Virus record (IMG/VR): IMGVR_UViG_3300032070_000613
Coordinates: 77,096 to 141,095 of that record
Reading direction: 5' to 3' (one strand)
Length of the DNA stretch: 64,000 nucleotides
From: a virus
The notes beneath the pieces were generated by a model, which saw only the letters and a list, made by a program, of their open reading frames with translations, searched no databases and was not told the DNA's origin. A program made the translations under genes and the position numbers. Shown piece by piece: positions 1-64,000 of this stretch. Every line of letters begins with the position of its first letter. Within the stretch, counting starts at the first letter, position 1.

Positions 1-1
1 C

Positions 2-1051
2 TTTAATGAAAATGATGACATACCGGAGTTTATCCAGATCACTAATGAATCCCATACTATGCTTTTGGATACGCCCACCAGGCTGTCTCTAAAAGGTGTA
101 GATATTTCCACTATAGTGGTCGGGCCTGGGAGTGGTACGGGTCCCGCCTATTTGCTGGACGTCGATTACTCTGTGACAGTGGGCAGTGAGTCTGCCTATA
201 CGTATCTCAATTTACTCCAGCATGGTAAAATCCGTCATGGGGACACCGTCCTGGTGTCATATAAAGCCAGTGAAAATTACAGTGTCACCTATATCCACAA
301 TGGTTTGATACCGGAGGTGCAGGACGCGATAGATGTCATGAAGCATGCCTGCGCGGATACTGTCGTGAAAGAATCTGTGAGGAATCTCATAGATCTCAGT
401 TTTAGAGTAGTCCGTGAGACGGGTACTGGTAAAGGTGGTGAGACGAATTACAGTCTGCTCAAATCTCGTATACAGACGGCGGTAGCCAACTATCTGGCCA
501 ATTTAAAAATGGGAGATACGTTCACTCAGGGTGAACTCATCAGCGTCATACATGGAGTGGATGGAGTGAAAGAAATAAAGATACCCATGACGCGCATGAT
601 GAAGCGTAATGGATCTTTTATATCTCTGGATGATCTGGGTCATTTGACTTTCGAGGTATATCAGAAAACCAGCGGTAGTGGAGTCACATCGTATCGTACG
701 ATGGAAAATGTGCTCAGCTATAAGACATCGAATGGCGGGGGAGACCCCAATTTGTTTCGAGGGATATACGAGGACAATATCCTCCTCACCACAGTCACCT
801 CAGCGTCGGACGTCGCCAAAGGACAGGGCAGAGGCTATATACAGGCTGATGGGAGGATCGTGGTGAGTACGACGGACGGGTACGCTCCTCAGTCTAAATA
901 TTACAAAGCGTCCTATTACACATACTATGCCGCGGATGAGAATATTGTACAGGATCTCGTGACCAATGAGGTGGAGTATCTGGATGTGGATAGTGTCAGT
1001 ATGAGGGATATAGAGATTTTGGATGAGAGAGTAACAAAACGAGGACTATAA
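2..1051 (+). CDS. Baseplate J/wedge-like protein, C-terminal part (5' truncated by window)
   Basis: Frame is open from base 2. The segment RIQTAVANYLANLKMGDTFTQGELISVIHGVDGVKEI resembles baseplate J C-termini. First gene of the structural cluster. Confidence 0.6.
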   Translation, partial: FNENDDIPEFIQITNESHTMLLDTPTRLSLKGVDISTIVVGPGSGTGPAYLLDVDYSVTVGSESAYTYLNLLQHGKIRHGDTVLVSYKASENYSVTYIHNGLIPEVQDAIDVMKHACADTVVKESVRNLIDLSFRVVRETGTGKGGETNYSLLKSRIQTAVANYLANLKMGDTFTQGELISVIHGVDGVKEIKIPMTRMMKRNGSFISLDDLGHLTFEVYQKTSGSGVTSYRTMENVLSYKTSNGGGDPNLFRGIYEDNILLTTVTSASDVAKGQGRGYIQADGRIVVSTTDGYAPQSKYYKASYYTYYAADENIVQDLVTNEVEYLDVDSVSMRDIEILDERVTKRGL

Positions 1052-1052
1052 A

Positions 1053-4000
1053 ATGGCTATCAATCAAGGTGAAAATGTATCGACGTCCTATGAGGGTAGT
1101 GGGTATGCTTTCGATAAAGTTTATTTTCAGCCTGGGAAGCCTATTCTCAGCTCTGAATTGAATTTATCACAGGAGCAGCTCGAGACACTGACTCAGAAAT
1201 CCACGGCGCATATGCCGTCCGGATGGCTCAGCTATCGTCCTATCTATACCGCCAAAGATCTCGGGAACAGTTTCTATACGCAGGACCCTGACGCTCCCAA
1301 GCCCGAGGTGGCTCTGGTGAATGGATGGCCTGTGTATGTCACGAATACCAATACTCCTTTAAAGCATATAAATAAAATATCGTTTGATGATAATGATCTC
1401 CGCTCCGGGTCTCGTGTGGATGGAGTGTTTCTGGAGGTATGGAGATCTCTCATATCTCCTCAGGATTCATCTGAGACAGTCGATGGTACAGTAAAACCCC
1501 AGCCGATAGTGAGAGTGAGTACTCTCAATAGTGTGTGGATCTACAATGAAAACATCGGGTGGTCGGTAGGAGAGAACGGTACTATTCTGAAAACCATCGA
1601 TGGAGGCAACAACTGGAAAACCATAAACACTCCCATCAATGTCAATTTCAAAAAAGTAAAATTTCTGGATTTGGATATAGGCTATGCCGTATCTGATAAA
1701 GGGCATATCATCAAGAGTGTGGATAGTGGTGAGTCCTGGTTTTCATTAGATACTCCTATCACGGATGATCTGAATGATTTGTATATCATAGATGCTCAAC
1801 ATGTCTGCGTGGTCGGCAATAATGGTACCATACTGCTGTCGATTGATGGTACGCATTTCAATTTGGTATCTCAGACCGCGGGTAACATTGATAATCTGTA
1901 TGGAGTGACTTTTTTTGATACCTCGGTGGGATGGACGGTGGGAGACAACGGTGCCCTACTGATGACGAAAGATGGGGGAAACTCCTGGCAGAAATATATC
2001 GTCAACGATTCATCTACCAGCACGGTAATCACCGAGAAACTGCTGTCTGTAGCTTTTTACAATCTGAATGACGGTATCATAGTGGGAGCCGATGGTCTGC
2101 TGCTGCGGTCTACCGACAGTGGATTCACGTGGGCTAATATGTCATCGAGGATATGGCATGATGGGTCATATCAGACTATACAGGAGATATTCCCGGGTAG
2201 CACTATAGATTTCAACAGAGTGTTTATCAGGGAAGAGTTTCCGATACGTTTTACTATCGCGGTATATCCTGACTCTAAGAATTTTTTCAAAAATCTGCTG
2301 TATAAGATATCTCCCACGAACTATCCGAACTCTCTGGTTTTGGAGTTCACGGGGACGCAGGATAATATCAACTACGTAAAAGTCCTCGATCTGGATAGCT
2401 ACGCTACCTCAGAAGCCCTACGGGATGCTATCAACAATCTGACGAGCGCCTATAGAGCGGACGACGCCTCGCTGCCTGATGTGCAGCGTCAGAAGGTGCG
2501 CGTATTCGAGGCCTCTATAGAATATGAATCTTTCTCCAAACCGTCTGATTTCCGGCCTACGTCGGGGAGTTTCTCCAGTATCAATCCTGCGCAGATATCT
2601 TTTTCCGTAGAGGATAAAGCATGGATAGCTGGCAGCAATGGAGTAGCTCTCGTCAGCAGCAACAGTGGATCTAAATGGGAGGTCCTCGACCTCAGCACGG
2701 GATATGATTTACAGGATGCGTATTTTGTATCGGATACCAAAGGATGGTTTTCGGGGGCCCAGGGCACTATCATAGGCTATGACGGTGGACTAGTCTCCCC
2801 CATAGAGACGCAGAGTACTGATCTGATCACCAGAGTGCAGGGTAGAATTTTCCCAGAGGGTAACGTACTCTCCATGGCTGAAGATTATTTGAAAGATAAT
2901 ATCATAGATCCTCAGGTGGGTGTAGAGACTACCAAGAGAGTGCAGATACAGTATAGGATCAGGATAGTCAGCGGTATAGATCCTTTTAATCATCCTGAGG
3001 CTGGGCTGGGGCATGACTACGTGTATAGTATGGGTCCTAGCACCAGTGTGACCTCCGCAGGTAACTATACCTTTACGAATATGGGTCAGGAGAATGGGGA
3101 CTATGGTCTCTGGCGTGCCCGGTGTCGGAGTACGTATGATGGGTATAGCTGGGCCATACCGATGTTTTTTGTTTCTCGCAGGAACTCAGGTGCTTTCAAT
3201 GTCGATAACAATATCAACGGGTCCACCTATTTTGATCTGAGTGCTATACGTCCTGATGGATTGACGTACGAGCAGATCACTGATGATGATGTGACTGACA
3301 TACGCAGGCAGGTGGTCATACAATCTTATAGTCATTTTCTGCAGAAAAATCTGGAGAAGCTGCTATCGAATAATCTCAAAACTAGTCTGAGTGATAAAGA
3401 TCAACGGGGTCTGCAGTATGGTACCTCTATTTTGATGGCTGATCAATATACCGGTACTACAGATATTGAAAATCTCGTCCGAGGAGGAGTGTCTTCAGCC
3501 GCGGTCATCGTGGAGGATCAGAAACTGCTGGACCCGAATATACAGATCACGGAGGCGGAGCTGACATTCGGACCGCGGGATAACGGTCTGTATCATAATG
3601 ACCCGGCATATTATAGTGCCTATGTAGTGAGGGACGGTACGCCTACAGCGGAGCCTGTGCAAGGTACGTGGGAAGGGCTGGGCACGAATACGGTCATTTT
3701 TCATATAGCTGATAATTTCACTCCAGCGGGTGGGACTCTGGATGGGATACAGTATCAGGTGACTGCTCATTACATTGATTACTCTCGTGTAGGTCTCACG
3801 AGAGTGCCGCAGACTCCCATATCCGTGAAGTATCAAGCGGATCCTGTAAACTCTGCTCAGACCTATTATTTCAATGGTGTGGATGCTCGTGGTGATAGGC
3901 GGATACTCGAGTATCTGACTGAGAATGTGTCTGGGTATATGGATTATACGTATATCTATTCCGCCAAAACGGTACTCGATAATGTACAGGATCAGAATCT

Positions 4001-5486
4001 TTATGAGCTTTTGGGGCATACGGCTATAAATGATCCTGACGCTCAAAAGAGTTTGAGAAAATATGAGGGGCAGCAGTTTCGAGGGTCGCTGGTAGAGTAT
4101 CATTATTTCATGCAGACGACGGTCTCTACTGACGTACTCCGTATCCCGAAAAATTTAAATGGGTATGCTATTTATGGTGTGCGCTCCGTCCATAATGTGA
4201 CTGGGGCCTCATACAAAATCTCCATAGATTTCGCGGGAGATCTCTCCATGCGGGATAGAGAGATAGTGGGAGTCACTCTCGATAAAGATAACATCGTCGT
4301 CTATCTGGATGAGGCTTTTACCATACCTGCTAATGCTATCCTGGAGGTGACTCTGGAGGCGTGCGTACCGGGGAGTGCTCTCGGTGGTGCTACAGCAGAT
4401 ACAGGTATCACGGTGTCTAGCACTGGAGAGAATCAGGATGCTCTGAGGACCTCGTTTACGTCTAATTTTAATGTAGCGTCTAGAGGAGTGGGTGGGATGT
4501 ATGTAGGAGTGCTATATCCTGTTACTCTTACTGGTCTCACTACAATTTTTCCTATAGACCTCGATACTTCTGCGGTATCAGGGCTGGTCGGTGGTACTAT
4601 ACTGGGTATGATATCGTGTGAGACCAAGGAGAAAACTTATCAGCCATATTTGTGGTATCAGGCGTCGTCACTCCCTCCTCAGAATAATTATTTCACGATG
4701 GTGCCTGTGTCTTCTATTGATCAGCTGGGGACGTCATCGATTATAGTGACTATAGATCCCAGGAAAGCCGTGCAAGCTGGGACGATACTAGTGCCTCTCC
4801 TGGTGAAACTGGCGACGCTGCCGTATCTGGCCGCCTCGTCTGTAGCTACTGCGTTTTATAAGTTTGTGCCGTATCAGACAGTGGGCAATTTGCCTGCTGA
4901 GCTCACTGTAGAGATCCTGAACATGTCCGATTTCGTATATATCACTAATCTAGGTACTGGAGCCAGTGAGGTGATACGTGGGGAGCCTTATGAGATACCC
5001 GCGGAGCATATAGCAGTGAATGATGACTCCGTGCAGAATGATAATACATTCTCAAACGTGGATGATCTCGATTTTAATAATTTCAGGATAGATACCGGAT
5101 TCGTGAAAATGCCTGGTATCCTGTCTCAATATGTGGGAGAGGATATTACTTTATCGAGCCCTAATAACATAGGGGACAAAGTCGGCAGGTCTTTTTATGC
5201 GGTCAGTTCTGTGGATGTCGTAGCGCAGTCTGAGAGTATGACTATAGGTACTCCCAGGAAAGTTTTTGTGCCTATGGTCGCTAGAGTACGATCGGATGTC
5301 ACGTATCCATTCGTAAGGGGTGAGATAGTCCTGCTGATTTTCAGTAAAGTCTATAAAGCCCGTCTCGATAACAAGACAGGATATTTTGAGGATACTGATA
5401 CGGAGTATGCTCCTGGGTATATAGAAAACGCTGAGACTGCAGTTTCAGTGTATAGATTGGTTAATAGGCCTCTCGTCCGGAAATAA
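1053..5486 (+). CDS. Large virion structural protein with YCF48/BNR-type beta-propeller insert
   Basis: N-terminal FDKVYFQPGKPILSSELN motif typical of large-phage baseplate/tail proteins; repeated GWxVGxNGxILxTxDGGxxW blades; paralogous to 34084..37413. Confidence 0.7.
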   Translation: MAINQGENVSTSYEGSGYAFDKVYFQPGKPILSSELNLSQEQLETLTQKSTAHMPSGWLSYRPIYTAKDLGNSFYTQDPDAPKPEVALVNGWPVYVTNTNTPLKHINKISFDDNDLRSGSRVDGVFLEVWRSLISPQDSSETVDGTVKPQPIVRVSTLNSVWIYNENIGWSVGENGTILKTIDGGNNWKTINTPINVNFKKVKFLDLDIGYAVSDKGHIIKSVDSGESWFSLDTPITDDLNDLYIIDAQHVCVVGNNGTILLSIDGTHFNLVSQTAGNIDNLYGVTFFDTSVGWTVGDNGALLMTKDGGNSWQKYIVNDSSTSTVITEKLLSVAFYNLNDGIIVGADGLLLRSTDSGFTWANMSSRIWHDGSYQTIQEIFPGSTIDFNRVFIREEFPIRFTIAVYPDSKNFFKNLLYKISPTNYPNSLVLEFTGTQDNINYVKVLDLDSYATSEALRDAINNLTSAYRADDASLPDVQRQKVRVFEASIEYESFSKPSDFRPTSGSFSSINPAQISFSVEDKAWIAGSNGVALVSSNSGSKWEVLDLSTGYDLQDAYFVSDTKGWFSGAQGTIIGYDGGLVSPIETQSTDLITRVQGRIFPEGNVLSMAEDYLKDNIIDPQVGVETTKRVQIQYRIRIVSGIDPFNHPEAGLGHDYVYSMGPSTSVTSAGNYTFTNMGQENGDYGLWRARCRSTYDGYSWAIPMFFVSRRNSGAFNVDNNINGSTYFDLSAIRPDGLTYEQITDDDVTDIRRQVVIQSYSHFLQKNLEKLLSNNLKTSLSDKDQRGLQYGTSILMADQYTGTTDIENLVRGGVSSAAVIVEDQKLLDPNIQITEAELTFGPRDNGLYHNDPAYYSAYVVRDGTPTAEPVQGTWEGLGTNTVIFHIADNFTPAGGTLDGIQYQVTAHYIDYSRVGLTRVPQTPISVKYQADPVNSAQTYYFNGVDARGDRRILEYLTENVSGYMDYTYIYSAKTVLDNVQDQNLYELLGHTAINDPDAQKSLRKYEGQQFRGSLVEYHYFMQTTVSTDVLRIPKNLNGYAIYGVRSVHNVTGASYKISIDFAGDLSMRDREIVGVTLDKDNIVVYLDEAFTIPANAILEVTLEACVPGSALGGATADTGITVSSTGENQDALRTSFTSNFNVASRGVGGMYVGVLYPVTLTGLTTIFPIDLDTSAVSGLVGGTILGMISCETKEKTYQPYLWYQASSLPPQNNYFTMVPVSSIDQLGTSSIIVTIDPRKAVQAGTILVPLLVKLATLPYLAASSVATAFYKFVPYQTVGNLPAELTVEILNMSDFVYITNLGTGASEVIRGEPYEIPAEHIAVNDDSVQNDNTFSNVDDLDFNNFRIDTGFVKMPGILSQYVGEDITLSSPNNIGDKVGRSFYAVSSVDVVAQSESMTIGTPRKVFVPMVARVRSDVTYPFVRGEIVLLIFSKVYKARLDNKTGYFEDTDTEYAPGYIENAETAVSVYRLVNRPLVRK

Positions 5487-5494
5487 AATAGCAA

Positions 5495-6604
5495 ATGGAT
5501 AACACAAATCTCATATATGAAATCCGTAATGCGGATGGCACTATAGATTATGTAGTAAATCTGGGGGCCGTCCTTTATAATGAGCGTGTGCTGAATATCA
5601 GCAATCTGATCATTCCTCTACGCAGTCAGTCTTTTTTTACGCTCCCTGAGGATAAAGGTAAATTTGCCGCGGTCAATGTTTATTATAATCCGGATGATGG
5701 AGTGTTCGTTTTTGATCCGGTTATAAAATCAGATATTTTTATCCAGAACGTATCCTCAGATGCTCTCTCTAACTATCTCCCTATAGCTCAATTCATCATT
5801 CAGGAAGCCTATGGTAGTTTCGACGTACTCGTCGTCAATCAATTTTCTAAAATGTCGACTTTTTCCATCACCCAGCAGTTTGAGCAGGGTGATAGAGGCT
5901 CACAGGGGCCCGTAGGAGACACGGGACTCGCCGGATATGTGGGAGTGAGGGGATTGACGGGTCTCGATGGTTTGGCGGGGTTTACGGGCTTCCAGGGAGT
6001 CACTGGGATGGGGACGCAGGGTGCGAGGGGTCCTCAGGGGGAGACTGGTTTATATCCGTCTACAGAGTTACTTTATTACAGTAAATTCAAATCTGATAGT
6101 ATACAGCTCGTGGATTATTCTGTTTTTGAAAGAGATCTCGTATGGGGTTCTACGGGGGCGGGGTATACGGGGATAGGATATACGGGTGTAGGTTTAGGGG
6201 ATACAGGAGAATTTTTTGTTCCTCAGACTTTATCAGCCTATGTAGTTGAGGATGGTATCGTTGATCAGTGTCAGTCGATTACGTATAGAGGTGGGGTGTC
6301 TTCTTATACGTGTACGGGATTTATAGGGTTCACGGGGACTATTCAGGCGTGGGTGCGTTTAGACGTGCCACCGCAGGCGGATTTTTCTTATGTAGTGAGT
6401 ACGAGTAGTTCTTTGAGATATACGTTCACGGATATTTCTACGATGTCTCCTACTCGGTGGGAGTGGGATTTAGGGGATGGTGGAGGGACTGTTACGGCAT
6501 CCAGTTTTTCATATTTGTATTCGGCGCATGGGGATTATATAGTGACGCTCCGGGCGTATAATGCCGCGGGAGTTTCTGAGCGTTCTAAAGTCATTACTGT
6601 TTAG
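5495..6604 (+). CDS. Virion protein with short collagen-like segment and C-terminal PKD domain
   Basis: GxxGxx run (GDRGSQGPVGDTG...); PKD motif FTDISTMSPTRWEWDLGDG...YIVTL. Confidence 0.7.
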   Translation: MDNTNLIYEIRNADGTIDYVVNLGAVLYNERVLNISNLIIPLRSQSFFTLPEDKGKFAAVNVYYNPDDGVFVFDPVIKSDIFIQNVSSDALSNYLPIAQFIIQEAYGSFDVLVVNQFSKMSTFSITQQFEQGDRGSQGPVGDTGLAGYVGVRGLTGLDGLAGFTGFQGVTGMGTQGARGPQGETGLYPSTELLYYSKFKSDSIQLVDYSVFERDLVWGSTGAGYTGIGYTGVGLGDTGEFFVPQTLSAYVVEDGIVDQCQSITYRGGVSSYTCTGFIGFTGTIQAWVRLDVPPQADFSYVVSTSSSLRYTFTDISTMSPTRWEWDLGDGGGTVTASSFSYLYSAHGDYIVTLRAYNAAGVSERSKVITV

Positions 6605-6615
6605 TAGGTTTTTAT

Positions 6616-7272
6616 ATGGCTATTGTAGCTGATTTCACGGTATCGAGTAGAGTGGGTGACAGTTTCAACACTGTTACTTTCGCTGATGCTTCTACGGGTG
6701 TTATTACGTCCAGGAAGTGGATATTGGGTGATGGGGAGGTAGTGGAGGGGAATGAGACTACCGTAAAACACACTTATTTGGCTGCGGGTACGTATGATGT
6801 GACACTCGTTGTACAGGATAGTACGGATCAGGATAGTGAGACTAAAGTCGGGTATATCATAGTCAACGATATTAGGCCTACGCCGAATTTCATTATCATG
6901 CAATCTTTTGAGAGATCTTCTGGATCATACTGGAGGTTTTATATAGACACTGCGTTTCATCTGGTTTTTGAGACGCATCAATATATTTATCGTTCGAACG
7001 ATAGGGTGATAGATATCAGGCAGTGGGCTTTAGTGCAGTTTGATTTTCTTTCTGAGAAAATGCACTGGGGATCGTATTTGGGTCATTATAAGGAGATAGG
7101 GTCTCATAAATCAGTGAATGCGTCTCCTTTGGTTCTTTCGAGGTCGGGGACGGACATAGCTCCTGACAGTACTGTAAAGTTAGATGAGCTTAAAGTGTGG
7201 TCGGTAGAGAAAAATTTGAGTGAGTATCACAGCGCCACTCGAGGTCGAGCGGGCTATTTAGATTTGAGGTGA
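6616..7272 (+). CDS. PKD-domain protein
   Basis: ADFT...VTFADASTG...WILGDG...HTYLAAGTYDVTL. Confidence 0.75.
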   Translation: MAIVADFTVSSRVGDSFNTVTFADASTGVITSRKWILGDGEVVEGNETTVKHTYLAAGTYDVTLVVQDSTDQDSETKVGYIIVNDIRPTPNFIIMQSFERSSGSYWRFYIDTAFHLVFETHQYIYRSNDRVIDIRQWALVQFDFLSEKMHWGSYLGHYKEIGSHKSVNASPLVLSRSGTDIAPDSTVKLDELKVWSVEKNLSEYHSATRGRAGYLDLR

Positions 7273-7276
7273 GTAC

Positions 7277-7765
7277 ATGGTCACTGCAGACATTCTTTTA
7301 TACAAGAATGGGGAGACGGGGCCGAGCGGAGAGAGCGGCCTTTTTTTGTATGCTGCCCCATTATCCGCTCAGTTTAAAGTCAGTGTGACGAGCGGTATTC
7401 CCACGGCGTTTCATTGGGATTTTGGGGATGGGGGGATTAGTGATGTGCGGGAGCCTTATCATACTTTCAGTTCTTATGGGCGGCATCGGATAGTATTGAC
7501 TACGACTGATTCTGTTGGTACGGATATTTTTATTTTCGATCTTATTCTAGGCAAATTAGATTTTTATGCTGATGTTGTGAGGGGATTGAGTCCTTTGACG
7601 GTGCGGTTTGAGGATCAGAGTGTAGCGCCGCTTGGGTGTCATTTCACCGGGGCTGTCTGGAATTTTGGGGATGGTTTGACGGGTATGGCTCCTAGCATTA
7701 GTCATGTTTATACTGAGAATGGTAAATATAATGTGAGTCTGAGTGCTTTATTTACTGATGTGTGA
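7277..7765 (+). CDS. Tandem PKD-domain protein
   Basis: Two WDFGDG/WNFGDG...HxY/F motifs. Confidence 0.75.
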   Translation: MVTADILLYKNGETGPSGESGLFLYAAPLSAQFKVSVTSGIPTAFHWDFGDGGISDVREPYHTFSSYGRHRIVLTTTDSVGTDIFIFDLILGKLDFYADVVRGLSPLTVRFEDQSVAPLGCHFTGAVWNFGDGLTGMAPSISHVYTENGKYNVSLSALFTDV

Positions 7766-7788
7766 TGGATGCCTAAATGAATCAATGA

Positions 7789-10545
7789 ATGAGCTGTAGT
7801 ATGTATCGTTTTCCAATCACAATAGATAAGACAAAAGTCAAAGGTACAAATACCAATTTCGTGTATTTGTTTTCAGAACTCTGCTCTTCTATTCCTTCCG
7901 GATTCTGGTCCCATGTTGTTGATACTGTTTCAGGTTTAGATATTCGATTTTTTGATACAGATGGTCTTACAGAACTCAAACGAGAGATAGTATTTTTTGA
8001 TGTTGGTGGTCATAAAATAGAGTCATGGGTACTGGTCCCTTCCCTGAATGACGCTTCCGACAAAGTTATTTACTGTCAGTATGGGGTATTAACAAAAGCA
8101 AATGACTATGACCTCTGGACGATTATCGGGGCCGTCGCAGTATACCATTTTCAAGGAACATCCGACAGCACTCCCAATGCGAATAATGGAACAAACCACG
8201 GGGTCAATTTTCAGGCCGGAAAGATCGGAAACTGTGCGAATTTCGATAGGGTCGACAGCGATTGGATCGACGTACCGAATGCTCCGTCTCTTTTATGTCA
8301 CACTTGGAACTATGGGATCACCGCCTGGGTGAAAAATAAAGTTGGGTCGTTGGCGGGGGGAAATACGTATGCGCAGATGTGGAGTGACCCTGTTTCGATG
8401 ATGAATTTTGTAGTTTATGGAGACCCGACCTGGGCCCATATTCTATTAATGATGACGGACACCGGGTCATTTAAATGGGGAGGACACTTTGATTCTCTTA
8501 AACCCTTGACGGAGGACGTCTGGCATCACCTCACGGAGGCAAAAGCTGATGCATTAGTACGCCTTTTAATTGACGGAGAACCAAAAAACACAAATCTTGA
8601 TTACGTCGGAGTGCCGTTCCCAACAAATTTAAATCTTGAGATAGGTCGTAGTCGCGCTCCAACTTACATGGATGGAATGATTGACGAGTTACGAATATAC
8701 TCAGATGGTACAATTCCGACAGCAGACTGGACGAATACAGAATACAATAACCAAAACGATCCAGCAACATTTTCTTATTGTGGTCCGGAAGAACATGAAG
8801 ACATCAGAATTTTATCTGCTGGTGGTGCTTTTAATTTAGGACCCTACGGTGCTCACAGAAGGATAATGGTTTCTGATGATAATGGGGTAACGTGGAGTAC
8901 CATTTATATAGATGATATTGATGATAAGTTTGTAAGTATCACTAAAGGCGATGGTCAAATAGTTCTTGCTTTAACAGTATCAGGAAAAATTTTTAGATCT
9001 ACAGATAATGGAATAAGTTGGACTGATCTCGGGGATGTTACCGGACCATGCATGCCATTCTTTTTATCTAATAATCCTACAGGACAAGTAAAACATTTAA
9101 GTGGGAGTACTTTTTTAGCTGGTGGGACTCATTTATATAGAACTACTAATAATGGAGATACGTGGACACAGATTAATTTTACGATTCCTGTAGGTTTAGA
9201 TTTATTGCCTGGAATGTATATAGGAGCTATTAAGAAATTAGATAATGGTGATATTTTAATAACTTCAGATATTGACCCGTTTTCTCAATATACACCTAAG
9301 ATGTATTGTTTAAAGTCAGTGGATAATGGATTAACATTTTCCCATATTCCATTGTTAGATACAACATTCACATACCGTCTGCTTTTAAATATAACAGATT
9401 TAGGTAGTGGTAGAATTCTTATAGCTGGGCCTGTATTTGATATTGGCGATCCTAATTTTTATGCATCGGTATATTTGACTACTGATTATGGGTCTACTTG
9501 GAATAGAGTGTGTAAGGAACTTGATACATTACCTCCGGGTAGCGCTTTTACAGATATAGTTAACATAGGATCTGGGACTTTATTTGCTGTCGGATTCAAA
9601 AAATATTATTTTGGAAGCAATTATTTTTTAGTTGAGGTATCTCATGATAATGGTAGTACATGGTTAAAGGTCAGTGGATATAATAATGGAAAAATTATCT
9701 GTGCATCTTATATACCATCGATAGGGTTAACTTTTGTCGGAATTGGTGATTACTCAACATTAGGGTATCTTGCAGAGTCAGCCGATCTTGAAGATGGATA
9801 TAGTTGGATAGGACTTACCCCCACTGATAAACCAGAAAGAACAAACTCCATAATATTTTTTACTCCCACGTTTCCATCTCTTATCGCCGATTTTATAGGC
9901 ACCCCATTATCAGGTTATTCCCCTTTAACAGTTCAATTTACAGATACTTCTACCGGTTCTCCCTCTACATGGGACTGGGATTTCGGTGATGGTTCTGTAT
10001 CTACGGAGCAAAATCCTTCTCATGTCTATACAGTAGCTGGGGTCTATACCGTGACATTGTCTGTCAATGGGGGAGCTAGTACTAAAACAAGAACAGATTA
10101 TATCACTGTTAATATAGCGGCTGATTTTACAGGGTTCCCTATTGAAGGGGAAGCGCCTCTATCTGTTGTTTTTACTGATACCTCTACAGGCTCTCCGGAT
10201 ACGTGGTTGTGGGAATTTGGAGACGGTACTACATCTACTAGTCATAATCCCACCCATATCTATACGACATCTGGAGCATATACCATCAAATTGACGGCAT
10301 CTAAAGGGGCTATTTCAGATATTAAAATAAAAACTGAATATATCATAGTTCTGGTCAATTATCCTACTTTAGTCACTGAAGATTATGCTGTCTCACCGGA
10401 AAGACTTGATGTCAGGACAATGCATGCCAGTTCTGTAGGGAATTATCTGTTTATAAAAAAAGGTATAAGAATAATTCTTAAGTCTCAAGATACGGGCGAT
10501 AGCGGATTTATACGACCGAACGGACCGACGGTTGTATTTGATTAA
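7789..10545 (+). CDS. DUF2341 + LamG + BNR/sialidase-like propeller + 2 PKD domains; putative receptor-binding/decoration protein
   Basis: GLDIRFFDTDGLTELKREI (DUF2341-like), GMIDELRIY (LamG), SxDxGxTW repeats (BNR), WDWDFGDG (PKD). Confidence 0.75.
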   Translation: MSCSMYRFPITIDKTKVKGTNTNFVYLFSELCSSIPSGFWSHVVDTVSGLDIRFFDTDGLTELKREIVFFDVGGHKIESWVLVPSLNDASDKVIYCQYGVLTKANDYDLWTIIGAVAVYHFQGTSDSTPNANNGTNHGVNFQAGKIGNCANFDRVDSDWIDVPNAPSLLCHTWNYGITAWVKNKVGSLAGGNTYAQMWSDPVSMMNFVVYGDPTWAHILLMMTDTGSFKWGGHFDSLKPLTEDVWHHLTEAKADALVRLLIDGEPKNTNLDYVGVPFPTNLNLEIGRSRAPTYMDGMIDELRIYSDGTIPTADWTNTEYNNQNDPATFSYCGPEEHEDIRILSAGGAFNLGPYGAHRRIMVSDDNGVTWSTIYIDDIDDKFVSITKGDGQIVLALTVSGKIFRSTDNGISWTDLGDVTGPCMPFFLSNNPTGQVKHLSGSTFLAGGTHLYRTTNNGDTWTQINFTIPVGLDLLPGMYIGAIKKLDNGDILITSDIDPFSQYTPKMYCLKSVDNGLTFSHIPLLDTTFTYRLLLNITDLGSGRILIAGPVFDIGDPNFYASVYLTTDYGSTWNRVCKELDTLPPGSAFTDIVNIGSGTLFAVGFKKYYFGSNYFLVEVSHDNGSTWLKVSGYNNGKIICASYIPSIGLTFVGIGDYSTLGYLAESADLEDGYSWIGLTPTDKPERTNSIIFFTPTFPSLIADFIGTPLSGYSPLTVQFTDTSTGSPSTWDWDFGDGSVSTEQNPSHVYTVAGVYTVTLSVNGGASTKTRTDYITVNIAADFTGFPIEGEAPLSVVFTDTSTGSPDTWLWEFGDGTTSTSHNPTHIYTTSGAYTIKLTASKGAISDIKIKTEYIIVLVNYPTLVTEDYAVSPERLDVRTMHASSVGNYLFIKKGIRIILKSQDTGDSGFIRPNGPTVVFD

Positions 10546-10571
10546 ATAAAAATGTTAGTTTTATTTAATTT

Positions 10572-11186
10572 ATGAACAAATGTATACATGTTGTTTGTGT
10601 TAATAATTATAGACTAGATATAGTATGTAAAACTATTCCTTCTCTTCAATTTTACGCTAAAAGGATCGGTGCTAATTTTAATTTGATAACTGATCGTAAA
10701 TATCCAGAATGGCCCGTGACCTATGAAAAAATGCAGGTATATGATATAGGAAAAAAATATGACTGCAACATACTGTTAGATTGTGACATATTATTAGATC
10801 AAAAAATGTATGATATTACAGAGATAGTACCTTCAAATTGTATTGGTACCTGGATGGTATATGATCCTGCTATTACAATTAAAGAGGATGAATTTATTAA
10901 ACTGGATGGGTCTGATAGGATACCTGTGACTAATTGTATTGTTACCAGGCAGTCTCAGCATGAATTTTGGAAGCCTTTTGATAGCATATCGATGGTGACA
11001 GCTTTGTCTAGAATGAAAAGGGAATTTGTTATAGATGAGTATTGTGTAGGAAGAAATACTAAAAAAAATAATTTTTCTATAGTTGGAATTATAGAAAAAA
11101 GAGCGGAAAATAAACTGTTTTTTCATGGAAATATTACAACAGAAAGTAATTCTGAATTTTTTTCACAATTAAATAACATTAAATAG
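10572..11186 (+). CDS. Putative GT-A glycosyltransferase (GT8-like)
   Basis: YAKRIGANF, YEKMQV and DxD motif LLDCDILL; similar to the N-terminal half of the next gene. Confidence 0.65.
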   Translation: MNKCIHVVCVNNYRLDIVCKTIPSLQFYAKRIGANFNLITDRKYPEWPVTYEKMQVYDIGKKYDCNILLDCDILLDQKMYDITEIVPSNCIGTWMVYDPAITIKEDEFIKLDGSDRIPVTNCIVTRQSQHEFWKPFDSISMVTALSRMKREFVIDEYCVGRNTKKNNFSIVGIIEKRAENKLFFHGNITTESNSEFFSQLNNIK

Positions 11187-11195
11187 GATGGATTT

Positions 11196-12776
11196 ATGAA
11201 AACAGCAGTAGTTACCGTTACGATTGGTGTCAAATTTGAAGAGATGAGCAAACTAACACATCCATCTATTAAAGTTTATGCTGATAAGATTGGGGCTGAG
11301 TTTATAGTTCTTAATAAACAAAATCAGTTGTCTCCCACCCCTCATTTTGAGAAATTTCAGCTATATTATTTATTAAATAAATATGATAGGATCATTTATC
11401 TGGATACTGACCTTATATTACGAAAAGATTGTCCAAATTTATTTGATATAGTTCCAGAATCAAAATTTGGAGCTTTTAATGAAGGAGCCTTTTGTGAACG
11501 AGTTCAAGCTTTTCAAATGGCTCAGCAGCAGCACAAAATTTTTATCAGAAATTGGAATGGGAAGTATTTCAATTCCGGTGTGATGGTTATCTCGCGTATG
11601 CACAAATTTTTATTTAAGTTACCTGAAAATACTGATCTTAATTTCTACGAACAAAGTTATTTAAATCTCATGTTACATAGCAACCAAGTAGAAATGTTCG
11701 ATTTGGATTCAAATTTTAATAGAATGAGTTGTATCGATAGCAAAACAGGATTGCACAGATTAAATAGTTATATTGTTCATTATGCTGGTGCGCCGGATTC
11801 AATGGATGTAAATCAGATTATCCGAGCAGATTTTGAAGTTTGGGAGAAAGATAATTATCCACGAAAAAGAAATATTTTATATAGACCTCAAGGTGGTCTT
11901 GGAGACGTAATATGCTCTGAGCCTACTGCTAGACATTTGTTGAACACCATGTATAAAGATACAAACTTTTTAATAGAAACTTGGTTTCCTAGAGTATTTA
12001 GCCATTTACCTTGTAGAGTTTTTAAAGTAGGTCAGTTTCAACCAGAGCGGGATATTCCATATTATGTTATAGTTTCTATGACTCCGCCGGAGCATATATC
12101 GTGGCAGTTTATGTCAGTAAATTTAATGCACACTATCGATTTTTCAAGTCTTATCAGTTGTCGTAAGATTTTACCTGACAATGAAAAGAATATTAAATTA
12201 GCTGTTAGTTTAGAAGATATAAAGGAAATCACTGAGATTATTGGTATAACATCTTTGATTGATTTTGTTTTAATACATCCGGGTAAAGGTTGGCCTAGTA
12301 AAACTTTTCCGAATAATTTCTGGTCTGATATAATCGATGGATTGGTGAAAGCAAATAAAAAAGTTATTTTAATAGGAAAATACGTATCAGGTGAACAAGG
12401 AGTGACTGATATCAAATTCGATCATGAGAATGTACTCGATCTTAGAAATTTAACCAGTCTAGGTGGATTAATTGGTTTAATCAGCCAAGCTAAAATTCTT
12501 ATCTCAAATGATTCAGCCCCCATACATATTGCGGGTGCTTTTGATAATGAAATAATATTAATTCCAACGTGTAAGCATCCTGATTGGTGCTTGCCCTATC
12601 GTAATGGTAACAAATATTACAAAACTCAAGCTTTATATAAAAAAGCTTTATGGGATACATATGATTCAGCCCCTACTAATATTAATGGTGAGGCAGTAGA
12701 TCGAGTTAATGGTAATTATGAAGATTATTTACCAGATCCTCAAACTGTCATAGATGCCGTTATTAAAATAGGATAG
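11196..12776 (+). CDS. Bifunctional glycosyltransferase, GT8-like + GT9 (heptosyltransferase-like) fusion
   Basis: IIYLDTD, YFNSGVMV, EQSYLN, IVHYAG (GT8); GGLGDVI, IHPGKGWPSK, ISNDSAPIHIAGA (GT9). Confidence 0.8.
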   Translation: MKTAVVTVTIGVKFEEMSKLTHPSIKVYADKIGAEFIVLNKQNQLSPTPHFEKFQLYYLLNKYDRIIYLDTDLILRKDCPNLFDIVPESKFGAFNEGAFCERVQAFQMAQQQHKIFIRNWNGKYFNSGVMVISRMHKFLFKLPENTDLNFYEQSYLNLMLHSNQVEMFDLDSNFNRMSCIDSKTGLHRLNSYIVHYAGAPDSMDVNQIIRADFEVWEKDNYPRKRNILYRPQGGLGDVICSEPTARHLLNTMYKDTNFLIETWFPRVFSHLPCRVFKVGQFQPERDIPYYVIVSMTPPEHISWQFMSVNLMHTIDFSSLISCRKILPDNEKNIKLAVSLEDIKEITEIIGITSLIDFVLIHPGKGWPSKTFPNNFWSDIIDGLVKANKKVILIGKYVSGEQGVTDIKFDHENVLDLRNLTSLGGLIGLISQAKILISNDSAPIHIAGAFDNEIILIPTCKHPDWCLPYRNGNKYYKTQALYKKALWDTYDSAPTNINGEAVDRVNGNYEDYLPDPQTVIDAVIKIG

Positions 12777-12780
12777 TTAT

Positions 12781-15700
12781 ATGGCGTGGTCAACTCTTAC
12801 TTCTGGTGATAATACCCAAGGCGTAGTTGCTTCTGCAGCTCTCTTTTCTCATAAGGGTCTTATAGGAGAAATCCTAAAACCCGGCTCTTTCCAGCAAGCT
12901 GCTTTAAAATACAATCATGCTGCTATTATAGATAATCAAGGAATGATATGGACTTGGGGAACTAATACTTATGGTCAGATAGGAAATAATTCAGTAACAG
13001 CTGCTACGTCACCTATCTCTATAGTTAGAACAGGCTCATATATTTTTGTTAAAACAGGTTATAGTTTTAGTTTAGCTATTGATGCCTCTACAGGTAATAT
13101 ATGGTCATGGGGTTATAACAACTATGGCCAGTTAGGGGATAGTACTACAACAAATAGATCGTCATCGGTGATCATAGTCAGAACGGCATCTTATTCTCAA
13201 ATATCCGCTGGATATGATCATTCTCTGGCCATAGATGCTACCACCGGTAATATATGGGCATGGGGTTATAATAATGTTGGTCAGTTAGGTGATGGAACTA
13301 CTAATAATAAATCTTCTCCTATAGCCATAGTTCGAACTGCCTCTTTCTCACAGATATCCGCAGGTTATCAATATAGCTTAGCAATAGATGCTACTACCGG
13401 TAATATATGGGCATGGGGTTATAATAATGTTGGTCAATTTGGAGATGGAACTACTAATAATAAATCTTCTCCTATATCTATAGCTAGAACATCATCTTAT
13501 TTTAAAATATCTGCTGGATATAACCACAGTCTATCTATCGATGCCTCTACTGGGAATGTGTGGGCATGGGGTAGTAATGGGGCTAATCCAAATAGCACTA
13601 ATTATCTTGGTAAATTGGGTAATGCTCCAACAGTTTATAGTTACAAATCAATGACGTTTGGTTATTATTCTTTTATTCTTTTAGATTCAACAGGTACAAT
13701 TTGGACTGGCGGTGGTAATACTTATGGTCAAGTAGGTGATGGTACAGTTATTGATCGTTCATCTCCTGTCTTGATTTTGCGATCGGCTTCTTACTCTAGT
13801 GTCACGGCTGGAGCGTATACGGCAATGGCTATTGATGGCTCTACTGGTAATATTTGGGCATGGGGTTATAATAGTTCAGGACGATTAGGTGATAATACTA
13901 CACAAAACAGGTCTTCTCCTGTAGCTATAGCTAGAACAGCATCATATTCTGTATTAGCTCCTTTGTATAATAGTAATCATTGTTTAGCTATTGATGCTTC
14001 GACTGGAAATATCTGGGCATGGGGATACAATAATTATGGACAGCTTGGAATAAATACCACGACAAATAGGTCTTCTCCTGTAACAATAGTTAGAACTGCT
14101 TCCTATGTAGCAATAGCTGCAGGACCAGATTACAGTTTGGCCATAGATGCTACTACTGGTAATATATGGGCATGGGGCAGAAATTCGTATGGACAGCTAG
14201 GAGATAATACTACAACAACAAAATCTTCTCCAGTCGCAATAGTTCGCACAGATTCTTATATAGCTATATCTGCAGCAGGAGATAGTTCTGGGCTTGGTTA
14301 TGGTGTTAGCATGGCTTTGAATAGTTCAGGTACCGTTTACTGCTGGGGATATAATAATTATGGTCAGATAGGAGATAACACCATAACAAATAGATCTTCT
14401 CCAGTTGCTATAGCTAGTAATTTATCTTTCTCACAAATATCAGCAGGTTCTTATCAGTGTTTTGCCATAGATATTTCTACTGGTAATATATGGGGTTGGG
14501 GTGCTAATTCTGGTTCAGACTTGGGTGATGGAACATTCATAAATCGATCTTCTCCTGTTATGCTAGCAAGACAAATATCGTTTTCTGCGGTTAAAGGTGC
14601 TCCTGTTATTCCATCAGCTATTGAAGCAGAAACTGGATTTTTATGGATATGGGGACAAAATCTATATTATTATGATAGTCAATTACAATATTTAGTTTCT
14701 GGAAATTTTACAGATGTAGGTTGGTACTATACTTCATATACAGTGCCTCAGTTTATTAGTAAGAATATAGCATTAGATAACCAATCATCTCCTGTAGCTA
14801 TTACAAGAACAGCTTCTTACTCCAATATTTCAGCAGGATATCAACATAGTTTAGCCGTAGATGCTACCACCGGTTCTGTTTGGTCTTGGGGACAAAATAT
14901 TGCTGGCGAATCTGCTATTGGGTATAATAATTCATCAGTATTAGTCCCCACAGCTATAGCAGGAAGTCGTTCTTATAAAAGTTTAAAAATAGCATATCAA
15001 TCTACTTGGTTACTTGATTCATCTGATTATTTATATGAAGCTAAGGTTTTAGCTACTCCACCAAAAATTAAAAATGGTACTTTCTCTGATATGTGTTTAG
15101 GGACCTGGTGTTCCTATGTAATTGATAAAAATACAGGAAATATATTAGTGCAAGGAACTAATGAGTATGGACAATTAGGAGACAACACCACAGAGAATAG
15201 GTATGTTTTGGCATCAACTGCGAGAACAGCATCTTATTCTAAAATTGTTTGCTCGATGCAACCTCCGACTGCTACGACAATGTCAGCTATGGCTATCGAC
15301 GCCTCGACTGGAATGATTTGGAGTTGGGGATATAATAATTACGGTCAGTTAGGAGATGGCACTAGAACTGATCGTTCGTCTCCTGTAGCAATACAAAGAA
15401 CAGCTTCTTATATCAGCATAGCACGGGGATATGCTCATAGTTTAGCTATTGATGCGTCTGATGGATCAATATGGTCATGGGGACATAATGAGGAGGGTCA
15501 GTTAGGAGATAATACTACACGACATAGATCTTCTCCTGTATCTATAGTTCGATCTGGATCGTATAAAACTGTTACAGCAGGATTTACGTCTAGTTTTGCT
15601 ATTGATGCTTCGACGGGTATGGTATGGGCTTGGGGGCTTAATGTAGGTGGTCAGCTTGGCGATAATACTATAATAAATAAATCTTCTCCTGTATCTATAG

Positions 15701-17379
15701 CGAGGGTCGGGTCGTATTCAGAAGTTGTTTCAGGGTATTATACTAGTGGAGTGATCGATGCATCTACTGGTATGGTTTATATGTCTGGTAGTAATACTAA
15801 TGCTAGTCTTGGGAATGGTACAAATATTAATAGATCTTCTCCAATAGGTATCAGTCGAATAGGATCTTATAGAAATCTTACTATCAGTAATGACCAATAT
15901 ATTAATGGGGTCGGAGTAATTGATGCGGCAACAGGGTATGCTTTTGTGTGGGGTTTAGGTCTTGATGTACCTTTCCCAGGGACGTTACTTGCAAATGATT
16001 TTAGATCGGGGCTTCTATGGTTTAATATTTCTCCTCAGCAAGTTATAAATACTAATTCGTTTGCTCAAATAGCTGCCGGATCTAGTGCATCTCTCTTTTT
16101 ACCGCAGAATTATTCTGTATGGGCAAATTTTACCAAAGATACTATACATACAAATACAATGTCAGATGTTCATTTTACATCCACTTTTATTAACAATCCT
16201 GTTAGTTGGACATGGTACTTTGGAGATAGCACTTCAGTAGATGCAAACCCTACTCATGCTTTTACTATCTTTGGTTCACCTTTGCCTATTTCTTTAGTAG
16301 CACAAGGATCATTTGGAGATCCCTATACGGCTACTGATTCTATTAGTATATACTCACCTACTCAGATATCCAACAAAAACACAGTTTATATGTGTGGTTG
16401 GGGTAATGCCTGGGCTTCGAATGGCTATGGGAATATTAATTTAAATTATCTCGCCCCACTAACTGCAACAGCAATAGATATAGGATATAGACAATTTACT
16501 AATCTATTTATAGAGAAAGATACTAACTTTGTATGGGGGTTCGGTAATAATAATGCAGGTCAATTAGGAGATAATAGCTTAACTAATAGGACTATTCCTA
16601 CTTTGATTAAATCTGAATCATTTAGTAAAGTAGTTTGTGGCTATAATAATTCTGCTGTTATTGATTCTAATTATATGCTATATGTGACTGGATTAAATAC
16701 CTATGGTCAAATTGGTGATGGAACAACTATTAATAGGTCTACTCATGTAGCTGTAGTTCGCACAGGATCTTATGCTGATACTGTTCTTAGTCTGTATCAT
16801 TCGTTAGCTTTAGAAAAATCAACAGGAAATATCTGGGCGTGGGGTTATAATAACTACGGTCAGTTAGGTGATAATACTACACAAAATAGATCATCTCCTG
16901 TAGCTATAGTTAAAACAAGTTCTTTTATTAAAGTTACAGCTGGAGATTATTTCTCAGCTGTTTTGGAAGATACAGGTATAGTATGGACATGGGGTTATAA
17001 TAATTCCGGGCAATTAGGAATAAACAATGTTTCATCAATGTCATCTCCTATGAGCATAACACGATCTTCATCATACAGCGATATATCAGCTGGTAATTCG
17101 CATATGCTAGCACTGGATGGTTATACTGGAATGATTTGGACTTGGGGTCTTAATACATCGGGTCAGTTAGGAGACGGCACTATTCAGAATAGATCTTCTC
17201 CTATAGCTATAATTAGAACAGCATCATATATAGCAATTGCGGCGGGGGTATCTACATCGTATGCTGTGGATTCTACTGGTCTTGTTTTTGGATGGGGTAT
17301 TAATTCAAATAATGAAATTGGTAATTATTCTGCCATTAATTATTCATCTCCAGTTATAATAGCTAAGGTTACTTTTTAA
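12781..17379 (+). CDS. Large RCC1/BLIP-II repeat beta-propeller protein with internal PKD domain
   Basis: More than 20 repeats of WxWGxNxxGQLGDxTxxN[RK]SSP; PKD motif SWTWYFGD near residue 1150. Confidence 0.85.
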   Translation: MAWSTLTSGDNTQGVVASAALFSHKGLIGEILKPGSFQQAALKYNHAAIIDNQGMIWTWGTNTYGQIGNNSVTAATSPISIVRTGSYIFVKTGYSFSLAIDASTGNIWSWGYNNYGQLGDSTTTNRSSSVIIVRTASYSQISAGYDHSLAIDATTGNIWAWGYNNVGQLGDGTTNNKSSPIAIVRTASFSQISAGYQYSLAIDATTGNIWAWGYNNVGQFGDGTTNNKSSPISIARTSSYFKISAGYNHSLSIDASTGNVWAWGSNGANPNSTNYLGKLGNAPTVYSYKSMTFGYYSFILLDSTGTIWTGGGNTYGQVGDGTVIDRSSPVLILRSASYSSVTAGAYTAMAIDGSTGNIWAWGYNSSGRLGDNTTQNRSSPVAIARTASYSVLAPLYNSNHCLAIDASTGNIWAWGYNNYGQLGINTTTNRSSPVTIVRTASYVAIAAGPDYSLAIDATTGNIWAWGRNSYGQLGDNTTTTKSSPVAIVRTDSYIAISAAGDSSGLGYGVSMALNSSGTVYCWGYNNYGQIGDNTITNRSSPVAIASNLSFSQISAGSYQCFAIDISTGNIWGWGANSGSDLGDGTFINRSSPVMLARQISFSAVKGAPVIPSAIEAETGFLWIWGQNLYYYDSQLQYLVSGNFTDVGWYYTSYTVPQFISKNIALDNQSSPVAITRTASYSNISAGYQHSLAVDATTGSVWSWGQNIAGESAIGYNNSSVLVPTAIAGSRSYKSLKIAYQSTWLLDSSDYLYEAKVLATPPKIKNGTFSDMCLGTWCSYVIDKNTGNILVQGTNEYGQLGDNTTENRYVLASTARTASYSKIVCSMQPPTATTMSAMAIDASTGMIWSWGYNNYGQLGDGTRTDRSSPVAIQRTASYISIARGYAHSLAIDASDGSIWSWGHNEEGQLGDNTTRHRSSPVSIVRSGSYKTVTAGFTSSFAIDASTGMVWAWGLNVGGQLGDNTIINKSSPVSIARVGSYSEVVSGYYTSGVIDASTGMVYMSGSNTNASLGNGTNINRSSPIGISRIGSYRNLTISNDQYINGVGVIDAATGYAFVWGLGLDVPFPGTLLANDFRSGLLWFNISPQQVINTNSFAQIAAGSSASLFLPQNYSVWANFTKDTIHTNTMSDVHFTSTFINNPVSWTWYFGDSTSVDANPTHAFTIFGSPLPISLVAQGSFGDPYTATDSISIYSPTQISNKNTVYMCGWGNAWASNGYGNINLNYLAPLTATAIDIGYRQFTNLFIEKDTNFVWGFGNNNAGQLGDNSLTNRTIPTLIKSESFSKVVCGYNNSAVIDSNYMLYVTGLNTYGQIGDGTTINRSTHVAVVRTGSYADTVLSLYHSLALEKSTGNIWAWGYNNYGQLGDNTTQNRSSPVAIVKTSSFIKVTAGDYFSAVLEDTGIVWTWGYNNSGQLGINNVSSMSSPMSITRSSSYSDISAGNSHMLALDGYTGMIWTWGLNTSGQLGDGTIQNRSSPIAIIRTASYIAIAAGVSTSYAVDSTGLVFGWGINSNNEIGNYSAINYSSPVIIAKVTF

Positions 17380-18374
17380 TGTCTTCCTTAATATTAAGAG
17401 GTGGGCCGGGACTCAGAATTCTTTTAACAGAGAATGCTATAGCAACAGCTGATTTTTCCGGTACACCACTTTCAGGTGATGCTCCATTAACAGTTAATTT
17501 CACTGATTTGTCTACGGGATCCCCTGCTTCATGGGACTGGGATTTCGGAGATGGCTCTTCGCATTCTACAGAGCAGTATCCTACTCACATTTATACGGTA
17601 GCTGGAGTTTATACAGTAATCCTATCTATTAATGGAGGGGCCAGTACTAAGACACAAACAGACTATATTACTGTAAATTTAGTAGCTGATCTTTCCGGCA
17701 CCCCAACTACCGGTAAAGTGCTTTTAACAGTTAATTTTACGGATCTGTCTACAGGAGTCCCTACATCATGGGACTGGAATTTCGGAGACGGTAGCTCTCA
17801 CAGTACAATTAAAAATCCGCAACATATCTATTCCACAGCAGGAACATATACGGTAATTTTGACCGCATCAAAAGGGGTGATATCTTCGATAGTAACAAAA
17901 ACGAATTATGTCACTGCTCGCATTAGATCTGGATTTTCAGGATTACCTGTTATTGGTCAGCTCCCTCTTATTGCTCAGTTCACTGATGAATCTTTAGGAG
18001 GAGGAATCACTTCTTGGGCATGGGATTTTGGTGACGATACTTCTGTTATTAGATCGCAAAGTCCTCGTCATTATTATATGCGTCCCGGATCATACACCGT
18101 CAGCCTGACCGTTTCTAATGGAGTAGAATCCGACATTGAGACTAAAACAGGATATATAACCGTATCTCCATATACATTGAGTTTTTCCGGCACTCCCAGA
18201 ACCGGTAATCCCCCCATAGCAGTACAATTTATAGATACCAGTACAGGAATAACTCCTGACGAAAAACTGTGGGAGTTTGGGGATGGGGACACATCTACAG
18301 AACAAAATCCGGTGCACGTCTATCGCAGATCTCAAGTTTATTCTGTAAAAATGACTGTGCGAAAAAATCTGTAA
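17379..18374 (+). CDS. Multi-PKD protein (4 domains)
   Basis: Four FSGxP...FTDxSxG...WxFGD repeats. Confidence 0.85.
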   Translation: MSSLILRGGPGLRILLTENAIATADFSGTPLSGDAPLTVNFTDLSTGSPASWDWDFGDGSSHSTEQYPTHIYTVAGVYTVILSINGGASTKTQTDYITVNLVADLSGTPTTGKVLLTVNFTDLSTGVPTSWDWNFGDGSSHSTIKNPQHIYSTAGTYTVILTASKGVISSIVTKTNYVTARIRSGFSGLPVIGQLPLIAQFTDESLGGGITSWAWDFGDDTSVIRSQSPRHYYMRPGSYTVSLTVSNGVESDIETKTGYITVSPYTLSFSGTPRTGNPPIAVQFIDTSTGITPDEKLWEFGDGDTSTEQNPVHVYRRSQVYSVKMTVRKNL

Positions 18375-18451
18375 ATTTTTTGTGTTTTAAAAATGAATAA
18401 GAAAGTCAGAATAATCATTTAAATTAATCAGATTGATTCTATAGGTTTGAT

Positions 18452-19921
18452 ATGTATTATTTTTCTATCACTATAGATAAGACAAAAGTTCAAGGAACTA
18501 ATTCTAATTTTATATATTTATTTGATGAATCTGCTAATAATGTTCCCGTCGGTTTTTGGTCGCATGTTGTAGATTCTAATGGTCTTGACATTCGTTTTTA
18601 CGATACAGATAGTTTAACGGAGCTCAAACGTGAAATTGTGCTATATTCATCTATTACAAATACAGTTGAAGCATGGATACAGATCCCCTCTATTAGTGAT
18701 ATTGTAGACAAAGTAATTTGGTGTAAATATGGAGAAAGCGTTATATCGAATTCTTCAGAAGTTTGGACAGACTCTGGAATAACTCAAGTCAATCATTTGA
18801 AATCTGATGGTTCTAATGTTGCTGATAGTGCTCATGGTATAACAGGTACACTTTTTCCCCCTGCTACATCATGCTCCGGTGTTATCCATGAAGGAGTGGA
18901 CTGTACATCTGGGAGGATTCGTATTCCTCATAGTGTATATAGTAACCCTGGAAGTAATTCTTTTGCCGTTTCATTTTGGATGAATCTTGTAAATATTGCG
19001 GCATATGATCCAATTATTCAAAAACAGAACTTTGGAAGTGAGCAGTGGGGAGTATATCGAGGTGGTTCTGATAGCTATGGAATGCCCGGGAAAAAATTGA
19101 ATTTATTTCTTTCAGCGACATCAGGTTTTAGAGGCGGTTATACAGTCAATAATTACTCAGATGGAAACTGGCATCATGTTGTTGCTATATTTGATCAAGG
19201 TTTAGATACACTCAAATGCTATGTTGATGGGTACATAGTAGGCATGGTGATTGACCATGTTACTCCTCCGTGGCCCAATCCCGACAATACTGGGTATGAG
19301 GTGATAAATTCCAGTTTATCTTCTGATACAATAAAAGTTGATGAAATAAGATTCTATAAAACATTGCCAACTGAAGATGATATTTTAACACAATTTAATA
19401 ATCAAAATGATCCCGCTACATTTTCTTTATGCGGTCCCGAAGAATCAAATTTAGTAGCTGATTTTTCAGCTACTCCCTTGTCAGGAGTGGCTTCTTTATC
19501 AGTTCAATTCACGGATACCTCTCTAGGTACTCCTACGAGCTGGTCCTGGGACTTTGGAGATGGTATCACATCAACAGAACAGAATCCTATCCATGTTTAT
19601 GGTGCTGCGGGCGTTTATACAGTAGTCCTCAGGGCGATTCGAGGGTCTTTTGAAGACACTGAAACAAAATCTGAATATATAAAAATAGGTTTTACGGACA
19701 GCATAACAAAATATGCCTATATAATTTTAACGCCGCGTCTATCTACAGATGATGCGGCCATACCACCGAGCAGGCCTGAGCTAGGAGTCATGTATGCAGA
19801 TGGAGTAGGCAATTATCTATTTATAAAAAAAGGAATACGTGTAATCCTACCCGCTCAGAGTTCTATTGAAGAAGGTAGCGGATTCGTACGATCGAGTGGC
19901 CCTAGCGTAATTTTTGATTGA
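18452..19921 (+). CDS. DUF2341 + LamG + PKD protein
   Basis: Same N-terminal domain as 7789..10545; WHHVVAIFD and VDEIRFY (LamG); PKD; shared C-terminal tail. Confidence 0.75.
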   Translation: MYYFSITIDKTKVQGTNSNFIYLFDESANNVPVGFWSHVVDSNGLDIRFYDTDSLTELKREIVLYSSITNTVEAWIQIPSISDIVDKVIWCKYGESVISNSSEVWTDSGITQVNHLKSDGSNVADSAHGITGTLFPPATSCSGVIHEGVDCTSGRIRIPHSVYSNPGSNSFAVSFWMNLVNIAAYDPIIQKQNFGSEQWGVYRGGSDSYGMPGKKLNLFLSATSGFRGGYTVNNYSDGNWHHVVAIFDQGLDTLKCYVDGYIVGMVIDHVTPPWPNPDNTGYEVINSSLSSDTIKVDEIRFYKTLPTEDDILTQFNNQNDPATFSLCGPEESNLVADFSATPLSGVASLSVQFTDTSLGTPTSWSWDFGDGITSTEQNPIHVYGAAGVYTVVLRAIRGSFEDTETKSEYIKIGFTDSITKYAYIILTPRLSTDDAAIPPSRPELGVMYADGVGNYLFIKKGIRVILPAQSSIEEGSGFVRSSGPSVIFD

Positions 19922-19931
19922 AAGGGAAAAA

Positions 19932-20579
19932 ATGCTGCAATCAAATTCAGATAAAATAAAAGCTAGCACCGTACCGAATTTCTCGGACGACTCCGTACGG
20001 ATAAAAGCGGGATCTTTTGTCTATGACAATAAATGGATCAATTTTAGTGGTACTGTTTTTAAGGTAAGAGATTATATAACCTCCGTCCTGGTAGGCACCC
20101 GGACTCGTTTCTTTAAAGATAGAAACTACGCGGTCTATCTCCTCATAGGGCTAGACCCCACACAAGGCATCCGAGTGATAGAGGGACAGCATGTCCCTTT
20201 TTCGACGCTACAGGGAGTCCCGCCTCCAGATTCATATGATTTCCTGCCTCTGGTGGGAGTCATAAGTATCCAGGATGGTACGAGAGATCTCAATTTCGGA
20301 TATCTACCTTTGAAAAATGAAAATATCATATTGTTTTCCGGCTATGGTAATATCCTCGATAAAGACCTCAAAGGCGTACAGGGAGACGCGAATTATACAT
20401 ACGGAGAAACAGGTCTCGTAGGAGGGACTGGATTAAAGGGATCCACAGGTAATCAAGGCATTCTTGGTGTCACTGGACAGAGGGGTCATACTCCTACCCC
20501 ACAACGTGGATATACGGGTATAGTCGGGATGACTGGTATCTCTTGGAATATCCACGTACCATTTGAGGAATTTTATTAA
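19932..20579 (+). CDS. Virion protein with short collagen-like C-terminus (paralog of 20616..21254)
   Basis: GETGLVGGTGLKGSTG run; ATG at 19932 follows AAAGGGA, preferred over the TTG at 19914. Confidence 0.6.
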   Translation: MLQSNSDKIKASTVPNFSDDSVRIKAGSFVYDNKWINFSGTVFKVRDYITSVLVGTRTRFFKDRNYAVYLLIGLDPTQGIRVIEGQHVPFSTLQGVPPPDSYDFLPLVGVISIQDGTRDLNFGYLPLKNENIILFSGYGNILDKDLKGVQGDANYTYGETGLVGGTGLKGSTGNQGILGVTGQRGHTPTPQRGYTGIVGMTGISWNIHVPFEEFY

Positions 20580-20615
20580 GAGAATGATAATCTCTTAATT
20601 TATCCCTCTATTCAT

Positions 20616-21254
20616 ATGTCCCTCATAACGAAGCAGAAAAAAGATTTTACTTTAAAAACTAAAGACTCGCGTGAACATGGTGAAAATATCGTTTTCATCA
20701 AAGGCGGATCTGTAGTTTTAGAAGACAAATGGATGTTTTTCCCGGACCTCCGTATTGATGTACAGCAATTAATATTAAAGTACGTCAGCGAGACCTCGAG
20801 AAGAATATTCAATAATTTTAACGATATCCTCTATGTTTTAATAGTTTTGGATAAAACCGGTCAAGTCAAAGTCATCCCCAGCGTATCCTATAATAAAAGC
20901 TCTTTCGGTGATGTAAAAGCTTTCCCGGATCTATCTGGTAAACTCCCTCTGATTTTAGTGCGCCTGACTCAGGATGGTAGCGCCGATCTAAAGGCTTTTA
21001 AACCTATTCTGCCAGATGACATGGAACTCTATCAGGGCTACGGTAATTACACGAAGATGGGCCCTAAAGGGGAAGAAGGATATAAAGGTATTACGGGGAT
21101 GATAGGCATGACGGGTCTACAGGGCATCACGGGCTATTATGGACTGACCGGTTTCCAGGGAGCTACAGGATTACAAGGAAATGTGTTACAGGGAGTGACG
21201 GGTGTAGAGGGGTTGGTCGGAGCAAATTTATACGCTGTGGTAGTAGATCGTTAA
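20616..21254 (+). CDS. Virion protein with collagen-like C-terminus
   Basis: IKGGSVV..KW / LPL..QDG..GYGN motifs shared with the previous gene; GxTG repeats. Confidence 0.6.
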   Translation: MSLITKQKKDFTLKTKDSREHGENIVFIKGGSVVLEDKWMFFPDLRIDVQQLILKYVSETSRRIFNNFNDILYVLIVLDKTGQVKVIPSVSYNKSSFGDVKAFPDLSGKLPLILVRLTQDGSADLKAFKPILPDDMELYQGYGNYTKMGPKGEEGYKGITGMIGMTGLQGITGYYGLTGFQGATGLQGNVLQGVTGVEGLVGANLYAVVVDR

Positions 21255-21268
21255 AGGAGTTATGCCAA

Positions 21269-22969
21269 ATGAATATAGATCCTCGTCATATTAAGCAAAT
21301 ATCAGATACTAAGGCAACATTATCTGGTGCTGGTCCAAAAAGATTAAAAAAGAAGCAGATCGCTATTCAAGAAGATCTCTCTGCTAAAAGATTGTCTTTC
21401 AGAACATCTCTGAATGAATATGTCGAATGCGCAAATGTAGCTGATGCCACAGGCATTACCGGTCCTGCTGGTATACCAGGACCTACAGGGCCCTCAGCGG
21501 GTCCTCAGGGAGATACAGGATTACCAGGTCCTACGGGTATAGCAGGGACTTATGGGTTAACAGGATTGCCAGGGATACAGGGGCCTACAGGAGCTTTTGG
21601 TGGTGCTCCTGGAGAGACAGGATTGCTTGGGGCTACTGGCGTCCGCGGCATGACAGGTATTAACGGTCTTATAGGCAGTACTGGATCGCAAGGTTTAACG
21701 GGTGCGTCTGGTGTGACAGGTATTTCTGGAGTGACTGGTGATCAAGGAAATACGGGCGTCCAAGGTTTAACTGGTTCTCAAGGAGCTACTGGAGTATCTG
21801 GCGTTACAGGATTGTTTGGTGTGACTGGAGATCAGGGGAATACAGGAGTACAGGGTGCGACTGGTGTAGGTCTGCAAGGAGTCACAGGAATTGGTGTCAC
21901 AGGTCTCAGTGGGGTAACCGGCTCTCGAGGAGAGACGGGATCTCAGGGTCTCACCGGATTGATTGGAATCACAGGGCTCGAAGGGAGTACGGGTGTCCAG
22001 GGAATAACTGGTGAACCTGGTTTGACCGGTATGCCTGGAATCACTGGTCAACAAGGCGCACAAGGGCTCACAGGTATCATAGGGATTACAGGAGCTCTTG
22101 GGACTACAGGTTTTGTAGGAATTACAGGTTTTCAGGGAATAACAGGTCTGCAAGGATCCCAAGGGATAACTGGAGAACAGGGTGCTACAGGAGCTCTTGG
22201 GACTACAGGTTATATAGGAATCACGGGTCAACAGGGAGCTCAGGGGCTCACAGGTGTTATTGGGCTGACCGGATCTCAAGGCATTACGGGAGAGCCTGGT
22301 CTAACAGGAATTTTAGGCATTACAGGGATTGTTGGAGTTCAAGGTTTAACGGGAGATCAGGGATCTCAAGGATTGACTGGTACTATTGGATTAACAGGAA
22401 CTATTGGAATTACAGGACAGCAGGGAGTATTTGGATTAACGGGATATGCTGGTATCACAGGTCCTGAGGGAGCTGGTGGTAATACGGGAGCACAGGGAGT
22501 AACTGGGAATCAAGGAGAAACAGGAGCTGGAATTCAAGGATCGACGGGATTGCGGGGATCAACCGGGATGTCTGGTATTGGTAGTGCAGGAGGCGTCACA
22601 GGAATGATCAATATCACATTCAACGGTAATAGCAATCCTGTGTCTACAGGCGAAAAAACCATAATAAATCTACCGTTTAATTTACAGCTGGATGGCTGGA
22701 GATTTCTAGCGAATGCGACAGGGAGTATTTCTGTTGATATGGCCATCTCTAGCTATACTAATTATCCTTTTACAGGGCCTCTTATGCATGCCGGTTCTAC
22801 AGGTCCTTATATATCTGCTGGAATAAAAAATGAAGATACAGATCTGAGTGATTGGGTTAATGCAACGGGAGCGGCAGGAGAACTAATCAGAGTTAGTGTA
22901 GGATCCGTGACAGGGATTTCTATGGCATATCTTTCTTTAAATTATCATCAACTCTATAATGTCATTTAA
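21269..22969 (+). CDS. Collagen-like (Gly-X-Y, GxT-rich) fibre protein
   Basis: About 380 residues of Gly-X-Y triplets rich in GxT/GxQ, followed by a globular C-terminal domain. Confidence 0.85.
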   Translation: MNIDPRHIKQISDTKATLSGAGPKRLKKKQIAIQEDLSAKRLSFRTSLNEYVECANVADATGITGPAGIPGPTGPSAGPQGDTGLPGPTGIAGTYGLTGLPGIQGPTGAFGGAPGETGLLGATGVRGMTGINGLIGSTGSQGLTGASGVTGISGVTGDQGNTGVQGLTGSQGATGVSGVTGLFGVTGDQGNTGVQGATGVGLQGVTGIGVTGLSGVTGSRGETGSQGLTGLIGITGLEGSTGVQGITGEPGLTGMPGITGQQGAQGLTGIIGITGALGTTGFVGITGFQGITGLQGSQGITGEQGATGALGTTGYIGITGQQGAQGLTGVIGLTGSQGITGEPGLTGILGITGIVGVQGLTGDQGSQGLTGTIGLTGTIGITGQQGVFGLTGYAGITGPEGAGGNTGAQGVTGNQGETGAGIQGSTGLRGSTGMSGIGSAGGVTGMINITFNGNSNPVSTGEKTIINLPFNLQLDGWRFLANATGSISVDMAISSYTNYPFTGPLMHAGSTGPYISAGIKNEDTDLSDWVNATGAAGELIRVSVGSVTGISMAYLSLNYHQLYNVI

Positions 22970-23190
22970 AAATGACGTTGTGGGAGTCTAGGGAGCTTAT
23001 TCAATAAAATGAATATGCAGACGTTACAACCAAAGTTCAAGAACGTACCTACGGATGCTTCACTAGTCCGTAGCTCTACAACTCTACCATTAAACAGGAA
23101 CGAAAGCGCCAGTGTGGTAGAGAAAGTACTGAGTTGTAACAATCCCGAAGTGAATCTACGGAAACAGGTATCCGGACTTACAGTCATTGT
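22948..23190 (+). ncRNA. omegaRNA scaffold (copy 1), boundaries approximate
   Basis: Structured ~240 nt region directly upstream of the PLMP codons (CTACGGATGCTTCACTAGTCCGTAG hairpin, TAAACAG...CAGTG, AACAATCCCGAAG), conserved in three copies. Confidence 0.8.
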
Positions 23191-24367
23191 ACCTGTACTC
23201 TCTTTGGAGGGGAGTCCTCTAATGCCGTGCACTCCAGTTAAAGCACGGCACCTTTTAGAAAAAAGGAGAGCCCATGTCGTAAAACTAAATCCTTTTATTA
23301 TTAGATTGAATTTCAAGTGTGAAAGCATAGTTCAGGAAATCAGTTTCGGAATGGATGCCGGATACAAAAATATTGGATATTCAGCGATTACAGATACAAA
23401 AGAAATTTTATCAGGTGAAATAGCTCTGGATAATAAAACTAAAAGCAGAATGAACGAAAGAAAAATGTATAGAAGAAATAGAAGGTATCGTCTGAGGTAT
23501 AGAAAACCAAGATTCGATAATAGGGTAAAACCCGAGGGATGGCTCCCTCCCTCTATAAAGAGAAAATTTGATACCCATATAAATTTCATAAAAGGGCTCA
23601 AAAAAATGTTACCTATCAAAAAGGTCACAGTTGAGATAGGAAATTTTGATATTCAAAAGATAGAGAATCCCGATATCTCTGGAGTCCAGTATCAGCAGGG
23701 TGATTTATACGGGTATTATAATTTGAAACTCTATCTTTTGGAGAGGGAAAAAGGAAAGTGTCAACTCTGCGGGAAAAAATTCACTAAAGAAAATAAACCC
23801 CACATGCACCATATAAAACAAAGGAGTGAGGGTGGTACTAGTAGAGCTGAGGGTATCGCTCTTATACATAAAAGTTGTCATGAAGATTTGCATAAGAAAA
23901 AATTATTTCATAAATTGAAACCAGCTAAAGCTTATAAAGCAGAAACTTTTATGTCTATAGTTGGAGGGATGTTCAAGAAATTTTTAGATTGTGATGTTAC
24001 TTACGGATATGAGACGTGTGCTAAAAGAAAAGAGTTAGGTTTAGAGAAATCTCATGTGAATGATGCCTTTGTTATAGCCGGAGGGACTATTCAAACTAGA
24101 TGCCTACCTAGTATGATAGAGCAAAAGAGAATTAATAACAGGACTCTGCAGACGAATAGAAAAGGTTTTTCTTCTTCTATTAGGAAACAGAGGCATAAAA
24201 TACAAAATAGAGATTTTATTTGGATTAGTGGTAAAAAATATTTGAGTGGAGGCGTGGCTAGTAGAGGGACTCAGGTATATTATTTTGATGGGAGTGAGAA
24301 GAAACTCATCCCTTCTAAAAAGATTGAAAAAATTTATAATACTGATAATTTGATTTGGCTAGATTAA
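23009..24367 (+). CDS. iscB: RNA-guided endonuclease IscB
   Basis: PLMP motif, RuvC-I GMDAG, RRxRR bridge helix (RRNRRYRLRYRKPRFDNR), WLPPS, RuvC-II VEIGNFD, CxxC-HH HNH region, RuvC-III SHVNDA. Confidence 0.93.
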   Translation: MNMQTLQPKFKNVPTDASLVRSSTTLPLNRNESASVVEKVLSCNNPEVNLRKQVSGLTVIVPVLSLEGSPLMPCTPVKARHLLEKRRAHVVKLNPFIIRLNFKCESIVQEISFGMDAGYKNIGYSAITDTKEILSGEIALDNKTKSRMNERKMYRRNRRYRLRYRKPRFDNRVKPEGWLPPSIKRKFDTHINFIKGLKKMLPIKKVTVEIGNFDIQKIENPDISGVQYQQGDLYGYYNLKLYLLEREKGKCQLCGKKFTKENKPHMHHIKQRSEGGTSRAEGIALIHKSCHEDLHKKKLFHKLKPAKAYKAETFMSIVGGMFKKFLDCDVTYGYETCAKRKELGLEKSHVNDAFVIAGGTIQTRCLPSMIEQKRINNRTLQTNRKGFSSSIRKQRHKIQNRDFIWISGKKYLSGGVASRGTQVYYFDGSEKKLIPSKKIEKIYNTDNLIWLD

Positions 24368-24392
24368 ATGTCGTTATAGAGTTAAAAACAAT

Positions 24393-27053
24393 ATGTACCG
24401 TTTTCCTATAACAATTGATAAAACCAAAGTCCAGAGCGTCAATAACAGCACGAGCTTTATTGACGTATCAGGCAAAGTTTGGACTGCCGCTGGTAACGCC
24501 AAGCTGAGTACCGGAGACTATGAATTTGCTCCAGCTTCTGGTGTATTTGATGGCAATGGTGATTACATATCTACGCCAAGTCACACCGACTTTAACATGA
24601 CGGTTTCTGATTGTACGATAGATTTTTGGTTTAAAGCAAACTCATTTACTAATGGTTATCCTTTTTATACTACATCGGATACGCCAAACCCTACTTATGA
24701 TAATAATACCATGATATACCCATATAGTGATGGGCGTATTGGTATAGGTAAGCAAGGGTTAAATGAGATTGCATCTGCTGCAGGTACAATAACTACAGGA
24801 GTATGGACCCACGTAGCTGTAACAAGAACACAGGCTACAGGAGTTACTAAGATATATGTTAATGGCGTAGAGAAGGCAAGCAATACTACCGCTGTTTGGT
24901 CAAATTCATCCAAATCTACTTATATTGGCGGTATGCCAACTGTCCGATTTTTTAATGGCATGATTGATGAGTTTAGAATCTCGAAGGACATCGTTCGTTG
25001 GACTTCCGATTTTTCCGTTCCTACAGCCAGGCACACTTTAGATTCATATACAAAAGTTTTACTTCATTTTGGCGATGATATTACTAACTTTCCGTTTTTA
25101 TTCAATGAAGGATGTAGCAGTATTCCTTCCGGATTCTGGTCGCACGTCGTCGATACTGTTTCAGGTTTAGATATTCGATTTTTCGATACAGACGGAGTAG
25201 CTGAATTAAAGAGAGAGATCGTTCTATATAATTCTGGAACGAGTAAGGTTGAAGTATGGGTACAAATCCCATCACTGGGTACCGCTTCCAACAAAATTAT
25301 TTACTGCCAGTATGGGGGTGCTACTAGAGCTAGTGACTATGATTTATGGAACGTTTTCACGCCCAAAGGAATTTATCACCTACAGAGTTTATCTGATTCT
25401 TCCACGCAGAGTGTTAACCTGACCAATGTGGGCGCTTCTTCTACTACAGGAAAGATAGAAAATGGGTATAATTTTGATGGAAGCCACTATGTTTATAGGA
25501 CGGATACAGATGATAAACAAGATATAACAGGCTCATTTACCATGAGTGTTTGGGTAAATCCTACTAGTTTACCTAGTATAGTAGGAACTATCATAGCTAA
25601 AAGACTAAATGGTAGCGGAACACATAATTATATATTTGATGTTACATCCACTGGAAATGTAATTATCTATAACAACGGCCTTACTCCAGGATCTTTGACA
25701 TCAACGACAACCATATCAACTGGAATTTGGTCTTATGTAGCTGCTGTTTACAATGGCTCTACAGTAAAATTGTATATCAACGGAATTGAACGAGGGTCTC
25801 AATCTGTAACAGGAGCTCCTGTAGCCGATTCTGGACCCTTTGGGATAGGGGCAGATTATCCAGGCTCGTGGACAGATTTCTTTTCTGGAAAAATAGACGA
25901 AGCACGAGTTTTTGCATCCGCTTTTTCGGCTGATTGGATAAAAACGGAATATAACAATCAGAATGATCCCTCTACTTTTTCATTATGTAGTGCAGAAGAA
26001 GATGTTACAAGAGTATACAAATTTCCTATAACAATTGATAAGACTAAGGTCCAAGGTACAAATACAAATTTCGTGTATTTGTTTTCTGAACTCTGCTCAT
26101 CTATCCCTGCCGGTTTCTGGGCCCATGTAAAAGATTCAGGAGGATTAGACATAATATTTTTTGATACAGACGGTGTGACTGAGTTAAAAAGGGAAATAGT
26201 CCTGTATTCTACCGGCACGAATAAGGTCGAGGCATGGGTACAAATCCTATCACTGGGTACCGCTTCCAACAAAATTATTTACTGTCAGTATGGGGGCGCT
26301 ACCAGAGCCAATGATTCTACTCTATGGTCAGATGCCGAAGTAGTCAGTACATTCCACTATCAGGGAAATGCTAATGATTCTGGAGATAGCAACAACGGGA
26401 CAGTAACAGGAGCTGTACAAAATGACGGTAAAATACAGAAATGTTATAGTTTCGATGGTACAGGTAATAAAATCGCATCCGCTCATAATGCAAATCTAAT
26501 ACCAGCGAATATTTCACTATCTGCCTGGGTATATTGTAGGAGTTTTGTTGGAGCTACCGGTGGATATATGTGTGTCGTTAATAAAGGGCATGATGATGGT
26601 CTACATGGGTATGATTTTGAAGTAAAAGAAAATGGAACTAAATTTAATGTAGCTTGGTATATGGCACATAATGGAGACTACTCCACTCCACTTTCTTCTA
26701 CTAATACCTACGACAAAAATGCGTGGTACCATCTCGCTGTAACTTTTGACGGAACAGATGAAAAGATTTTTGTTAATGGAACATCGGACGGCACTAGAAC
26801 AGATGCTTTATCATCTACACAGAATACGGGGAATTTCACTGTAGGTCGATTTGCAACTGATGGCGTGGGTCTCAACAGATATTTTGATGGACTCATAGAA
26901 GAAGTAAGAGCCTATAATGTGGCTAAAACTACTGATTGGTTTAAAACAGAGTATAACAATCAAAACGATCCCGCCACATTTTCATCCTGTGGCGCAGAAT
27001 CATCTGTCATAGGAGAAGAAATTTTTACCGTATGGATACCAGGAATAATTTAA
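24393..27053 (+). CDS. Tandem LamG / DUF2341 protein (3 LamG, 2 DUF2341)
   Basis: GMIDEFRI, GKIDEARV and GLIEEVRA LamG ends; two GLDI.FFDTDGV.ELKREI domains. Confidence 0.8.
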   Translation: MYRFPITIDKTKVQSVNNSTSFIDVSGKVWTAAGNAKLSTGDYEFAPASGVFDGNGDYISTPSHTDFNMTVSDCTIDFWFKANSFTNGYPFYTTSDTPNPTYDNNTMIYPYSDGRIGIGKQGLNEIASAAGTITTGVWTHVAVTRTQATGVTKIYVNGVEKASNTTAVWSNSSKSTYIGGMPTVRFFNGMIDEFRISKDIVRWTSDFSVPTARHTLDSYTKVLLHFGDDITNFPFLFNEGCSSIPSGFWSHVVDTVSGLDIRFFDTDGVAELKREIVLYNSGTSKVEVWVQIPSLGTASNKIIYCQYGGATRASDYDLWNVFTPKGIYHLQSLSDSSTQSVNLTNVGASSTTGKIENGYNFDGSHYVYRTDTDDKQDITGSFTMSVWVNPTSLPSIVGTIIAKRLNGSGTHNYIFDVTSTGNVIIYNNGLTPGSLTSTTTISTGIWSYVAAVYNGSTVKLYINGIERGSQSVTGAPVADSGPFGIGADYPGSWTDFFSGKIDEARVFASAFSADWIKTEYNNQNDPSTFSLCSAEEDVTRVYKFPITIDKTKVQGTNTNFVYLFSELCSSIPAGFWAHVKDSGGLDIIFFDTDGVTELKREIVLYSTGTNKVEAWVQILSLGTASNKIIYCQYGGATRANDSTLWSDAEVVSTFHYQGNANDSGDSNNGTVTGAVQNDGKIQKCYSFDGTGNKIASAHNANLIPANISLSAWVYCRSFVGATGGYMCVVNKGHDDGLHGYDFEVKENGTKFNVAWYMAHNGDYSTPLSSTNTYDKNAWYHLAVTFDGTDEKIFVNGTSDGTRTDALSSTQNTGNFTVGRFATDGVGLNRYFDGLIEEVRAYNVAKTTDWFKTEYNNQNDPATFSSCGAESSVIGEEIFTVWIPGII

Positions 27054-27076
27054 TAAAATATGGATCGTGAAAAATA

Positions 27077-30000
27077 ATGGATATAAACGTTTTAAATAAA
27101 ATCAATAATAAAAAATTCAAGAGCGGTATCGAATATCAAAAGCAGCTCCTGCAGATCACACGCTCTATTCAGGATATGCTGCTGCAAGGCCTCCCCAGCA
27201 ACTACTCCAAAGATCATAATACAAACCTGGCTGAATTTTTCAGAGCAGTATCTAAAGAATTCGCCCGACTCCAAACATCATCCTCCGACGTAAATGAAGA
27301 CAAATATAATGATGAAACACGTGTAGAATATCTATATCAGATCCTGGGAGACTCGCTCTTCCTGGGAGAAAAAGCAATCAATGAAAACCTCAACGACGCA
27401 GCCTATAGAGATTTCCTGCTCAAAGTAAGAAACGCCTACTATGAAGGCAGCCGCAAACAAAACCTGGAAGACGCCGTCTCAGATATCATAGGCCTCCCCG
27501 TCACTATAAAAGAACTCTATCTGGACCTGAGAAAAAAGAACTCTTTCTATGGCCTCAAAGATACACACAAAATGTTCTTCGATATCCTCATGGATGACGT
27601 CACCGCCGCCTCATCCATAGGCCTCATACTCGAAGATATAAAATTTTTCATAGACCTCATAAAACCCGCCCACACTATCTACGACACCCGCCTGATATGG
27701 ACAGACACCCTCACTAACAGAGACGGTGAATGTAAACCGTCCTATATAAAAGAGGACATGGACTATGTAATATACGGCACGTCCCGTATCTACCAAGTCA
27801 CCTACCTCGCTAGCAAAATTTATAAATTCTCGGGCACAGACCCAGCAGAAACCTGGGTAGAAGGCACTATCCAGACCATAGACCTGAATAAAGGAATATT
27901 CTATCTAACCGACAATAGAATACTCGTCTATAACGCTGACACCCTCCTCTATTTGAGAGACGGTACCGGAGACCACGAAATACTCCCTGAGGCATTCTCT
28001 GTAGGAGACGTGATCAAATACTATGCCACTAAAGATGCCGCGGCCAGCTCTGAGATCATAGACAGCACCTGGGGATACACGGGAATAATAGATGATTTTT
28101 ATCTATCAGAAAATTTGATCACACTAACGGATGGATCAGGAATAATTTTCAATAACGATACTCTGGCCTATACGAGAGACTATAACGGAGAATATCGTAT
28201 AGAGGTAGAGGATCTGACCTCAAATCGTGAGATAGCGTATAAAGCTGAAAGAAATACTCAATCCTATAAGTTCTATAGGAAACCAGCAGCAGTACAGAGT
28301 AATTTTTTCAAACAATTCGATAGCGCCGTCATAGAAAAGCCCTCTTTTCAAGACTACGTAGAAAAAAATAAAGAGATACCCCCAGGGACTCATGAAGGAT
28401 ATGACGTCTATGTAATAGACGGCGTAGCGACAATAAAAAATATCTCTACGATGTTTTATAAGAGGGATGACTCCAAAAGTAATAAAGAAATTGAGATCAA
28501 CAAATACACACTCTATATAGACAATGAGCTCCAGAAACAATTCGAGATGGATGACGCCCCGAGGACGCTGACTCAGGATGAAGCTAAAAATGTTTTTATT
28601 ACCGCCTACGGATATACTGGGCTGCAGGAGCCCGACGTCAATTATAGAATAGACATAACAACGACCGGGGAGCTGATCCAGGACGGTCCCTCATCTACAG
28701 TGCAGACTATAGGCGATCATACTGAGATGTGCGATCGAAAAGCTGCCTGTCAGCTGGTACCCCTGTATGAGGATACCCGTAAATATTTCACATGGCCTGA
28801 TCTGCAGCTGACCTCCGGATTTTTTGATATAACATTTGGATTTACTGGCGGCGTGGGTATAGAGGACACCATAGACGATACCCTACCTATCACAGAAGAT
28901 GTCGTGGATGAAGATGTAGACACGATAGAAGACATCGTGGAATACGGTATGGGCTCGGGTGATGACGCATATGATGTACCGGGAGCCTATTATACTTTTA
29001 CGGGTATCAGTGAGCTATCCTCGAGTACTATATATTTCGGACCGAATCCTTTAAACGTACCCACATGGCATTATATATCCTCTGATCCTAATTTATACCA
29101 GATGCCCTACCTGCCTATGCTGGGGGCTGACGGACTCCCTGCAGAGGCCAGCGATGTGACAGTGTATGTCAGCGGTAAAAAGGTAGATGATGCTATATCC
29201 TCTATCGATCCCTGGAATGGTATAGTCTCTCTGAATTTTATACCGCCCTACGATACTAAACTCAGGATTGATTATTACTATTCCAAGAGATATCCGGATC
29301 CAGTTTATTATCTGAAACAGGTGATTTCTAAAACAATCCAGGCCGCGCCAAATAATATAGCAGGCATTTTTAACGTGATCAATCCAGGCGGTCTGGTATC
29401 ACACCTCACGTGGCCTTTTGCAGTGACGGATCCGGCACTCTACGGAGATGACCAGGACTATCAGATGAACAAGTTCCCGATGCTGAATAATAAAGGGGAA
29501 CTCGTCACAAAAGAAGAAATATCGGTTTTCGTGGGATCCGCTATAGTATCCGGCACAATAAAAGTCACCGAAACCGACGAAACCGGCAGCACTCTGAAAA
29601 ATATGAGTGGTGAGGACTGGACTCCCGTGGCAGATGGTGACGTGATCATCATACAGGCAGAGAACTATCTGGATAATACGCTGATCTATGTAATCGAAAG
29701 CGTAGATGCTGTAAACGACACTCTCCGCCTGCCGAATTCTCTACCAGTGCTGGACGCCAGCTATCCCTATACTATTATACGTTTCATAGAGGTACCGGAC
29801 GCCGTGGACGACGTCCGTCCTCTGCTGGGACACGTGCGACTGAATTTCATACCCCCAGTGAATAGCTATATACGGGTCAATTATTATTATACTCCGTATG
29901 AGAGAGATTATCTCATGATGCCTGATGCTCCTGTCACGGGTCTCACTCCTGGAGTGGACTATGGAGCTAGTAGCTATACGCCTGATACGTTCTATGGATC

Positions 30001-32050
30001 GAAAAACAACTATACCATGTCTGTGGATGCCTCCCCTGACCTGATGGACGTGCCCTATTGGAGTTTTGATGAGTTGCTGAAAGTGGGATATCGATACAGG
30101 GCTTTTGATCTAGCGCACTCCGCGGCACTGGACTCCGAGCAGCTCCGACTGGATGATTATGTGGCTCATAAAAACAGGGCGTCTTTTAATAACAGGCCTG
30201 GTCTGTTAGACAGATATGATTTGATGTTCAGCCCGGAATTTTTGACGGATAAAGATAAAAATGTCATCCTGAATGATAAATATCTGCAGAAGGACCTGCC
30301 CGCGGTCACGGTCCTCAATCCCGGCACGCCTGTATTTGAGAAAAGCTTTACTGATGATGCGCATCACACGAATGCTCTCTATCCCGTATCAGAGGATACC
30401 TATGATCCTGATTTGATGGATGGAAAAGATTTGAGAGCCAGTTTTACTATTATAGATCCGGATGATTCAGGGATCATCGATTATAATCCTGTCTGTCAGA
30501 TTTTAGACAATCGTCAGATAAATCTTTATTCTGATTTCAAACAGGTAGAGTACCCTAACGGAGGTTTTGACGCGCCACTGTCCACGATAGATGAGGGTGG
30601 TACCTCGATACCTTTCAAAACTACTTTCATTGATCAATACTACCCCAACCGAGAACTCCGTCTCACGGATTATATGGACTATATCAATCAGGTGCCTACT
30701 GAGTATCGTTTTGGTAGCCTGAGAGTTTTGAATGGATCTACTATTGTTAAAAATGTAATAAGTGAGACCGGACTAAAAACTTTCAAAGCTCTGAATGTCG
30801 GGGATATGGTCACGGTAAAAGGTATACCTTATGAAGAAGAGACAGGATATACCGGCTATGTAGGATATTCGAAAGCTCAAGATTTACTAGGATACGTGAT
30901 GGAGTATAGTCTTGGATATGGTGAGACAGGACTAGGAGAGACTGGTTTCAATGTAAGAAGATATAAAGATCTGGACCACACTCTGGTAGATATAATCGAT
31001 TTTGAGACCGCTCAGATCAGTCCGGTTTTTAAAGGACCGGGTGGTACGTATGATTATGAGCTGACCCGCAGCAAGACATATGCTGTTGATGTATCCCTTT
31101 TTGGTGGATATGGTGAGACTGCGCCTGAGTTTATGGTAGGTAATCTCAACAGGACTCTGGTCCTCAATGGGCTGCTCGGTTACACATACAGTCTACCAGA
31201 CGCTATCCTGCAGCATTTGCCGGGATATGGGGATACGGGTACTAATTTTGAGTTGCATTTTCCGGATCCTGATCCAGATCCCTATCCCGCGAATCCGGAT
31301 AATCCATGGATACCAAATCCTACGGGTATATCCTATTTCGATATGGGATATCAAATAGAGTACAGATTCACGGGGAGCATCACTGGTGGGTATACTGGGG
31401 TCTACTCAGTGCGGTCTAATCGTATCAATGCCACTACAGGCCTCGTGCGGACGTCTCAAATCATCGATGAAGAAGGTAATAGCTACGGATATACCGGGCT
31501 GCTATCAGGGTTTACAGGGCCTTCTGGAGCGTTAGATCTGGGGATCACAGGGCCGGTGGGGGATGTCAATCCTCGTGTGTATAAACTCAGTGACTCGTAT
31601 GTGATACCGTCTGGGGATACGGGAATTTTTATATCTTACAGTGAATCTGAGTATCGGGTGCAGTGGAGGAACTGGGACCAGGACATGATAATAGTCGGGC
31701 TCGGGACTACGGGTAGTGTGATGATTGAGGATCCTGTGAACCTCATGGATGATATAGGTGATGGTATCAAGCGTAGTTTCTGGAGTGTGTCTGGGGCTGT
31801 GTTGAGAGAGATGCGTTTCCAGGGGACTGTGATAGAGACTGCCGAGAAAATTTATGATAGTGTGCTGGCGTCGTCTTACTCGAACGGTCTGATCTTGTTG
31901 ACTCAGGATCAGGTGGATTTGATAAATGCTGGGCATCCTCCGGCTCATTTGAATGATGTCAGCTATCAGCTCAATAGGAGGATCATACGGGAGTTGCTGC
32001 ATGACGGGTCGATAAAGGTGACTGAGGTGCAGGAATTCATACCATTGTGA
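27077..32050 (+). CDS. Large virion structural protein (probable baseplate wedge/tail component)
   Basis: N-terminal YRDFLLKV...IKPAHT motif resembling baseplate wedge/tail-I proteins; 1657 aa; structural context. Confidence 0.55.
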   Translation: MDINVLNKINNKKFKSGIEYQKQLLQITRSIQDMLLQGLPSNYSKDHNTNLAEFFRAVSKEFARLQTSSSDVNEDKYNDETRVEYLYQILGDSLFLGEKAINENLNDAAYRDFLLKVRNAYYEGSRKQNLEDAVSDIIGLPVTIKELYLDLRKKNSFYGLKDTHKMFFDILMDDVTAASSIGLILEDIKFFIDLIKPAHTIYDTRLIWTDTLTNRDGECKPSYIKEDMDYVIYGTSRIYQVTYLASKIYKFSGTDPAETWVEGTIQTIDLNKGIFYLTDNRILVYNADTLLYLRDGTGDHEILPEAFSVGDVIKYYATKDAAASSEIIDSTWGYTGIIDDFYLSENLITLTDGSGIIFNNDTLAYTRDYNGEYRIEVEDLTSNREIAYKAERNTQSYKFYRKPAAVQSNFFKQFDSAVIEKPSFQDYVEKNKEIPPGTHEGYDVYVIDGVATIKNISTMFYKRDDSKSNKEIEINKYTLYIDNELQKQFEMDDAPRTLTQDEAKNVFITAYGYTGLQEPDVNYRIDITTTGELIQDGPSSTVQTIGDHTEMCDRKAACQLVPLYEDTRKYFTWPDLQLTSGFFDITFGFTGGVGIEDTIDDTLPITEDVVDEDVDTIEDIVEYGMGSGDDAYDVPGAYYTFTGISELSSSTIYFGPNPLNVPTWHYISSDPNLYQMPYLPMLGADGLPAEASDVTVYVSGKKVDDAISSIDPWNGIVSLNFIPPYDTKLRIDYYYSKRYPDPVYYLKQVISKTIQAAPNNIAGIFNVINPGGLVSHLTWPFAVTDPALYGDDQDYQMNKFPMLNNKGELVTKEEISVFVGSAIVSGTIKVTETDETGSTLKNMSGEDWTPVADGDVIIIQAENYLDNTLIYVIESVDAVNDTLRLPNSLPVLDASYPYTIIRFIEVPDAVDDVRPLLGHVRLNFIPPVNSYIRVNYYYTPYERDYLMMPDAPVTGLTPGVDYGASSYTPDTFYGSKNNYTMSVDASPDLMDVPYWSFDELLKVGYRYRAFDLAHSAALDSEQLRLDDYVAHKNRASFNNRPGLLDRYDLMFSPEFLTDKDKNVILNDKYLQKDLPAVTVLNPGTPVFEKSFTDDAHHTNALYPVSEDTYDPDLMDGKDLRASFTIIDPDDSGIIDYNPVCQILDNRQINLYSDFKQVEYPNGGFDAPLSTIDEGGTSIPFKTTFIDQYYPNRELRLTDYMDYINQVPTEYRFGSLRVLNGSTIVKNVISETGLKTFKALNVGDMVTVKGIPYEEETGYTGYVGYSKAQDLLGYVMEYSLGYGETGLGETGFNVRRYKDLDHTLVDIIDFETAQISPVFKGPGGTYDYELTRSKTYAVDVSLFGGYGETAPEFMVGNLNRTLVLNGLLGYTYSLPDAILQHLPGYGDTGTNFELHFPDPDPDPYPANPDNPWIPNPTGISYFDMGYQIEYRFTGSITGGYTGVYSVRSNRINATTGLVRTSQIIDEEGNSYGYTGLLSGFTGPSGALDLGITGPVGDVNPRVYKLSDSYVIPSGDTGIFISYSESEYRVQWRNWDQDMIIVGLGTTGSVMIEDPVNLMDDIGDGIKRSFWSVSGAVLREMRFQGTVIETAEKIYDSVLASSYSNGLILLTQDQVDLINAGHPPAHLNDVSYQLNRRIIRELLHDGSIKVTEVQEFIPL

Positions 32051-32063
32051 GAAGGATATTTTT

Positions 32064-32429
32064 ATGATACAGGTTTCTGAAAAGATAAAGAAAATGGCCA
32101 TGAAAATAGTTTCGGGTTGGTTGGATGTTGAGGCTAATACTGATATGGCATGGGTGGAATATGTAAAAGGGGATCCTAAAGGAATGAAGACACAGATATG
32201 CAAAAGCTGCAGAGAGGGCAAGCACATGTCGTACGGGAGTCATCATTTACCTACAAATTTTAAAGTAGAGTTGCAAAAAGTAAAAAATAATCCAGAAGAT
32301 TTAGAAGAATATATTTATGATGTCGGGAGATATAGCTGTAAAAATGTAGGCATGCTAGATGGAAAACAAGTACAATGTATGTGCAGTGCATCGTCATTAG
32401 CTGAAGGGACACTAACTTTACCATTTTAA
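32064..32429 (+). CDS. Hypothetical Cys-containing protein
   Basis: ORF with upstream AGAAGGA; CKSC and CxC motifs. Confidence 0.5.
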   Translation: MIQVSEKIKKMAMKIVSGWLDVEANTDMAWVEYVKGDPKGMKTQICKSCREGKHMSYGSHHLPTNFKVELQKVKNNPEDLEEYIYDVGRYSCKNVGMLDGKQVQCMCSASSLAEGTLTLPF

Positions 32430-32527
32430 TACAAAAATAAACATTGTTTCTATTTTAGTTTAATAATCTCTTGATAATTAATGCTTATTATGTAGCATAT
32501 AAAAAACCAAATTAAAAGGAATGTCGT

Positions 32528-33106
32528 ATGAGTTTTTTTAAAGAGAGCGTAAAAAAGATGGGTAATCTTTTTCACATGGGATCTATTATGAAAGAACGAG
32601 AGACTTTCAGATGTATGAAAGGTCAACTCTTTTTAAAAGCCTACGAGAATGGAGTGCTGGTACATGAGTATACCAGCTCCAATATCATTGTTAATACGGC
32701 TTCTATTCTGATCGCCCGTCTTTTGAAAGACAGCTCGGAGCCCACGTGGGGTATATCCTATTTGGGGATCGGTAGCGGTAGTGGTGAATGGGACCCGTTT
32801 GATCCTCCTGCTCCTACGACTTCTCAGACTCGCCTCGAGAATGAATTTTACAGAAAAGCTATTGATCTAGCCACATTCGTGCATCCAGAGACTGGAGAGC
32901 CTACCACTGTTTTCACGAACATCGTGGATTATTCCGTATCGTTTGGGGAAGGTGAAGCTGTAGGGCCTCTGCTGGAGATGGGGCTGTTTGGAGGAGATGC
33001 TACATCTGAGCTCGGATCGGGTACGATGGTGAACTGGAGGACATTCCCGGTGATCAATAAAACGAGTACGATGACGCTGACGATTATTTTCCGTATTACC
33101 GCGTAA
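32528..33106 (+). CDS. Tail-collar/baseplate fibre-attachment-like protein
   Basis: NIIVN...LGIGSG...PTTSQTRLENEFYRK...EMGLF...INKTSTMTLTIIFRIT pattern typical of phage tail-fibre base proteins. Confidence 0.65.
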   Translation: MSFFKESVKKMGNLFHMGSIMKERETFRCMKGQLFLKAYENGVLVHEYTSSNIIVNTASILIARLLKDSSEPTWGISYLGIGSGSGEWDPFDPPAPTTSQTRLENEFYRKAIDLATFVHPETGEPTTVFTNIVDYSVSFGEGEAVGPLLEMGLFGGDATSELGSGTMVNWRTFPVINKTSTMTLTIIFRITA

Positions 33107-33109
33107 TCA

Positions 33110-34075
33110 ATGAAGCATCTACTCAAAAAAATTTCCGCGTCGAAATCCAATATCATCGCTCATATAAAAATGGGCGATGATACTTTTAATTTGACTACTC
33201 GAGAGGATAAGGTACAGGCCACCTATAACGGCTGTGATGTGCTGAGTGCTTCCAAAACGAAGGAGTCTACTGAGAAAATAACGCATGTCGTTCAGGATTT
33301 TATAGGATATTATTTAAAAGATTCTAAAAATGCTAGTGTATCTGTTTTTAAGAATAAAGAGAGTGGAGATTTTGACTCGTTGATGGAGCAGCTGAAAGAT
33401 ATCCCGGGTATCAAAAAAATAGTCATTAAAACGCTCCCTGATAATGCTCGTGATATAGAGAAGACTTTGCATCCTGATTTTAGTCCTGAAAAAGGTATAA
33501 GAAACAGTGCTATCATAAAATGTTTAGAGGATTTTTCTAACATCGTAGGGGAGATATGCACGCTGCTTAATGTGTCTCGAAATGATGCCCTGACGATCAC
33601 TCAGGGCAGGCTAGTGGGTACGATGTGGGGCGCGAAGCCGATGCAGGAGATGCTCGAATCGATACATCAGGAGATAGCTGATAACGATAAATGGGACCGT
33701 ATAGAATTTTTTTCTAATATTATTATCAAGTCTATTGATAGGCTCATACACAAGCTGGCGACTGAGTTGAGTAGCGTGTGTATGGAGGAGAAGAAAGTCA
33801 TTTACAATATTCTTATCCCTAACATACTTGATGGTTATGAGCAATTTAAGCAGGTAGTCGGCAGCGCTCTGATGTCTTTATCTTCTTTAGTTTATATAGA
33901 TGTTATTTTCAAAAAGATGACTAGTTACCCGGCCACGTTGTTTATGAGTAGCAGTATGCTGGGAGATTTGAATCAGGATTATCAGAAGCTTTTGGGATTG
34001 CTCAAGGACATGCCTCGGATAGAGCGGCAGGTCATTTATCCGCTCGATATGATGAGACTGCAAAATTTTAAATAG
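33110..34075 (+). CDS. Hypothetical protein
   Basis: 321 aa ORF tightly packed in the operon; no recognised motif. Confidence 0.6.
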   Translation: MKHLLKKISASKSNIIAHIKMGDDTFNLTTREDKVQATYNGCDVLSASKTKESTEKITHVVQDFIGYYLKDSKNASVSVFKNKESGDFDSLMEQLKDIPGIKKIVIKTLPDNARDIEKTLHPDFSPEKGIRNSAIIKCLEDFSNIVGEICTLLNVSRNDALTITQGRLVGTMWGAKPMQEMLESIHQEIADNDKWDRIEFFSNIIIKSIDRLIHKLATELSSVCMEEKKVIYNILIPNILDGYEQFKQVVGSALMSLSSLVYIDVIFKKMTSYPATLFMSSSMLGDLNQDYQKLLGLLKDMPRIERQVIYPLDMMRLQNFK

Positions 34076-34083
34076 GATCATAT

Positions 34084-37000
34084 ATGGCAGATTATTTTGG
34101 TGATCAGCAAAACAGGGTGCTCAGCGTTACTCAGCGTAGTCTGGATAACGTGGTTTTTCAATATCGAAAGCCTCCGCTGACTTCCGAATGGAATCTCATT
34201 AATCAGATCAGCAATGAAAAAATACAGGAGATCACTAAAGCTTCATATCCATCGGGATGGATGACGGTCGGTGAAATTTTACAGGATTGGTCTGAGAGTG
34301 ACGTACAGACAGGACAGGTCAATTGTTCCGCGACATATACGGCTAATAGTTTTAAATTGTTCTCTAAAAAAGATAACGTGGCTATCGTAAATGGATGGCC
34401 TCTCCTGATAGAGGGGACGAATTCGCCGGATTCGAATAATATTATTACGCTGGGGACTCCTGCGGGGCAGCTTTATGATTTTGTATTTCTAGAGGTATGG
34501 AGAAAACTAGTAGGGAAAGATGATCCGATATATCCCTGCGGCAATGTTTTGTCAAATCCTTATTCTGATAATGAAATAGAATGGCCTGCCATAGGTACTG
34601 AGACTACAAAGAGAGTGCAGCTCCAATATCGGATTCGAGTAACGGGTATAAATAGTCCGGTAAATCCTACTCATGACGGTTTTGATATAGAAGATATCCA
34701 TCCTGTAGGTGGTAGGACAGATGGAGAATATACACCATATAAATTTGCAAAATATGGCGCATCTGATATTGGTCTGTATATCTCTGGTGATGGGTCGAGT
34801 ACGAGTCAAACTGTTTTGAATACTGTCGATGGCTATGTGTATGCTATCCCGATGCTCATGGTGTGCCGTCGTCAGAAATGGGATGATATTTTTACAGCGT
34901 CTACGATGCGTCGGACATTTGTAGATAAAGCGGGGCTAGTAGATGGATATGTCCCTGACCGTCCTGACGGTGCCCTAGCGGATGTGATCTATAAAGATGA
35001 TATCGTAGATTTCAGACATAAAGTTTTGAGCTCCGGTAAAGATGTGGAGATGCTGCTGGATCAGACAGTATCCAAACTGGTAGCTGGAGAGCTCACTACG
35101 GCTGTGAAAAGAGGTTTTGGTACTGATGGTGATACGAATATTACTGCTAGTATAGGTGGTGGGACTCTCACTAAAGTAGAATGCTTAAATGCTAGCTCTG
35201 GGATACCTACTATAGGTACTGGTAGTGGGACTACTGATTATGATTTTAAGCGTAGAGTTTTCTCTAATGCGGAATATACACACGATCATAATGTGATCAG
35301 AGTCCCTGTAAATGGATCTGGTGTGTGGGCTGTCGGTACTTTTTCAGTAGCATCTGTTTTGTCTACCGCTCCTACAGGGACAGTGGTGTCTGTTGATGGT
35401 TTTTATATGCCTGATGAGAGCAGTCCTATTCCTACGGGGGTCACTGCTACTGCAACTACTATCACTATAGCGAATACCGGTATAAACCCCATTGTGGGTT
35501 CTTCTAAGAAACTCATGATGGAATTTACGTTTAAATATGACTCATCGAGTGCAGGATTTAAAGATGTACCGCGGGAGTTTTTGGAGGCGGGTAAAGGTAC
35601 CCTCCTCCCGATAGCTACATGGGATAATGACGTCCCGCTGCGTTTCAATAATGGTGGATATCTCCTGAATTACGGTCTCAATCCTGGGCTGCATCTCCCG
35701 GGTAAAACAGATCCGAGAGATTTTTTGAGATATAAAGGCGGTAACTACACTGAAAATTCCGCATTTGGTCATGAGATGGTAGTATATCGTACTACAAACG
35801 GGTCCGGTATAGTCATTATTAATTTGTCTGATAGTAAATATAATGGCTATCATATTTTGGGTGTGAAATCCATAGAGCCGGAGAACACGCCAGGCACCTA
35901 CTATCTACCAGTAGATTTCACAGTACAGAGGGTCCTTACTACCAGTAGCCCATATGTGATCGAATTGTATAGTATCGCTACGGTATTATACCCTAATAGA
36001 AATGTAAGAATTGTACTTTATGTTGGTAGCAAAATCCCTGATGATTATGATTTCGACAAAGTTACTCGAATACCTCATACTGACTCTTTAAAATTTTTCG
36101 AACTGTCTAAACAAGGTAAAGGAGTGATCGATACTTATGAAGTGATAGAAGCTGTAGGCTCTGAGAATCCTTTATCCTCAGGTGTTTTCTGGATAGATAC
36201 GGGAGATAAACCCATAATCGCGCTGCTCACAAAGGCAGTAGCATCAACTCCGACTACGCAGCCTATTGTTGGATCTCCTTTTGTTTGGAAATATGATAGC
36301 ACAGCTTTTTCCGTATCTATAAATAATCCTATGATTAATCAGGAAATACCAGTGTTGGTTTCCTCGGTTTATACATCCTCGTTGATGCCTACAAAGATGG
36401 CGATTACAATTTCTACAGAAGCCGGTAATCCGTCCGGAAGAATACGTGTACCTTTATTGGTACATAGCTATGTCACTCAGACTGAGACCCCCTATAATTT
36501 CTTTTATAAGACGAATGCTTATCAGGGGCTACTCGATAGCGGCACGGCGTACTATGGTAAAGTCATAAAAGAGGGTCCTGCGATAATAACGACGTTGGGA
36601 TCTGGTGCGGTGTCTAATTATACCTATGCGACAGTGGGTAAAGCAATTTTTCAATCATCTAGTAGGACTGTAGCGGGAGTCATATATAGCGGTAGTCTGC
36701 CTAAGTGGACAGCTTATGTAAGAGCCGGTGACTATATCCATCAAGCGGCTAGCAGTCAATACTATCGTATTTTGTCTGTGGACAGCGATATTCAATTGAC
36801 TCTGGCAGAAACATTTGTAGGTAGTGGCGGGACGCCGGTAAATTATGAAATAATACGGATAGATGTCCCCCACGATAACATTTCGAACGTAGTCGATCGT
36901 CTGCCTGCATTGAATATAACAGCTTTGACCACTGATGACTTGGTAGACTACCGGTGCTATTCGGATAATTTTTTCACTAGCCCTTTTTTCTTTCATGGTA

Positions 37001-37413
37001 TATATCTCACTCAACCAAAACAGAAAATGCAGGACCCTCTGAATACTCTGACTAATGATTTTGTTTTGGGATCCAGTAGTACGAGTAAGAGGGGTAGAAA
37101 TAATTTCCTTTTGACTAACGGCCAGAATAGTATATTCAAATTATCTGATACGCCTCGACCTCAGATACTGTACGAATATGCAATAAATTTGCCGGAGTCG
37201 GGTCACAACAGAAAAGTCTATCAGATATATCTATTCAATCAATCTGCGAAAGATACTGGGGAGTCTGATCTAACGGGTAGACTCTATCTCATGGTAATCA
37301 GCGGTGAGACAAAACCCGTAGATCCGACCGAGACATCCCTGAATGGATTTTTTAATAGAGATACTGTAGATATTTATGAACTCGTGGGCAGACCGATCAT
37401 TAAAATGGGATGA
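34084..37413 (+). CDS. Large virion structural protein (paralog of 1053..5486)
   Basis: Shared VNGWP, FLEVWR, ETTKRVQxQYRIR, DGYxxAIPM and RPDG motifs. Confidence 0.7.
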   Translation: MADYFGDQQNRVLSVTQRSLDNVVFQYRKPPLTSEWNLINQISNEKIQEITKASYPSGWMTVGEILQDWSESDVQTGQVNCSATYTANSFKLFSKKDNVAIVNGWPLLIEGTNSPDSNNIITLGTPAGQLYDFVFLEVWRKLVGKDDPIYPCGNVLSNPYSDNEIEWPAIGTETTKRVQLQYRIRVTGINSPVNPTHDGFDIEDIHPVGGRTDGEYTPYKFAKYGASDIGLYISGDGSSTSQTVLNTVDGYVYAIPMLMVCRRQKWDDIFTASTMRRTFVDKAGLVDGYVPDRPDGALADVIYKDDIVDFRHKVLSSGKDVEMLLDQTVSKLVAGELTTAVKRGFGTDGDTNITASIGGGTLTKVECLNASSGIPTIGTGSGTTDYDFKRRVFSNAEYTHDHNVIRVPVNGSGVWAVGTFSVASVLSTAPTGTVVSVDGFYMPDESSPIPTGVTATATTITIANTGINPIVGSSKKLMMEFTFKYDSSSAGFKDVPREFLEAGKGTLLPIATWDNDVPLRFNNGGYLLNYGLNPGLHLPGKTDPRDFLRYKGGNYTENSAFGHEMVVYRTTNGSGIVIINLSDSKYNGYHILGVKSIEPENTPGTYYLPVDFTVQRVLTTSSPYVIELYSIATVLYPNRNVRIVLYVGSKIPDDYDFDKVTRIPHTDSLKFFELSKQGKGVIDTYEVIEAVGSENPLSSGVFWIDTGDKPIIALLTKAVASTPTTQPIVGSPFVWKYDSTAFSVSINNPMINQEIPVLVSSVYTSSLMPTKMAITISTEAGNPSGRIRVPLLVHSYVTQTETPYNFFYKTNAYQGLLDSGTAYYGKVIKEGPAIITTLGSGAVSNYTYATVGKAIFQSSSRTVAGVIYSGSLPKWTAYVRAGDYIHQAASSQYYRILSVDSDIQLTLAETFVGSGGTPVNYEIIRIDVPHDNISNVVDRLPALNITALTTDDLVDYRCYSDNFFTSPFFFHGIYLTQPKQKMQDPLNTLTNDFVLGSSSTSKRGRNNFLLTNGQNSIFKLSDTPRPQILYEYAINLPESGHNRKVYQIYLFNQSAKDTGESDLTGRLYLMVISGETKPVDPTETSLNGFFNRDTVDIYELVGRPIIKMG

Positions 37414-37416
37414 AAA

Positions 37417-38565
37417 ATGATATCAACAAAAAATGTATGCAATGTTTTGAGAATGGTGTCTGCTGGAAAAGATCCTGCCGATCCAGGGCAAGCTCCGGGG
37501 ATCCTTTCTGTCTCAAGGCCTATAGAGAAAAGCTATGTCCTCTATATGTATTATGCTCCAGAGGATAAAGCTATTGATTTCAAAAACATTTCAAATGATC
37601 TAGAAAATTCTGCGAAAAGCGATGCTCTTGTACAGAAACTTGAGAGCAAAGGTGAAAAAGGTATAACGGAGTTTAGCGCGGGATATTTCTCTTGGAGAAA
37701 AGTAGTCGTAGTAACGAATAAATACGACCAAACTAAAAAAAATTACATAGTTTACTCAGCGGATGTAGATAATATGGGTAAAATTATACCAGGCAAAGAA
37801 GAAATAACCCCGGACACTAAATATCCTACGACAGATGAAATCAAAAACACGTTTAACATTTTTAAAGATGGTGTTCTGAACATACAGACTGATTCTCCAG
37901 GCAGCTATGAGGTCTATTATTTCAATGGAGATCCTCAGGCAAATATCGTACAGCGTCTATTGGCGAAACCTGAGGAGGCTACCAGGGGTGAGCGTTACAA
38001 TGATTTTGTGAAGAAAATGGATCAGTTTAGGATTTGGACGGGAAATGGACTTATTAGACCTGATTTCCGTAAATCTAGAAATGATGGAGTAAAAGGGAAT
38101 TATTACCCAGGCGGTAAGGATGCTTTTAACGAAATGATTCTATCGCAGGTTAAAAATAAAAAGAAGAAAACTCTTTTTAAACCCTATGAGCCTGAAAATC
38201 CGTCTCTGGGTGAAAAGGTGGAGGAGAAAGAAGAGAAATCTATTTTCGAGCCTGTGACGAGAAGTACCGAACCCGTAAAGGGGGATTATCTGGATACGCC
38301 CTCGCAAGGAGTAAAAATGGCCAATAAAAAATCCGTACGTAATGTGATGTTCGCCTATCTGAAAGACGCCGCCTATAGTACAGTGACTCCTGGTACGACT
38401 ACTCAAATGCAAGGTATGCCAAAACCGGGTGAGATGGTATCACCAATGACTACGGATACTGTTAAAAATAAAAGAGAATTTGAAAAAAGGAATAAGGCTA
38501 TCGAGGATATGAAGAAAAGAATGAGTCCGACGACTACCGGAACCGGCACTCCTGGCAAATATTAA
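37417..38565 (+). CDS. Hypothetical protein (possible internal virion protein)
   Basis: 382 aa, charged low-complexity C-terminus; last gene of the structural block. Confidence 0.55.
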   Translation: MISTKNVCNVLRMVSAGKDPADPGQAPGILSVSRPIEKSYVLYMYYAPEDKAIDFKNISNDLENSAKSDALVQKLESKGEKGITEFSAGYFSWRKVVVVTNKYDQTKKNYIVYSADVDNMGKIIPGKEEITPDTKYPTTDEIKNTFNIFKDGVLNIQTDSPGSYEVYYFNGDPQANIVQRLLAKPEEATRGERYNDFVKKMDQFRIWTGNGLIRPDFRKSRNDGVKGNYYPGGKDAFNEMILSQVKNKKKKTLFKPYEPENPSLGEKVEEKEEKSIFEPVTRSTEPVKGDYLDTPSQGVKMANKKSVRNVMFAYLKDAAYSTVTPGTTTQMQGMPKPGEMVSPMTTDTVKNKREFEKRNKAIEDMKKRMSPTTTGTGTPGKY

Positions 38566-38744
38566 TGGGAAAACTTCGATTTTTGGAAAAATAAATTTAT
38601 TTGAAAAACGTATAGCATTTTTTGAAAAAATTACTTTATTTTTGGCGTCCACGATAGTATATTGAAAAAACGCCGAGCGGTCGCCGACCTATTCCGAGTA
38701 GGGCTGCGGCTGAAGTTTTTGGAACTATACCCAGGGATTTCCTG

Positions 38745-40493
38745 ATGGGATTTGCTGAAAAGCCCTCCAATGCTGCTTTTCTGCTACAGTTGCGGCAGAG
38801 TAAAAAAGCGGCCCTCAAACCCTGCCCTCTCCTGAAATCCTCCACGGTACTGCGTACCTATCAGGTTGTCGGATGCATACATCTCATATCTCTGTCCAGG
38901 ATGGTCCTGGGAGACGGAACCGGACTCGGAAAAACGATTTGCGGAATCGCTGCCTATGCATATCTCCTACAGAAAGACCCTACATTAAAATTACTCGTAG
39001 TCACCCCCAAATCCGCTATGGATCAATGGGCTGAAGAATTCGATAAATTTTCGTCAGGTATCACTACCCACGTACTATCCAACGTGTACGGTAAAATAAA
39101 GGGCAAGGATGAATACGGGCATGTGAAGCTACTCGAGGAGAGGGGCACTCCCTACACGATCCTACGGGGCTTCCAGGCGCGTCAGGCGCAATACAATACG
39201 GTCTCAGCTCACGTGCTGATCTGCAACTACAATGCCGTCATGGATGATTACGTTTTTCTGATACAAAACCGTATGCCGAATTATATGGTGATCCTGGATG
39301 AAATACAGGCTATAAAAAACCATAAATCCCAAACTCATTTTGGCGCGAATGAAATAGCCCAGTCCGCTAAACGTGTGTATGGCCTCAGCGCTACTCTGAT
39401 AAAAAATAAACTGGAAGAAGCCTATAACATATACAACGTCGTAGTGCCAGGACTTTTCGGGGGAAGAAATAAATTTCTGGCTGAGTATACCGTCCGTAAA
39501 AAGATGGTGATTTTCAGAAAGGGTAAAAGAAGACGATTTAATAAAATTGTGGGATACCAAAATCTTAAAAAATTCAAAGACGTCATAGAGCCTTTTTTCC
39601 TCATTCGACGCACCCGTGAGGTCGCGGATGAACTCCCTCGCCTCATATCGAAAAAACTCATATTGGAATGCACCAAAGAGCAGGACGCTCTCTATAAACT
39701 GGCCCTGAGTGGAGAGCTCTATAAACGTCTGATCAAGGACAAGTTTTTCAAATACGACAAGTATATGTCAGGCAACAGCTCCCCTACGACAAAAGAACTG
39801 GAAACTCTGGAAAAACTCCGTGAGAAATATGATGAGTCCCTGACGAAAGATGGGATGCAGAAAAATAAAATAGCGGGGCTGTCCTACTGTCAGATGGTGA
39901 GTAACGGACCGGGATGGATACATGAACCGGGAGAGAGTTCGAAAGAGACTGAGTTCTCAAGACTTTTCGAGCAGGAACTGATGGGGGAGAAAGTCATAGT
40001 ATTCAGCAGGTTTAAATCCGGCATCCCCCGTCTGGAAAAAATATTGGACGGACTGGACGAACCAGCTAAACACGTGAAAATCACTGGGGATGACACGTCA
40101 GACGAACGTAATATCGCCAAAAAAATATTCCAGGACACGGAGAGCGGCGTCAATGTGATTTTTATCACGCAGGCAGGATCCGCGGCTATCAATCTGCAGG
40201 CCGCTAAAATAATCCTGTTCTATGACACTCCATGGTCCTATGGAGACCTGTATCAAACCATAGGACGTGCCCAACGCATAGGCAGCGTGTATGAGCACAT
40301 ATGTCTCATGCACATGATAAATAGAGATACTATAGACGAGCATGTTTTAAGGATCCTGGAATCAAAAAAGAGCCTGATCAATGAAGTCATGGGAGATATC
40401 GCTGAGGGTGCTATCGAGTTTAAAGATGATGCAATATTGTTTAAGGACGAAGAAAGTTCTATAGACGCTTTATATTCTTCGGTTTTTGGATAG
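38745..40493 (+). CDS. SNF2-family (SF2) helicase/ATPase
   Basis: GDGTGLGKT (motif I), ILDEIQ (II), LSAT (III), VIVFS, AINLQAA, QTIGRAQRIG (VI). Confidence 0.9.
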   Translation: MGFAEKPSNAAFLLQLRQSKKAALKPCPLLKSSTVLRTYQVVGCIHLISLSRMVLGDGTGLGKTICGIAAYAYLLQKDPTLKLLVVTPKSAMDQWAEEFDKFSSGITTHVLSNVYGKIKGKDEYGHVKLLEERGTPYTILRGFQARQAQYNTVSAHVLICNYNAVMDDYVFLIQNRMPNYMVILDEIQAIKNHKSQTHFGANEIAQSAKRVYGLSATLIKNKLEEAYNIYNVVVPGLFGGRNKFLAEYTVRKKMVIFRKGKRRRFNKIVGYQNLKKFKDVIEPFFLIRRTREVADELPRLISKKLILECTKEQDALYKLALSGELYKRLIKDKFFKYDKYMSGNSSPTTKELETLEKLREKYDESLTKDGMQKNKIAGLSYCQMVSNGPGWIHEPGESSKETEFSRLFEQELMGEKVIVFSRFKSGIPRLEKILDGLDEPAKHVKITGDDTSDERNIAKKIFQDTESGVNVIFITQAGSAAINLQAAKIILFYDTPWSYGDLYQTIGRAQRIGSVYEHICLMHMINRDTIDEHVLRILESKKSLINEVMGDIAEGAIEFKDDAILFKDEESSIDALYSSVFG

Positions 40494-40515
40494 TTTGCAA
40501 TAGTTTGAGGAAAAA

Positions 40516-41229
40516 ATGTCCGCTGAAAAGATACCGTGTCCCTACTGCAAAGGGGCGTTATTTATAAATACGGGATATACAGAGAAAATCCAAAATGGAC
40601 GACTCACTCTTTATCCATTTGCCCAACCCTGCTACTGTGAGCTGAATCATTCTATAGGTAAAAAATTCGGGATGCTCTATGCACTCCCAGACGCTACTCC
40701 TGAGGACTCCGAGGCAGTCCACAAAAAATATAATGAGAAAGGTAAAAATAAAGGCAATTTTATTTTTTACGGTGATGAGCCTGCTTTTCGATATACTGTC
40801 AAGAGCTATTTCTTGAAAGGGTTCACGCATAGCAGCTATGAACTGCTCGAGGGCGTGAATATCGTAGATAAATATAATCGCCCCGACTCCGACACCGGCG
40901 CACGTTTATCCATAGGGCTACTAGATCAGTATGATCTGGTCGTCATACTTTTCACGTCGAGGTCAGAGCCCCCTACCCTGAAAGCCTGCGTAGCGGATGT
41001 CGTGAAAAACAGGCTGAGGATAGAGCGTCCCACGTGGATATATGCTCCGGATAAAACTTTAGATACTACAAAGGAGTACAGCAAAGATCTGGCACCTTTT
41101 CTGGAAACGTTTTTGTATGTGGAGATAGGATCGACGACCTATGCTGGTTTTTCCAACGGTGACTCTGAAAAAGTAAAGAACCAGAAAGCCCGTGAATTAC
41201 AGGACGCTCTGGGGAGTTTAAAACGATGA
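40516..41229 (+). CDS. Zn-finger protein, possible degenerate helicase loader (DnaC/IstB-like)
   Basis: CPYC...CYC N-terminus; DLVVI...VKNRLRIERPTWI resembles the loader C-terminal region without a Walker A; directly before the helicase. Confidence 0.45.
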   Translation: MSAEKIPCPYCKGALFINTGYTEKIQNGRLTLYPFAQPCYCELNHSIGKKFGMLYALPDATPEDSEAVHKKYNEKGKNKGNFIFYGDEPAFRYTVKSYFLKGFTHSSYELLEGVNIVDKYNRPDSDTGARLSIGLLDQYDLVVILFTSRSEPPTLKACVADVVKNRLRIERPTWIYAPDKTLDTTKEYSKDLAPFLETFLYVEIGSTTYAGFSNGDSEKVKNQKARELQDALGSLKR

Positions 41230-42773
41230 CAGAACTAGATACCATTTTCAGATCTATAGTAAATTTCCGTAACGCTAAAAATGAAGAGACGGTCTCTCAA
41301 AAAGATCTGCTCAAGAATTTCAGGGCACTCCAGCAGATAGTGCCGGAGCCCCCGGAGGAGAACGTCTATAAAATCCTGTATTATTTCATATGGGACTATG
41401 TAAAATCCAGTGACACTGAAGAGACCGAGCTGCCCTCATATGAATTTATCAGGAATCATTTTCAGGTCAAAGAAGGGAACGAAGCTGTCGTAGGAGTGCT
41501 GGATAGGATCAAAAGCCAGCAGCCCTATGTAGGTCAGGACTATAGAAAAATATTACGGTCATATAATAAAGATCAGAATGCCCTGAAATTAGAAAGAGTG
41601 CTGAGTAACTCAGGGAAAATAGCTTCGACAGGGATGGAAATAGGGCACGGCAAAAACAAAGTCAGATTAGAAGGGGTCCTGGATGCGATAAGCTATTTCG
41701 CCCGAGAGACGAAGGACCTCCAAAGGAGTATCACTCATATAAAGACTGAGTCTCAGATAGTCAGTGATGAGGACTCCAATGAGGTCATAGCTGAATATAA
41801 AAAAGCGGAGGCGGATCCCACTGAAGGTATCGGTATCAATACGTGGCTCAGAGAAATAGATGATGATACCAACGGTTTAAAAAATAACGAACTCATGATG
41901 GTCATGGCATATACGGGTCACTGTAAAACCACTTTTTCGATGAATATGGCCTATAGGGCTCTCTATGGTGGCTGGAATACCGCCTATGTGACATTAGAGA
42001 TGTCGTTTGATGAAATACGCAGGCATATGTTTACTCTGCACTCCTGTAACCCCCGGTTTAAAGAAAAATATCCAATATATAAAGACCTAGTAGGTAATAT
42101 CTCCTATAATGATGTGCTATACGGCCATCTGCATGATGATGAAAGAAAATATTGGTATGAGATATGCAAAGATTTTAATAAAGCCTATAGTGAAGAAGCT
42201 GATAAATACGGCAGGCTTTTTGTCTGGAGGCCTGAAAAAACGATCACTACCGTATCTGATATAGAGTTTAAACTCAGGACCTATCAGCAAGAGTTGCAGA
42301 TGATGGGTCGGAATCTGGAGTTTGTGATCATCGATTATATCAGCCTGATGGGAGCTGATAAAGAGGAGCGTACGAGGGACCCGAATGAAACTACAAATAA
42401 TATCATAAAGTCCCTCAAGCAGCTGTGCCTCACGTTTAATAATGGTAAAGGTATCCGTATTCTGTCTCCCCACCAGGCGAATCGTGAGAGCTACAAAGAG
42501 GCCAGGAAAAATGAGGGACTATATAATCTGACCGGTATGTCCAATGCTCATGAGGCTGAGCGCTCCTGCGATATAGTCATATCCATTTACAAATTTGATG
42601 AGGATGGAGATAATAATCGTTTGAAATTCTGCTGTCTGAAAAACCGCAGGAACAAACATTTCAGGCCCTTTGATGCGTGCATAGATTTTGAGTCCGGGTT
42701 CATTTACAACTATGCTCATGCTATAGAGCAGTCGGACAGCCTGGTAGATGTCAGCGCGGTGGTGAAAGCATGA
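41226..42773 (+). CDS. DnaB-like replicative helicase
   Basis: GLKNNELMMVMAYTGHCKTT (Walker A), VTLEMS, IIDY, HQANR, AERSCD, LKNR. Confidence 0.85.
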   Translation: MTELDTIFRSIVNFRNAKNEETVSQKDLLKNFRALQQIVPEPPEENVYKILYYFIWDYVKSSDTEETELPSYEFIRNHFQVKEGNEAVVGVLDRIKSQQPYVGQDYRKILRSYNKDQNALKLERVLSNSGKIASTGMEIGHGKNKVRLEGVLDAISYFARETKDLQRSITHIKTESQIVSDEDSNEVIAEYKKAEADPTEGIGINTWLREIDDDTNGLKNNELMMVMAYTGHCKTTFSMNMAYRALYGGWNTAYVTLEMSFDEIRRHMFTLHSCNPRFKEKYPIYKDLVGNISYNDVLYGHLHDDERKYWYEICKDFNKAYSEEADKYGRLFVWRPEKTITTVSDIEFKLRTYQQELQMMGRNLEFVIIDYISLMGADKEERTRDPNETTNNIIKSLKQLCLTFNNGKGIRILSPHQANRESYKEARKNEGLYNLTGMSNAHEAERSCDIVISIYKFDEDGDNNRLKFCCLKNRRNKHFRPFDACIDFESGFIYNYAHAIEQSDSLVDVSAVVKA

Positions 42774-43315
42774 AAGACTTATCGAGTCTCATAGAGCATA
42801 TAAAAAATAACGTGTCCCTGCGGGACATGCTGGTCGCTAAAAATCGTATACGAGGCGGTCTCTCGGAGGAGCAGTTTTCGTGTCCGTTCCATGGAGCGGA
42901 TAGAAAGAAAAGCGCCAGATATTACAAGCATACTGATACGGCGTATTGCTGGGTGTGCAAAGAGAAATGGGACGTCATATCCTACACCCAAAAAGATGAG
43001 GAGATGTCTTTTGCTCAGGCTATAAATTATCTGATCAGAGAGTATAGGATAGATATCTCGAAGCTACCTGACGCCCCGGAGGCTGAGGCAGAGAGGATAA
43101 AAGCTAAAGATGTAATAAAGATAGATGCCAGGAAATTGAGTGTGGAAAAATTGTCTCAGGCTATACAGGCGGTGCGGGATGAGGTCCCCGCAGTCACCTA
43201 TGATAAATTTGTTTATACGTATATGATGCTCAAATATATAGTGCCTGATGAGAAATTTACGGAGACGTTCGGGAAATTTAAAGAGGCGATGCTGCGGATT
43301 TTTAATAAAAAATAA
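42770..43315 (+). CDS. Stand-alone CHC2 zinc-finger (DnaG primase N-terminal-like) protein
   Basis: CPFH...YCWVC...DVISY...MSFAQAINYL; no TOPRIM domain. Confidence 0.8.
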   Translation: MKDLSSLIEHIKNNVSLRDMLVAKNRIRGGLSEEQFSCPFHGADRKKSARYYKHTDTAYCWVCKEKWDVISYTQKDEEMSFAQAINYLIREYRIDISKLPDAPEAEAERIKAKDVIKIDARKLSVEKLSQAIQAVRDEVPAVTYDKFVYTYMMLKYIVPDEKFTETFGKFKEAMLRIFNKK

Positions 43316-43330
43316 CATGGGGATCAAATT

Positions 43331-45958
43331 ATGTCTGGAATAGCGATAGCCACTGGATTACTGAGCGATTTTACTGAAATAAAAGTAAAAGAGCTTTTGG
43401 AAAAAAGAAAATGGATGGAGGGTAAGAAATTTATTCTCCTCACTAAAATAGCGGATATAGAGCAGTATATAGATCACTGTATTGAAAAAGGGCTGTGTGT
43501 ACTGGACCTCGAGACTACCGGCCTCAATACTCGTATCAATAAAGATGGGGAGTCCTGTTCTAAAATAGTGGGTATGTGTCTGGCGACGAATGCAGACGAG
43601 GGAGTATATATCCCTGTAGCTCATGAGGACAAAGAATTCAATGTACCCCTGAAGTTGGTCCTCAGAGAGATCGCCCGTCTCTGTGCCAACTGCCGGTGTA
43701 TCTTTCATAATTTTAAATTTGATGGTCAGATGCTCAGGAATTACGGGATAGTTATAGAGGATGATGATAAATATGAGGATACGTATCTGATGGCTGCTAT
43801 CTGGGATGCCTCATTGAAACCTCAAGAGAGAGGTTTAAAATTCCTGGTAGAAAAATTTATAGGTCGTGAGATGATAGAGATAAACGAGCTGGGTATCGAG
43901 GGGAGTAAAAAAAATACTGTAGCATTCGATATGGTACCACCTCAGAAAGCCGTATACTACGGGGCTAGTGATGGTATGTGTACGTTCGCTCTTTATGAAT
44001 TTTTAAAAGCTAAAATAGATGAGCAGGATCCCACCGGTAAAAAGGGCCCCTGGGCTATTTATGGGATAGAGAAGCGCTGCATGTTTGTTACGATGGAGAT
44101 GGAGCGTAGTCTGGCTAAAATTGATCGTGTTTATTTTGAGAAATGCAAAGAAGATGTGATCGATCGCATGAATAAACTCGTGACTGGTATCTATAATATA
44201 GCTGGTAGGGAGTTCGATGTAAATAGCCCCAAGCAGCTGGGTACACTGCTGTTTGAAGAGTTGAAAATACCGTATCCTATTAAAGAGATGACAAAAACCG
44301 GTCTCTATATCACCAGTGAGAAGATTCTAGAATTGCTGGAGGGAAAATATCCGATCATCGATATGATATTGACCTATCGTGGATATGGAAAAGTAATGGG
44401 TACCTATATTGAAAATTTTCTTAAAAATGCGGATGAGAATGAAGAGGTGAAATTCAGTCTGAATCAAATAGGGGCTGACACAGGGCGCTATAGTGCGTCG
44501 GGAGGTCAGGGACTCAATGAGGACGGCTATAGTGGAGTAAACTGTGAAAATATCCCGAACTATGATCCTGATAATCCTAACTCTGTAAATTTAAGAAGAG
44601 GTGTGATAGCGCGTCCCGGCTATAAAATGGTCTCCATTGACTACAGTGGAGAAGAGCTGAGGATCGCGGCGAACTATTCCAGAGAGCCAAAATGGATAGA
44701 TGAATTTTTAAACGGCACTGGAGATTTACATACAAAAACAGCTCAGGCTGTGACGGGTAAACAAAAAGTATCTAAAATGGAGCGTAGGAATTCGAAGACC
44801 TTAAACTTCCACATTCTGTACGGGGGCGGGGCTGGAGGATTCGCGGCGAGGGCGAAACTCCCCTATCATGTAGCTAAAAAAATGCTGATAGATTTCTTTA
44901 GAGAATATTCCTCTTTGAAAAGATGGATAGATAAAGAAGCCAAAGCAGCCAAACTGCGGGGATACAGCCTGACAGCACTAGGCAGGAGACGTCCTCTGGG
45001 AGAATTCTATAATAATCCTGATCCTAAAATAGCTGCTAAAGGAGACCGCTGCGCAATTAACAGCGCTGTCCAAGGTGCAGCGGCGGATCTCATAAAAATT
45101 GCTCTTTATAGAGTTTGGAAATGGATACGAGATAGTGGCCTACAAAATGATATACGTATACTCGCTCCGATCCATGATGAGATATTGTTCGAGGTAAAAG
45201 AGGATAAGCTCGATGCTCTGATACCTGAGATGTGTAATATAATGCGTCTACCGGATATCACGAAAGCATTAAAATGGCCCGTGCCTTTAGATGTGGATGC
45301 GGAGTATGGGGACAGTTTCTATGTCGATCATAATTTCTGGGAAGAACAGAAAGAAAAACAAAAAATGACGCCAGCGGAAACTCCTAAACCAGATAGCACG
45401 GAGACTCCGGTGGATAGGCCCCCAGTAGCTCCACCTGTAGAAACTATACCACAGCCTGAACCGGATCCCGTGGAGGAAATAAAACCTGCAATCATTAAGG
45501 AGGCCCAAGAGAAAAAAAATGATAATGTTTCTGTAATCTCTGTGGTAATGCCTGATAAAATGCCGAGTACGGTCACAGCCAGTGACATGATGCCGTATTT
45601 TTATAATGTCACGGTAAAGAAGTCTGTGACTGAGGGGGTCGATAAAAAGAAGGATATACAGGATATTTTGAATCAGACAGGGGTATCAAAAGACTCCAAG
45701 CCTGCTTTTCAAGACGCCCATATAAAAGATAGGATCGATGAAAGAGGGTATTTTAACTATCCTCTCGAGATCGACTCCATATCGGCACGGAAACTGAAAT
45801 TTATTTTTGACACGCTCGTATCGGCTGGAGACAACGTCTTTATAGGTCCGAAGTATAAAGTTTGTCTCTTAAGCAAGGAAGGAGAGGTCTATTTCAGGTC
45901 GTCCGAGATCGTGGCCATAGACGCTTTTGTAGCGCTGTGTCTCGCGTTTAACATATAA
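43331..45958 (+). CDS. polA: Family A DNA polymerase with 3'-5' exonuclease and C-terminal extension
   Basis: LDLETTG, HNFKFD (exonuclease); TGRYS, IDYSGEELR (A), KTLNFHILYG (B), NSAVQGAAAD, IHDEI (C). Confidence 0.93.
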   Translation: MSGIAIATGLLSDFTEIKVKELLEKRKWMEGKKFILLTKIADIEQYIDHCIEKGLCVLDLETTGLNTRINKDGESCSKIVGMCLATNADEGVYIPVAHEDKEFNVPLKLVLREIARLCANCRCIFHNFKFDGQMLRNYGIVIEDDDKYEDTYLMAAIWDASLKPQERGLKFLVEKFIGREMIEINELGIEGSKKNTVAFDMVPPQKAVYYGASDGMCTFALYEFLKAKIDEQDPTGKKGPWAIYGIEKRCMFVTMEMERSLAKIDRVYFEKCKEDVIDRMNKLVTGIYNIAGREFDVNSPKQLGTLLFEELKIPYPIKEMTKTGLYITSEKILELLEGKYPIIDMILTYRGYGKVMGTYIENFLKNADENEEVKFSLNQIGADTGRYSASGGQGLNEDGYSGVNCENIPNYDPDNPNSVNLRRGVIARPGYKMVSIDYSGEELRIAANYSREPKWIDEFLNGTGDLHTKTAQAVTGKQKVSKMERRNSKTLNFHILYGGGAGGFAARAKLPYHVAKKMLIDFFREYSSLKRWIDKEAKAAKLRGYSLTALGRRRPLGEFYNNPDPKIAAKGDRCAINSAVQGAAADLIKIALYRVWKWIRDSGLQNDIRILAPIHDEILFEVKEDKLDALIPEMCNIMRLPDITKALKWPVPLDVDAEYGDSFYVDHNFWEEQKEKQKMTPAETPKPDSTETPVDRPPVAPPVETIPQPEPDPVEEIKPAIIKEAQEKKNDNVSVISVVMPDKMPSTVTASDMMPYFYNVTVKKSVTEGVDKKKDIQDILNQTGVSKDSKPAFQDAHIKDRIDERGYFNYPLEIDSISARKLKFIFDTLVSAGDNVFIGPKYKVCLLSKEGEVYFRSSEIVAIDAFVALCLAFNI

Positions 45959-45988
45959 ATACAAATTCATACCCGGGGAGACTAGTGT

Positions 45989-46684
45989 ATGATAATCGTT
46001 AAAACTGTTAAAGAGTTCGTGAAACAAAATGAGAAACATCTCATATGGTTTTTGCAATATAAAACGGGTATCAACGATAGAGAAATGATCGATGATACTC
46101 TGCAGGAATTTTATATGCGTCTGTACCAGACAAAAGCTCTGGAGTCCTATGATGAAAAACGAGGTACTTTTGATACCTATATCGGCAATCTTTTCTGCTG
46201 GATGCTACCTTTCTTATCCAGGAAAAATTTCAAATACAGGCACACTCTGATGCCTAAACGGTATCGGGATAAATATCTGGATAAAAATGAGAAAGGCATT
46301 AGTAATAATCATATGTATGATTATAGGATGATGTCCTATGTGAATAAGGATAACAGCAAAATGTGGGTGGATGGGGATGATGTTTTTAACTACGTCCACG
46401 AGAATAGTGCCACATTTAAAATCAGCAAAGCATACGAAACATCTTATTTTGATACAGATGAAGATCCAGCCCTATCCGGATATCTGGAGAGTTTTAAAAC
46501 ATATATCCGTGAGACAGAGTCCCCCAGGAGTGCGGAGAAAATGATACTGTTTTTGGAGCAGAGGGTGGCGGGATGCAAAGGCGTCGAGATAGCAGGTATG
46601 ATGAAAGTATCAAATAACATGGTAAAAATCATCAAACATACTCTAAAAAGGAAATATGATACATGGCAGACGATAGACGCATAG
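45989..46684 (+). CDS. Putative phage RNA polymerase sigma factor (ECF-like)
   Basis: DDTLQEFYMRL...YDEKRGTFDTYI (region 2-like); EIAGMMKVSNNMV (region 4 HTH). Confidence 0.65.
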   Translation: MIIVKTVKEFVKQNEKHLIWFLQYKTGINDREMIDDTLQEFYMRLYQTKALESYDEKRGTFDTYIGNLFCWMLPFLSRKNFKYRHTLMPKRYRDKYLDKNEKGISNNHMYDYRMMSYVNKDNSKMWVDGDDVFNYVHENSATFKISKAYETSYFDTDEDPALSGYLESFKTYIRETESPRSAEKMILFLEQRVAGCKGVEIAGMMKVSNNMVKIIKHTLKRKYDTWQTIDA

Positions 46685-46857
46685 ATAAAAATCTGACACG
46701 AGAGGCTATCGTAGCTGAGATAGCCGTACTCCAGGATATCATTAAAAAATATCAGGCTGGAGAGCCTGTGATTGGAGTATACTCATATCCAGCTGCTCTC
46801 CAACGTTTGATGTATTTACGCCATAAACTGACACAGATCAAAAAGAAAATAAAATGA
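46663..46857 (+). CDS. Small hypothetical protein
   Basis: 64 aa ORF overlapping both neighbours in operon fashion. Confidence 0.5.
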   Translation: MADDRRIDKNLTREAIVAEIAVLQDIIKKYQAGEPVIGVYSYPAALQRLMYLRHKLTQIKKKIK

Positions 46858-47369
46858 CATACTATACCGGGGTCGGCTCTCGTCAAACGCCTACAGATAT
46901 CTCAACCCTAATGACCGACATCGCTAAATTTCTTAGCGAGACTGGTTATGTTTTGAGATCGGGTGGAGCGAAGGGGGCCGATTCTTTTTTTGAAGCGGGC
47001 GTATCAGACCCGACAAAGAAAGAGATTTATCTCCCGTGGAAAGATTTTAATGGCAATAAATCCCCTCTGTTCAGAGTCACGGATGAAGCCCTCAAACTGG
47101 CTAGCAAATACCATCCTGCATGGAATAAATTATCCTACGGAGCTCGCAAGCTCATGGGCCGTAATGGCTATCAGGTCCTGGGATCTAATTTGAAAACTCC
47201 GAGTAATTTTTTGATAGTCTGGACAGAGGATGGAAAAGAAATAGGCGGGACCGCTCAGGCTATGAGAATAGCTAAAGACTATAAAATACCTGTGTATAAT
47301 TTATTTTTTGAAGAATGCAGAAATTTAATGAATTATTGGATAGCCAATAAAAAAGTAAAAATAGTATGA
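46854..47369 (+). CDS. SLOG-superfamily (DprA/YspA-like) nucleotide-binding protein
   Basis: YTGVGSRQTP, LRSGGAKGAD, GRN, GGTAQAMRIA. Confidence 0.8.
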   Translation: MTYYTGVGSRQTPTDISTLMTDIAKFLSETGYVLRSGGAKGADSFFEAGVSDPTKKEIYLPWKDFNGNKSPLFRVTDEALKLASKYHPAWNKLSYGARKLMGRNGYQVLGSNLKTPSNFLIVWTEDGKEIGGTAQAMRIAKDYKIPVYNLFFEECRNLMNYWIANKKVKIV

Positions 47370-48532
47370 CCGATGAAATAGACATCAGTGACATCCTGGA
47401 AGATGAGGTGGAGGAGAGTCCCGCTCAATCCCAAGTGACTCCGGCTATCCCCGACTCTCCAGACAGCCCCGCCCGGAAAGAAATAGCGCAGCTGAGAGAT
47501 CGTCTGAGAGTATCTCACGAGCACTGCCGTGATCTTTTCGTGGATATGAGGACTGTGGACTACATAGCTACTCCCGATGACTCCTATATCGAATTTCTGG
47601 ATAAAAATTATTACGACAAAAGGCTGTATTTTAAAGTGGACCCTCAGAGACCGAATGATCCTAAAATCATAATAGCCCAGCAGCAATTTTGCAAGCTGCT
47701 AGGTATCCCCTATAAATTTTTTGCCGCTAACAGGCCCTCCCTGAAAATGAACATCGTGAAGACCTGGCAGGCAGGCCTGACCGCGGATGAGAGTAAAGCC
47801 CAGAGCGTCCTCAAAATTCGGGAGTCTAAAGATTGCTCTATCATCAGAGCATTCATACCAGTAACTAAATGCTGCGTACCTCTCTATGAACTCATAGACA
47901 TAATCCTGAATGGCGTGACTATCCCTCTCACAATGGAGTTCGTGTACGGGGATGAAAGGGATGATTTGATATTACACGCCCGTTTTCTTTTTAACAAAGA
48001 ATATACGGTACTGGGATCTAAGGTGTGCGTGGGATTTTCTTTGATAGCGTCTGAGCTGGATGCCTCCCCATTCATAATAGAAATCTTTTTACATGATAAA
48101 GAGTTTGCAACTTCGTATATTAGTACATATGGCGGGGACCCCTTTTTCAAGTCTAAATATGACGGTATCAAAGCGGATCAAATTAAAGATCTGATCCCTA
48201 AAATGTTAAACAGAATCGATAGTGAAGCTCCCGAAATGATAGAAAGGGTAGAGAAGAAAGTATCCGATACTATGCAGAGCGGATTTTTTTGTGCGGAAAC
48301 TGAGTGCGTATCGCTACTGAAAGCTAAGGGTATCAACGGCAAAGTGAAAAAAGCGGTATATCATCAGATTACTGAGTGCCAGGATAAAATCAAAACTCCC
48401 TGGGATATTGCTCGTCACGTGGGTCTGGTGGCTAAAGATTTAGATTCGATAAAGAGGCTCGCTGTAGAGCGGGCTATAGGTCAATATTTGCGACTAACTT
48501 TTTCTAACCCTACAACGTCATATAAAAAATGA
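47366..48532 (+). CDS. Hypothetical protein (DUF932-like); last 8 residues supplied by the IscB element
   Basis: QQFCKLLGIPYKF motif; C-terminal NPTTSYKK is encoded inside the element's left end. Confidence 0.5.
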   Translation: MTDEIDISDILEDEVEESPAQSQVTPAIPDSPDSPARKEIAQLRDRLRVSHEHCRDLFVDMRTVDYIATPDDSYIEFLDKNYYDKRLYFKVDPQRPNDPKIIIAQQQFCKLLGIPYKFFAANRPSLKMNIVKTWQAGLTADESKAQSVLKIRESKDCSIIRAFIPVTKCCVPLYELIDIILNGVTIPLTMEFVYGDERDDLILHARFLFNKEYTVLGSKVCVGFSLIASELDASPFIIEIFLHDKEFATSYISTYGGDPFFKSKYDGIKADQIKDLIPKMLNRIDSEAPEMIERVEKKVSDTMQSGFFCAETECVSLLKAKGINGKVKKAVYHQITECQDKIKTPWDIARHVGLVAKDLDSIKRLAVERAIGQYLRLTFSNPTTSYKK

Positions 48533-48750
48533 CGATGTAGGAGTCTAGGGAGCTTATTCAGTAACATGAATATGCAGACGTTACAACCAAAGTTCAAGAA
48601 CGTACCTACGGATGCTTCACTAGTCTGTAGCTCTACAACTCTACCATTAAACAGGAACGAAAGCGCCAGTGTGGTAGAGAAAGTACTGAGTTGTAACAAT
48701 CCCGAAGTGAATCTTCACTGGAAACGGGTATCCGGACTTAAAGTCATTGT
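48504..48750 (+). ncRNA. omegaRNA scaffold (copy 2), boundaries approximate
   Basis: Near-identical to the 22948-23190 scaffold; directly upstream of PLMP. Confidence 0.8.
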
Positions 48751-49927
48751 ACCCGTACTCTCTTTAAAAAGGAGTCCTTTAATGCCTTGCGGTTTGATCA
48801 AAGCTCGTCACTTAATTAAAGGAGGTAAAGCAAAAGTAGTTAAACTGAACCCACTAGTCATTCAGCTTAAATTTGACTGTGAAAACCAGATCCAAGATGT
48901 TTCTTTAGGTATTGATTCAGGCTATAAAACTATTGGATTCTCGGCTGTTTCTGAAATAAGAGAAGTTAGCGCTGGTGAGCTGAATCTAGATAATGGAACA
49001 TCAAAAAAGTTAATAGAAAAGAAAATGTATCGAAGGCATAGAAGAAACAGGCTGAGATACAGAAAACCAAGATTTAATAACAGAAAAAAATCTTCTGGGT
49101 GGCTTCCTCCTTCTATTCAGAGAAAATTTGATACGCACCTCAATCTGATAAAAAAGATAAAAGCTATAGTACCGGTTAAGAAGCTAACCATAGAGATAGG
49201 GGAATTTGATATTCAAAAGATAATGAACCCTGAGATTTCAGGCAAAAAATATCAGCAAGGTAATTTATTTGGGTATAATAATATGAGGTCTTTTTTGATA
49301 GCTCGTGAGAAAGGGAAATGTCAGTTATGTGGAAAAAAGTTCAGTAGAGATGATCCCTCTCATATGCATCATATAAAACCAAGGATTATGGGAGGTACTG
49401 ATAGACCCGATGATTTAGCTTTGGTACATAAAAGCTGTCATGATAAGATTCACAAGGAAAAACTTTTTAACAAACTCAAAAAAGCCAAGGAGTATAAAGC
49501 TGAGACTTTTATGGCTATTGTAGGGGCTAAATTTAAAAAAGTTTTGGATTGTGATATTACATATGGGTATGAGACTAAGACTAAAAGAGATTTATTGGAG
49601 ATAGATAAAAGCCATATCAATGATGCATTTGTAATAGCTGGTGGATCTACGCAGAAAAGATGCAAGCCTTATAAAATAGAACAGAAAAGGATCAACAACC
49701 GGACTCTGCAGACTAATAGGAAAGGTTTTTCAAAATCTATTAGGAAACAGAGGCATAAAATACAAAACAGGGATTTCATTTGGATTGATAGTAAAAAATA
49801 TTTGAGCGGGGGCGTGGCTTGTAGAGGGACTCAGGTATATTATTTTGATGCGAATGAGAAGAGGCTTATATCTTCAAAAAAGATAGAAAAAGTTTATCAT
49901 ACAGGGAGTTTAGTGTGGCTAAATTAA
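48566..49927 (+). CDS. iscB: RNA-guided endonuclease IscB
   Basis: PLMP, LGIDSG, RRHRRNRLRYRKPRFNNR, WLPPS, IEIGEFD, CQLC..HH, SHINDA. Confidence 0.93.
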   Translation: MNMQTLQPKFKNVPTDASLVCSSTTLPLNRNESASVVEKVLSCNNPEVNLHWKRVSGLKVIVPVLSLKRSPLMPCGLIKARHLIKGGKAKVVKLNPLVIQLKFDCENQIQDVSLGIDSGYKTIGFSAVSEIREVSAGELNLDNGTSKKLIEKKMYRRHRRNRLRYRKPRFNNRKKSSGWLPPSIQRKFDTHLNLIKKIKAIVPVKKLTIEIGEFDIQKIMNPEISGKKYQQGNLFGYNNMRSFLIAREKGKCQLCGKKFSRDDPSHMHHIKPRIMGGTDRPDDLALVHKSCHDKIHKEKLFNKLKKAKEYKAETFMAIVGAKFKKVLDCDITYGYETKTKRDLLEIDKSHINDAFVIAGGSTQKRCKPYKIEQKRINNRTLQTNRKGFSKSIRKQRHKIQNRDFIWIDSKKYLSGGVACRGTQVYYFDANEKRLISSKKIEKVYHTGSLVWLN

Positions 49928-50001
49928 ATGACGTTGTAGAGCTAAAAAAAATTGAAGAAATTTTTGATGCTATTATCCTCAAACACATAATAAATGATAT
50001 T

Positions 50002-50424
50002 ATGAAGAGTAGAAAGGTGTCCCCTCAGGATGAAGTCACCTATCAGCTCGTAGAGAAGGAATATAAGGGTACGACGTATGTAATAAAAGCAGAGCACGTA
50101 CCGATAGAGCATCTGATCAAATATTCGTCATCGAACTGTAAGAAATGTAATAGTAAAGGGTACAGCATCATCTATGTGAGTAAATCCAAAATAGCTAACC
50201 CTCAGGATTTCGTAGTGCTGGCGGATAGATCCGTAGAAAAAATGTCAGATGAGGAGAAAAAGCTCTGGCTCGAAGTGGAAAAGAAAAAGCCTACGTGGAG
50301 GGTCATGCTCCCCTGTAAGTGTACCATAAAAAATATATCTAAAAAAGAGCACACGATCGTGGCCAATGATATGGGGAATATCGTGGCTAGACTATCGTAT
50401 GAAATAAAACAGGAGCAACTATGA
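50002..50424 (+). CDS. Hypothetical Zn-binding protein
   Basis: CKKC...CKC. ATG at 50002 preferred because the GTG at 49915 lies inside the IscB element. Confidence 0.55.
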   Translation: MKSRKVSPQDEVTYQLVEKEYKGTTYVIKAEHVPIEHLIKYSSSNCKKCNSKGYSIIYVSKSKIANPQDFVVLADRSVEKMSDEEKKLWLEVEKKKPTWRVMLPCKCTIKNISKKEHTIVANDMGNIVARLSYEIKQEQL

Positions 50425-50624
50425 AAATAGATTTTCTTTTGGCTCTCCTATCAGGAGCTCAAATGATTTTTACGGTAAGGATGCTCACAGTCTGCGAGCA
50501 GCGCCCATCAATATCTGTTGCTATAATGTTGTTTGTACCTCCTATAGTGTTAGTGCTGTGTTCAGTGAGTCTGCTCCGTAGAATACTTATTCTTTTTAAC
50601 AAAAAATATTTACATATTAACTAA
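50421..50624 (+). CDS. Small membrane protein
   Basis: AGGAG RBS; two hydrophobic segments. Confidence 0.55.
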   Translation: MKIDFLLALLSGAQMIFTVRMLTVCEQRPSISVAIMLFVPPIVLVLCSVSLLRRILILFNKKYLHIN

Positions 50625-50632
50625 GGATCCCT

Positions 50633-52618
50633 ATGAGCATCTCAGTTGAATTACAGAAGAAATTGGATCAGCTGGATAGGTATGATGATGCCTACTATAA
50701 TAAAGAAGTCATCATCTCTGATGATGGCTATGATCTATTTAAGGAGAGTGTCCTCAAACAGCTCCCACCAGACCATCCTCGTCTGGATAAAATAGGGCAC
50801 GCTCCCAGTAGCGCGTGGCCTAAGGTAAAACATTTCATTTTCATGGGGTCCCAGAATAAAGTAGATACTGAGGACAAAATACGGGACTACGTGAAAAAGA
50901 GTCTCCTGGCTCTCGGGATGAAAAAAGCTCGGTACGTGCTACAGCATAAAATCGATGGATTTTCTCTCGCTATACGATATAAAAATAAAAAACTGGATAT
51001 GGCACTCACACGTGGAAAAGGCATCTACGGAGAAAACATCAAACCTAATGCCCTGCTATTCAGGAACCTCCCCAATGTCATACCAGTAGATAAAAAAGAA
51101 GTCCAGTGCCGCGGGGAAGGTGTGCTGTTTAAAGAAGATGTCCCTACTATCCAGAAAGCCAGGATCAAAGAGGGTGAAAAACCGTTTAAAAACCTCCGCA
51201 ATGCCGCTAGCGGTATCAGCAGAAAATTTGACGGGGCCCTCAGCAAATATATCCATTTTATACCCTATGATATCAATGCCACAGTAAAAACCGAGACGGA
51301 GAAAATAAAAGTCCTGAAGCAGATGGGTTTTTCGCCGGTGACTACCTATACCTGCGAAGATGTGGATGAGATCATCGCTATCTATAAAAAAATAAAGGAA
51401 AAAGAAAGAAATACCTATCCATATGAGATCGACGGTCTGGTCCTCAAATTTGATGAGATAGAGCTACAGGAAAAATTAGGGATAGAGCATCAGAAACCGG
51501 TCGGTCAGATAGCCCTGAAATTTGAGTCTGAAAAAGCTCTCACGACGATCGAAAGTATCTTGCTGCAGGTAGGACGTACTGGAGTGATCACACCGGTGGC
51601 TATTTTGGAGCCGGTAGACCTCATGGGGTCTACTATCACGAAAGCGTCCCTGCATAACATAGGACGTGTCATAGAGGATAGTATAGGAGAGGGCGCAGAA
51701 GTTACCATTTGTAAACGCGGAGATATAATCCCTCAGGTAGATGAAGTCCTCAATATAGGGGACATTTATGAAAAACCTACTAAATGTCCGTCCTGTGGGG
51801 GGCCCCTCGTAGATGATAGCGTGAATATGTGGTGTCGCAATAAAATATGCAAAGAGAGGGATATCAACCGTATCGTCTACTGGATTGAGACCCTCGACAT
51901 GAAAGGATTCTCAGGAAAATTTGTAGAGAAGCTATGGGATCTCGGTAAGCTGAGGAAAATATCCGATCTCTATAAGCTCAAAGAGGATGATTTTCTGGCT
52001 GTGGAGGGTATAGGTGAGAAAACGATTAAAAGTTTTTTCAGTATATTGGAAGAGTCCTCCGAGATATATTTAGATATTCTTATAACTGGCCTAGGGATCG
52101 AATCCTGTTCCAAGTCGACCGCGGCGGTCCTCGTAGAGAATTTTGGTACCTGGGATAAGATAGCCTCAATAAAACCTGCTGATCTAGAGCGTCTGCCGGG
52201 CTTTGCAGAGACCTCCTCCGCCACGATATGTCAGGGGATAGCTGAGGCCTCAGACATGGCTACAGAGCTCCTGAAGGTCATCAGGATCAAAAAGAAGAAG
52301 GCGGGGCCGCTGACGGGTATGTCGTTCTGTGTAACGGGATCTTTATCGTCCATGGGACGCAAGGAATTTTATGATCTCGTGGTGGAGAAAGGTGGGATAG
52401 CGAAGAATTCAGTGTCGGAGGGGCTGTCGTATCTCGTGTCGAATGAGGACCCGAACTCCGGTAAGGGTCTGAAGGCTAAGAAATACGGGGTAAAGATCAT
52501 CAACGAGGATCAGTTTTTTAAGATCCTGGGAGAGAAACCGGTGGCGAATAAATCTGAAGATAAAAGTGAAAATAAAAAAGAGAGTATCCAGATAGTGTCT
52601 GAAAACCTTTTTGAGTAA
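50633..52618 (+). CDS. ligA: NAD-dependent DNA ligase
   Basis: KIDG adenylation motif, TRGKG, RGE, RNAASG, DGLVLK, QVGRTG, GDIIP, C4 Zn finger, HhH, BRCT (FCVTGSL). Confidence 0.95.
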   Translation: MSISVELQKKLDQLDRYDDAYYNKEVIISDDGYDLFKESVLKQLPPDHPRLDKIGHAPSSAWPKVKHFIFMGSQNKVDTEDKIRDYVKKSLLALGMKKARYVLQHKIDGFSLAIRYKNKKLDMALTRGKGIYGENIKPNALLFRNLPNVIPVDKKEVQCRGEGVLFKEDVPTIQKARIKEGEKPFKNLRNAASGISRKFDGALSKYIHFIPYDINATVKTETEKIKVLKQMGFSPVTTYTCEDVDEIIAIYKKIKEKERNTYPYEIDGLVLKFDEIELQEKLGIEHQKPVGQIALKFESEKALTTIESILLQVGRTGVITPVAILEPVDLMGSTITKASLHNIGRVIEDSIGEGAEVTICKRGDIIPQVDEVLNIGDIYEKPTKCPSCGGPLVDDSVNMWCRNKICKERDINRIVYWIETLDMKGFSGKFVEKLWDLGKLRKISDLYKLKEDDFLAVEGIGEKTIKSFFSILEESSEIYLDILITGLGIESCSKSTAAVLVENFGTWDKIASIKPADLERLPGFAETSSATICQGIAEASDMATELLKVIRIKKKKAGPLTGMSFCVTGSLSSMGRKEFYDLVVEKGGIAKNSVSEGLSYLVSNEDPNSGKGLKAKKYGVKIINEDQFFKILGEKPVANKSEDKSENKKESIQIVSENLFE

Positions 52619-52635
52619 AATAGATAGGAATTTTT

Positions 52636-53538
52636 ATGCTACTAAAAGATTTAGTGATCTCTCCGTGTAATGCTAGAGACAGTAAGGCTGAGGATGATGG
52701 TATCGAGGCTCTCAAGCAATCGATAAAAGAGCATTCTTTGATCAGCAAAATTATATTGAGGCCTGGTAAGGGCAGTAAGTTTGAGATAGTGGCGGGGCAG
52801 CGTCGGTATAAAGCTCTTCTGGAGTTGTTAGGGGAGGATAAGGAGCTGCCAGAGGAGGACTATATTTTGATAAAAGATTTGGATGATGAGAAGGCGTATA
52901 TCCTCTCTATAACTGAGAATCAGATGCGTCGGGATCTCTCCCCCATGGATCTCAATAAAATTATTCTCAAGCTGAATGGTTTTGGGTACAAAGAAAAGGA
53001 AATCGCCAAGATCCTGAATGTGACGCCACACCGATTGAAGAGGCTGTCGACGCTGGCGCAGGATGAGCGTAGGATGCCGGAGGCGGCTAAAGTGGAGCTT
53101 CATAAGCCTATTGAGGAGTCAAAACTAAACGATGGTCACTGGCAAAAGATACGGGATGTCGAAAATGAGGATGTGATAAAGGATGTCGTGGATTATGTCA
53201 TTGATAAGGAGTCTCCTCCTCGGGATGTGCCTACCATCATAAAAGCTATTGAGAAGCAGTATAATGAAGAGAACCCTCCGTTGGGGGATGAGACTACTGC
53301 GAAAAAAGGTACTGAGGAGTCTGCTGAGCCCTCGGCGGATGGGCCTATTGAGTATGCTCATAAAGGTGAATTGAAGCTGGAGCTGCATGGGGATGAGCGG
53401 GTGCTCAAAGTGATGGGGAAAGGGACTGAGAATGAGTCTGAGGAGGTGCCTGTAGCGCATTATATGGAGTATCTCCAGCATCCGGAGAAATTCAGGTGTT
53501 TTGTGACTTTTAAACTCAAGGTGAAGCCTGTGGATTAA
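52636..53538 (+). CDS. ParB/Srx-like protein with HTH
   Basis: LKQSIKEHSLI...FEIVAGQRRYKA...ENQMRRDLSP; EIAKILNV. Confidence 0.8.
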   Translation: MLLKDLVISPCNARDSKAEDDGIEALKQSIKEHSLISKIILRPGKGSKFEIVAGQRRYKALLELLGEDKELPEEDYILIKDLDDEKAYILSITENQMRRDLSPMDLNKIILKLNGFGYKEKEIAKILNVTPHRLKRLSTLAQDERRMPEAAKVELHKPIEESKLNDGHWQKIRDVENEDVIKDVVDYVIDKESPPRDVPTIIKAIEKQYNEENPPLGDETTAKKGTEESAEPSADGPIEYAHKGELKLELHGDERVLKVMGKGTENESEEVPVAHYMEYLQHPEKFRCFVTFKLKVKPVD

Positions 53539-53633
53539 TGGCTGGGTTTTTATTGTGCCGTTGGTTTAATAATCTATCAATAATGCTGATAAATTATATA
53601 GACGGATCAAACCCGGCATAAGGAGTTTGTTAT

Positions 53634-54881
53634 ATGGCTGACTATCCACAATTCATGTCTGATAGTGTGACTGAATTTTCCAAGGGTCCTAAGAGTATTT
53701 ATGTACCTTCAGGGATTAGTTCTCGTAATATTATCAGTGGAGTTGTTCTTAATGTGCCTCAGACAGATGAGGATGATGAATGGGGTAGGACGGAGCGTAT
53801 TGCCTGGGAAAGTTTAATAGATAAACTGAGTGTACTTGAGCGTGAAGTCGAATCTCCGTATAATCCTATTAGTGGCCTTAATTGGAAAATGGATTCTTTA
53901 TTAACTATTATTGATTTGACCGTGCCTAGTTTGCAGATGGGCAGTATAAATATAGATGGTCTTACGAATACAATTACGGCATCAACATTAAATGTTAATA
54001 CCGGAATTTTTACTGGGGCTGTTACGGCAGTTGGAGCGACTATTACAGGTACTGTAACTTTAAGCGGTGCTTTTAACAACACAGCTATTTTAGGATCTCT
54101 TACTGTTGCAGGATCAGTCACTATTACTGGATCAACCGTTATTAACAATACCGTTACTTTTGGTAATACTATTGCTACACAAGATTTATATCCTAATTTA
54201 GGAAATACTTATAATTTAGGTGATAGCTCTGTAAAGTATAAAAATCTTTATTTATCGGGTAGCGTTAATGCTAGTGCAGGTATTTTTTCAGGGTCCATTA
54301 CGGCGGATAGTCTTACTTTAATAGGAAATATTAGCGCAGTTAATCTCATTTTATCAGGGTCTGTCACAGTGGATAGTCTCACTGTTGCAGGTACCGCTGT
54401 TACTACTATCGCAGGCAGCACGTTTCAAATTTTATCTGGTAATATCATTTTTAATAGTGGTTTTGTAGGTATTACGAACGCACTTACATGTGCTTCTAGT
54501 TCTTTAGTTACTTTTAATAGCTCCATAAATACTAAAGCTATATATCCAATATCTGGTTTTACTACTGCTGATATAGGGACTATTTCCCTGAAGTATCAAA
54601 ATCTTTATTTATCTGGTAGCGTAAATGCGGCGACTGCGACATTTACTGGTGGCATTTCAATTGGGGGTGATATAATTCCTATTTCAGCATCATGTAGTTT
54701 AGGATCTTCTGTAGCTCCTATGAACAATTTGTTTGTAAGAACTGCTATTATTCCAAATAGTAGCGATACGTGCAATTTAGGATCTTCTACAATAGGATTT
54801 AAATTTTTATATATGACAGATCAAACTACTTATGCTATAGTAAGATGTAGGGTATTGAGTGGAGCGTGGCAAATTACATAA
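53634..54881 (+). CDS. Beta-rich fibre-like virion protein
   Basis: Gly/Thr/Ser-rich, repeated YxNLYLSGSVNA and (N/S)LGSS motifs as in phage tail fibres. Confidence 0.55.
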   Translation: MADYPQFMSDSVTEFSKGPKSIYVPSGISSRNIISGVVLNVPQTDEDDEWGRTERIAWESLIDKLSVLEREVESPYNPISGLNWKMDSLLTIIDLTVPSLQMGSINIDGLTNTITASTLNVNTGIFTGAVTAVGATITGTVTLSGAFNNTAILGSLTVAGSVTITGSTVINNTVTFGNTIATQDLYPNLGNTYNLGDSSVKYKNLYLSGSVNASAGIFSGSITADSLTLIGNISAVNLILSGSVTVDSLTVAGTAVTTIAGSTFQILSGNIIFNSGFVGITNALTCASSSLVTFNSSINTKAIYPISGFTTADIGTISLKYQNLYLSGSVNAATATFTGGISIGGDIIPISASCSLGSSVAPMNNLFVRTAIIPNSSDTCNLGSSTIGFKFLYMTDQTTYAIVRCRVLSGAWQIT

Positions 54882-54904
54882 CATTATATAAAAGGTAAAT
54901 TTAG

Positions 54905-55324
54905 ATGAAAATACAAAATTCATATGTGGCGGAGGATGATTTTATTTCGGCTTTCGATGAACTTTTGAAGAAAGACATGCCCGCCAAACAGTGCCTGGAA
55001 ATGATAAAAAGCGAAGAGATCCTCATAAGCCATTTCAATAATTTAAAAAGGACTCAGAGGACTATCGTCGAAAAATATGCCAAGAAAAAAGATAATGGGG
55101 AGATAGTGCTCGACGATAAAAATAACATAGTGTTTAAAAGCAAATCCGATGAAGAAAAATGTAAAAAAGAGATAAGTGAAATACGTGAGGAGTTTATCGA
55201 AATCCCTCTGACGAATAAAGTAAAAATTTATGAAGATGATATTTTCACCGCTCGCAAACTGGTCCTTTTAAAAGAAATTGTGGATGTGATAAAAAGAGAT
55301 ACGCCGGAAGAACCAAAAAAATAA
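54905..55324 (+). CDS. Hypothetical protein (possible fibre chaperone)
   Basis: Helical, charged, IVEKYAKK.DNGE motif; follows the fibre gene. Confidence 0.45.
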   Translation: MKIQNSYVAEDDFISAFDELLKKDMPAKQCLEMIKSEEILISHFNNLKRTQRTIVEKYAKKKDNGEIVLDDKNNIVFKSKSDEEKCKKEISEIREEFIEIPLTNKVKIYEDDIFTARKLVLLKEIVDVIKRDTPEEPKK

Positions 55325-55327
55325 ATC

Positions 55328-55356
55328 TTGACTTTGTTCTGCGATCGTTATATATT
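55328..55356 (+). promoter_or_regulatory. Sigma70-type promoter
   Basis: TTGACT-17 nt-TATATT. Confidence 0.7.
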
Positions 55357-55478
55357 GATTGGTAGATAAGATTTAAAATCCGAACATGCAGGATAAAGCG
55401 CATGTACAGGCGGGCCGCTGTTTTCGAGATGCCCAAGACCGATGACCGTGACACGTCATCACTTCATAGGAGTAACCT

Positions 55479-56531
55479 ATGTCTACGCAAGACAATGCCT
55501 CTGCAATTGCCCCCAGTGTCGATGTCTCTCAGATCCAGCCCTCATCAGGAAACAGTGTCTACCTCAGCAAAGACGGCGCGATCTCGTCTATTGGCGAGCG
55601 TGTGAAAAAGGCCTCGGAGTTCACGGGTGTAACAGAGAAAGATCTTTTTGAATGTCTCAAAAAGATCGGTATCGATGACACTCCCCAGGGCCTGCAGATG
55701 TTGGATTCGGATATCGCATCCGCAGATGTCCTGGAGAAAGAGATCACAGTATTTTCTCTGATCCCTACCCTGAAACGTAAAGCCGCGGTTGCTATTCTGA
55801 AAGGAACAGACCCCTTTAAAAAAGACCCGCCTGAGAAGAAACCCTCAATGCCGGTAGTATCTGTGGAAGGAAATGCTCTGTCTGAGGTTGTAAAAGCTCT
55901 CCGTGATATCTATAAAATGAAAGATAAAGAATTATTGGAGCTTTACAATAAGGAACGAGATCAGTTGGATGTTGAACAGGAATTAGACCGTAGAGTAAAG
56001 CATCAGCCTTTTATAATTTTACGAGGCGATAAATGCGAGCTTGGTAAAGAAACGCCAGATCTAGATATTGAAGCTAGCTTGGATCAACTTCGACGAGCAC
56101 GCCGCGGCTATACTGTCCCGTCAATGGTGCCGATAGGTGAAAACAAAGTTGCACGCGTGTATCGTATTACTGAGCTCAATCCTGATGACCGCATAGTAGA
56201 GATGTGCCCTATCTGTGGAGAGATCCTCTATAAGGGATACTGTCCTAAATGTGAACTTGATTTCTCCGGTGTCGATGATGATTCGAGGGCCTATGTGAAG
56301 CTGGTGGTAAATTGCGAGAAATTCGACGTTAAGTGTCACTCTGACCGCAAAGCCGTCCATGCGAGTGCGTCAAAAAACCTGGCGAATTTGAGGACTACGT
56401 GGCCTTCAATATCTCCTACGTTTGACGACCTCAAAGCAACGAATAGCCTGCCGAAACTGCGGATGATAAAAAATATGCCCGCGGTGCAGGTAGCAGATCC
56501 GTTTCATGTGAGCGGTAATAGAAATTTCTAA
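55479..56531 (+). CDS. Hypothetical protein with Zn ribbon
   Basis: AGGAG RBS; CPICG...YCPKC. Confidence 0.65.
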   Translation: MSTQDNASAIAPSVDVSQIQPSSGNSVYLSKDGAISSIGERVKKASEFTGVTEKDLFECLKKIGIDDTPQGLQMLDSDIASADVLEKEITVFSLIPTLKRKAAVAILKGTDPFKKDPPEKKPSMPVVSVEGNALSEVVKALRDIYKMKDKELLELYNKERDQLDVEQELDRRVKHQPFIILRGDKCELGKETPDLDIEASLDQLRRARRGYTVPSMVPIGENKVARVYRITELNPDDRIVEMCPICGEILYKGYCPKCELDFSGVDDDSRAYVKLVVNCEKFDVKCHSDRKAVHASASKNLANLRTTWPSISPTFDDLKATNSLPKLRMIKNMPAVQVADPFHVSGNRNF

Positions 56532-56542
56532 TTTTAACAATA

Positions 56543-56575
56543 GGGAGCTCCTTTTTGTAGGAGCTCCTCTTTTTT
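56543..56575 (+). terminator. Intrinsic terminator
   Basis: GGAGCTCCT/AGGAGCTCC stem followed by a T-tract. Confidence 0.7.
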
Positions 56576-56589
56576 AGAAAGGATTTTTT

Positions 56590-57675
56590 ATGCGGTCAGA
56601 AACTATAATGGAACACAAAGGCTATAAAGCTCGGATCATGGAAGCGGAAAGGCTGACGGGGGATCATGTACATGGATTACCTCCGGGTACTCCTCTGCCT
56701 GCATATCCCTCAGATATGTTTCTCAATTTCCCGAAAAACTGGATAAAAAATTCTTACGTAGTACCAGTCAGACCTAACAAAGGTCTCTGGTTCGATTGGA
56801 CTTTTTGTGATGCTGCTAATACTGCGATATTACCTACAGTGAAAGGATGTAATCCTATTACGGGCATGCAGACATCTGGGTTTCATCTGGAACGATATGA
56901 TGCAAAATGTCCAAAGCACGGCTGTGATTTTATGGCAGACCGATATTGCCCAGAGTGCGATTACAGATGGCCTTTTGGCAACTACGTTGCTTCACCTAAC
57001 ACTCTCTGGTGGGACGGTTTCGCAAATGTCAAGGACGGTACCGTGCGTCAGTTCTTTTTTACAGAAGAAGAAATGCGTGACATAGCCACGCGACTCATAG
57101 GAAAAGATCAAACAGTACCTGCATTTGGTTTCGCATTTTACAGGCCTAAAGAATTACGGCAACCCCAGGTCTCTTTGTATCGAGGGATTTTTAAATCATT
57201 TCCTATAAATGATGACTCGGATATTGACTCAGATTCTACAATATATTGTGATAGCGTATTGAATGAAAATTATACTTCAGGAACTCTGAGTATTCAGAAT
57301 GCACCGGGAGATCCGACTTCCAGCGTGTATTTATGTGCTACACCCTCTGCGGGAGCGCCGGTTAAAAGCGCATGTTATGCAGCATCGACAGATCACACAG
57401 AAGTTAAGGGAGTCGCTTCGTTAAAACATCTGCAGACTAGACGGTATAGGAGTTTTTCCGATACTGTGAAGGAAGTGTCCGTCGGAGCAGGGGCAAAAAT
57501 TTCACAAAATTTAATACCAGATCCATATGGGCTGGATACCTGGTGTGATACCCCGGCAGCAGTCATGACAATTTATTTCGTGTTTCAGGAGAAACTCGAG
57601 GAGCTGATAGCCGGAGGAGTCCGCGATCTAGAGGGAAAACCAGAGGGGATGCTCGCCGGGCTGCCGGTCGGATAA
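56590..57675 (+). CDS. Uncharacterised conserved protein with inserted Zn ribbon
   Basis: LWFDW, WWDGF...GTVRQF, GAGAKISQ.L.PDPY motifs; CPKH...CPEC. Confidence 0.6.
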   Translation: MRSETIMEHKGYKARIMEAERLTGDHVHGLPPGTPLPAYPSDMFLNFPKNWIKNSYVVPVRPNKGLWFDWTFCDAANTAILPTVKGCNPITGMQTSGFHLERYDAKCPKHGCDFMADRYCPECDYRWPFGNYVASPNTLWWDGFANVKDGTVRQFFFTEEEMRDIATRLIGKDQTVPAFGFAFYRPKELRQPQVSLYRGIFKSFPINDDSDIDSDSTIYCDSVLNENYTSGTLSIQNAPGDPTSSVYLCATPSAGAPVKSACYAASTDHTEVKGVASLKHLQTRRYRSFSDTVKEVSVGAGAKISQNLIPDPYGLDTWCDTPAAVMTIYFVFQEKLEELIAGGVRDLEGKPEGMLAGLPVG

Positions 57676-57761
57676 TTTTTTTCATAATATCCTGTTTATT
57701 TTTTTGGTCCTGTGTATATTATATGCATGGGACCTTTTTTATTTTGAAAGGGGGTCCTTTT

Positions 57762-58058
57762 ATGAATGCCTTAGAAATGAATTTATGCTATGATCGTATA
57801 GAGCTGATAAATCGTGAGCAGCGCAGACAGATTGAAATACATAAGTGGATCCAGTCAGAAAAGTCGGGCTATGATCTCAAAGACGAGGCTACCCTCGAAT
57901 GGATAGAGAAATACGCACCTCTTTTCAGAAAATGGGCGGAGTCCCTACCCTATACCTGTATGCATTGCGGGGCCTGTAAAGGTCCTAATGCTGCGGGTAT
58001 GTGCCCTACTCCATTCGATCAGAAACGCATAGATTTTATTGAGAAAGATAAAAATTGA
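57762..58058 (+). CDS. Small protein, DUF4032 C-terminal-like, with Cys cluster
   Basis: IEIHKWIQSEKSGYDL...EWIEKYA; CxxCxxC...C; GAAAGGGGG RBS before ATG 57762. Confidence 0.5.
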   Translation: MNALEMNLCYDRIELINREQRRQIEIHKWIQSEKSGYDLKDEATLEWIEKYAPLFRKWAESLPYTCMHCGACKGPNAAGMCPTPFDQKRIDFIEKDKN

Positions 58059-58111
58059 TATTCTTTTAATATAAAATTTCTTTTAATATGTATTAAACGA
58101 AAGGATTGTAT

Positions 58112-58537
58112 ATGCAGAGAGTAATAGTATATCTCGGTAAAATAGCAACTGCTCTAGAGCAGAAAGGTAGGACTGACTATGCGGACTATATCAATCAGGT
58201 GTCTGCTTCTTTAGATGTAGATGCCTCGTTGGATAAATCCGCTCAGGAGCTGGTCGCCGCGGAGGAAATCTATATCCAGGAAGCGGTGGATGCATGTGAT
58301 GATGCTAATCGTGACATCACGGCAGCGACGCAGATTATAGAGGCCGCTCGGAAAAGGAAGAAGAAATGGGTGCAGAAAATAGATCTTAAAAAAGGTCGTT
58401 TTACTTCATATTGCAAAGCTCAAGGATTTAAAGGTCCTTGTCAGGCATGTGCTGAAAAAGCCCTGGCTTCCCCGGATAAGTCTGTTAGGGGTATGGCGGG
58501 ATTCTACAAAGCTACCAAAAAGTTTAAGAAGAAATAA
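58112..58537 (+). CDS. Hypothetical protein with basic C-terminus
   Basis: AAGGA RBS; KKKWVQK..KKGRFTSYC. Confidence 0.55.
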   Translation: MQRVIVYLGKIATALEQKGRTDYADYINQVSASLDVDASLDKSAQELVAAEEIYIQEAVDACDDANRDITAATQIIEAARKRKKKWVQKIDLKKGRFTSYCKAQGFKGPCQACAEKALASPDKSVRGMAGFYKATKKFKKK

Positions 58538-58632
58538 TAACAAGAATACAGGATAGGGTAGCTCCCGAAAGGAGGCTCTCCAGGCCTCTTTCCTGTACAC
58601 TCTAACTGGAGAAACGTATACTGGAGGTACGT

Positions 58633-59580
58633 ATGAAGAAGAGATCTGATTTTAACGATTTAACAGGAAAAGTTTTTGGTGATCTTACTGTAGTATCTTT
58701 GGCGTTCACAAAAAATAGAGTTTCTCACTGGAACTGTTTGTGTAAATGTGGTAGAAATAGGATAGTAAGATCTAGGTATTTAACACAGGGTATTCACACT
58801 TCTTGTGTAGTATGCTCAAAAATTAAAAATGTCGGGCATCACTATGTGGATCTGACTGGGAAACGCTTTCACCGGTTAATAGTTCAGCATATATCCCATT
58901 ATGACTTATTAAAAAGGACATACTATTGGAAATGTCTGTGCGATTGTGGTAAAGAAGTAATTATTATTGGTAATAGTTTAAAAACGAATAGAACAAAGTC
59001 GTGTGGGTGCCTTGTTTCCGAGAAAGCTAAGAATAGACTTTTTACAAATCTTATAGGAAAGCGCTTCGGTAGATTGTTTGTTATTGGTCATGATGGTATG
59101 AAAAAAACTTTTAGATATTGGGAGTGTGTTTGTGATTGTGGAAATAAGACAAAAGTAAAAGCAAGGGATTTAAGGTCAGGGCATACACAGTCTTGTGGGT
59201 GTTTAAGAAAAGAAAGATCTTCAGAAGGCTGTAGAAATAGAAGATTACCGGATAACGAAGCTGGCTTTAATAGGGTATATCGGGAATACCGTAACAAAAA
59301 TGCAGAAAGGCGAGATCTGTCGTTTGAGTTAACAAAAGAACAGTTTAGAGAATTGACTCAAAAGCCCTGTCACTATTGTGGTTTTATGCATTCAAAAAAC
59401 CAGTTAGGTTTTTTATATAATGGTTTAGATAGAGTAGACAATAAAAAAGGTTATACAATAGATAACGTAGTTCCTTGCTGCTTTACCTGTAACATATCAA
59501 AAGCTCGTATGACAGTAGAAGAATTCTTATCTTGGATAGATCGAGTGCACGTGTATCAGAGCCAAAAACAGAACAAATAG
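58633..59580 (+). CDS. HNH (homing-type) endonuclease with three N-terminal Cys-rich repeats
   Basis: Three (D/N)LxGKxFxxL.V...WxCxCxCG...SC repeats; CHYCG...NGLDRVDNKKGYTIDNVVPCCFTCN. Confidence 0.8.
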   Translation: MKKRSDFNDLTGKVFGDLTVVSLAFTKNRVSHWNCLCKCGRNRIVRSRYLTQGIHTSCVVCSKIKNVGHHYVDLTGKRFHRLIVQHISHYDLLKRTYYWKCLCDCGKEVIIIGNSLKTNRTKSCGCLVSEKAKNRLFTNLIGKRFGRLFVIGHDGMKKTFRYWECVCDCGNKTKVKARDLRSGHTQSCGCLRKERSSEGCRNRRLPDNEAGFNRVYREYRNKNAERRDLSFELTKEQFRELTQKPCHYCGFMHSKNQLGFLYNGLDRVDNKKGYTIDNVVPCCFTCNISKARMTVEEFLSWIDRVHVYQSQKQNK

Positions 59581-59585
59581 CTATT

Positions 59586-60128
59586 TCATTTGACTGACCG
59601 ACATCCATAGATACATTCTGCCTGGTTCGTCAGCTCCAATATTATATCTTTAGCTTTATTCTCTTCTTCCCACTGACTAGAAGCTACGTTGTAGAAGAAA
59701 AAATGTAGGCGATATGTTTTAATGCTCGGGCATCCTCTGCCCTGGATATAGCTCTCGACACCGACCTGTATATTGTCTTTTCCCATGGCGTCTTTAGTCC
59801 TGAATACACTATAGCTAACATTGTAGATATATATAACGTCAGTTTTCTTGCTAGGGACAACATCTACGCAGAATAGTGGGTATAGCGTGATAGGTATGAT
59901 TTTAAAAACATATGTAGAGCCTACATGATCTCTGTTATAAACAAATTGCTGCTTTTTATACATTTTGATGAGGGTGTCTATTATCGGACGAAATTTAGTT
60001 TCATCATATGTTTTCTGGGTATCGTTGGAGAGCTCAGATTTAATCGTAGTTTTAGATAGTATGGGGGCAGACTGGGCGCAGGCATTGATGGATAGCATCA
60101 ATATCATTAAAATAGCTGTTTTTAACAT
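59586..60128 (-). CDS. Secreted/lipoprotein-like hypothetical protein
   Basis: N-terminal MLKTAILMILMLSINAC; GGGGA RBS on the minus strand; the only convincing minus-strand gene. Confidence 0.6.
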   Translation of the reverse strand: MLKTAILMILMLSINACAQSAPILSKTTIKSELSNDTQKTYDETKFRPIIDTLIKMYKKQQFVYNRDHVGSTYVFKIIPITLYPLFCVDVVPSKKTDVIYIYNVSYSVFRTKDAMGKDNIQVGVESYIQGRGCPSIKTYRLHFFFYNVASSQWEEENKAKDIILELTNQAECIYGCRSVK

Positions 60129-60261
60129 AGGATCCCCCTTTCTATATCATGGATTTTCCTATAAATAGATTATCATTTTTATGCGTCAAAAAGATATTTA
60201 ATATAGATCGTCAAATTTTACTGCTAAAAATAATAATATTTTTGATAAATAAAGAAAAAAC

Positions 60262-60290
60262 TTGACATTTATTTGAAAATGTCGTATATT
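60262..60290 (+). promoter_or_regulatory. Sigma70-type promoter driving the ncRNA cluster
   Basis: TTGACA-17 nt-TATATT with an A/T-rich upstream element. Confidence 0.8.
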
Positions 60291-60295
60291 AGAGT

Positions 60296-60307
60296 AGCTC
60301 TTTGAAA
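60296..60307 (+). promoter_or_regulatory. boxA-like antitermination site
   Basis: AGCTCTTTGAAA matches rrn-type boxA (GYTCTTTRAMA) just after the predicted TSS; a second copy GTTCTTTGATAA lies at 60917-60928. Confidence 0.55.
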
Positions 60308-60331
60308 TAGTTATTTTAGTAAGCACAAGCA

Positions 60332-60593
60332 GTAACCCTACAACGTCACTTAATAAATGACGCTGTGGGAGTCTAGGGAGCTTATTCAGTAAAATGAATA
60401 TGCAGACGTTACAACCAGAGTTCAAGAACGTACCTACGGATGCTTCACTAGTCCGTAGCTCTACAAATCTCTCTTTAAACAGACTGGAAACGGTCAGTGA
60501 GAGAGGTATAGTACTGGGCTGTAACAATCCCGAAGTGAATCTACGGAAACAGGTATCCGGACTTATAGTCACTGTACCTGTATATGAGTCCTT
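60332..60593 (+). ncRNA. Orphan omegaRNA (no IscB ORF)
   Basis: Homologous to the other two scaffolds; homology stops just before the PLMP codons; no right end. Confidence 0.8.
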
Positions 60594-60623
60594 ATTTTAA
60601 AATAAAGATTCATTTTAAAATTT

Positions 60624-60737
60624 GATAGTCTAATCTTTTATCGTAATGTGCCTACATCAGGCACACACCCCATGAGCCTTAGTTTAAAGCCGGGTTCATG
60701 GGGGTGTGCCGCACCTTAAAGCACACACAACTCGGAT
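60624..60737 (+). ncRNA. Y-RNA-like unit 1 (box A 60633-60657, long hairpin 60660-60710, box B 60719-60737)
   Basis: Shared box A/box B scaffold; ~19 bp GC-rich hairpin cargo. Confidence 0.6.
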
Positions 60738-60767
60738 AAAGTCATCATCCGTAAAAACGGATGATCC

Positions 60768-60902
60768 ACATCCTTTACCGCAAGGGCTTACATGATCTCA
60801 TAAATCATCGCCGGGCCTTAGAGCCCGGCACCCAGAGAGGCGACCGCCCTCAGTGGCGGAAACGTGCTCTGGAAAGCACTCGCAACTTGGATGTAGATTA
60901 TC
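60768..60902 (+). ncRNA. Y-RNA-like unit 2 (CAU anticodon arm plus GC-rich hairpins)
   Basis: Box A 60770-60793, box B 60874-60892; ATGAT-CTCATAA-ATCAT arm. Confidence 0.65.
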
Positions 60903-60941
60903 TTTTCGAATATGTCGTTCTTTGATAATATGAATAGAAGT

Positions 60942-61079
60942 TAAAAATTTTCATCCTTTATCGTATGGGCTTACATGGATAATGTTTTTATCTCATAAAT
61001 AAAAGCTAGATCGTTCAAACCGATCAAATCCCGTAAGGGATGGTTACTCAAGCACTTACAACTCGGATGAAAATTTTTA
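60942..61079 (+). ncRNA. Y-RNA-like unit 3 (CAU anticodon arm, T-arm, GNRA hairpin)
   Basis: Perfect 15 bp closing stem; box A 60953-60976, box B 61050-61068. Confidence 0.7.
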
Positions 61080-61084
61080 TATAG

Positions 61085-61252
61085 GTCGCTCTTTGATAGA
61101 GCGTGGATTGAAACAAGTCCAGCAAAGCGAACCAAAAACTGCAGCCGAGACTCGCGCATGTTCTTTTTGTCACTCTTTTAGAGAGCGTGGATTGAAACAA
61201 ATCAAGAAGAAAGCACCAAAAGTTGCATCTGAGATTTGCACACGTTTTTTAA
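61085..61252 (+). CRISPR. Two type I-C-like repeats (61085-61114, 61169-61198), each followed by a related ~54 nt sequence; no cas genes in window
   Basis: GTCGCTCTTTGATAGAGCGTGGATTGAAAC and GTCACTCTTTTAGAGAGCGTGGATTGAAAC; internal hairpin and GGATTGAAAC end typical of I-C repeats. Confidence 0.7.
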
Positions 61253-61257
61253 ATCGA

Positions 61258-61411
61258 AATTAAAAATGTATCTTTTACAGTGTGAACTTACATTTAGTCT
61301 TGGTTCGACTCCAAGTTAGCCCACGAAAGTAGGCTAGTAGTTCAACGGTAGAACAGTTGCCTATTAAGCAATCAAAAAAATAGTACGCACGACTCAGATA
61401 CATTTTTAATT
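61258..61411 (+). ncRNA. YrlA-like Y RNA unit 4 with circularly permuted tRNA domain
   Basis: Perfect 16 bp closing stem; T arm, GAAA-capped acceptor, D arm and anticodon arm in permuted order; near a Ro60-like gene. Confidence 0.8.
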
Positions 61412-61414
61412 CAT

Positions 61415-61450
61415 AAGCCGAGGAAGTTTAGCAGCTCTCTCGGCTTTTTT
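61415..61450 (+). terminator. Intrinsic terminator of the ncRNA cluster
   Basis: AAGCCGAG...CTCGGCTT stem plus T-tract. Confidence 0.7.
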
Positions 61451-61456
61451 ATTTGC

Positions 61457-61485
61457 TTGATAAGTTTATTATAAAAAAGTATATT
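61457..61485 (+). promoter_or_regulatory. Sigma70-type promoter (probably leaderless mRNA starting near ATG 61492)
   Basis: TTGATA-17 nt-TATATT, 6 nt before the ATG. Confidence 0.55.
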
Positions 61486-61491
61486 GAAGGC

Positions 61492-61827
61492 ATGGAAATA
61501 AGATATACCATAGGTGATTTGATAGCTTTAGGAAAAATTATTTCTAAAAAACCATGGGTTTTGAATAATACCTCATATGCGGATGAATATGATCTCATGC
61601 TGATGGATCTTAAAAAATCTTTACAAATGTCAGAAACAGCGAATAGAATTGCTAATGATAAGTTAGCACGTTGGATACAAAAAAATTTTCAATGGCACGG
61701 TCCGAATAATTTTAAAAGTCAAATAGTGCTTTTTATATTTCATACGTCGTTAGAGGAAGTGCCCTTGAATATCAATGACGAGCTATTGGCACCTTTCGCT
61801 AACTGGCGTCTCCGGATAGCCAAATAA
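61492..61827 (+). CDS. Hypothetical protein
   Basis: ORF ending SLEEVPLNINDE...WRLRIAK; own promoter. Confidence 0.55.
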   Translation: MEIRYTIGDLIALGKIISKKPWVLNNTSYADEYDLMLMDLKKSLQMSETANRIANDKLARWIQKNFQWHGPNNFKSQIVLFIFHTSLEEVPLNINDELLAPFANWRLRIAK

Positions 61828-61904
61828 TTTTTTTAAGATATGCTTTAAAAAGGTATAACGAAATAGTATATTGTATAACCGACAACCAAAAACAGGAGGT
61901 ATGT

Positions 61905-62162
61905 ATGGCAGGCGTACATGTAGTTTATAACGGTCGTAACGAGGACATCGCATTCGAGCAGCTCTTCACGCCCGAGCGCCGTGCCGGAGTTGGCATCGCG
62001 GATGGGATTGTACTCTCGTCCTCAAACGTGACTGAGGACCAGGTGAAACGCGCCTTGTCTCAGTATTATGATGTCGGTGTGGGAGAATTTGACGATCATT
62101 TCGTCGAACTCAACCCAAACGGTAACGTGACCGTCCGTCCGAATACTCCTTTCGGTGGGTAA
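61905..62162 (+). CDS. Small putative ubiquitin-like (beta-grasp) protein ending in Gly-Gly
   Basis: Strong AGGAGG RBS; 85 aa; beta-beta-alpha-beta-beta-like pattern; C-terminus RPNTPFGG. Confidence 0.55.
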   Translation: MAGVHVVYNGRNEDIAFEQLFTPERRAGVGIADGIVLSSSNVTEDQVKRALSQYYDVGVGEFDDHFVELNPNGNVTVRPNTPFGG

Positions 62163-62166
62163 ACTC

Positions 62167-62193
62167 GGGCGCTCTATAAAAAGAGCGCCCTTT
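62167..62193 (+). terminator. Hairpin / weak terminator between the Ubl-like and Ro60-like genes
   Basis: GGGCGCTCT/AGAGCGCCC 9 bp stem plus TTT. Confidence 0.5.
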
Positions 62194-62223
62194 ACTAAAT
62201 AATATTTATATTGGAGGCTTGAA

Positions 62224-63810
62224 ATGGCTACCGCTACTCAGAAAAATACAGCCGCTCCGGAAAAAGAAGAAGACCTGCGGGTAAAAATCCTCAACACCTT
62301 CATGACGTGTGACCACCGAAATACCGAAATGTCAATGAAAGTGCACCAAGAGGTCCAGACGAAGGATCCCCTGTTCTATGCGCACCTCGCATGCTGGTAC
62401 CGTAAGAACGGCGAACTCCGAGATGTCAATGAGGTATTCTCGGCGCTGCTCAGTGTGGATCCATATCTCCCTAACCGTGAGGTAGGCCTGGCGCTTTTCC
62501 GGGAGCAGGCCCCATTCATGAAACGGCGCATCCTGGGTTTCATTAAGGGCAAGAAAGTCAAAGTCCGTGAGAAGACTGGTAAAAAAATCAAAATCGGTAA
62601 GAAGACCGTGGATGAAGTCAAAATCACCGAGAAAAAGGTAGGTCTCGATAAATCCCTGCCGACTGCGTTCAAGACGGAGGTCACGCGATATCTACGCTGG
62701 CTGGAGTCCAATACGGAGAAGTTTGATACGGTCGCTATCCGTAATGCTAAAGATCTAAAGGCACTCTATGCCTCTAACGGTCTGCAGATCAAACCATCGC
62801 CGCGGGCGCAGGCTATCCTATTCGATAAGGAGTATCCGAAAGATAGTAAGCTGAATATTTTCGAGAAAATCAGCACAGCAAAAACTCCCGAAGAAGCTGC
62901 GAAGCTCATTGTGGAGAACAAAGTCCCGTATACCGTCGCTGTGGGTTTGGTGGAAAAAATCACTCCATCTATCCTGGTGGCGCTCATCGATGCTATGAGT
63001 CCTCAGGAGTTGATCAACAATGTCGCCTCTCTGGAAGAAAAGGGAGCGATGGACAATCCGGACGTCAAAAAGCTGATCCAGGCTAAACTGGGGAAAGCTG
63101 AGAAATCCAAAACAGTCGCCACTTTGAAATCCAAAACAGCGAAAGCTACTGGTCGTATCAAGGATGAAGAAGTCCTCAAGCAGCTTGATAAGGTAGCTGA
63201 TGAGCAGGTCAAAAAGAGTGGTACTATTAAAGTCCCTACTGCGATCTTTATTGATCAGTCTGGTTCTATGGATAAAGCGATCGATGTAGGTAAGCGGTGT
63301 GCGGCGCTGGTGTCTGGTGTCACTACCGCCGATCTACATGTAGTTTGTTTTAATACGGCGGCTACCCCGATCACGTCTACGGAGAAGACTCTGACTGGTT
63401 GGGAGAGGGCGTTTGCGCCTATTCATGCCAATGGGGGTACGTCTATTGGGTGTGCCCTGGATTATCTGATGCGGCGTGGGCATGCGGTGGAGCAGCTCGT
63501 GGTTATTACGGATGAGCTAGAGAATAGCGCTCCGTTTTTCACAGATGTTTTTGCTAAGTATAAGGAGCAGGCCAAAGCCACTCCGCACGTTGTGATCATC
63601 AATGTCAGTGCGACGGCGCATAGCTATAGTGATCAGATTCTTCATGAGAGTTTGGATAAAGCGAAGATTACATATGATGTATATAAGCCCGCGAATTCAG
63701 ATTATTACGGGCTGCCGGGTTTAGTGACGTTACTATCTCGTAAGTCCAAACTGGATCTTGTGTATGAAATTCTGGATACGCCTTTGCTGGTCCGGAGGGA
63801 TTTTCGATAG
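62224..63810 (+). CDS. Ro60/TROVE-like RNA-binding protein with C-terminal vWA (MIDAS) domain
   Basis: N-terminal DPLFYAHLACWYRKNGELRD (TROVE-like), helical basic middle, IDQSGSM / GGTSIG / VITDELEN MIDAS motifs; GGAGG RBS. Confidence 0.75.
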   Translation: MATATQKNTAAPEKEEDLRVKILNTFMTCDHRNTEMSMKVHQEVQTKDPLFYAHLACWYRKNGELRDVNEVFSALLSVDPYLPNREVGLALFREQAPFMKRRILGFIKGKKVKVREKTGKKIKIGKKTVDEVKITEKKVGLDKSLPTAFKTEVTRYLRWLESNTEKFDTVAIRNAKDLKALYASNGLQIKPSPRAQAILFDKEYPKDSKLNIFEKISTAKTPEEAAKLIVENKVPYTVAVGLVEKITPSILVALIDAMSPQELINNVASLEEKGAMDNPDVKKLIQAKLGKAEKSKTVATLKSKTAKATGRIKDEEVLKQLDKVADEQVKKSGTIKVPTAIFIDQSGSMDKAIDVGKRCAALVSGVTTADLHVVCFNTAATPITSTEKTLTGWERAFAPIHANGGTSIGCALDYLMRRGHAVEQLVVITDELENSAPFFTDVFAKYKEQAKATPHVVIINVSATAHSYSDQILHESLDKAKITYDVYKPANSDYYGLPGLVTLLSRKSKLDLVYEILDTPLLVRRDFR

Positions 63811-63930
63811 TCGTGCCAGTAATGTGAGTGGCTGTATGTGTTTATTAAGAAAAAAGTTAGACAAGCGTATTACGTACAATCATACGTACAATCAGTAGTT
63901 GGTGGAAATAAACTTTTCTTTGGAGGTTAT

Positions 63931-64000
63931 ATGTTTGCCGAATTTGACAAGGTGATTAGGTGCCTTGCGTTGGAGTTACCCGAGTCCGTACATGCCGATG
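63931..64000 (+). CDS. Start of an ORF running off the window
   Basis: GGAGG RBS then ATG TTT GCC..., open to the window end. Confidence 0.45.
   Translation, partial: MFAEFDKVIRCLALELPESVHAD

What the first reader, a model, noticed from the sequence alone, without database searches (positions are those of the whole stretch)
61258..61411. Complete circularly permuted tRNA inside unit 4, keeping an anticodon arm
Seen, in order: T arm CTTGG-TTCGACT-CCAAG (61299-61315); acceptor-like TTAGCCCAC-GAAA-GTAGGCTAG (61316-61337); TA; D arm GTTC-AACGGTA-GAAC (61340-61354); A; anticodon arm GTTGC-CTATTAA-GCAAT (61356-61372). Elbow nucleotides (D-loop GG, T-loop TTCGA, A15/U48) are intact, the break is in the variable loop, and there is no CCA. 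Established: YrlA has the same T-acceptor-D order, but as I recall its Ro-binding stem takes the place of the anticodon arm. Here a full arm with ATT (an Asn-like loop, normally GTT) is kept. Inference: an unchargeable whole-tRNA mimic, or a permuted tRNA gene matured by ligation.
Basis: partly seen in the sequence, partly recalled or inferred. Interest (0 to 1): 0.8.

Follow-up and report, generated by a model that had tools for sequence, protein, structure and literature searches.

The report
Phage Y RNA carrying whole tRNA mimic
A very large phage encodes, next to its Ro60-like protein gene, a small RNA whose business end is a complete but rearranged and capped tRNA look-alike, anticodon arm included. 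That extends the known tRNA mimicry of bacterial Y RNAs from the tRNA "elbow" to the whole molecule.

Summary
Window 61258-61411 folds (z = -6.0) into a 16-bp basal stem, a conserved internal loop and upper helix, and a five-way junction. The junction carries, in order, a T arm, a GAAA-capped 7+2-bp acceptor-like hairpin, a D arm and a 5-bp/7-nt anticodon arm (loop CUAUUAA).

It is the last of four tandem Y-RNA-like units, followed by a terminator. It lies 0.8 kb upstream of a 528-aa gene whose predicted fold is Ro60.

The closest orthologue (L016, Ro 83% identical) keeps all loops but has three compensatory double changes in the anticodon stem. Of 18 permuted modules in the near phage clade found without reference to that arm, 8 have a perfect hairpin exactly one base after the D arm and 4 more have 4 of 5 pairs. 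In more distant loci the count is 2 of 32. The 15-48 Levitt pair covaries. After in-silico re-permutation ARAGORN calls all 14 such modules tRNAs.

Most likely this is a Ro60-bound, unchargeable whole-tRNA mimic: a new variant of YrlA-type Y RNAs in which the Ro stem enters at the variable-loop position. YrlA itself lacks an anticodon loop. Maturation into a working tRNA is unlikely.

The same scan has already noted the surrounding Ro60-linked RNA array on this window.

The parts
61258..61273 (+). Basal stem, 5' arm (pairs with 61396-61411)
   Evidence: 16-nt perfect inverted repeat I3; in the MFE fold. Orthologue L016 has a different sequence but still pairs.
61274..61298 (+). 5' scaffold strand ('box A'). 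It consists of internal loop UUUACA, upper-helix strand GUGUG-A-ACU (61280-61288), then UACAUUUAGU. The conserved CUUACAU (61287-61293) spans the last two upper-helix bases and the start of that linker. The linker ends in U48.
   Evidence: Repeat family D2 shared by units 2-4. Nearly identical in L016. The YUAY element corresponds to the conserved YUAY at the start of the V region of YrlA (PMC4201824). U48 covaries with position 15.
61299..61315 (+). T arm, CTTGG-TTCGACT-CCAAG
   Evidence: 100% paired, with 4 of 5 pairs showing double changes across 14 homologues.
61316..61337 (+). Acceptor-like hairpin: 7 bp (A1.C72 mismatch) + 2 bp + GAAA tetraloop; no CCA
   Evidence: L016 keeps the AC-GAAA-GU cap with compensated stem changes; L018 has 7 bp + GCAA.
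61338..61354 (+). U8 A9 and D arm GTTC-AACGGTA-GAAC (A14, A15, G18 G19, A21)
61355..61372 (+). A26 and anticodon arm GTTGC-CTATTAA-GCAAT; U33 61362, anticodon AUU 61363-61365, A37 61366
   Evidence: The L016 stem is CTTAT/ATAAG with the same loop. The helix is 95.7% paired with 5 of 5 pairs showing double changes. In the unbiased tally, 8 perfect + 4 near-perfect of 18.
61373..61395 (+). A-rich linker CAAAAAAAU, upper-helix strand AGU-A-CGCAC, internal loop GACUC ('box B', 3' scaffold strand)
   Evidence: Aligns without gaps to box B of units 1-3 (family D3). Conserved in L016/L018.
61396..61411 (+). Basal stem, 3' arm
61415..61452 (+). Intrinsic terminator closing the RNA array
   Evidence: Hairpin -15.9 kcal/mol, z = -4.4, followed by a U run. 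An equivalent hairpin + U run follows the L016 orthologue.
60624..61252 (+). Context: units 1-3 of the same scaffold with other cargo, and two 82-nt repeats
   Evidence: Repeat families D1-D5 and inverted repeats I5, I21, I22; sequence.
62224..63810 (+). Ro60/Rsr-like gene (528 aa, TROVE-like HEAT ring + vWA)
   Evidence: AF2 model pLDDT 80.6. The 12 best Foldseek PDB hits are all Ro60/Rsr/phage phiLo Ro60 over the full length, E 7.5e-11 to 1.8e-9, TM 0.51-0.61. Weak vWA_Ro60 and TROVE sequence hits.

Best explanation
Unit 4 is a Y RNA of a huge phage.

Inferred course of events: it is transcribed as the last RNA of an RNA-only array that ends at the terminator at 61415-61452. It is probably cut out at its 16-bp basal stem. 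The phage Ro60-like protein probably holds it through the conserved internal loop and upper helix (boxes A and B).

Shown from sequence and covariation: its distal module is a complete, circularly permuted cloverleaf that should fold into the tRNA L-shape. It comprises a T arm, an acceptor stem closed by a GNRA tetraloop, a D arm and an anticodon arm. The scaffold enters where the variable arm of a tRNA would be.

Inferred function: because the acceptor end is capped and has no CCA, the RNA cannot be charged. It acts as a whole-tRNA mimic that lets the Ro60 particle bind, recruit or titrate a protein that reads tRNA shape and also the anticodon loop. The conserved loop is CUAUUAA, a tRNA-Asn loop with G34 replaced by A. 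The partner is unknown. Candidates are host tRNA-targeting nucleases, modification enzymes or PNPase.
For: - Architecture and statistics.
- Ro60 fold of the gene 0.8 kb downstream on the same strand.
- Four units share one scaffold directly upstream of that gene.
- Partial YrlA match (26.3 bits, model positions 17-92) through T, acceptor and D.
- The orthologue L016 keeps box A, box B and all three loops, while the basal stem, acceptor stem and anticodon stem change with compensation.
- The Levitt pair 15-48 covaries (UA 10, CG 4) although it was not used for selection.
- The anticodon hairpin is enriched in the near clade (12 of 18 with at least 4 of 5 pairs, 8 perfect), against control offsets of 0-1 perfect.
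- The YrlA-style closing stem is at chance.
- GNRA or UNCG caps sit on the acceptor stem in the three closest relatives and several others.
- The CUAUUAA loop recurs on different stems in L005, L007 and L040.
- Complete relatives have ordinary tRNA arrays, including tRNA-Asn(GTT), elsewhere.
- Literature: YrlA Y RNAs are tRNA mimics bound by Rsr, and phage Ro60 binds phage Y-like RNAs and host PNPase (PMC4201824, 10.1101/312249, PMC12135203).
Against: - No binding, expression or probing data exist.
- The bacterial Ro-binding motif GNCGAAN0-1G is absent from unit 4, and its box A is the most divergent of the four units (65% to the reference copy).
- The Rfam YrlA score is far below gathering (26.3 vs 69).
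- In one complete relative (G002), units of the same kind lie in a tRNA gene array about 230 kb from the Ro gene, so linkage to Ro60 is not obligatory.
- The set used for the covariation count (A2) was picked by a scanner that required at least 4 of 5 anticodon-stem pairs. Only the orthologue comparison, the Levitt pair and the tally are free of that bias.
- The effector is unknown.
Confidence: 0.7

Rival explanations
1. Tandem-unit processing scaffold without Ro60. On this view the conserved stems and boxes are recognition and cleavage sites (for example RNase III-type stems) that release tRNA-like RNAs from polycistronic transcripts. The tRNA mimic then acts on its own, for instance as a free decoy, and its proximity to the Ro60-like gene is only operon neighbourhood.
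For: The perfect basal stems are 15-16 bp long. In G002 the same kind of unit sits among ordinary tRNA genes far from the Ro gene. The known Ro-binding motif GNCGAA is not conserved in this clade.
Against: The arrays lie directly upstream of the Ro60-like gene, on the same strand, in the window and in most loci retrieved through that protein. That retrieval is biased towards such loci. Boxes A and B are conserved in sequence while neighbouring stems drift, as expected of a protein-binding site. The 3' box ACUYG/ACUCR resembles the 3' strand next to the classical-looking YrlA modules of the distant loci, which score 30-41 bits on the YrlA model.
Confidence: 0.12
2. Permuted tRNA gene that is matured into a working tRNA. 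Either the scaffold is excised and the variable-loop ends are ligated (RtcB-type) and the acceptor loop is opened, or the acceptor loop is cut by RNase P so that a two-piece tRNA held together by the scaffold is CCA-tailed and charged.
For: The cloverleaf is complete, and ARAGORN accepts the re-permuted sequence. M. smegmatis YrlA with a 7-bp acceptor stem is cut by RNase P and receives CCA in vivo (PMC4201824). Some relatives have NCCA right after the 7-bp acceptor strand (L036, L048, L056, G002). RtcB lies 12-15 kb from the Ro gene in two relatives.
Against: In unit 4 and its orthologue the acceptor helix continues for 2 more bp into a GAAA tetraloop and has no CCA. AUU is not a normal decoding anticodon, and A34 is common among these cargos. 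The flanks form a long stem with a 6x5 internal loop, not a bulge-helix-bulge motif. RtcB is absent from two complete relatives. Relatives have a normal tRNA-Asn(GTT).
Confidence: 0.07
3. Decaying remnant of two tandem tRNA genes (3' part of one, 5' part of the next) with no function of its own.
For: A model of T, D and anticodon arms alone also hits junctions between adjacent ordinary tRNA genes. Sim and Wolin's origin model derives YrlA from dimeric tRNA transcripts (cited in 10.1101/312249).
Against: The two acceptor strands pair with each other under a tetraloop. Compensatory changes occur in every stem between the window and L016 while the loops stay identical. The Levitt pair covaries. 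The unit is embedded in the conserved scaffold and followed by a conserved terminator.
Confidence: 0.03

Closest known systems
YrlA-type bacterial and phage Y RNAs (Rfam RF02553; Chen et al. 2014, PMC4201824; structure 10.1101/312249)
   Same: Encoded just upstream of a Ro60/Rsr gene on the same strand, several Y RNAs per locus. T arm, then closed acceptor-like hairpin, then D arm. tRNA elbow nucleotides, UA linker at positions 8-9 and covarying 15-48 Levitt pair. Conserved YUAY before the T arm. No free CCA.
   Different: YrlA has no anticodon loop: its anticodon-stem equivalent is the main stem leading to the Ro60 site, and many YrlAs have a V hairpin. Here a closed 5-bp/7-nt anticodon arm follows the D arm and the main stem enters at the variable-loop position through 9-10-nt linkers. 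There is no V hairpin and the GNCGAAN0-1G motif is absent. The Rfam score is 26.3 bits against a gathering score of 69. The partner protein is only 11-16% identical to the solved Ro60 structures in the structural alignments.
Deinococcus radiodurans Yrn1 (PMC4201824)
   Same: A Y RNA modelled with a T arm and a possible anticodon-like arm with a 5-bp stem; it tethers Rsr to PNPase.
   Different: Yrn1 is in the unpermuted order, with the Ro stem at the acceptor position, a 6-nt 'anticodon' loop and no full D arm. Unit 4 is permuted and has canonical D and anticodon arms. Unpermuted relatives of unit 4 with full tRNA cargo exist in sister phages.
Circularly permuted tRNA genes of Cyanidioschyzon merolae and some archaea (own knowledge; reviewed in PMC4090602)
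   Same: The 3' half (T arm, acceptor 3' strand) is encoded upstream of the 5' half (acceptor 5' strand, D and anticodon arms), joined through the acceptor ends.
   Different: Those genes are matured through a bulge-helix-bulge motif, a circular intermediate, RNase P/Z cuts and CCA addition, and they carry needed anticodons. Unit 4 has a tetraloop-capped acceptor, no BHB motif, a bacterial-virus setting, anticodon AUU and a Y-RNA scaffold.
Phage-encoded tRNAs that evade or neutralise tRNA-targeting defences (PMC10264068, PMC11555353)
   Same: Phage-borne tRNA-shaped RNAs whose anticodon loops differ from host tRNAs; possible interplay with anticodon nucleases.
   Different: Those are ordinary chargeable tRNAs that replace cleaved host tRNAs. 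Unit 4 cannot be charged and is mounted on a Ro60-type scaffold.

Membership tests
YrlA Y RNA (RF02553 / Chen et al. 2014) | Encoded within about 4 kb of a Ro60/TROVE gene on the same strand | tested here: met
   Unit 4 is at 61258-61411 (+). The gene at 62224-63810 (+) has a Ro60 fold.
YrlA Y RNA (RF02553 / Chen et al. 2014) | T stem-loop, then closed acceptor-like stem-loop, then D stem-loop, with tRNA elbow nucleotides and a covarying Levitt pair | tested here: met
   Levitt pair UA 10 / CG 4 across 14 homologues.
YrlA Y RNA (RF02553 / Chen et al. 2014) | No anticodon loop: the stem at the anticodon position continues into the Ro60-binding module | tested here: not met
   A closed anticodon hairpin is present at 61356-61372 and conserved. 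The YrlA-style closing stem is paired in 40% of cells against 36.6% in shuffles.
YrlA Y RNA (RF02553 / Chen et al. 2014) | GNCGAAN0-1G motif in the 5' strand (putative Rsr site) | tested here: not met
   Unit 4 has ACAGUGUG at the aligned place. Units 1-3 have CG-N-AA-like variants.
YrlA Y RNA (RF02553 / Chen et al. 2014) | Score at or above Rfam's gathering threshold (69 bits) | tested here: not met
   26.3 bits, model positions 17-92. Classical-looking YrlA modules in distant loci also reach only 24.5-41 bits, most of them 30-41, so this test is weak.
YrlA Y RNA (RF02553 / Chen et al. 2014) | Bound by Ro60/Rsr | not testable with these tools
   Needs EMSA or RIP.
tRNA (RF00005 / ARAGORN) | Contiguous cloverleaf in the order acceptor-D-anticodon-variable-T-acceptor | tested here: not met
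   ARAGORN finds none in the window. RF00005 gives 24.6 bits against 29, through the D and anticodon arms only.
tRNA (RF00005 / ARAGORN) | All four arms and conserved core nucleotides present (cloverleaf after re-permutation) | tested here: met
   ARAGORN calls the re-permuted unit 4, and all 13 other re-permuted homologues, as tRNAs.
tRNA (RF00005 / ARAGORN) | Free acceptor ends with CCA encoded or addable | tested here: not met
   The acceptor helix is extended by 2 bp and closed by GAAA, with no CCA. The cap is conserved in L016.
Circularly permuted tRNA genes (C. merolae type) | 3' half upstream of 5' half | tested here: met
Circularly permuted tRNA genes (C. merolae type) | Bulge-helix-bulge motif formed by the flanks for endonuclease cutting and circularisation | tested here: not met
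   The flanks form a 16-bp stem, a 6x5 internal loop and an 8-bp helix with a 1x1 mismatch.
Circularly permuted tRNA genes (C. merolae type) | Mature, ligated, CCA-tailed tRNA detectable | not testable with these tools
   Needs RNA from infected cells or an expression host.

The most novel reading that the evidence does not exclude
Huge phages carry a modular library of Ro60-scaffolded whole-tRNA look-alikes. The modules are permuted or unpermuted, capped or CCA-bearing, and their anticodon loops are swappable and often carry A34 or read stop codons. Capped ones such as unit 4 (a tRNA-Asn loop with G34 changed to A) would act as uncleavable decoys or sensors for host anticodon nucleases or other anticodon-reading proteins. 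CCA-bearing relatives could be cut by RNase P into two-piece, chargeable tRNAs joined through a giant 'variable arm'.
Probability: 0.2. Interest if true: 0.85.

Novelty: new variant of a known kind. Interest (0 to 1): 0.64.

Why it matters
Y RNAs that mimic tRNA are known, but the described ones copy only the elbow, acceptor and D/T region and explicitly lack an anticodon loop. A conserved Y-type RNA that displays a whole tRNA, with the scaffold attached at the variable-arm position, has three consequences.

- It widens the set of possible partners to proteins that read anticodon loops: anticodon nucleases, synthetases and modification enzymes.
- It gives a concrete handle for finding the still unknown effector of YrlA-type RNAs, by comparing pull-downs with and without the anticodon arm, or with A34G.
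- It looks like the intermediate predicted by the model that YrlA arose from dimeric tRNA transcripts.

It also shows that the divergent, unannotated Ro60-like proteins of huge phages come with their own RNA partners.

Tried and rejected
- nhmmer with unit 4 against the related loci found nothing useful. Homologues had to be found by a structural scanner.
- Megablast of 60000-64000 against phage genomes gave no match.
- A sequence search of the 528-aa protein against PDB gave none. The profile search gave only E = 0.13 to TROVE chains. The Ro60 call rests on the predicted fold.
- The search for related loci with the single protein in viral contigs found nothing. The alignment-based scans worked.
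- Covariance model R1 (T, D and anticodon pairs only) is not specific. In complete relatives it also hits junctions of adjacent ordinary tRNA genes, so I did not use it for a genome-wide tally.
- MAFFT does not keep the acceptor stems in register, so they were left out of the pair counts.
- An exact T-arm pattern scan of viral contigs returned only ordinary phage tRNA-Tyr genes and no further orthologues.
- BLAST of the 5' half against phage genomes gives only weak matches to annotated tRNA genes, best tRNA-Asn at 82% over 39 nt, E = 0.07. This is suggestive of tRNA ancestry, not evidence of identity.
- The YrlA-style closing stem was rejected.
- Searches for RtcB and a CCA-adding enzyme in the window's own record were empty. 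The record is only about 30% complete and ends 190 nt after the Ro gene, so this is uninformative.

Full report
**1. What is there**

The window is the last 64 kb of a 141-kb IMG/VR virus record that CheckV rates about 30% complete. Homologues of its genes sit on phage contigs of 210-512 kb. It is therefore a fragment of a huge phage.

- T arm 61299-61315.
- Acceptor-like hairpin 61316-61337.
- UA 61338-61339.
- D arm 61340-61354.
- A 61355.
- Anticodon arm 61356-61372 with loop CUAUUAA.

The acceptor hairpin has seven pairs counted from the T arm. The outermost equivalent (A1.C72) is a mismatch. Two further pairs and a GAAA tetraloop follow, and there is no CCA.

Folded alone, 61255-61414 gives a 16-bp basal stem (61258-61273 with 61396-61411). 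Above it is a 6x5 internal loop (UUUACA/GACUC) and an upper helix (GUGUG-A-ACU with AGU-A-CGCAC). A five-way junction carries the four tRNA arms. The linkers are 10 nt (UACAUUUAGU) and 9 nt (CAAAAAAAU). The energy is -42.6 kcal/mol, z = -6.0.

In 100 Markov simulations of the window the complete pattern never occurred.

**2. Context**

The unit is the fourth of four tandem units that share one scaffold: a 5' box of the type CAUCCUUUAYCG...GGGCUUACAU and a 3' box AAGCACNNACAACUYGGAUG. Two 82-nt repeats lie between units 3 and 4.

A strong promoter-like site lies at 60262-60290. A terminator hairpin with a U run follows unit 4 at 61415-61452.

The 528-aa gene at 62224-63810 lies 0.8 kb downstream on the same strand. 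It has only weak sequence hits to vWA_Ro60 and TROVE. Its AlphaFold model (pLDDT 80.6) matches Ro60 over its full length. The twelve best PDB matches are frog and human Ro60, D. radiodurans Rsr and the Ro60 of Thermus phage phiLo, with E 7.5e-11 to 1.8e-9 and TM 0.51-0.61.

Rfam's YrlA model matches 61285-61365 at 26.3 bits through T arm, acceptor hairpin and D arm. The tRNA model matches 61331-61413 at 24.6 bits through the D and anticodon arms. Both are below threshold.

**3. Is the anticodon arm real?**

Relatives of the Ro60-like protein were used to fetch 94 loci.

*The orthologue.* The closest, L016 (Ro 83% identical), has an orthologue of unit 4, again last before a terminator.
- Boxes A and B are nearly unchanged. 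The T arm, D arm, the GAAA cap with its two closing pairs and the anticodon loop are identical.
- The anticodon stem changes from GTTGC/GCAAT to CTTAT/ATAAG, three double compensatory changes.
- The basal and acceptor stems also change with compensation.
- Its MFE fold has the same five-way junction.

*The tally free of selection bias.* A scanner that asks only for T arm, acceptor pairing, D arm and a 3' box found 18 distinct permuted modules in the near clade.
- Eight have a perfect 5-bp stem with a 7-nt loop starting exactly one base after the D arm, and four more have 4 of 5 pairs.
- At control offsets 0-1 are perfect.
- In the 32 modules of more distant loci only two are perfect.

*Pair counts on 14 modules with the arm.*
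- The helix is 95.7% paired and all five pairs show double changes.
- The tertiary 15-48 Levitt pair, which played no part in selection, is U-A in ten and C-G in four.
- The alternative pairing that cmscan used to fit YrlA (CAUU with AGUU) is at chance, 40% against 36.6%.
- After in-silico re-permutation ARAGORN calls all 14 tRNAs, with anticodons att, att, tca, gct, gct, aag, gat, tga, gtt, aag, tga, tta, gta and aaa.

**4. What it is**

The published YrlA has the same T-acceptor-D order, a closed acceptor stem, tRNA tertiary pairs and a conserved YUAY before the T arm. However, it "lacks the anticodon loop", and its anticodon-stem equivalent leads to the Ro60 site (10.1101/312249; PMC4201824).

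Unit 4 keeps the shared features, including CUUACAU. After the D arm it adds a canonical anticodon arm and an A-rich linker. Topologically, the scaffold therefore enters between position 43 and the variable loop, where class II tRNAs carry their long variable arm.

It fails three YrlA criteria: no anticodon loop, the GNCGAA motif and the Rfam threshold. The last criterion is weak, because classical-looking YrlA modules in the distant loci also reach only 24.5-41 bits, most of them 30-41. I file it as a new variant of the YrlA kind, not as a member of RF02553.

**5. How it most likely works**

*Shown:* a conserved scaffold next to a Ro60-fold gene, a complete tRNA-shaped module under selection for pairing and for loop sequence, and a capped acceptor.

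*Inferred:* Ro60 binds boxes A and B, and the tRNA module is the effector end, as in YrlA and Yrn1. Phage phiLo Ro60 with its Y-like RNAs binds host PNPase (PMC12135203).

The following points argue for a mimic rather than a decoder:
- The cap is a stable tetraloop in the three closest relatives (GAAA, GAAA, GCAA) and in several others (UUCG, UACG).
- AUU is not a normal anticodon.
- The loop CUAUUAA recurs on four other stems, in permuted and unpermuted cargo (L016, L005, L007, L040).
- By my inspection, about a quarter of scaffold-borne cargos have A34. The ordinary tRNA arrays of the same phages have A34 almost only in Arg-ACG and contain tRNA-Asn(GTT).

The loop is the tRNA-Asn loop with G34 replaced by A. 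A decoy or sensor for anticodon-reading proteins is attractive, given that phage tRNAs are known to counter tRNA-targeting defences (PMC10264068, PMC11555353). This is untested.

**6. Rivals**

- *Maturation into a working tRNA.* This is disfavoured for unit 4 by the cap, the missing CCA, the absence of a bulge-helix-bulge motif and the anticodon. M. smegmatis YrlA is cut by RNase P and CCA-tailed (PMC4201824), and some relatives do carry NCCA after a 7-bp acceptor strand, so the idea deserves a test there.
- *A Ro60-independent processing scaffold.* This is kept at 0.12, because in G002 such units lie inside a tRNA gene array about 230 kb from the Ro gene.
- *A dead remnant of tandem tRNA genes.* The compensatory changes contradict this.

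**7. Novelty and limits**

Full-text searches found Y RNAs of mycobacteriophages, CcrColossus, phage G and phiLo, and ROT/TROVE proteins in jumbo phages. None described a Y RNA with a canonical anticodon arm or with the scaffold at the variable position. The library is incomplete: the 2020 Annual Review was not held.

No expression or binding data exist, and the host is unknown.

Earlier notes of this scan on the same window describe the array, its cargo hairpins, the CRISPR-like repeats and the RNA operon. They agree with the context found here.

Noticed in passing
L005:2983-3116; L016:1900-2030 and 2205-2340; many loci: Sister phages mount unpermuted, full tRNA-like cargo with an encoded CCA on the same scaffold (…GCUUACAU-tRNA-CCA-AAA…AGCA…ACUYG). 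RF00005 scores them 42-57 bits. About a quarter have A34 anticodons (att, atc, aat, aag, aca, aac), and stop-reading anticodons (tca, tta, cta) occur.
   Followed up: partly
L096:200-900 (- strand) = G002:C1:182700-183400: In the complete 467-kb relative, scaffold units with a permuted tRNA plus anticodon arm are interspersed with ordinary tRNA genes about 230 kb from its Ro gene. One has a V hairpin, ACCA after the acceptor strand and anticodon CUA.
   Followed up: partly
window 61085-61250 (also L008 ~2680, L031 ~3330-3480): Two 82-nt tandem repeats each begin with a CRISPR-repeat-like 30-mer ending GTGGATTGAAAC. The 'spacers' are 77% alike. Similar repeat-like units occur inside the arrays of other phages.
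   Followed up: no
window 60359-60544, 22974-23159, 48492-48717: Three HEARO/IscB omega-RNA matches score above Rfam gathering. The one at 60359 heads the RNA array behind a near-consensus promoter-like site at 60262-60290.
   Followed up: no
window 60942-61079 (unit 3): The cargo of unit 3 contains a T-arm-like hairpin GATCG-TTCAAAC-CGATC followed by ATCCC-GTAA-GGGAT, without D or anticodon arms. The four units therefore carry graded fragments of tRNA.
   Followed up: no
window 61905-62162: An 85-aa ORF directly upstream of the Ro60-like gene ends in ...NTPFGG-stop. It has no Pfam or PHROG hit.
   Followed up: no
G001:C1:413221-415512; G004:C1:193767-196052: RtcB matches are split over an 801-806-aa open frame (possible insertion or intein) 12-15 kb downstream of the Ro gene in two relatives. 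RtcB is absent in two other complete relatives.
   Followed up: no
window 58633-59580: A 315-aa HNH endonuclease-like ORF (phrog_374, E 4.9e-51) lies just upstream of the RNA array.
   Followed up: no
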